This document shows, in pieces, positions 1 to 64,000 of a stretch of DNA of 64,000 nucleotides; position 1 is the stretch's first letter, and every line of letters starts with the position of its first letter. The position numbers were made by a program, and so were the translations under genes. The notes under the pieces were generated by a model that worked only from the letters and a program-made list of their open reading frames with translations, was not told the DNA's origin and did not search any database. Origin of the DNA: Heptranchias perlo (taxonomy: Eukaryota); contig NC_090362.1 of NCBI RefSeq assembly GCF_035084215.1, positions 12,214,001 to 12,278,000 of the forward strand, in the 5' to 3' direction.

Positions 1-200
1 AGCCACCATGTCCTCATTTAATGACCACCCGCCCACTTTTCAGGAGGAGTTACCAGATAGTGATCGGGCTCATTCCCACCACCAGCCCCCCATCCATCCA
101 CCACCACCACCCCACACCCACACCCTCACCACCCCTCCCCCACCCCCGCCTTCCCAGCTGAGATTAATTAAATCAATACAGGCCATGGATGAAACAGAGC
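1..200 (-). mobile_element. Fragment of an unassigned SINE family ('family B')
   Basis: Reverse complement resembles the GATCTCAGCTGG...GATCACTATC..CCTCCTGAAAGT block seen at 25360-25480 and 31270-31400. Confidence 0.5.
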
Positions 201-609
201 ACTTCATGACCTGTATGACTGAGTACTACACTCTATCCACAAGCAATCGCTGAGAAGGGAGAATGTCTTGGAGAGTGGGGAATGGGCAGCCATATGGAAG
301 CCATCCACAGTCATTGAGGAGTTGTCATTCAGGGAGGGGAGTCCACAGTCTGCTGCCAAGTGCCAGGAAGATCCATCAAATGTCACTAAATCCTGCCTGC
401 AGGTACCTCAAACATAGAGGATGGTCTGTGCTGCCACAAGGGAGAAGCGCAGCAACATTTCGACACTGCCCTAACATCCAAGAACCTTGCGGAGAACATG
501 ACTCGTGTGTGATCTAGAAACAGTCTGTCATGATCAGGCATATTGTGGACATTGGGCAGAGTAAAGAAGTCTCTAGTCAGTCTGCTCACAACACTGGTAA
601 GAACCCAGT

Positions 610-1430
610 AACTCCTCCCCGAGCAATTCCCTCTACTCGGCCCTAATACTGCACTTCAGTCCCAACCTCAGAGAAACACCTCCGACTGCACCAGCGTGGG
701 TTGTTTTCTTATTTCACCAACCAACCTTGATAGTACCTCTGTGAGTGACATTGCCAATTAGTGCTCAGATGGTGCTAGCCGTGGCTAAGGTGGTAGCCCT
801 TTTGCCCCAAGTCAAACTGTTGTGGGTTTAAGTCCCGCCTCAGAGACTTGAACACATAATCCAGGCTAACACTTCAGTGCAGTACTGAGGGAGTGCTGCA
901 ATGTCATAGGTGCCGTCTTTCGGATGAGACGTTAAACCAAGGCTCCGTCTGCCCTCTCAGCTGGACGTTAAAGTACCCATGGCATTATTTCGAAGAAGAG
1001 CAGGGGAGTTCTCCCCGGTCCTGGCCAATATTTGTCCCTCAACTAACATCACTCAAACAGATCATCTGGTTATTATCACATTGCTGTTTGTGGGAGCTTG
1101 CTGTGCGCAAATTGGCTGCCGCATTTCCTACATTGCAACTGTGATTACACTTCAAAAGTACTTCATTGGTTGTAAAGAGCTTTGGGATCTGAGGTCATGA
1201 AAGGCGTTATATAAATGCAAGTCTTTCTTTTTTCTTTTGTAGTTAGTGGCAATTTTGTGCTGTGGGCCTATGTACATTAAGACCCTGGGTTGGCACTGCC
1301 CAACTCATTTCACGTCGGACCATTCCAGCCCAGAAGCAGAGACGTTCCTCCCATCATTCTGGGTTAGATTTTAACCCAGGTCTCAGAGGTGAAAGGTCAG
1401 TGTCGAATCTCTGCACCACCCAATCCTATG
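610..1430 (-). mobile_element. LF-SINE-like element split by a Deu-SINE insertion (pieces ~610-775 and ~1240-1430)
   Basis: Reverse complement of 1300-1400 gives CCTTTCACCTCTGAGACCTGGGTTAAAATC...CGTGAAATGAGTTGGG (LF-SINE-like head); body resumes at ~765 with GCACTAATTGGCAATG. Confidence 0.6.
777..1232 (+). mobile_element. Deu-domain SINE (SacSINE1/AmnSINE1-like), near full length
   Basis: tRNA-like head, GAGACGTTAAACC..CCCATGGCA..TCCTGGCCAATATTT..AAATTGGCTGCCGC core, L2-like tail TATATAAATGCAAGT. Confidence 0.85.
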
Positions 1431-1584
1431 CTTACCCATTTTTAATGTGCGCATTCAGAATACTGTACTGTGATGCAAAGAGCATCCATCAACATAAAAC
1501 AAAGCTCCAAATGGCCAGAAACTGAGCCATATTATCACAGGTAGTTCTCAAGGAAAGGAATGGGATAAAGAAATGAGCTTAAAG

Positions 1585-1650
1585 TTTTTTTTTATTCGTT
1601 CATGGGATGTGGGCGTCGCTGGCGAGGCCGGCATTTATTGCCCATCCCTA
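1585..1650 (-). mobile_element. 3' tip of a CR1-group LINE (second lineage)
   Basis: Near-identical to 59470-59530. Confidence 0.7.
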
Positions 1651-2714
1651 AAGGTAACTTACTTCCACCTCAAAAAATGTAAATGAAGTCTAGACTTGCA
1701 GCTAACAATCTGGGGTATTAACCTCTGATTTATTGAATGGCTTTCAGTTGGTCAAGGTCACTTGTTGGAGCCTGCAAAAACTAATATTGCAAAGATCTGA
1801 CTTCAGTATACCAGGGCTTAAAAACCAGGGCCTGACAGACCTCATGAAGCAGATGCAGACAGGTACAGAAATGGGACGGGAACTCAGGACTGATCTGACC
1901 AAGGTTCTGCACAGGCAGATGAGTTGGCACGGGCTCCTGTGCATTCTGAGATGGACAGATTGAGAGCAGCCTGGGGACAATGAGAGAAGAACAGCAGATG
2001 GAAGGCAACAGGGAGCCAGATGGTGAATTGTAACATTGATGGACCCACAGCGGCAGAAATCTAGGCCCAAATACATCTACAAGTTTGGTACTGGTTGAGT
2101 TTAATTCCGCACCCAGAAACACGGGGATACCTTGTCGTTCTCTCAGCATTGTCAAATGCTTGTCAACAAATAACTCATATCTTCATTCATGAGCCAATCC
2201 TTCTGGGATCCTAAAAATGGTCAAGGTGTTCGATATATACCTTATTGCAATTCTGAGCTCGAATCAGGTACCTAACCCTCTTTGCACTGTGAATTGCATT
2301 GATGATACAGGTTGCAGTAAAAGAGAAAGATTTGTTTTGCAAAGGGCATACTTAACAATCAAAGCATGGGGTGTCATGCCAGGTACAGTCACATATCACA
2401 ACCTCAGTGATTGGGAGAGACAGGTTTGAGATTTGATTTCCAACAGTGAAATGAAGCCTTGTATAACGCACTACATACTTAAATAGTTTATTGTAGTAAA
2501 CCTTGATAGCGCCAATCAAGACTAGTTTTTTCCATCATGGGGGATGTAGATGTGCCAAGAGAGAGAATGTAGCTCAGTCGCAATTAATCATTTAGGACAT
2601 ACCCAATACAAAGAAAGATGAATTTTGCCAGTGTTCGAACACTGAATTTAATGACGTTTTTCCCCTTCCTGCTCAAGAACCGAAAACAGAAAATCAGAAG
2701 TGAATCTAACACCA

Positions 2715-3290
2715 TGGGGCCTATTTAACTATTTAGCACAAACAAACTTTTTCAAAAAATATAGGGGTTGCAAATCCTTGGGCCTGTTCGCTGAACCCCA
2801 CTGTATTGCTGACCTCTGCTCCTGATCCCGCAGGAATATCCAGGGTCAGGGTGGGGTTTGGCAATTTTAATATTGCCAGCAGGTGTCATCGCCTATATGG
2901 GCACCCACTGTAGGTGGGGTTGGGAAGGGGGAGGTAAATGTGGTGCTAGCAAGCCGCTCGGGAGGATGAGCTGGTTGCCCCGGCTTAAAAGAGTTGGCGA
3001 TCAGCCCCCTTCATTGTAAGGGCTGATTTGCCTGATCCTGCTGTCGGTCTTCTGGGATTGTCCAGGCCAAGCCCTGTGCGTGGACACCCCGGAAGGCCCC
3101 ATGTTCACCCTTCCGTGGACCTGGAAGCAGGTATCTTTCCGGCGTCCTGATCACAGCGCTCAGGACGTGGGAACCACGGGAATTCTGGTGGGAGAAGCTA
3201 TCCCGCCAGTCCCGCCTCCTCCCCACACATTGGGCCTTCTGCGCGGAGGACAGAACTTCCACTTGCCCCAAACCTCAGCGGGAGAGAACC
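2715..3290. mobile_element. Degenerate GC-rich DNA-transposon (Harbinger-like) relic
   Basis: Composition and motifs similar to 10440-10835 and 41240-42080; no clear TIR pair. Confidence 0.3.
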
Positions 3291-3299
3291 TTAGACGTA

Positions 3300-3605
3300 G
3301 AGATGTTTCCACTTGTGGGGGAGTCCAAAACTAGGAGCCATAAATATAAGATAGTCACTAATAAATCCAATAGGGAATTCAGGAGAAACCTCTTTACCCA
3401 GAGAGTGGTGAGAATGTGGAACTCGCTACCACAAGGAGTAGTTGAGGCAAATAGCATAGATGCATTTAAGGGGAATCTAGATTAAACACACAAGGGAGAA
3501 AGGAATAGAAGGATATGCTGATAGGGTGAGATAAAGAGGGGTGGGAGGAGGCTCGTGTGAAGCATAAACCAAATGATCTGTTTCTGTGCTGTGCATTCTA
3601 TGTAA
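3300..3605 (+). mobile_element. CR1 LINE 3' end
   Basis: MFPLVGESKTRSHKYK...FTQRVVRMWNSLP, typical CR1 ORF2 C-terminus; ATTCTATGT tail. Confidence 0.9.
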
Positions 3606-3869
3606 ATTCCTTTGGCTGCTCTACTGAGCAGAGATACTGTATTCTAGGTCTTGCCTCATTCTACACCAATCTACTGCCAGCCATTTCACACATGGAGTAT
3701 GCCCCAGTCCCGAAGGAAATTATAAGCCATTTTAAAAATTATTTTATTAAAGCCCAGCATGGGCTTTCAACCCCAAAGATGAAACAGCTGATATATCTGT
3801 GTATTGGGCTGAGTCAACGCAACAATCACACCCACCAGATCTGCACTCAGTGAGCCAACAAACAGTAAT

Positions 3870-4115
3870 TACTTCCAGTTTACTCCCCATCTCTCTGGGA
3901 GACACTGCCTTTTGATGGTGGTGCAATTCCATGGGCACTGGCGGACCTGCACAGCGTTGTCCAAGTGGCCATTCCTCATGTGTGAGTGTAGACAGTGAGT
4001 GCCAGCAGGCTAATCAACTACAGAGGGCATCATGGCTGAGCACAGTCGTGTCTCTACCCAATGTCTGCGCACACTTTCCAGTAGGGTCAATGGATAGCAA
4101 TCAGGAACAGGACAA
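3870..4115 (-). mobile_element. SINE family B fragment
   Basis: Reverse complement CCTGATTGCTATCCATTGACCCTACTGGAAAGTGTGCG matches other family B copies. Confidence 0.65.
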
Positions 4116-4149
4116 CTTTGTGCTCCACCTTGACAATGTCTACTCCTTC

Positions 4150-4585
4150 TAAAAAGGGTTAAATTATGAGGACAGGTTGCATAGTCTGGGTTTGTATTCC
4201 CTTGAGTACTGAAAATTAAGGGGTGATCTAATTGAGGAGTTTAAGATAATTAAAGGATTTGATGGGGTAGATAGAGAGAAACTATTTCCTCTGGTGGGAG
4301 AGTCCAAAACAAGGGGGCATAATCTTAAAATTAGAGCTTGGCCGTTCAGGGGTGATGTCAGGAAGCACTTCGTCACACAATGGGGAGTGGAAATCTGGAA
4401 CTCTCTCCCCTAAAAAGCTGTTGAGGCTGGGGGTCAATTGAAAATTTCAAAACTGAGATTGATAGATCTTTGTTAGGCAAGTGTATTAAGAGTTACGGAA
4501 CCAAAGATACAGATCAGCCATGACCTAATTGAATGGTGGAACAGGCTCAAGGGACTGAATGGCCTGCTCTTGTTCCAATGTTCTG
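4150..4585 (+). mobile_element. CR1 LINE 3' end
   Basis: LRGDLIE..KIIKGFDGVDREKLFPLVGESKTRGHNLKI; CR1 3' UTR. Confidence 0.9.
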
Positions 4586-4669
4586 CACCATATGTAAGCT
4601 GACAGTGTAAGGGACAGGCACATTCATCCCACCAGGTTCAGCAACACCATCATTAGCACGCATGACCTA

Positions 4670-4940
4670 TCGAGAGCTGATCTCCTGGGCTGGTTTCGAT
4701 CACACAAGGGGGTCGGAGAGGAATCTTCCAAACTATTTTTTTCCCTTATTGGCCCAGGGTTTTCTTTCTATTTTTTTGCCTCCCCCAGGATATTTTGTGG
4801 CTGCAGGGGGAGGGAGGGGTGGGGGGGTGGGGGTGGGTGGGGGGAGTGCCTAGTCACGATGCTCCAGTCATCATGAGGTATGGGACAGGCTTGATGGACC
4901 AGCTGGTTCTTTCCTGCCGTCAATTTCGTATGTTTGTATG
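4670..4940 (+). mobile_element. CR1-type 3' UTR fragment
   Basis: GGGACAGGCTTGATGGACCAG...TTCGTATGTTTGTATG tail, similar to 50150-50200. Confidence 0.55.
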
Positions 4941-5380
4941 AACTGAATGCGGGAGGGGATTCCAAGCTCCACCTAATCTGTTGGAGGGTTCCTCACCTTG
5001 GTTGGTCAGCAATATAAGAAAGACAAATTTTTACTGGACCCAAGAGTCAAACCCTTTTAAACATGATTATGTTGGTTACGGATCCATTATTTCTCCAGAT
5101 TTAAGAAAGCTTGCTGTTAGTAATTTAGATTTGAATGAACTTTAAAGCACTGGGCCAATGTGACCCAAGTAACCTTTAGGATCCTTATTCAAAACTAATT
5201 CCGCAAAGAGAAGCAACAATAGCCAAATTGACTTCTGGTGAAGCAGAGATAGCAAGGCCTGCAATATCAGTGCTGCATCAGCTAGAGCAGCAATCACTGC
5301 AGGCACGGAGAGTCACTAATAGACTTGTCTCATTTCATAAAGCACTTCATGGAAATGTCACAGTCCCCATTCCCAATTAC

Positions 5381-5503
5381 CTTGTAAAACCTTCAAGTCA
5401 CTAGAGAACATGAATTCAAAATTTATTCATCTTTATGCTTGAGTAAGCAGATTTCAAGATATATATCTCTTCAATGACAGCCAGAAAAGAAGCCCTTGAT
5501 TCA
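5381..5503 (-). other. Candidate spliced exon (123 nt) of unidentified host gene; stop-containing or UTR
   Basis: Acceptor ctattttattgttgtttactttAG and donor AAG/GTAATT; all three frames hit a stop. Confidence 0.35.
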
Positions 5504-7028
5504 CTAAAGTAAACAACAATAAAATAGAATACGACTGGAATATTGTGAAAGCAGTATCCCAGGGGATGAGTAGGGTGAGGAATGTCCGAGGCCCCCCTCT
5601 CCCTAACCTTCCAAAACCAATGAAGAGAAATCCTGGATATTGGGTACATGAGCAATTTAATTTAACCCCTCACACTGGTCATCGCCCCAAATTTCCTAAC
5701 AGTATCACGTGGTTAGGAGTATTATATCAAGCCTCGCACACGGATGTGTCTGAACCTGTGTGCATATACACACACACAAACACACACGTACATACACACA
5801 CACCACTGCTGAAATGATCTGATGTCCTTGAATGTTCATGATAACTATGCACTTCTCCAGTACATTCCTCAAGAACATCGATCAAAATCTATCAGCTAAT
5901 TCCTGCGTGCTCTCAAATGGCTTGGAATGTTAAATTGTGCCACTTGACCTCATGAATGTCAATGAATATTAATAGATGGTCATGAAAACCTTTGTTCCTC
6001 CCTCCCTCTCACCAACAAGACCTCATTCTCCCTTACACCCAACCACCAAAGTATTACTAAACATTGGCTGAACGCACACAGACAATTTGTGAGATTCGTG
6101 CCCTGTTTTCGAATAAATGTCCATCAAATTTCATCAGGTAGTAAGTATGAATCCCTGGCTATTTGTTGATGCACTCTGAAAGCAGCACAACATTGACACT
6201 GTATTATGAATATTCATTGCAACACACAGCCAATATAGTATTTATTCTTCAAAATTCCTTCCTCTGGTCACGGACAAGTTAAGAATTTTTAGAAAAAACA
6301 TAAGGCAAGGGCTATCCGATGGCTCAGTGAGTTTATCCAGTGAGTAGCTAACACATATAGACAAGGAAATTCCCAGGTTGAATTCCAACCTGTGCTAAGT
6401 TATTTGATCTCAGTTATAAATCACAGAACAATACCTGGTGATTACAGATAATCTTTCTAACTGCCCGTTGCCAAGGCAATCAAAGTGTTCAGACAGCGAG
6501 GTGTTACCTACAGGACCACCGAATATACAAACAACAAAAAAAAACAGAGAGAGAGAGAGGCAGAAACATAGAAACATCCGGAAGGAAGAGAAAGACAGCA
6601 AATGACCCGTTATATTAAAAACAGATAACTTTTGTTCGCTGGTGGGGTTACGTGTAGCGTGACATGAACCCAAGATCGCCAGACAGGAGGGTTCCCTCCC
6701 AGTCGGGGAACACTTCAGCAGTCAAGGACATTCAGCCACCGACCTTCAGGTAAGCGTACTCCAAGGCGGCCTTCAAGACACACGACAATGCAAAATCGTC
6801 GAGCAGAAATTGATAGCCAAGTTCCGCACCCATGAGGATGGCCTCAACCGGGATCTTGGGTTCATGTCACGCTACACGTTACCCCACCAGCGAATGAAAG
6901 TTATCTGTTTTTAATATAACGGGTCATTTGCTGTCTTTCTCTTCCTTCCGGGTGTTTCTATGTTTCTGCCTCTCTCTCTCTGTTTTTTTTTGTTGTTTGT
7001 ATATTCGGTGGTCCTGTAGGTAACACCT

Positions 7029-7700
7029 TGAGAATCCCTACGTGGTCAGTTTTCAGTAAAATATTAAGATGCCTACGTGGCAAAGAAGCAGAATGCAAAA
7101 TGGTTAGAAAGGGTTAATTAGTCAGTAACTGAGATTGGTACAGGTGGCCTGGCCTCCTGCTGGGCCATATGTTTGCGTAGTCAGCAGGTTTGCATGGTCT
7201 TATCAATGTAGAGTCTTTGATGTGATTCAAGGACTGGTCTGAATGTCTCCATGTTTATGGCAGATCAATATAGGTAACGAGCTTAGCCAAAGTTGAAAGA
7301 CATTCCAGGTTGAGAGATAAGGAACAGAAGGAACAGGGAAGAACATTCCAAGTTGGAAGGTGAGGAAGTATCCCCTTTGATGTCTAACAGCAACATGGTC
7401 AGCACATGATTATCTATGATTGGCCGGAAATAATGTAACCTCGCATGGCAACCTGTGCCCGGCTTATGATTGGTGTTGACTCTTGTGTTAATGATGTTCC
7501 AACCCCTATCGATCTGTATAAAGGTATGAGTTTTTGTCTTTGTCTTTCTCTCCTTATTCTGTTAGAATCGTTCGGATTCTCTCAGGAATCTGAATTGAAG
7601 CTACAGACTAAGACCTGCTATTAAAGTTGTGATGAACTTTAAAATGTACTCGACTCAGTTTTTACTGAACCAGACTGAGGGGAAAGAATCCGGATCGTCA
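7029..7700 (+). mobile_element. Solo LTR (ERV/Gypsy type), 672 bp
   Basis: TG...CA ends, 4-bp TSD ACCT (7025-7028, 7701-7704), ATTGG boxes at ~7420 and ~7469, TATAAA 7517, ATTAAA 7620; the empty site is preserved in the inverted arm at ~6497-6507. Confidence 0.9.
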
Positions 7701-7817
7701 ACCTCGCTGTCTGAACACTTCGATTGCCTTGGCAACGGGCAGTTAGAAAGATTATCTGTAATCACCAGGTATTGTTCTGTGATTTATAAATGCGAAAGGT
7801 TCGAGGATTTCTCGACA

Positions 7818-7856
7818 TTCACCTGAGGAAGGAGGAAGCCTCCGAAAGCTTGTGAT
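7818..7856 (+). ncRNA. Minimal type I hammerhead ribozyme in Penelope terminal repeat
   Basis: TCAC-CTGAGGA-A-GGAGG(AAG)CCTCC-GAAA-GCTT-GTGA: catalytic boxes, 5-bp stem II, palindromic stem III, stem I TCAC/GTGA. Confidence 0.8.
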
Positions 7857-8334
7857 TTTCAAATAAAATCGTTGGACTATAACCTGGTGTTGTAAAATTG
7901 TTTACAATTGTCAACCCCAGTCCATCACCGGCATCTCCACATCACGATCTCAGTTAGGGCAGCGAAAGGGCATCACGATTGCCCTGAACCCTCTGGAGTT
8001 AGGGAGGTAGTCACACCACCAGAGGTCCTGTTCTTGATCGCTATACAGAGACATCTGCTGAGAATGTTAGCATGTGGCTGTGGGGCGAGAACAGGATTAG
8101 GCTTGGCAGTGACGATCTTCTTGGTACAATAGCCTGTGGACCCTCATTGTCATGGCTTACACAGGGTGAGATACTGGGGGACCACTGACAGAACTGTACC
8201 CAATGAGAATCAGGAGAGGAGGGGAGAAAATCAGTGAGAAAGGAAAAAGTTAATTCATTAGACCCAATAAGCATGTATGCTTTCCATTGTTTACTCTACT
8301 TCTTACCATATCCTTCAACCCCCACCCTCTCCAA

Positions 8335-8585
8335 ATACACATTTAATTATCTCTTGACCCGATTTATATTGTCCACTCTCCTTCCCTGATAACCTATTTC
8401 ATAACTCAATTACCCTTTCGATTCTCCACCCTGGACTTCTTTCTCACTCCTTACTTCCTCATTTTTAATTTCTGTCGTCTGGGATTTGAACCCTTCACCA
8501 CAAGGAACAATTTGCCTGGATTAATTTTCTCTGCCCTGTTTAAAATCTTCAAACGTTCAATTAGGTCGCCTTGAAATCTCTTTTC
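8335..8585 (-). mobile_element. Old CR1 3' fragment
   Basis: Reverse translation RFQGDLIERLKILNRAEKINPGKLF. Confidence 0.6.
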
Positions 8586-8712
8586 CACCCTCCCCTACCT
8601 TCAAAACACTGGGTCTGTACATTGGTATGGAAAAATCTTTATAACTAAAAAGCAGATTTATAAAAATAAGATCTGAGGATTCCAAAGGAAAAAGGAAACA
8701 TGAAAGGCTAAC

Positions 8713-8787
8713 CTTTGCAGAACGTGGACTTCAGAAGCTTGGTTTGCTGCCGTACATTAACCTCTGGTATCGGGGACACGCGACGGG
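8713..8787 (-). CDS. Candidate internal exon (75 nt) of unidentified host gene
   Basis: Acceptor ttttcttctgtctctgtgtttAG, donor AAG/GTTAGC; phase 1-1 frame RRVSPIPEVNVRQQTKLLKSTFCK is open (phase 2 gives PSRVPDTRG*). Confidence 0.5.
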
Positions 8788-9004
8788 CTAAACACAGAGA
8801 CAGAAGAAAAGTCAAGCATTCAACGTGGGCTGTGTTTCAATGGTAACCCAGGATTGATATCATTATAACTGCACGTTAATAACGCAGTGTTAAATCACAA
8901 ACCCCTCCCCTTGCCCTTTATAGTTACCTCCACCATTTGGGTTTCTCCTCCGATGCCTGATTTTGTTCCTGCAACAATGAATCTAAGCTGACTCAATGAG
9001 TAAA

Positions 9005-9440
9005 AAAGAAAGAAAGAACTGCGTTTATACAGCGCCTTTCACAACCTCACAGCCAATGAAGTACTTTTGAAGTGTAGTCACCGTTGTAATGTAAGAAACG
9101 TGGCAGTCAATTTGCACACAGCAAGATCCCACAAACAGCAGTGTGATAATGATCAGATAATCTGGGTTTTTCCAGGGATAAATATTGGCCAGGGCATCAG
9201 GAGAACTCGCCTGCTCTTCTTCAAAATCGTGCCAGGAGATTTTTTACATCCATTCAAGAGGACAGACGGGTCCTCAGTTTAATGTCTCATCCAAAAGTCA
9301 GCACCTCTGACAGTGCTGCACTCCCTCAGTACTTCATTGGGAGTGTCAGCCTGGATTATGATGCTTGTAGTGGGACTTGAACCACACAAACTTTCTGATT
9401 CAGAGGCGAGAGTGCTACCCACTGAGCCACAGCTGACACC
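9005..9440 (-). mobile_element. Deu-domain SINE
   Basis: Reverse complement of the 777-1232 family. Confidence 0.85.
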
Positions 9441-9479
9441 TAAAGGGAGTAAATGTGCTGGCAGATGTGGTATTGTGGC

Positions 9480-9810
9480 ATAAAAGCCCGAAGGCCCCAG
9501 GGTCAATCCCTGGTCTGATCTGAAATAGCTGATCGCAGCCAGGGTGTTAGAAGCACTCCGATTAACTTCAATGCCCCTGAGTTAAGGAGGGTGAACATGA
9601 GCCAGGGATCATTATCCAATGGGTGCTGCTGGACGGTGTGTGGACTTTGGGTGGGGGCAGGGTTGGGTTTAACAATGATCCCTTTCATGGTCAAACAGCT
9701 TGCTGATATTCACTGTCCAGGCTGACCCATGAAGGACGGCCTCTTGGGCTGGTATCTGTGGAAGAAGACCCCAGCCAGGAGACAGTGCCTTCAGGAGAGG
9801 AGGGGAGAAA
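9480..9810 (+). mobile_element. SINE family B copy
   Basis: GAAGGCCCCAGGGTCAATCCCTGGTCTG...CAGTGCCTTCAGGAGAGGAGGGGAG. Confidence 0.7.
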
Positions 9811-10291
9811 AGGCTCGGAAATTGGCAAAAATAATTACCCTGCATCTGCTCTACCTCTCAGCCCTTAGTTCTACAAGCTGCATTTCTTAGCTGACCTTTT
9901 CTACATTTCCCCACAATCACACGTTGCTGTAGATATATAAATACATCCAATGCATTAGCAATATTAATGTACAATTGCTTGCTGCGAGATCCACCGCTTA
10001 AATTACTTGCATTTCTCTCAAATTATGTATGTTTGGACACATTTCCTTCCATTTAGTATACAATGTGCAAGTAATATATCCATATATTCATTACCTGATA
10101 ATTACTGTGATCAGAAAAACTTGAATCATAATAAGGTGCTTCGCAAACAGATATTGGTTATGAATTCCAACTGTAATTACTAATGTAGTAATGTATAATT
10201 ACAGTGTTATACTGAAACTGGAGATGCAGGTTAACCGTTCTAAGGAACTTTCTGAACTTTTCTCTCTTGTTCATCCCGAGCCCCAAATCCC

Positions 10292-10410
10292 CCCAATCCT
10301 ACACACTCTTCCTCCTCCCTCCATCCTCCACCCTCTTCCTCCTCCCTCCATCCTCCACACTCTTCCTCCTCCCTCCATCCTCCACACTCTTCCTCCTCCC
10401 TCCATCCTCA
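10292..10410. repeat. 27-bp tandem repeat (~4 copies)
   Basis: CCATCCTCCACACTCTTCCTCCTCCCT repeated; a single copy also at ~11692. Confidence 0.9.
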
Positions 10411-10439
10411 TCATTGCTTCATCTCCTCCTCCAATGCAT

Positions 10440-10835
10440 TGGCCCAGGAATTCGGACATGCCCATTCGTGGGGGCGGCCTCCTTATAATGGATCCCGCCA
10501 ACGTAGACCTGGGAGCAGCCTCCATATTCAGGTAAGTTACTTACCCTCTTTGTTGCAGGCGACCCCTAGGGCTGGTGTCCCTGAGTGTAGCTGCTTTGGC
10601 ACTGGATGACTCTGGGAAAACCAATCTTGGAGCGAGGGCCTCAAACAGGCATTCGGCCCCTTATTTGCATATGCAAAGGGTCTAACGTCTGTTTCAGGCG
10701 TGGGTAAAGGACGCCTCTTGTTTGCCCTTCCCCAATATGGCGAGAGTCATACTTCCAGTCAGAAATGTGCATGCGCTGCCTGCCCGCCACATTGGGGCCT
10801 TAGTAGTCCGAGTAGCGCCCGAAAAACTAGACCAT
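10440..10835. mobile_element. Non-autonomous DNA transposon relic (Harbinger-like)
   Basis: ATTTGCATATGC..TAACGTCTGTTTCAGGCG motif, related in reverse to 41245-41305. Confidence 0.45.
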
Positions 10836-11376
10836 TCTTTCCCAGGACCTCATAACTGTGGAACCCCTCGCCTCAGTTAGTCTTCCCTTCCTCCTCCAAT
10901 CTAACGGCTTTTGAAACCTAAGCTTGGCGTCATATAAGCACTATTTCCCGATCTCCCTCAGCTCGCCTACTCTTTTCAACCTTGGTACCATCCTGTACTT
11001 GACCCTTCACCTGGGCTTCTGGAGAAAGAATTCCTGTATAAATTTAGAGTTCTGTTTTACGTTCATCTCCCTGTTCATCACTATTGAAGACTGTTTGCAA
11101 CACGAATAGAGCAGCCATTCCCCTCACTTTAACGTACAGACCATGGCTGCAGTAAACACTAATTCAAGAGATTAAAGGCCTTCATTCTCAATTTTGCAAC
11201 GGCTAATCTTTTAGTTGTTCAATTAAATGGATTAATTTCACATCTCATTATTTCCTCTGTACCACAGAGGCTAGACAGTGGAAATGTCATACCAATGTTC
11301 TTCAAAGGTGTTATGTGGTCCTCAGGAGAGTGAGGGAAGCAGCTCCTCACTGCTGCAGCTTAGAACAGCTTCAGCT

Positions 11377-11414
11377 GCTACCATAGCAACGCAGTGACAA
11401 TCAAAGATGGCGGC
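11377..11414. promoter_or_regulatory. RFX X-box next to a YY1-like motif
   Basis: GCTACCATAGCAAC (11377-11390) and AAGATGGCGGC (11404-11414) in non-repeat DNA. Confidence 0.35.
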
Positions 11415-11780
11415 ACTAATGTAATCCCAATGCAGCCTTTCCTAAAAAGAAGGCCTTAAATGAACTGTTTAAATGAAAGCTTGTACATGGTATCACATTT
11501 CTCAAGCTCTCCACAACATCACTCCACCCCCTGCATCCTCACTGTGCTGAAATCAAGATCGATCTCCTACTATAACTCATTCTTTCTCAGTACCTTAAAT
11601 CACTGAATCTCCTTGCTTCCCTTAGTCTTCTTCTTACAATGTACTGTTTTAAGCAACTTTTCTCTTGTCCTGCTCTTAAGATCCAAATCCCCCATCCTAC
11701 ACACTCTTCCTCCTCCCTGTATCCTCACCGTTTTCAAATCGAGACTCATCGTCCAGTCTCCTACTCTCAACACCATGGGA

Positions 11781-23935: not shown

Positions 23936-24301
23936 TAAATGAGATGAAAGCGACGGAAAATAGGACATAGGATGTCACCATATCATAACCAGCTCATTTA
24001 TCTGTGTCTGCCCAAAAATGAGGGATTGTTTTTGCGGTCTGCCTGAAATTATGGCAGAAAATTGATGAGCGCAAAAGAAGGCAGGGATGCAATGTTATGC
24101 CGTCTTCTGCCTTCTCAAGAACAAGAAAAATGGGCAGTGCTTGCTAAGAAATACAGGCCCTGATTTCAAATGGAATATCCAAACCTCCTTCATTGCATCT
24201 AAGCAACTCGATTTCTTCTATTGGGCCAAATATTTATTTTCTCCTGAACATATCTTAACTTTCTATATAACCTATGTTCATCTCAGACTTGAATATTGCT
24301 T

Positions 24302-25060
24302 TGTGTTAATGGTGTGATTCTGATGGGTGTGTTAATGGTGTGATTCTGATGGGTGTGTTAATGGTGTGATTCTGATGGGTGTGTTAATGGTGGGTATCTG
24401 ATGGGTGTGTTAATGGTGTGATTCTGATGGGTGTGTTGTTGATGTGATTCTGATGGGTGTGTTAATGGTGTGATGCCTGATGGGTGTGATTCTGATGGGT
24501 GTGTTAATGGTGTGAATCTGATGGGTGTGTTAATGGTGTGATTCTGATGGGTGTTTTAATGGTGTGATTCTGATGGGTGTGTTTTTAATGTGATTCTGAT
24601 GGGTGTGTTAATGGTGTGATGCCTGATGGGTGTGATTCTGATGGGTGTGTTAATGGTGTGAATCTGATGGGTGTGTTTTTGATGTGATTCTGATGGGTGT
24701 GTTAATGGTGTGATTCTGATGGGTGTGTTAATGGTGTGATTCTGATGGGTGTGTTTTTAATGTGATTCTGATGGGTGTGTTAATGGTGTGATTCTGATGG
24801 GTGTGTTGTTGATGTGATTCTGATGGGTGTGTTAATGGTGTGATTCTGATGGGTGTGTTTTTAATGTGATTCTGATGGGTGTGTTAATGGTGTGATGCTG
24901 ATGGGTGTGTTAATGGTGGGTATCTGATGGGTGTGTTAATGGTGTGATGCTGATGGGTGTGTTAATGGTGGGAATCTGATGGGTGTGTTAATGGTGGGAA
25001 TCTGATGGGTGTGTTAATGGTGTGATTAGGATGGGTGTGTTAATGGTGTGAATCTGATTG
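24302..25060. repeat. 26-bp minisatellite (~29 copies)
   Basis: GTGTTAATGGTGTGATTCTGATGGGT. Confidence 0.97.
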
Positions 25061-25294
25061 GGCATTGCATGTTCCATCCAATTGAAACATAATAAATGCA
25101 TTGAGAAAAGATATTTTTGACAACTGATGCTTGTCGGATTTCACTGACTTGCTAATAGGTCTGACGTACAATATGTTATTTGTATGACTCGTGCGCCCAA
25201 CTGGATGCAAATAATATAGATTTGGTCCCGTTGCCTGGGTACTGGTGGTGTCTGTCGGGCATGTGCTTTGGCCTAAATGGCAAATGCAACATTC

Positions 25295-25850
25295 AGCTGG
25301 AAGTGAGACCCAGAGATCAGGAAGGTCCCAACTTTAATCCCTAGTTTGTACTGAGTTAGCTGAGTTCAGCCTGGGTGCAACAGAGACGTGATAATTGGTC
25401 TCAGTGCTCCTAGGTGAGAGAGTGGAAAATTGCACAGGGTTCCTGCTCCTGATTGCCATCCAGCCTTGCTGGAAAGTGCGTGTGTGAATATAGTCTGGGG
25501 ACAGGATTGAGCGTGGCTGCAATGTATTCCATGGTGGAGCAGCCTGTCGACACTCACTGTCCACGTGATACGGCATGCTCCATCGGGAGCAGCACTCCTA
25601 GGGAGCACATCTTGGGAAATCGCAGGCCTCCAGCCTGTCATTTGCTGTCCACTGATTTTAATAGACTGAGAATCCCGAGTTGTGCGCCAGAAATTTCATG
25701 AGGTGCCCTGCCTGTGAACGGTGCTCCCACTGGGATTTCTGGTTCATGGAGTTACTGTTATGAAGAGTGGGATCCAGGGTGAAATGCCTCAGGGAACCCA
25801 GTGCCCGATGACTGTCCCCCAGAGACAGTGCCTTCAGGAGAGGAAATTGC
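25295..25850 (+). mobile_element. SINE family B copy
   Basis: CAGGAAGGTCCC..CTGAGTTAGCTGA..CCTGCTCCTGATTGCCATCCAG..CAGTGCCTTCAGGAGAGG. Confidence 0.7.
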
Positions 25851-26464
25851 AAAAATAAATTAAGAATGGGGCAGGAAATTTCACAACCACAAAGCAGAAT
25901 TGTGCCTGCTTACAAATGATCAGGGCTTCAACTCACAAAACATATAACTGGATGTTTTCTCATGCCCCCAGCCCAAGGTAATCATCGTTCTGTTGGCATC
26001 TCGCTCTGCCCCACTGCACCATTATTAGGTCTTCCAGCAGCAGCAACTTCTGCGGGTCTGGGATCTGCCTCTAGTCTCGCTATAATTGGATGTGGTTATG
26101 TATCCTATCGTGGCCCATTACTGCAGCACAAGGACTAATGGTTCAGATTCAGAATTGTTCAGCTGCAGCTAGCTACCTCAATTTAAAGAGACTTTGTTCT
26201 CTTGCAGAGTTTCTCTAAATCACTCAACAATCAATACAATCCCAGAAACAGAACTTCAAATGACTGTGAAAACACAGAAAATGTGGAGATGAAACAGATA
26301 CAGCACCTGCTGCATCAGAAACATATAGCCAACATGGTGAAGCATCACTGGGGCTGTCCACAACAGTAATCAACAAAGCTGCATTACATAGCTAGAACTG
26401 TAAAAGTAAATCATTTTTAGAAATCAGATCAAGGGATTTCACCTGGGAATTAGAAAATGCAATC

Positions 26465-26535
26465 AATACACATACATATACACTCATACACATATACACA
26501 AACACACACATACACACATACACAAAAACACACAT

Positions 26536-26577
<42 letters not shown>

Positions 26578-26578
26578 T
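26465..26578. repeat. (CA)n microsatellite
   Basis: Direct inspection. Confidence 0.95.
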
Positions 26579-27450
26579 CCAGACAAAGAAACGAAGGCAC
26601 TGTGTTACTGAGACTTCAACAAATCCTGAATTAAATCAGGACTGCTCACCACATGCAGTTCAGAGTTTTGTAAGCAGCCTGAGAACGGGTGCCTGATTTA
26701 AACGACTGTTCTGATTGCTTCACGCAGTTGCACGCACGATTCTGACCCTGTCAAATTGTTTTAAATCTTGGCATAGTGTAGCCATAACTCATGCCGAATT
26801 GCAAAAATTTGTCTGGTTGTCTGTAGGGCATCACAGATTTCCCAATCTGTGCCCATCAGGATGGGGGCGACCCACACAGTGTGGAACAGAATGAATCGAC
26901 CTTGAGTTTTATTGGTTTGCTCAGATTTTCCTTATTTTTTGTTTTAATTGAGCGCAAGAGTTTGTAACATTGACAGTGAACACAAACTATAAACATGACC
27001 CACATGAGGGCTCCTCATTATCAGAGTGTGGCTCATTATTTTCAGCAGGGACTTTGAGGCAAATTTATTCCCCTCCCCCTCCCCCTCCCCCCCACCCCCT
27101 GCCCCACCCCCCCCATGCAGTCTTCAGCACAATATTGATAACTTGAAATAGGATTTGTAAAATCAAACCTAGATTAAGGAAGCCTTGAATTCCCGAATTC
27201 CAATCTGCAGCTTAGGAATTCTAAGATATACTTGAGATCCAAGAGCCTTGTGGCTGTCAGAGAAAGTTGGGTTGGTTGCATTAACATCCTAGCCGGGGGA
27301 AGATCAGGGCGATAATTACTGGGTCAGCTGATTAGAAGTAACTCTCCGAAAGATGCACCTGACTTTACTCCTCCAGGTACTTGCAGACTGCGGGAGAGGC
27401 CAACAAGTTCACTTGACAATGACATCACGGTTTTTACATCAAAGATTCTC

Positions 27451-27880
27451 CATGATGTGGAGATGCCGGTGATGGACTGGGGTTGACAAATGTAAGGAAT
27501 CTTACAACACCAGGTTATAGTCCAACAGTTTTATTTGAAAATCACAAGCTTTCAGAGGCTTTCTCTTTCGTCAGGTGAAGTGTGGGATTCCTTGAACGTT
27601 ACCGCATTTACAGTCAGAGAACAATGCCTGGTGATTACAGATAATCTTTCCAACTGCCCGTTGTCAAGGCAATCAAAGTGTTCAGACAGAGAGACATTAC
27701 CTACAGGACCACCGAATATACAAACGGCCAGAACAAAAGACAGACAGAGAGAGAGAGAAACATCCGAATGGAAGAGAAAGAGATAACTTTTGTTCGCTGG
27801 TGGGGTAACGTGTAGCGTGACATGAACCCAAGATCCCGGTTGAGGCCGTCCTCATGGGTGCGGAACTTGGCTATCAATTT
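27451..27880 (-). mobile_element. Penelope-like 3' fragment (terminal repeat plus ORF end)
   Basis: KLIAKFRTHEDGLNRDLGFMSRY and the same terminus as at 7860-7945. Confidence 0.9.
27541..27580 (-). ncRNA. Minimal hammerhead ribozyme (variant)
   Basis: Reverse complement TCAC-CTGACGA-A-AGAG(AAAGC)CTCT-GAAA-GCTT-GTGA. Confidence 0.65.
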
Positions 27881-28020
27881 CACAACACCAATGCAAATAG
27901 GACAATGTTCTGAAGCTAAGCCTTTCATTGGCTAGAAAATCAGTCTTTAAAACTAATTGTCAGCCAACAATATCCTTCACAATGGATATTAGAAGCAAGA
28001 AGACAGAAGAAATGGAGGTT

Positions 28021-28093
28021 AGAATAAATAGAAGTGGACTCGAATAGGTAGAAGTGGACTAGAATAGGTAGAAGTGGACTAGAATAGGTAGAA
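28021..28093. repeat. 20-bp tandem repeat (~3.5 copies)
   Basis: GAATAGGTAGAAGTGGACTM. Confidence 0.85.
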
Positions 28094-28536
28094 CCTATGC
28101 TTAGTTTGACCTTATGAGACAGAGACAAATCTTGGGCTTGGTTTTGGCTTTGAATTAGGCCTTAGGCTTCAGCCTGATCTCAGAATGCACGTGGATCTTA
28201 TGTTAAATGATGTGTCACTATGTAACGTGCCTATAGAATTCTTTTGAAATATGTGTGAAAATTAAGTGACCTGCATGTATTATTTTCATATGTTCATATT
28301 GACAACCCATAAATCTCTGCAGTCCTGTCAACTGCTCTCCATCTACAACTGGAGAATTGGGTTATGTTGAACATGAAAACTAATGTAACCTCAGGCAAGA
28401 ACTCAATGAAAATGTACATTAGAATAACGCTGGGATCAAAACATTTTAACATTATAACTGTGCAGTGTCTGTCCAGGGGGTCTGCACAGAAAAAACTTGT
28501 CTGCACTGTAGAACTTAAAGACCATAGTGATTTTGG

Positions 28537-29013
28537 CAACAACAACAACAACTTGCATCCATATAGCACCTTTAACATAGTACAACATCCCAAGGTGCTT
28601 CACAGGAGCGATTATCAAACAAAATTTGACACTGAGACACATAAGGATATATTAGGACAGGTGACCAAAAACTTGGTCAAAGAGATAGGTTTTAAGGAGC
28701 GTCTTAAAGGAGGAGAGAGAGGCGGAGAGGTTTAGGGAGGGAATTCCGGAGCTTAGGACCTAGGCAGCTGAAGGCACGGCCGTCAATGGTGGAGCGATTA
28801 AAATCGGGGATGCAAAAGATGCCGGAATTGGAGGAGCGCAAAGATCTCGGAGAGTTGTGGCGCTGGAGGAGGTTACAGGGATAGGGAGGGGCGAGGCCAT
28901 GGAGGGAATTGAAAACAAGGATGAGACTTTTAAAATCGAGACGCTGCCGGACCGGAAGTCGATGTAGGTCAGCGAGCACTGGGGGTGATGGGTGAACGGG
29001 ACTTGGTGCGAGT
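28537..29013 (-). mobile_element. L2 LINE 3' end
   Basis: LADLHRLPVRQRLDFKSLILVFNSLHGLAPPY..GRAFSCLGPKLRNSLP; (TTG)n tail. Confidence 0.92.
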
Positions 29014-30064
29014 AACAAGAAAATGTTTTCTACGATGATAGCACTGTTATCTTTTGAGTCAATAAATATGGAATACTGTGCGCATGATGTGAATATACCA
29101 GCTCCAAATGGATAGAAATCTGAGGATGTCACGGAATGCCCTTTCATCCTTCACAGATTCCCTAGTGTCCATGGACCTCAGCTTGAAAACTTATGCTCTA
29201 GACATCGGTTCCTGCGCATTACACACACCTTATAGAATACATCACCGCCAAATCATCTTGTGGTTCTCTACCAGGTTTGTTAAACAGCTTTGGGCCTTTT
29301 ATTTGTGCTGTAATTCATGAATAAAGGATTGTTTAGAACATTCCAGCTCATCCCAGGTATAAACAATAGCTCTACACAAAAATCTCTGAATTCAAAACAG
29401 CCCACAGAGGTTGCACAGCCGACATTGAGATTCTGCTCAATGATACACTGCTTACGCTCAGAGAAAGAAATCCACTATTATCCTGCATCCTGGGAAGAGC
29501 TGATGTCTTTCCAACCCCTGGGAATACGTCATCAGATGGATTGTTGTTCTTGGCAAACATTGCGTGACAATCCATCTCAGCCTCCGTCCTGCTTATTAGG
29601 ATCGAAACATGCTGAGCGCCACAATCACAGGGCAATGTGTCGTCCAACTCTCGTACAGAAATTCGGTTGAGTTTGGATTGGATGTGAGCTGAGCCAAGTT
29701 GAGGTCCAGCCCAGAGCCTTTGCCAGGCTGCTCAGTCATGAAGAACTCGTCCTGCATTTGCATTGCACTGCTGCCACCAGAGGCAGCCCTCGCTTTGATA
29801 CATAGTGCTGTAACATAAACAGCACGCCTGTGTGTCTGAAGAGTAGCTTCTCTCTGTACCATTGCTGGCAAACCCAAATAGATGCCTTTGGGTTTACATG
29901 GAATATTGTCATCTATCCCTATTGCCCTTATGTGGAGGTATTGTAGGATATTGTTATACATCCTTTACCTCTAACACAAGATCGAGGACTAGGAAACATT
30001 GAAATGTCTGGTAATACTCTTTATTAAATCAAGTCAATGAGATAATAAAACATAACTCTTTACA

Positions 30065-30275
30065 TTTGGAACTTGCTACCACATGGAGTCGTTGAGGCAA
30101 ATAGCATATATGCACTTAAGGGGAAGCTGGATAAACACATGAGGGAGAAAGGAACAGAAGGAAATGCTGATAGGGTGAGATGAAGTAGGGTGGGTGGAGG
30201 CTTGTGTGGAGCACAAACACCGACATGGACCAGTTGGACCAAATGGCCTGTTTCTGTGCTGTAAATTTTATGTAA
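30065..30275 (+). mobile_element. CR1 3' tip
   Basis: WNLLPHGVVEANSI..KGKLDKHM; same subfamily as 3300-3605. Confidence 0.85.
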
Positions 30276-31020
30276 TGATCCTCACTGTGTTAAAGTCACG
30301 GCTTCTTCACACGCCCTCCTCAAACAGTCGCTGTCCAGGCTCACAAACGAAGACTGATACCCGATGGCTGCAGACGCTCACGATACCAAACCCTAGCAAG
30401 AGTCAGCACCTTCAGAGAGGGAGGGAGACTGAAGGAGAACATTGGAAACACAAGTGCTATAAATTGCAGTGGACAATGGCCATGCTTGTGAAAGTGGAAT
30501 ACCTGTCAATTACTAATACAAGCTGCAGAATAAGCGTTCAGTGGTGGAATAAAGTGCCACTCTTGGCTCAGTCAGGAAATGGACCTGCAGATGTGGGGGT
30601 AGTGTTCAATGGGAGGACAGGGTAGACGCATGACTCAGTTCTCGTTCGTGAATGAAACAAAAAGGCTTGTGTTTATTGTGTTGCTGGCTGCTTCAGCAAG
30701 GCTTGCTGTGCCCTAAGGTTAGTGTGAATAAATCTGCAATAATCTGTGTTATGTGGCAAACACAATTGGTTATTCAGTCAATTTACTGTTAACACCAACC
30801 ACCATTGTAGCTGTGCGCAAAAATAATGAATGCTATTGGTCAAGGAGTTACAGATGTGCAATGAATTTCCTGGGCCAGGGTGTACAATGCGATGGGGTGA
30901 AAAAGCCGCCTTCTACTGCCCTACACACATGGCCATTGTTTTTGTGCAGATTCAAATTAGTGAGTGCAGACAGCTATTTTTCCATGGAGGTATCACACCC
31001 AAGTCCATTCATGTCCTTAC

Positions 31021-31111
31021 GCAATGTCCAGAACAAAAGAACAAGACTGAGTGGCGCATTGATACGTTCCCCTTTCTCATTCCCATTGGTCCATGAATAC
31101 TCTCGCATACA
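31021..31111 (-). CDS. Candidate exon (91 nt)
   Basis: Strong pyrimidine tract tcttcccttttttcttctttgcttctaAG, donor GTAAGG; frame unresolved (phase 1 gives YARVFMDQWE*). Confidence 0.45.
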
Positions 31112-31179
31112 CTTAGAAGCAAAGAAGAAAAAAGGGAAGAGAGCCCCCTCCGCAATGAGGTATAATATTTCAAATGAGG

Positions 31180-31570
31180 CTGCCCCGATGGCTCAGCTGG
31201 CAAAAGGCAATGGGCGGCCAAGCCTTAGTGACCCAGGTTCCAGGTCCCACCCCTTGTCTGTCCCGAGTTAGCTGATCTCAGACAAGATTGTGGTATTGGT
31301 GTTACAACAGGCACCGTTGTCCCTGGGCTGGAGGCAAAAATACCAGGCAGTATTTCCGCTCCTGATTGCTAACCAGTGCCCCCTGCTGGAATGTATGTGT
31401 CAGGCGAGGGTAGGATCGGGCTCATTGGTGATGCCCACCATGGAAGAATATCCTGCTGAAACGCACTGTCTAACCAGGTGGCCAGTTGGCTGACATTTCA
31501 CAGGGCAACAATTCCCCATCCCCCAGCAAGAGCCAAAACCTTCAGAAGAGACGAGAAAATTGGGGAGGGA
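31180..31570 (+). mobile_element. SINE family B copy
   Basis: CCGATGGCTCAG head..GAGTTAGCTGATCTCAG..CTCCTGATTGCTAACCAGTG. Confidence 0.7.
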
Positions 31571-32046
31571 AACCTCCCAAATACACTGAGACTGTGGTCC
31601 AGAGGTGCCTTAGTTACATTTTGCCTGTGTCTGCTTTGCTTGATCACAGTAACCTGAAGCCAATGTTACTGTAGTACATCTGCTGGGAACACACTCATCA
31701 TTATGAATGTCAGCATGTAAATCTGACTGTGGATGTATAGCTGTCTGCCAGGACTCTGCAATGTTAGCAAAGATCTCTCTTACATTATGGATGACACTGG
31801 TTCATTTTTCCCCCAGACAGGATAAATTATGCAAATGTCTAATATGTTTGAAAAGCTGCTGTACTTTGTGTACTGTGAATACAGAAATGGAGATTAACTG
31901 AGAGCAGTGCAAGTTGCTCATTAAGGCCACAGGTGCTCTCTTTGTTAAAGCCTGATGGTACTCACTGATATGGTGTTCCTACAAGTGTGCCTGTATCATT
32001 GTGTGCCTGTACCTATAGCTGTCCCTGTACCACTATGTATCTCTAT

Positions 32047-32470
32047 TAACATAAGAATATAAGAAATAGGAGCAGGAGTAGGCCATACGGCCCCTCGAGC
32101 CTGCTCCGCCATTCAATCAGATCATGGCTGACCTTTGACCTCAACTCCACTTTCCCACCTGATCCCCATTTCCCCTGATTTCCTTAAGAGTCCAAAAATC
32201 TATCGATCTCAGTCTGGAGTATACTCAACCACTCAGCATCCACAGCCCTCTGGGGTAGAGAATTCCAAAGATTCACAACCCTCTGAGTGAAGGAATTTCT
32301 CGTCATCTCAGTCATAAATGGCCGACCCCTTATACTGAGATTATTGCCCCCTAATTCTAGACTCTCCAGCCAGAGGAAACAGCCTCTCAGCATCTACCCT
32401 GTCAAGCCATCTCAGAAACTCATATGTTTCAACAAGATCACCTCTCATTGTTCTAAACTCCAGAGAGCGT
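32047..32470 (-). mobile_element. CR1 LINE 3' end
   Basis: TEMTRNSFTQRVVNLWNSLPQRAV..EIDRFL. Confidence 0.9.
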
Positions 32471-32474
32471 AGGC

Positions 32475-33260
32475 TCTGTCTCTGTATCACTGTGTATCTC
32501 TGTCTGTCCCTGTATCACTGTGTATCTTTGTGTGTCTGTGCCTATCCCTGTATCACTGTGTATCTCTGTGTGTATCTGTGACTATCCCTGTATCACTGTG
32601 TATCTTTGTGTGTCTGTGCCTGTCCCTGTATCACTGTGTATCTCTGCTTGTATCAGTGACTGTCCCTGTATCACTGTGTTTCTTTGTGTGACTGTGACTG
32701 TCCCTATCCCTGTATCACTGTGTATCTCTGAGTATCTGTGCCTGTCCCTGTATCATTGTGTATCTTTGTGTGTCTGTGCCTGTCCCTGTATCACTGTGTA
32801 TCTCTGTGTGTATCTGTGACTATCCCTGTATCACTGTGTATCTTTGTGTGTCTGTGCCTGTCCCTGTATCACTGTGTATCTCTGCTTGTATCAGTGACTG
32901 TCCCTGTATCACTGTGTTTCTTTGTGTGACTGTGACTGTCCCTATCCCTGTATCACTGTGTATCTCTGAGTATCTGTGCCTGTCCCTGTATCATTGTGTA
33001 TCTTTGTGTGTCTGTGCCTGTCCCTGTATCACTGTGTATCTCTGCTTGTATCAGTGACTGTCCCTGTATCACTGTGTTTCTTTGTGTGACTGTGACTGTC
33101 CCTATACCTGCATCACTGTGTAACTCTGAGTGTGTCCGTGCCTGTCCCTGTATTACTGCGTGTCTCTGCTTGTATCAATGACTGTCCCTGTATCACTGTG
33201 TTTCTTTGTGTGACTGTGACTGTCCCTATATGTGTATCACTGTGTATCTCTGTGTGTGTC
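32475..33260. repeat. Minisatellite (~40-bp monomers) with 238-bp higher-order period
   Basis: CCCTGTATCACTGTGTATCT monomers; near-identical blocks start at 32520, 32758, 32996. Confidence 0.92.
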
Positions 33261-33994
33261 AGGGGCGTGACATGCACAGAAACCCATGATTAAGAATCTC
33301 TGAACCAGCTACTGAGATAGCCACTCTGGTAGAGTATGTGTTTGTCTGTTATAGAGTGCACACTCTCTCCTCATACAGATATGCCCCACATATCTAAGCC
33401 CAAAGAGCTTAAGCACAGGTTGGCAAGAGCCGAGGCTTAGGGATCCCCAAGTGTGGAGGGGTATACTGCTGGACTTTAACTACCTCAAACCTCACAGCTT
33501 AGGCAGCAGAGGACATTGGTCGACTTCCCACTGCTTGTGCAGCTGGAGCCACCCAGTATGTTTAGTGGAGTTGGCTTGCATGGGCTTAAAACAAACTGGC
33601 CAACTCGTTGAGTACAGTATTCCATGCATTATGGGCATTCCAGGGTTCTAATGCTTCTTAGCTCCCCAGGTTATTTCTGTCCTCTTTTTTCTGGCATGTG
33701 TCAGTTGGTGGTGGGTTCATGTGTTGGTAATCTGGAACAAGAATAGATCTGTCAGCCCATCAAGCCTGATCCTTTCACGGGCCACAACTCAAGTGTGTCC
33801 TCTCCATCGGCCACATCCAATTTTTTTATATCATGAACTGTTCCCAACATTAATCTCCTGAATAAAGTTGGGATTTTCTTTCCCTGATCCAAAAGAGATA
33901 ATGGAGCAAAATCTAGACCACCCACCCATCCTCCTATCTCCACCACTCAATTCCAGCCTGCTGATTCCACATTACTATGTTCATGTGTTGTGCT

Positions 33995-35632
33995 ACATTA
34001 CATGTGTTGGTGAAACTGAATTTTTCCTGTGTTGGTGATACTGTACATTTTCTGTGTTGATACTGAATTTCCTGTGTTGGTGATTTTGTGCGTTTCCAAT
34101 GTTGATACTAAATATCCTGTGTTGGTGATTCTGTACATTACCTGTGTTGACGATACAATACATTTCCTGTGCTGATACTGTACATTTCCTGTGTTGGTGA
34201 TACTGTACATTTCCTGTGTTGGTGATACCATACATGTCCTGTGTTGATACTGTATGTTTCCTGTGTTGATACTGCAAATTCCCTGCATTGATGATACTTT
34301 ACCTTTCCCATGTTGATACCATACACTTCCTGTGTTGATACTGTATGTTTCCTGTGTTAATACTGTACATTTCCTGTGTTGGTGATATGATATATTTCCT
34401 GTGTTGATACTGTACATTTCTTGTATTGGTGATACCGTACATTTCCTGTGTTGATACTGCAAATTCCCTGCATTGATGATACATTACCTTTCCCATGTTG
34501 ATACCGTGCATTTCCTGTGTTGATATCGTGCATTTCCTGTGTTGATACCATACATTTTCTGTGTTGGTGATACTGTACATTTCCTGTGTTGATGATATTG
34601 TACATTTCCTGTGTTGACACTGTACATTTCCTGCATTGATTCCATACATTTCCTGTGTTGATGCTGCACATTTCCTGTGGTGGTAATACAATACATTTCC
34701 TGCATTGATGATATTGTACATTTCCTGTGCTAGTGATACTGTACATTTCCTGTGCTGAGGAAATTGTACATTTCCTGTATTGATGATACTGTACATTCCT
34801 GTTCTGATGATACTGTACATTCCCAGTGCTGAGGATACTGTACATTTTCAGTGTTGTTACTATACATTTCCTGTGCTGAGGATACTGTATATTTCCTGTG
34901 CTGATACTGTACATTTCCTGTGCTGAGGATATTGTACATTTCCTGTGCTGAGAATACTGTACATTTCCTGTGTTGGTTATTACTGTATATTTCCTGTACT
35001 AGTGATATTGTACATTCCTGTGCTAATGATACTGTACATTTCCTGTGCTGAGGACACTGTACATTTCCTGTGCTGATACTGTACATTTCCTGTGTTGGTT
35101 ACACTGTATATTTTCTGTGCTATTGATATCGTACATTCCTCTGCTAATGATACTATACATTTCCTGTGTTGAGGATACTGTACATTTCCTGTGTTGAGGA
35201 TACTGTACATTTCCTGTGTTGAGGATACTGTACATTTCCTGTGTTGATGATACTGTACATTTCCTGTGTTGATGATACTGTACATTTCCTGTGTTGATGA
35301 TACTGTACATTTCCTGTGTTGATGATACTGTACATTTCCTGTGTTGATGATGATATACATTTCCTGTGTTGAGGATACTGTACATTTTCTGTGTTGATGA
35401 TACTGTACATTTTCTGTGCTGATGATGATATACATTTCCCGTGTTGATGATACTGTACATTTCCTGTGTTGATGATACTGTACATTTCCTGTGTTGATGA
35501 TACTGTACATTTCCTGTGTTGATGATACTGTACATTTTCTGTGCTGATGATGATCCTGTACATTTCCTGTGCTGATGATGCTATACATTTCCTGTGCTGA
35601 GGATACTCTACATTTCCTGTGCTGAGGATATC
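33995..35632. repeat. 22-25-bp minisatellite, ~1.6 kb
   Basis: GATGATACTGTACATTTCCTGTGTT variants. Confidence 0.97.
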
Positions 35633-36744
35633 TCTATGCACAGTGAATTCATGTACAACCTGCTTTTGCAATGGAGGAAATAGAAGGAAAGAGAGGGAGA
35701 ACAAAATTCATCAAAATCAGAAAGGGGAAAAGTGAGAGAAAAATTAAAAGAAAACAGAGAGAAAAGGAAGGGAGAGAGAGAAAAGGAAGGGAGAGAGATA
35801 CAAAGAGTAGGGGGGTAGAATAATAGGTCAGTTCTTAATTCTGCCCCGCTCAGCAAATCTTGCACAGCTGTGCTGTCCTGGGACCAACAGCATCATTATG
35901 ATTAAGCCTGTTCTCACTATAGCTGAACAGCAAAACTCTATACGAGGATTTGTTTCCTGAACCCCAACACTCCATGTCTCTCAGCCCATGCCACTCCCTA
36001 CCTTGTGTTGGTGCAATAAATCAGCAGGAATTGGCAAAATTTGCATCGTAAACACGTTTTTTGCACTAAACCATTAATATGAAATTGTTTGAAGAGGAAA
36101 TGTACATTTGAATGATTAATAGCTTGACGGGGAATGTTTGAGACTTTCTTGCCTACAGAGCTTGCCTTGGCTGTTCCACAATCTAATGATGGAATTGCTG
36201 CCTCTCGAACACCAAAAAAAAAATCCCCTGGATATATAAATGTCTGAATTATGTCACAGATTGATCTGTAATCTGATATATTAATGTTCAACAGCTTGCC
36301 CTGCCTCATATTAATGATGAAATGATGGATCGAAACTGGCAATGTTATTTCATGCAGCTCCATTAATTCATCTTAATTTTGAATTAATCTGCATATAGCA
36401 ACAGCACACCAGTGATGGAATAGCCTTCAGTGAGAGAGATTTTCATTTTACAGGTTTTATGTTTGCTGAGTAATGGAGCCATCCGTCAGCCTGACATACA
36501 ATGATGTAAATTAGGTCAATGTGTTTTCTAAAATGGGGGAGGGGAAGGGGGGGGGGTTAAGATTTAGTTTTTCAATTGTGATGGAGATTTCCACTTGAAC
36601 ACTTTCTAACATTTGTCAATTTGAGGGTCCCTGCTTCAGAACCAACCGGTAAGGTGAGAGATACAGCGGTGGGAGTCCAATCATTGAGAAAAGGAGAATA
36701 GAAATCCCTGGCCACAGACGAACAACATGTAAAAATCAAACCTG

Positions 36745-37146
36745 GGACACTGGGTGGTGCCATGGGTTACATACTGACTGACTTTCCACCTCTGGGACTT
36801 GGGTCCCAATCCAGCAAAGACTGACAGGTTCAAAGTCCCCTTTGTCTGCTGGCTGTAAAGGTCCAATATGAGTTAGGTTTGGGCGGTCTCAATCTAGTTC
36901 CTAGTGTGCATGGCTCCAGGGTGCAAAATCCCCAGCCAGGCAGCACTCCCAGAGCAAAGCCTTGCTGGACAGGAGTTGGAGATAGGCTTGAAATGCTATC
37001 GGGCCGATTATCCGAGGCTCAGCTGATGGCGAGGAGCCCAGTTGGCCGAGAGTGTGGGTCACAAAACTGGACATATAGCGGACCGCATTTTGCAGCAAAT
37101 AAAATTGCTAGCATTTCTGAGGCTGTACTGATGATCAGCACCGGTG
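36745..37146 (+). mobile_element. LF-SINE-like element (head and body)
   Basis: TTCCACCTCTGGGACTTGGGTCCCAATCCAGC..TGTCTGCTGGCTGT..GGTCTCAATCTAGTTCCTAGTG. Confidence 0.7.
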
Positions 37147-37640
37147 GCTTTACTCTGTATCTAAACCATGCTGTCCCTGCCCTGGGAGTGTTTGATGGGA
37201 CAGTGTAGAGGGAGCTTTACTCTGTATCTAAACCATGCTGTCCCTACCCTGGGAGTGTTTGATGGGACAGTGCAGAGGGAGCTTTACTCTGTATCTAAAC
37301 CATGCTGTCCCTACCCTGGGAGTGTTTGATGGGACAGTGTAGAGGGAGCTTTACTCTGTATCTAAACCATGCTGTCCCTACCCTGGGAGTGTTTGATGGG
37401 ACAGTGTAGAGGGAGCTTTACTCTGTATCTAACCCGTGCTGTACCTGCCCTGGGAGTGTTTGATGGGACAGTGTAGAGGGAGCTTTACTCTGTATCTAAA
37501 CCATGCTGTACCTGCCCTGGGAGTGTTTGATGGAACAGTGTAGAGGGAGCTTTACTCTGTATCTAACCCGTGCTGTGCCTGCCCTGGGAGTGTTTGATGG
37601 GACAGTGTAGAGGGAGCTTTACTCTGTATCTAACCCGTGC
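37147..37640 (+). repeat. 67-bp tandem array (~7.4 copies)
   Basis: GCTTTACTCTGTATCTAA..CCCTGGGAGTGTTTGATGGGACAGTGTAGAGGGA; unit starts at 37147, 37214, ... Confidence 0.95.
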
Positions 37641-38759
37641 TTTGTCTCTTTAGGTCTTCTTCAGGCATCATGAGATGAAAGTATTCTTAGCCAGTGTGAC
37701 ACACAGTTTCTGAGCGGTGGTAATTCAACATTAACTGATGTTGTTGCTTTGTTAAAAAGAGACTGACCTTAAATCAGCCACCAAAATGAAGGTTCCTGCT
37801 TAGCATGCCAGTAACGTGATTCTACTTCATTTCTATTCCAAGTGAGTTCCTGCTGATTATTATGCCGAAAACGTACAAAATTGAAATTTCTGAAATAAAT
37901 CCCAATTTCTAAATGTAAATAGAGAGGATCTCACTTAACTTGGTCAGAAGAAAACCATGATACAATAGTTCCAATCTCCTAATTCACTCACCGTGTAACT
38001 GAATAAACTAATATTCCCATTTGCTGTTAATTGAATTACAGAGCACTTCTACAGAAAGACTCCCATTGTTTGAAGGGAGCTCTGGAATGCACTTCATGGA
38101 TCAATGGACCAGTGCCTCCACTCCTAAAGTGTTTAATCTCTGTCTGGACACTCACCGAGTCCTCTTAATTACACTTTTTAAAAGTGATCATTCCGACGAT
38201 AATTCTATTTCTTCCTGAAGCGCTAACTCCCTGTCCCCGACCTTCCCTCCCCCCAACCCCAATCAACTCGGCAGCTCTCTGTTCCCTCTCTCTCTGCTCC
38301 CAAAGTTCATTTTCTCAAGTTGACTTTTCTTTTCACGCCACTGATTCTTTCTGCAGCCTTTTTATTCTAGGGGGATGGTGATCCTGACAGCGTTACGCTG
38401 CACAGACTGCTTTGGCTTTTGGACAGATCTATGCCCCGCTTATATTGCGGAACTAAATGTGCTTTGCAAAGTGTGAAAGGCTCCGAGTTCACCCGAAGGT
38501 CAATCGTGAGCATTTGGTCAAGAGTGGCAATGTGTCTGGCTGCTGACGCCACTCAATGTTGGAGGCTAGGTCTGTAAAGACCAGAACAGCATAGCAGCCA
38601 CTGGCAGTGGCTCTCTCTACATTTCCCTCCACTGGTGCTTTGCGTCCAGAGTCCCTTTGGAAACCCACTTGGTGGAGGCAGGGTTGGCTTCCTCACTACT
38701 CAATAGGGATAGAGCCTCCCCCTACACCCTTTGATGTTTGATCAAATTATAGATTTAAT

Positions 38760-39152
38760 ACTCCAGAGACTTAAGCACATAATCCAGGCTGACACTTCAG
38801 TGCAGTACTGAGGGAGCACTGCACTGTCGGAGGTGTCGTCTTTTGGATGAGACTTTAAACCGAAGCCTCGTCTGCCCTCTCAGGTGGGCGTAAAAAATCC
38901 CACAGCATTATTTCAAAGAAGAGGAGAGGAGTTCTCCCCGGTGTCCTGGCCAACATTTATTCCTCAACCGACACCTAAAATAGGTGATCTGGTCACTTAT
39001 TTCATTGCTGTTTGTGGGATCTTGCTGTGCGCAAATTGGTTACCACATTTCCTGTATTGCAACAGTGACTACACTTCAAAAGTGCTTAATTGGCTGCAAA
39101 ACACTTTGGGACGTCCTGAGGTTGTGAAAGGCTCTACATAAATGCAAGTTCT
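38760..39152 (+). mobile_element. Deu-domain SINE (5' truncated)
   Basis: Match to 840-1230. Confidence 0.88.
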
Positions 39153-39499
39153 TATTGGAAATCTGAACAACAAACAAACGGGAATCTTAGATAAATCCAG
39201 CTCTAGTTTCTCATCAAACTTCTTTAGAAAAGGTTTTCAATAAACTTTCAGAGGCAGCAAAGCAAACACTGGGACTCAAACCATGATCCTTGGCTAAACA
39301 AAGTGATCTGGATCAAATAATTGCTTGTGTTTCACATACAGTACATCCTGCAGTAATATTTCAAGAGGTACTGGGACAACTTTGGCCAGACACTTAAATC
39401 ATGCAGTGAGTGGGCAGAGCAGTAGGTTTTTGTATCACACAAGTGGTGGCTGCTCCTTTCATACACACAGTACTCTAGCATATTCATCCATATTCACAG

Positions 39500-39803
39500 C
39501 TCTCAAACCTCCACCACCTAGAAGGACAAGGGCAGCAGGTGCATGGGAACAACACCACCTCCAAATTCCCCTCCAAGTCACACACACCATCCTGACTTGG
39601 ACATACAGCGCCGTTTCATCGTCACTGGGTCAAAATCCTGGAACTCCCTACATAACAGCACTGTCGAAATGCCTTCACCACATGGGCTGCAGCGTTTTAA
39701 GAAGAAGGCCCATTGCCACCTTCTCAATGGGCAACCAGGGTCAGGCAATAAATGCCAGCCTTGCTAGCGACGCCCAAATCCCAAGAATTATAATTTTTTT
39801 TAA
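39500..39803 (+). mobile_element. CR1-group LINE 3' end (second lineage)
   Basis: RRFIVTGSKSWNSLHNSTVEMPSPHGLQRFKKKAH. Confidence 0.8.
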
Positions 39804-40387
39804 ATTATGAGACGCAGAAGACATCAAAACTCTCCAGTTAGACATCATATCATAACATTTCTAAACAACCATAAAGGCCAATCTCAGGCTCCCAGCAGGG
39901 AGGGTGCTCTCAGACCATGTATGTCAGAAGATCACCTGCACGCAGCCGATAGTTAACTCTAATGGACTGAAAATCACAGGCTGTGTGCTTACGATTTCCC
40001 ACTATGAATTCCCAGTGAACTCTGCTCTTTTCGGGAAGCATGGAATCAACCCTTATACAGCCCGAGGAAGGGAGGGACAGTGTCCAGAGCGAATAGAGGT
40101 CAATTTATAAAATTCTAACCATTTTGTCCCCCAGAATACTAACCTGGAAATTGTCCATTTAACTTCATCTATTCCTATACAAGATAAATACTATTTTGAT
40201 AATCAAATACTCTGTATGACACAATGTTTCCTAAGGGGAAGGGGGTGTTGTCTATGGAGGACAGCAGGCCTGGATTAAGTAAAGGAGGTGTGAGAACAGC
40301 TGAATGTTTTGCTTGATGCCTTTGGCGACCAGGAAGTATTTATATAGAACTTTTCCTCAGGAGACAGAAGGATTGGGTATGGTAGTT

Positions 40388-40620
40388 TGTACATGTTCTG
40401 TGGGAGGAGATTAAATGGGTGGGGAGAGTCCATGATAGGGGAGAGTGTACATGGGCTGTGGGAGGAGATTAAATGGGTGGGGAGAGTCCATGATTGGGGA
40501 GAGTGTACATGGGCTGTGGGAGGAGATTAAATGGGTGGGGAGAGTCCATGATAGGGTAGAGTGTACATGGGCTGTGGGAGGAGATTAAATGGGTGGGTAG
40601 AGTGTACATGTGCTGTGGAA
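40388..40620. repeat. 58-bp tandem repeat (~4 copies)
   Basis: GTACATG starts at 40389, 40447, 40505, 40563. Confidence 0.9.
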
Positions 40621-41009
40621 GGGGCAAGCTTGATGGGCTGAATGGGGCTCCTTCATTCTATAGTTGTTTGTGTTCTATAAAACTGAATTTCCCTTTTAAC
40701 TACTTTTGCAAAGTCCATCATCATAATGATGGCAGCAGATTGGGGGCAGGCGGGTGCAGGTGCAGGAGATCTCAATAGATCCTCCGCAACATCAGTAGGA
40801 CTCTTAATTGGCTCCTTAGTCCCCAGTGCTGTCATCATTTGCCTGATGAGCTCATTAACTGTCTCTTTGGTAAAGCAATTAGCCAATGAGGCCTCTTTAG
40901 AATTTTCCCATTTCAAAATATTCCATTTCTTACAAATCTTAACCATTAAGGGCCCAGTTTGACTGCCACTTTTCCACTGCTGCAAACAAGGAATGCAGAA
41001 TTCTCTCCC

Positions 41010-41240
41010 TGTGTTTGATGGGACAGTGTAGAGGGAGCTTTACTCTGTATCCAACCCGTGCCAAACCTGTCCTGGGAGTGTTTGATGGGACAGTGTAGAG
41101 GGAGCTTTACTCTGTATCTAACCCGTGCTGTACCTGCCCTGGGAGTGTTTGATGGGACAGTGTAGAGGGAGCTTTACTCTGTATCCAACCCGTGCTATAC
41201 CTGCCCTGGGAGTGTTTGATGGGATAGTGTAAAGGGAGCA
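41010..41240 (+). repeat. Second 67-bp array (~3.4 copies)
   Basis: Same unit as 37147-37640. Confidence 0.92.
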
Positions 41241-42080
41241 GGGCACCCACTTGAAACAGGCATTAGGTGTCCTGTACGTGCAAATTGGGGACTTAACGCC
41301 TGTTGTGGGACTAAATTGATCTAAATTGATTCACAGATAGGCGGAGCTCGCACTGTGCAGCTGTTCCAGGTCTTGAACGGCCTCTCCAGTGGTCCTTGGG
41401 GGCCCCTCAAAATTTGGCCAGCAAACCTTTTAACAGTTTAATTCCTGTGGAGCAGAAGGAGCAGGAGTGCTCATAATGTCTCCACCAAAATACAGCAGAC
41501 CGCTCCCGGTTCCACCACCCCTCTCCCCCGCATCACCTCCCCCCATCCCCTCCTTCCATTTAACCTCTCCCCACCCCTCCCTCCGCATCACCTCCCCCAC
41601 CCTCCCTCCGCATCACCTCCCCCCACCCCCTCCTTCCATTTAACCTCTCCCGACCCCTCCCACCACATCACCTCCACCACCCTCCCTCTGCATCACCTCC
41701 CCCTACCCCTCCCTCCCCGTCACTTCCCCCCACCCTCCCTCCCCATCGCCACCCCCCACCCTTCCTCCACATTGCCTCCCCCCACCCCCCGCGTTGCTCC
41801 CACCCCTCCCCCCACCCCCAGCGTTGCTCCCCCCCTCCCCCTCCCCCCTCTGCATTGCTTCCCCCCAGACCAGGACCTGCCCGCAGACCGGCTTGGTGTT
41901 GGACCCGGGACTCGGCTGGAATCAGTCAGACCCCAACCCGCGAGCTATATCGGGATGCCCAATTGCTGCTCATATCTCGCCCGTTTAATGCAAATGAGGC
42001 GCGAGGCACGATCTGAATGGGGGCTCAGGCGAGAGTCCTCGGGCACACATTCCAATCGTGCCACCCATTTTACAACGGAA
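41240..42080. mobile_element. Harbinger-like non-autonomous relic with internal C-rich repeats (41515-41850)
   Basis: TGAAACAGGCATTA..TTAACGCCTG and ATGCAAATGAGGC motifs; related to 10440-10835. Confidence 0.4.
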
Positions 42081-42449
42081 ACTGACACAAGTTGAATTTC
42101 TTCCCTTATGATCCTGAACGTTATGTGTACAGAACGGAAAGTATTCGATTGCCAAACTTCACAGAGCACAAAAATAACAGAAAAAAGTCAGTTAGAAAAA
42201 AGTTCTCCTCCCCAACCCCAGCACCAATAATTACTTCATTACTGCTGGCAACACTGACGCCATTCCCTGACTTCTCTACAATATTGGATTTCAAGTCTCC
42301 TGACTGCATTGATTTGCAGACAAGTTCTGCCTCGCCTCAAACTGCAAAATTTATAACAGGTCAGAGTGAAATTTCTCTCTGAAGCCCATGAGTCTAAGGG
42401 TTAAAATCTCCGTCTAATTTCTGCCTAGCAGGGTCTGGATAAAACATTT

Positions 42450-43253
42450 CAGTAGGAACAGGAGTAGGCCATTCAACCCCTTGAGCCTGTTCCACCATTC
42501 TATTAGATCATGACCAATCTGTACCTCAGCTCTATTTATCGGCCTTTGCTCGACATCCCTTACCCAACAAAAATCTATCAATCTTAGTCTTGAAAGTTTC
42601 AATTGACCCCCAGCATCCACAGCCTTTTGGTGGAGAGAATTTCAAATTTTCACTACCCTTTGTGCGAAAAAGTGCTTCCTAATTTCTCTCCTGAATGGCC
42701 TTGTTCTAAGGGTGAGAGGTGGTATGATTGTTGTTTTTAGGATTCTAAATGGACTAGACAATGTCAACCCTGACCTGCTGTTTCACCTTGTCCAGAACAG
42801 TAGGACCAGAGGACACGGCTTGAGCTTGAAGGGGGTAAATTAAAAACTAATCTGCGGAAATAATATTTCAGTGAGCGAGTGGTCAATCTGTGGAACAGGC
42901 TCCCTAGGGAGACGATGAAAGCAGAAAGTGTTGATTCATTTAAAAAATTCAAATTAGATCAATTTCTTTTAGAAAATAATATTTTGGTATATGAGCAATT
43001 TGAGACATGACATGTGGCGAGTGTAACATGCTCGGGAGGAACAGGTGACTTTGGACCTATGGTTCCCAAAGCTCTCCACCACTGGGGGTTTCCTCACCTC
43101 ATGACTGGGTCCGTTGTAGACTAATTGATAGAGATTGATTGATTGATTAGTCAACAACTCCATTATCATTGTATCATGTGACTACCACAATGGTAGAAGA
43201 CGAACTAGATGGACCTTGGTCTTTTATCGTCCAGCAATTCCTATGTTCCTATG
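42450..43253. mobile_element. Two abutting CR1 3' ends (42450-42710 minus; 42712-43253 plus)
   Basis: Minus: FRREIRKHFFAQRVVKI; plus: TRGH..KYYFSERVVNLWNRLP and TTCCTATGTTCCTATG tail. Confidence 0.85.
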
Positions 43254-43934
43254 AATCAACGTCTTCAAGAGAGGAGTGTGAAAATCAGAGGGGATAAAGG
43301 CCTCTCCTTCTGTTTTTTCACTTTCAGTTTGACAGCCTCTGGAATGTATCTGAGTGCAGTGAGCGCATCAAATGGCTGGTGTGGAACCTTGAGGGGGATC
43401 CTTAGGTCCTAATTACATCCTTCTGGCTGGAACACTATAATTTTAGAAAGAACATTTCTGCATTAGCAATCGGAAACACTTCTCAAAATGTCTTATTTAT
43501 GCCTTCCCCCAACAAAAGAATCAACTGCAAAGTTTTCCTGGAGATGTTTATGAAAATTACAGGCAGAAGAAATATATTTTCTTGGCCAAAATCTTCATGC
43601 CTCTTATCATATCTCCCCTTGGGATCTGCAACGCACTTTGATCAAGGAATGAGTGTGACCAAGAAAAAAATGCGGAGAGTCCAACTACAGAGGTTAGAAT
43701 ACTAAAAACTGTAAAGAAGATGCTGCCAATCTTTGATGTGAAGCAATAGGGTACTGTAATAAAATAAATCCTTAGCATGAGAAATAAGGCAACAGCAACA
43801 GCTTCAGTTACTAAAATGGAAACATTCTTCAGATACCTCATGCATAAGTTGCTTTCTCTCTAATTAAAATATTCCCTGACGGCCTCACAGCACAGACCAT
43901 TCCTTTCACTGTGTGCTCTATACTCGAATTAAAG

Positions 43935-44500
43935 GGACAGATGAGGGAAGGATTGAGAGACACCGCAGTGTCACTCTACAGATATCTCCCTGAGGGAGAG
44001 GAACTAAGAGACACCAGTCAGTGTACAAATATCTCCCCTGACAGAAAGGGACTGAGAGACACCAGTCAATGTATTGATATCTCCCTGACAGAAAGGGACT
44101 GAGAGACGCCAGTCAGTGTACAAATATCCCCCTGACAGAAAGGGACTGAGAGACACCAGTCAATGTATAGCTATCTCCCTGACAGAAAGGGACTAAGAGA
44201 CACCAGTCAGTGTACAAATATCCCCCTGACAGAAAGGGACTGAGAGACACCAGTCAATGTATAGATATCTCCCTGAGGGAGAGGGACTAAGAGACACCAT
44301 TCAGTGTACAAATATCTCCCCTGACAGAAAGGGACTGAGAGACGCCAGTCAAAGTATAGATATCTCCCTGACAGAAAAGGACTAAGAGACACCAGTCAGT
44401 GTACAAATATCCCTCTGACAGAAAGGGACTGAGAGACACCAGTCACTGTATAGATATCTCCCTGAGAGAGAGGGACTGAGAGACACCAGTCATTGTACAG
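43935..44500. repeat. 47-48-bp minisatellite with alternating monomer types
   Basis: GACAGAAAGGGACTGAGAGACACCAGTCA-(GTGTACAA/ATGTATAG)-ATATCTCCCT. Confidence 0.93.
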
Positions 44501-44519
44501 TGTTAGCCAGTCACTGTAC

Positions 44520-44900
44520 AGTAACACTCTCACCTCTGAGTCAGAAGGTTGTGGGCTCAAGTCCCACTCCAGAGACTTGAGCACAAAATCTAGGCTGACA
44601 CTCCAGGGCAGCCCTGAGGGAGTGCTGCACTGCCAGAGATACCGTCTTTCGAATGAGACGTTAAACTGAGGCCCTGTCTGCTCTCTCAGGTGGATATAAA
44701 AGATCCCATAGTACTATCTTGAAGAAGAGTAAGAGAATTCTCTCCGATATCCTGGCCAATATTTATCCCTCATCCACTGGTTATCTGGTTATTATCACAT
44801 CACTGTTTGTGGGACCTTGCTGTGTGCAAATTGGCTGTTGTGGTTCCTACATTACAACAGTGACTGCACTTCACTGGAGGTTGTAAAGGACGCTATAGAG
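44520..44900 (+). mobile_element. Deu-domain SINE
   Basis: Match to 777-1232. Confidence 0.85.
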
Positions 44901-45144
44901 AGGGGGAGGGTACGCAGCAGATAAAGAATGTGAGCTTGAATTAGAATTATTCCCACAAACAGCAAAGAGGATGGGTGACCTGCTAATCTGCTTTTGGTGG
45001 TGCCAGTCAAGGGAAGAATGTTGGCCAAGAGACCAAGAATATTAAAGGAGGACAAGTAGAGAGTGGAATTAGACTATGTGGGATATTAAAGAGTATGGGG
45101 AGAAAGAACAGGAGTGACTATTGTGGAGCAAAATACTGGTGCAG

Positions 45145-45499
45145 ATTTAAATTCCTTCATGGCCTTGCCCGCCCCTATCTCTGTAACCTCCTACAATCCT
45201 TCCCTGAACGCTCCATTCCTCTGACCTGCCATTTGTGCACCCCTTCACCCCACCAATGGCGGCCGTGCCTCCAGTTGCCTAGGTCCTAAGATCTGGAATA
45301 CCCTCACTAAATCCCTCCGCCTGTCAACTTTTAAGACCCTCCCTAAACCCCACCTCTTTGGCTAAGCTTTTGGTCACCTGTCCTAATGGCTCCTTCTTTG
45401 AATTCGTGTCCCACTTTTGTCTGGTTACAGCTCTGTGAAACACCTGAGGATGTTTTTTCTACGTTAAAGATGCTGTAGAAATGCAAGTTGTTGTTGTTG
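45145..45499 (+). mobile_element. L2 LINE 3' end
   Basis: FKFLHGLARPYLCNLL; GCAAGTTGTTGTTG tail. Confidence 0.85.
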
Positions 45500-46450
45500 A
45501 TGGGCTGAATGGCCTGTTTCTGTGCTGGAACATTCGATGATTCTATGACTGGATTCTCTTCAATTCTACTTGATTCAGTTCCACACATTACGTCTCCCTT
45601 GTAACATTCAAGAACAGCCCAGACTGATGCACACCCACTTTAAGAAGGCATGTTTCTGTTTGTAAGGTCTGCTGACTGATCCCAAATGAACTGTTGTGCT
45701 GCAATTTGCATTTGGTCTCATTTACTGTATCATTCTAAACGTCAGGCTTGATAAGTTACTGTGAAGAGATACTTCATAGTGGCAGCTCTCTGGGGTAATA
45801 ATCGGTGTCATTACATCAGACACAATGAGCATTCTTCATCCAGTTTCTGTCAACTCTTGACGGAGAGCATCTGACCACTGTTTTATGCAGCAGGATAAAT
45901 GCTTCCCTTGGCTATTTGAGATGAATCTCATTTTTGCTTTCATCTTTACCAGTTCTTCAAATCTCCGACACTTTTATTTCGCTCAATGCTACTCTTCGTT
46001 ATTGTTTTCTGTTAAGATCGGATGGTGGGGTGGAAGGGGGGTGGGGAAGAAGTACATTTTTTTGTAGCCCTTGAGATAGGGTGGAATTTCAACCTGCAGG
46101 GTTTTCTTTAATTGACAAATCCAGGTGAAGGGACTCAGACTGCAGGAGGAATTTACAAGGAAGGGAAGACTGAGTGAGGTGTTGAGTTCTACAGCTTTGT
46201 GATCCTGGAATACAATGACTTAGAGTAGGATCTGGAACGATGAGTCTTAATTTCAACACAATGAGGATGCTGGAAGGGGCAAAGAGTTGCAAAGATAATT
46301 ATTTAGAGTTTGGGATGAACAGGAAAGAAAAGTTCAGAACAGCAGTGGCTATAATAATGTCATGATGTGGAGATGCCGGTGATGGACTGGGGTTGACAAT
46401 TGTAAACAATTTGACAACACCAAGTTATAGTCCAGCAATTTTATTTTAAA

Positions 46451-46489
46451 TTCACAAGCTTTCGGAGGCTTCCTCCTTCCTCAGGTGAA
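46451..46489 (-). ncRNA. Minimal hammerhead ribozyme
   Basis: Reverse complement TTCAC-CTGAGGA-A-GGAGG(AAG)CCTCC-GAAA-GCTT-GTGAA. Confidence 0.8.
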
Positions 46490-46518
46490 CGATGTGGAAA
46501 TGTGGGATTTCCACATCG

Positions 46519-46557
46519 TTCACCTGAGGAAGGAGGTAGCCTCCGAAAGCTTGTGAA
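46519..46557 (+). ncRNA. Minimal hammerhead ribozyme
   Basis: TTCAC-CTGAGGA-A-GGAGG(TAG)CCTCC-GAAA-GCTT-GTGAA. Confidence 0.8.
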
Positions 46558-47314
46558 TTTAAAATAAAATTGCTGGACTATAACTTGGTGTTGTAAAATT
46601 GTTTATAATAATGTCAAGAAAGGTTGCAATGAGAGGATGCCAGAATTATTTTCGTAAAAGAGAGGTAGGAGGTTAGAAGTGAGAGAGGGATCACCTGGTC
46701 AGACAACAAGCCCTTGTAAGTTGTCCTGGGGTGTGAGAGAAGTGCTAGAAGATCCTCCCATGTATGGCAGCAATATTCAACTCTGAGACAGACTTGGGCC
46801 TTATAGACAGATACGAGTTGATGAGCAGAAAAGACATTGCAAAGGACCTATTTTGTGATTCCAGCCAAGCAAAGACAGGAAACATTAGCTGCAGTGAAAA
46901 GCTAGTCAAAAGAACAAAAATAACCGATTGCAATTTTCTGGGGCCAACTCATCTGAATAATTAGTGTGAACTCCCAGCACTGCTTTGGCTTGTGGTGGGA
47001 GTTGGCATAATTAGGGAAAAGCTGGCTAGAATCTCAAATTTAAAGGGACATGCCCACTTAAAGTAGTGTGGCCTCTTATGGGGACACAGAATGTTTCAGC
47101 CTTCATAAAATAGAGTCTATGGACAAGTAATGGAATAGTACAGCACCAAACCCCTTGTTAGATGGCTGGTGAAGTGGATATAAAGCTGGATGAAATGGGT
47201 GTGAGGAAGAGTAAACTGTTTACCATTCCAGGGCAACCTTTCTCAAAGATCATCAGTGCCCCATGCCTGTCAGTAGATGGTGGCCAGTCTCAACATCCTA
47301 TACAACACCTTGGA

Positions 47315-48080
47315 ATAGAATCAAAGAATCACAGAAAGGTTACAGCACGGAAGGAGGCCATTCAGTCCATCAAGTCCATGCCGGCTCTATGCAAGAGCAA
47401 TCCAGCTAGTCCCACTCCCCTGCCCTATCCCCGTAGCCCTACAAATTTTTTCCTTTCAAGTACTTATCCAATTCCCTTTTGAAAGTCATGATTCAATCTG
47501 CCATTGTGTCATTGCAAATTTGGAAATTGTGCCCTCTACATCGAAGTCCAAGTCATTAATATATATCAACAAAAGCAGTGGTCCCGGTACCGACCCTCGG
47601 GAACACCACTGTACACCTCCCTCCAATCCAAAAAACAACCGTTCACCACTACTTTTTGCTTCCTGTTACTTAGTCAATTTTGTATCTATGCTGCTACTGC
47701 CCCTTTTATTCTATGGGCTTCAATCTTGATGACAAGCCTATTGTGCGGCACTTTATCAAATGCCTTTTGAAAGTCCATAAACACCACATCAACCGCATTG
47801 CCCTCATCGACCCTCTCTGTTACCTCATCAAAAAACTCTATCAAGTTAGTTAACACGATTTGTCTTTAACAAATCCATGCTGGCTTTCCCTAATCAATCC
47901 ACACTTGTCCAAGTGACGTCTAATTCAGTCCCGGATTATTGTTTCTAAAAGTTTCCCCACCACCGAGGTTAAACTGACCGGCCTGTAGTTGCTGGGTTTA
48001 TCCTTGTACCCTTTTTTGAACAAGGGTATAACACTTGCAATTCTCCAGTCCTCTGGCACCATCCCCGAATCTAAGGAAGT
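47315..48080 (-). mobile_element. CR1 with internal deletions (RT start joined to 3' tail)
   Basis: SLDSGMVPEDWRIASVIPLFKKG..PSNYRPVSLTSVVGKLLETII; DFQKAFDKVPH; CR1 tail at 47315-47500. Confidence 0.92.
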
Positions 48081-48374
48081 GAGAGAAGACAGCACACTTA
48101 AAGAAGGAGAGCAAGGTAAGGCTACTGAGGTGTAATCACATCTGCCTTTCTCTTCCTCCAATCTTAGAATTCCCAAAGAATCTGACACCCTGCTCACTTT
48201 GCTTGCCTCAAGGGAAACAGCAGCTTGAAGCAAGATTGTTGTAGGAAACAGATTTGTAAATAAAAGTCTTGCAATGCAAAAATAAAAATAAGGCCTACAC
48301 AGCAACAAACATAGAGCTAAAGCAATATAATAACCCCCCAAAAATTCCAAATATTATCGAAGTTGTGAGATGGT

Positions 48375-48717
48375 TTTTATGGAGTAGACAGGGAGAAACT
48401 GTTTCCAATGGCAGGAGGGTCGGTAACCAGAGTGACACAGATTTAAGGTGATTGGCAAAAGAGCCAGAGGAAGAGATGAGAACATTTTTTACACAGTGAG
48501 TTGTCATGATCTGGAATGCACTGCCTAAAAGGGCGGTGGAAGCAGATTCAATAGTAACTTTTGAAAGGGAATTGGATAAATACTTGAAAAGGAACAATTT
48601 GCAGGCCTATGGGGAAAGAGTCAGGGAATAGGGCTAATTGAATAGCCCTTTCAAAGAGCCGGGACAGGCACAATGGGCGGAATGAGCTCCTTCTGTGCTG
48701 TAAGATTCTGTGATTCT
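48375..48717 (+). mobile_element. CR1 3' end
   Basis: VDREKLFPMAGGSVTR; same subfamily as 20815-21215. Confidence 0.9.
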
Positions 48718-49062
48718 AAGTTAACTCATAAAGGCCAGACCATCCATGCAGTCCTGTCATTGCTTTATATGGACGAGTTGCACTATGGGGGAGAAGAAGC
48801 CTCGCAAAAAAAAACTTGAAATCCTGCATGAGCCCAGTCTGTGTCGGATTCAGAGATGCAATGAGGTTCACACTGGACATCTGCACCCCTTCAAAAAAGA
48901 CGTATATGTTTCTGAATTGTGAAATGCAGTGTGCTGTTAATTGGGTGTTCGCACCTCTGCCTTCGACAGTGCAACTTGTGCTCGTGACTGACGAGGCTCT
49001 GTGCTGGGTGAAAAATTTACCCTGTACTATCCAAACTAATTATATCATCTCCATGGATGCAA

Positions 49063-49275
49063 TAAAACAAAACAAAACAAAAGCAAAATGCTGCGGATGC
49101 TGGAAGTCTGAAATAAAAACAGAAAATGCTGGAAACACTCAGCAGGTCAGGCAGCATTTCAAGTCGATGACCTATCGTCAGTACAGTTCTCATCAACCTG
49201 AAACGTTAACTCTGTTTCTTTCTCCGCAGATGCTGTCTGACCTGCTGAGCGTTTCCAGCATGTTCTGTTTTTATT
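49063..49275. mobile_element. Fold-back insertion of a second Penelope-type family with partial hammerhead motifs
   Basis: Inverted arms 49111-49157 and 49230-49276; 13-bp TSD TCCATGGATGCAA (49050-49062, 49276-49288). Confidence 0.8.
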
Positions 49276-61870: not shown

Positions 61871-62063
61871 AAATTTATTTAGCCACAGCATTCCAGTGTA
61901 AATTATATCACTTCATTCACTCCCACAGTGTATAGTTGATTCCAATTTATAAATCACTTCACCTTTGTAATAGAAATGGAGATCCATCCTGTCTCAGGTT
62001 ATAGAATTTCTACATTAAAGCCCTGAAATGTTGAAGGTGTACTAGTGACACAGGGGAACAGTG

Positions 62064-62157
62064 ACATGGGGGAACAGTTGTAAGGAGTCTTACAACACCA
62101 GGTTATAGTCCAACAGCTTTATTTAAAATCACAAGCTTTCGGATGCTTCCTCCTTCG
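62064..62157 (-). mobile_element. Very short Penelope 3' tip
   Basis: TTACAACACCAGGTTATAGTCC..CACAAGCTTTCGG; 17-bp TSD GACACAGGRGAACAGTG (62047-62063, 62158-62174). Confidence 0.85.
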
Positions 62158-63434
62158 GACACAGGAGAACAGTGGATAGTTAGCTTATGTAAATATGCAG
62201 CAAAGAATTTCATCAATACAGAGCGATGGGTTGGGAATATCCTCTCACTGTTAATTGAAACAATGCTCGGTAAAATGAGTATGGCCATCAGACTTAACTC
62301 AGATGACACTAACACAAAACTGCCTACTGTTCAGCAGTAATTGAACTAAGTTTGTAGTCTCACTAATGCACATAGTGAGAAAGGGAAATGTTAATTTGCT
62401 GCACTGGGCAGTTCTCCTCTGCAGTTACGGTTAAGGTACATTGTCAGGGGAGTGCAGAAAGAGCTCTGACACGTGCTGTATCTGGCATGGGGGTGCCGGT
62501 GCTAACATTGAATGCAAAAAGGAGAAAGTGTTTCATTCCTCAGCAGGGAGCACAAAAAACTTAAAACAGTGGACTACATCCATTCCAATTCACTCCCACT
62601 GTATAGATCGCAATGGGCCAAACCATTTCCAATTCAATTCCTATTGTACAGAAAGGCAATAGACCAGACCCCTTCCTATTTACTCTCATTGTGCAAAATT
62701 TGAAATGACCTATCCCTACCCATATGGACCTATTCAATTCTCAACCCTGGTTTAAGCAGTGTTTCCTGGGTTTATTCACTTTATTGAAGGTCAGCTGTTG
62801 AATTTTGTTGCTGAATTCATTCACCGTTATAGCTGCCAAAAGGAACTACAGCACCATTCAATACTTTTTTTTCCATCAGTCCAAAATTAATTTTGGGTGG
62901 AGTGCCCATCAGTACAATCACTCAAACAATTCTTCACAACTGAAGACTATCAATGTTCATTGGTACTAAATCATTCTACTCCTCAGTCACATTTAAACAG
63001 CGCAGATGTCAGTCACTGTAAATAAAGTGATTTTATTAGCACTATTACTACACATGCTACATCTATCCTGGTCTTTGCAACAAGTGCTTTGAGTTTCAGA
63101 TAAGCTAATAAATTGCAGTGAAGATGTCCCGTGGAGAGAGAGGAGGAACAGAGAAGGAATAATACCAAGAATTAATGAGTGGAAGTCCCTGAATCAGCAA
63201 ATGTTATAAGAACATATTTAAAACATTTCATTCTTGAAACTGGATAAAGAATGGTTTCTATAAACAGAACCCATGATGCAGCACTGCTGTCACAGCTACT
63301 GCACTTGAGTGATGACGCCCAGCATTTTTGCTCTCCTTTGTGTATCCTTTATTTAGCATTATTTTACCACAATGTATATTGTCGTATTATTAATTTGATT
63401 AAAACGTTTGAACAGTGTCTTCGTTGACTACAAT

Positions 63435-63646
63435 GAGGGTGAAATTCGACTTGGGCTGGGGACGTAAAACAGGGGGTCTTGCATCTGGCGCCAGTTATAC
63501 CCCCCCCCCCACCGCCCGATATAGCTCCCGTCCGATATTCAGTACTATTGAAATCAGTGGGCCTGAGTATTCGATGGGGCGTATAACGGGGCAGCAGGCG
63601 CGATTCTGCCCGTTTTGCATCCCCGCCCAAATTGAATTTTGCCCCC
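63435..63646. mobile_element. Palindromic MITE (Harbinger-like)
   Basis: GAGGGTGAAATTCGACTTGGGCTGGGGACGTAAAAC pairs with GTTTTGCATCCCCGCCCAAATTGAATTTTGCCCCC. Confidence 0.75.
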
Positions 63647-64000
63647 ATTGTGTGTTCCTTTTGAATTGAGGACAGTCAGTTTGGACAAAGGATAGTTTAC
63701 ATGAAGTGTTGAAACACGTGCAAGGGGATTTCAGCCAGTCAGTCCCTTCTGTGTGCCACTAGTGATGGAGACCTCTCTGCTCTTACTTGACCACTGGGAG
63801 AACTGGTTGACCAAAGATGGAAAGGACAGCAGCTGAAACTGTTACCGGACAAAAACAATGAAGACTACGGCCTGTTTCAAGAACTAAGGACTGCAGGCAA
63901 TCTAAAGACTCCTTCCAAACCATACAAAGAGACTGAGGGAAATTGGCAACCAAGAGATCCTTCCAATGCTATGCCAGGAAATGAGGAGAGCAGGTGATTA

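Follow-up and report, generated by a model that had tools for sequence, protein, structure and literature searches.

The palindromic insertion described here lies in a 64,000-nt stretch of the genome of Heptranchias perlo (contig NC_090362.1, positions 12,214,001 to 12,278,000; hereafter the window), and is a known type of Penelope-like element (PLE) insertion, the inverted pLTR copy, in an extreme short form. We consider it probable that such short copies, here called stubs, arise when a dimer of the protein of an EN+ Penelope nicks and primes both strands of the target, both cDNAs run off the 5′ end of the RNA, and the two are joined head-to-head. The observations behind this reading are that the arms are the leader of a 901-902 aa ORF encoding a reverse transcriptase (RT) and a GIY-YIG endonuclease, that they start 30 nt from a TATA box and finish at two end points ~36 nt apart, that the target site duplications (TSDs) are ~12 nt long, and that the targets are two-fold symmetric. 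As a single locus the window copy is ordinary, and its value lies in the mechanistic signatures of the population to which it belongs. More than 1,000 young, separately formed stubs in one genome are a natural record of what is likely to be Penelope integration, and they place quantitative constraints on the length of the stagger, the symmetric target, the 5′ end of the RNA, the coupling of arm lengths and the mixing of arms.

Anatomy of the window insertion

The insertion consists of 241 bp between two copies of the 13-nt direct repeat TATAATAATGTCA, at 46350-46362 and 46604-46616. Its arms (46399-46501 and 46507-46609) are 103 nt long and 97% complementary, and they enclose the loop GTGGG at 46502-46506, in keeping with the initial annotation, which described a TSD-bounded insertion of ~240 bp with ~100-bp arms, few mismatches and a 5-nt loop. 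The TSD itself is probably 12 nt with 1 nt of microhomology, the thirteenth base matching the T of the ATG of the ORF; we read it as 12 nt because this is the modal length among relatives (67/137), and in the 12-nt register the site, which was outside the training set, scores 8.7 on the symmetric target matrix presented below. The three mismatches between the arms are at 46471/46537 (loop II of the hammerhead motif, AAG vs TAG), 46413/46595 and 46402/46606, the last of which falls within the direct repeat. The annotation had further read the arms as two inverted Penelope 3′ ends. Their Penelope origin and inverted arrangement stand, but the arms are better called the 5′ leader, or pLTR, end of the element, and an asymmetry was overlooked, as a tail of ~36 nt (46363-46398) is present on the left arm alone, giving a left arm of 139 nt with the tail and a right arm of 97 nt without it. 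The features are as follows:

46350..46362, + strand: left TSD; the repeat is 13 nt, of which 46350-46361 are probably the TSD proper (12 nt) and the last base is common with the ATG of the element
46363..46398, - strand: Penelope tail, the ~36 nt that separate the element's two end points; its last base is the A of the ORF start codon; left arm only
46363..46501, - strand: long arm, 139 nt; the predicted 5′ leader in full, running from ATTTCC at the predicted start site (TATA+30) up to the ATG
46450..46490, - strand: hammerhead motif of the minimal type I with AAG in loop II; cleavage predicted between 46456 and 46455
46502..46506, no strand: junction GTGGG, found in the window copy only; GTGG repeats nearby arm sequence and is presumably a templated insert
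46507..46603, + strand: short arm, 97 nt, without tail; predicted start site to inner end point
46518..46558, + strand: hammerhead motif of the minimal type I with TAG in loop II; cleavage predicted between 46552 and 46553
46604..46616, + strand: right TSD; the element matches its first two bases as well (microhomology)

No long ORF was found near the palindrome. Pieces of short repeats forming an 84% inverted pair 1.8 kb apart (45497-45534 and 47336-47373) bracket the element and probably come from two unrelated short repeats. Elsewhere in the window, four further Penelope copies of related subfamilies are located at 7818-7947, 27451-27800, 59967-61786 and 62074-62170, the third of which includes a minus-strand RT-EN frame of 500 aa, while long low-complexity tandem repeats at 11600-12600, 34000-35700 and 50300-50800 give rise to spurious open frames.

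The parent element and its leader

Longer copies of the arms lead into an ORF of 901-902 aa, whose ATG comes directly after the tail. Profiles matched by this ORF are RVT_1 (E 3e-10, 40.5 bits) and GIY-YIG (E 3e-4), the latter at 21.3 bits and thus just short of its cut-off of 22.6. The parent accordingly has the organization of an EN+ Penelope-like element, a single ORF in which an RT is followed by a C-terminal GIY-YIG endonuclease. Two further hallmarks of these elements are also present: the tandem pLTR, seen at locus L114, where three tandem units 3,083 bp apart have a pLTR immediately upstream of the ATG, and the form of the insertion, an inverted 5′-truncated copy with a 30-40 nt tail at one end and a TSD. 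A structure search found no solved structure for any relative.

At locus L112, a TATAAAT box is positioned 29 nt upstream of the A in the initiator-like TCATTTCC, and the ATG follows 138 nt downstream of that A. We take these motifs to be the TATA box and the Inr by their resemblance to the consensus sequences. Both window arms start at the A of TCATTTCC, so that each is a copy of the predicted 5′ leader. At the other end, arms finish at one of two element end points ~36 nt apart, with modal last bases at +130/131 and +168 from the T of the TATA box, and there is one tailed arm per insertion (37/39 loci and 42/43 loci).

Several larger arrangements of the element were also encountered. Full-length units stand head-to-tail, ~3,081-3,083 bp apart, at L114:1681-10000 and at L088/L089, and the L114 units, with intact 902-aa ORFs, are likely source elements. 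Much longer palindromes, 5.6 kb at L064:645-6266 and 3.8 kb at L065:570-4401, share the end points and TSD size of the stubs, and L064 retains an intact 901-aa ORF on one arm. A sister subfamily is represented at L115:885-4700 (G000:C2:21.27 Mb) by ten tandem 404-bp units with a hammerhead, where the unit comprises a pLTR with TATA box, a tail and a 51-codon frame and is a candidate retrozyme-like or mini-PLE source.

The population of stubs

The exact window junction occurs once in the 3.25-Gb assembly, and two other junctions differ from it by one base. Strict patterns for junctions of the same type retrieved 377 in the window's subfamily and 641 in sister subfamilies, or at least 1,018, where both counts are lower bounds that include some duplicated loci. 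Among 582 candidates, a palindrome of the same size was present in all 40 loci scored. The centres of the palindromes are diverse: they varied among 30 loci chosen by BLAST for likeness to the query, and 28 distinct centres were counted in 36 oriented loci (the 39 fetched minus three without a scored tail) and 38 in a set of 43 loci. Thirteen of the 36 oriented centres are perfect palindromes with zero loop, seven of them overlapping by the terminal AT. The junction lists also contain many centres with lengthened A/T runs, often near-symmetric, or with re-copied pieces of the leader start. At L126-L128 (G000:C1:4.00-4.01 Mb), a single palindrome has been amplified passively in a tandem repeat, with an identical centre and near-identical flanks.

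These counts bear on the two origins that the annotation had offered, a one-off integration product or a non-autonomous, retrozyme-like family. The former does not survive the 377 and 641 junctions of like type with their diverse centres. The latter, in which the palindromes would be copied as whole units in the manner of a retrozyme- or MITE-like family, would account for the similar size in at least 40 loci, for the recurrence of some simple centres (7/36 identical; 5/30) and for the GTGG-type inserts that recur in 6/30 of the BLAST-selected loci. However, the palindromes do not share one common internal junction; the exact junction is unique, an outcome that the annotation itself had named as telling against a family, and 28/36 and 38/43 centres are distinct, with complex centres common only to copies that have identical flanks (L126-L128). 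In addition, a stub contains neither the TATA box nor the ORF-start region, and there is a continuum to palindromes of 5.6 kb with the same TSD and target matrix. Copying as whole units is thus largely refuted and very improbable. Since each stub has its own centre, it was likely built anew at insertion, and since it lacks the TATA box and the ORF start, it is likely a promoterless dead end with masked ribozymes.

Target sites

TSD lengths among 137 short palindromes are 12 nt in 67, 13 nt in 44 and 14 nt in 9, and all 15 long palindromes have TSDs of 12-14 nt. The sites with 12-nt TSDs have a two-fold symmetric bias, with C at -7, TG at -4/-3, pyrimidines at -2/-1, a central TTAA and the mirrored pattern on the right side, so that the consensus is roughly TGYY-[12 nt with central TTAA]-RRCA. 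The symmetry (r=0.81, n=64) was equalled in none of 5,000 shuffles, centres shifted from the true one gave -0.13 to 0.25, and r stays at 0.81 after homologous targets are collapsed (64 of 67). Held-out sites scored 5.1 (47 short) and 4.8 (15 long) on the target matrix, compared to -5.7 for off-centre windows, although the held-out values are slightly inflated by taking the best offset. A two-fold symmetric target is the expected trace of a symmetric double cut. Independent insertions at homologous sites inside host repeats (L010, L013, L242; L033, L270) identify target hot spots. A literature search confined to open papers turned up neither start-site mini-palindromes nor a symmetric PLE target consensus, with the supplementary figures of PMC11167929 on cut and start sites possibly bearing on this, and the accessible part of PMC12910113 holds nothing on targets.

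Arm ends and the predicted start site

An unselected census was based on a 30-mer with 5,165 exact matches, of which the first 100 (contig C1, 0-36 Mb) were read and 99 recovered. The index arm ends at TATA+28 to +35 in 54 of these, at +1 to +27 in 2 and beyond the TATA box in 43 (Fisher P 1e-9). Inverted pairs could be scored in 44 cases, 29 short-short and 15 long-long; these counts leave out L075 (two rows, nested insertion), L063, L146 and L148 (partner scored past +51, all three of which look short-short) and one spurious L068 pairing with an older neighbour. The 56 short index arms have a short inverted partner in 43 cases, none in 13 and a long one in 0, and the 13 unpartnered (solo) arms end at +30 to +35. 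At junction-selected loci of the window's subfamily, 68/78 arms end at +30 to +32. In a sister subfamily, where the hammerhead core is 6 nt nearer the TATA box, 27/32 arms still end at +28 to +34, but the loci were chosen by a junction pattern that restricts the possible end positions, and hence the edge appears sharper than in an unselected sister-subfamily sample, in which 8/16 truncated index arms end at +2 to +26.

From the motif spacing and the arm ends, we predict that the transcript starts at TATA+30. The cut site of the ribozyme was considered as an alternative RNA 5′ end and rejected, as it lies within 2 nt of the end in only ~2/27 of the arms whose partner is a start-site arm, with one more in the census. 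The rarity of ribozyme-cut ends fits an uncleaved RNA as template, as was found in vitro (PMC11167929). Genome-wide 30-mer counts of 4,954 at the TATA box and 5,165 downstream, the former not clearly lower, give no support for the start site, because the two patterns take different variant sets and their comparison is uninformative. Contigs of uncertain kind from four runs of one sample, presumed to be RNA, contain the repeat but are unsuited to showing starts, strand or editing; they leave the unique flanks of the window locus uncovered, which is neutral as evidence. Against a start at TATA+30 stands the Penelope of D. virilis, which is described in the accessible part of one source as having an internal promoter without a TATA box (PMC2377424).

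Integration could also be double-primed with the common 5′ edge reflecting a hot spot for RT stopping, template jumping or joining instead of a transcript start. The edge falls within ATTTC repeats and T-runs that favour joining, with AT/TTT microhomology and 5-nt repeats, and the blunter edge in the sister subfamily agrees with this explanation. Yet the edge tracks the distance to the TATA box and not that to the hammerhead, the 13 partnerless arms end at the same place, and an RT blocked by the ribozyme stems should presumably halt 3′ of them and not beyond; a hot spot is therefore quite unlikely to be the cause of the edge.

One template or two

The arms of short palindromes are discordant at loop II in 5/29 and 3/38 loci (8/67), where ~18 would be expected under random pairing and ~0.3 from background mismatch at 0.3-0.4% per site (P 6e-10 vs background). 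The excess over background supports two RT events. The window copy, with AAG vs TAG, is itself discordant, and linked double or triple differences between arms occur at L019, L139, L221 and L073. Long pairs are discordant at loop II in 0/15 cases, and 0/43 loci of sister subfamilies are mixed at five sites. Given this low discordance, a single template would suffice for most copies. There is also a coupling of arm lengths, none of the 56 short index arms being paired with a long arm, which argues against two independently chosen RNAs. Within the 15 long pairs, the tailless arm extends further in 13, the tailed arm in 1 and neither in 1 (P 0.002), and the tailless arm was therefore not copied from the tailed one; no such trend is seen in short palindromes (8 vs 9 when differences of at least 3 nt were counted by hand). 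One pattern match was examined as a hybrid between subfamilies and set aside, since it is better read as a short arm inserted within an older copy, with 12 nt duplicated.

Because it explains both the coupling and the low discordance, the main rival to double priming is fold-back, or self-priming, in which one cDNA, begun at the inner site, terminates, folds onto itself and is copied back toward its start, while a short second cDNA gives the tail only. A form of this mechanism, with self-priming on an antisense template, has been proposed for rotifer PLE palindromes in the portion of that work available (PMC3846280). Fold-back would also be consistent with the longer tailless arm in 13/14 unequal long pairs and with arms that are mostly identical at variant sites. 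It meets several difficulties, however. Zero-loop centres (13/36) are impossible as intramolecular hairpins without extra bases, the minis have no regularly longer arm type, the linked haplotype differences require a second template that reaches at least the ribozyme, and an antisense template leaves the ends at the sense TATA+30 unexplained. We consequently judge fold-back to be unlikely.

Hammerhead motifs and their predicted masking

Both arms contain the ordered motifs CTGAGGA-A-GGAGG-loop-CCTCC-GAAA-GCTT-GTGAAT, and loop II is the sole difference within them, bearing out the annotation on the complete hammerhead core in each arm and on AAG vs UAG as the only change. The features of minimal type I (PLE) hammerheads are all present: the conserved core, the extra base before G10.1, the G10.1-C11.1 pair and the palindromic stem III. 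A self-cleavage site is predicted after CUU in each motif. A search of Rfam, which the annotation had suggested as a check, produced no hammerhead family match at the gathering score over the window, nor at E<=10 within 46300-46660, the matches there being to generic hairpin models alone. Minimal PLE hammerhead motifs were previously found by descriptor searches, according to the accessible text (PMC4209133). Across 12 hand-picked variants, 93.9% of cells in stems I and II are paired, a level reached by 2/500 shuffles, and 5/11 pairs are altered on both sides, suggesting that both stems are kept by compensatory change; as the variants are related sequences, this is supportive only.

Modelling agrees with the earlier proposal that the hairpin could mask the ribozyme, as stems I and II have a predicted pairing of 0.91-0.99 when an arm is folded alone, and this falls to 0.0 for the + strand motif once the complete palindrome is folded. 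The leaders meet head-to-head, so that the antisense arm would be transcribed first and masking would be expected on either strand. The hammerhead motifs in stubs thus may well be passengers. A role for the window copy as a selected host regulatory RNA, either a masked ribozyme switch or a source of small RNAs, would draw on the near-perfect ~100-bp hairpin formed if it is transcribed, but the copy is young, resembles hundreds of others and has no long ORF nearby, and we give such a role hardly any credence. If some stubs lie in transcribed regions, the population would be a large source of near-perfect ~100-bp hairpins.

Proposed integration mechanism

In the double-primed mechanism that we favor, a protein dimer would nick both strands of the target at a 12-nt stagger, whereupon one target 3′ end would prime at the tail end of the RNA and the other at the inner site. 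Both cDNAs would usually be copied from a single pLTR on one uncleaved RNA, the inner RT running ahead, and a second co-expressed RNA would sometimes serve. On the first pLTR of the transcript, both cDNAs would reach the RNA 5′ end, at ~100 and ~140 nt, and their 3′ ends could anneal via 0-4 nt of microhomology or via templated inserts. Each cDNA would then be extended on the other to produce the palindrome, making separate second-strand priming unneeded. We infer a start site for the RNA, a protein dimer, the geometry of the nicks, displacement of a strand by the RT that follows and an enzyme that joins the cDNAs. Inserts at the centre, such as the GTGG of the window copy, re-copy nearby arm sequence. 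Polymerase theta or realignment of the RT could make such inserts.

These elements can be combined, tentatively, into symmetric double target-primed reverse transcription. Here, a dimer would sit on a two-fold symmetric site of ~28 bp and cut with a 12-nt stagger, two RTs would run in tandem on one leader with the inner RT ahead, and the cDNAs would prime each other's second strand; the bases re-copied at many centres would reflect realignment of a telomerase-like kind where the template ends, and a self-silencing hairpin stub would be the most frequent outcome. The combination as a whole is possible but somewhat doubtful.

Comparison with known systems

As described in the accessible parts of the literature, the inverted insertions of EN+ PLEs (PMC3846280; PMC8557442; PMC2377424) resemble the stubs in being head-to-head inverted 5′-truncated copies with a 30-40 nt tail at one end, a short TSD and tandem source elements, and the TATA and Inr-like motifs in the pLTR are common to known EN+ PLEs (PMC3846280) and the parent of the stubs. 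Stubs differ in that both arms halt at the predicted start site, leaving two leaders only, a short form that makes up 29/44 scored inverted pairs. Neither a symmetric target consensus nor arm-allele discordance appears in the accessible parts of these three papers, and the origin of PLE inverted structures and tails is called undefined in one of them (PMC8557442).

A close parallel to the proposed mechanism is PAc, a Poseidon protein of Anolis, for which the available text reports in vitro that both strands are cut and extended, that two internal RT start sites delimit the tail and that the template is uncleaved RNA, and a dimer is predicted (PMC11167929). For PAc, RT starts 111-118 nt inside the ORF and the cut motif is ATT; the outer start site of the stubs is located at the ATG, and their target follows the symmetric consensus given above. 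That text gives no account of inverted products (PMC11167929).

With metazoan PLE hammerheads, as far as the accessible text describes them, the window motifs share the minimal type I core, the extra base before stem II, the G10.1-C11.1 pair and the palindromic stem III (PMC4209133). The window variant is a predicted hammerhead with a CUU triplet. Dual motifs 100-700 bp apart on opposite strands were already known, and no activity as monomer and low activity as dimer have been reported, but the same text draws no tie between these pairs and run-off at a start site (PMC4209133). Non-LTR retrozymes, in the accessible part of their description, are likewise PLE-derived, non-coding and equipped with type I hammerheads, but are tandem direct repeats with at least two hammerheads, whereas stubs have two in inverted orientation and each insertion is formed separately (bioRxiv 10.64898/2026.07.22.740005). 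The window copy accordingly lacks the tandem repeats with two or more same-sense hammerheads of a retrozyme, its motifs being inverted with one per strand.

L1 inversions copy two different parts of an RNA, while the arms of stubs copy one part from two fixed starts. L1 twin priming (bioRxiv 10.1101/2024.12.14.628481) otherwise corresponds to the proposed mechanism, in that both target ends prime cDNA and the resulting inverted fragments lie between TSDs.
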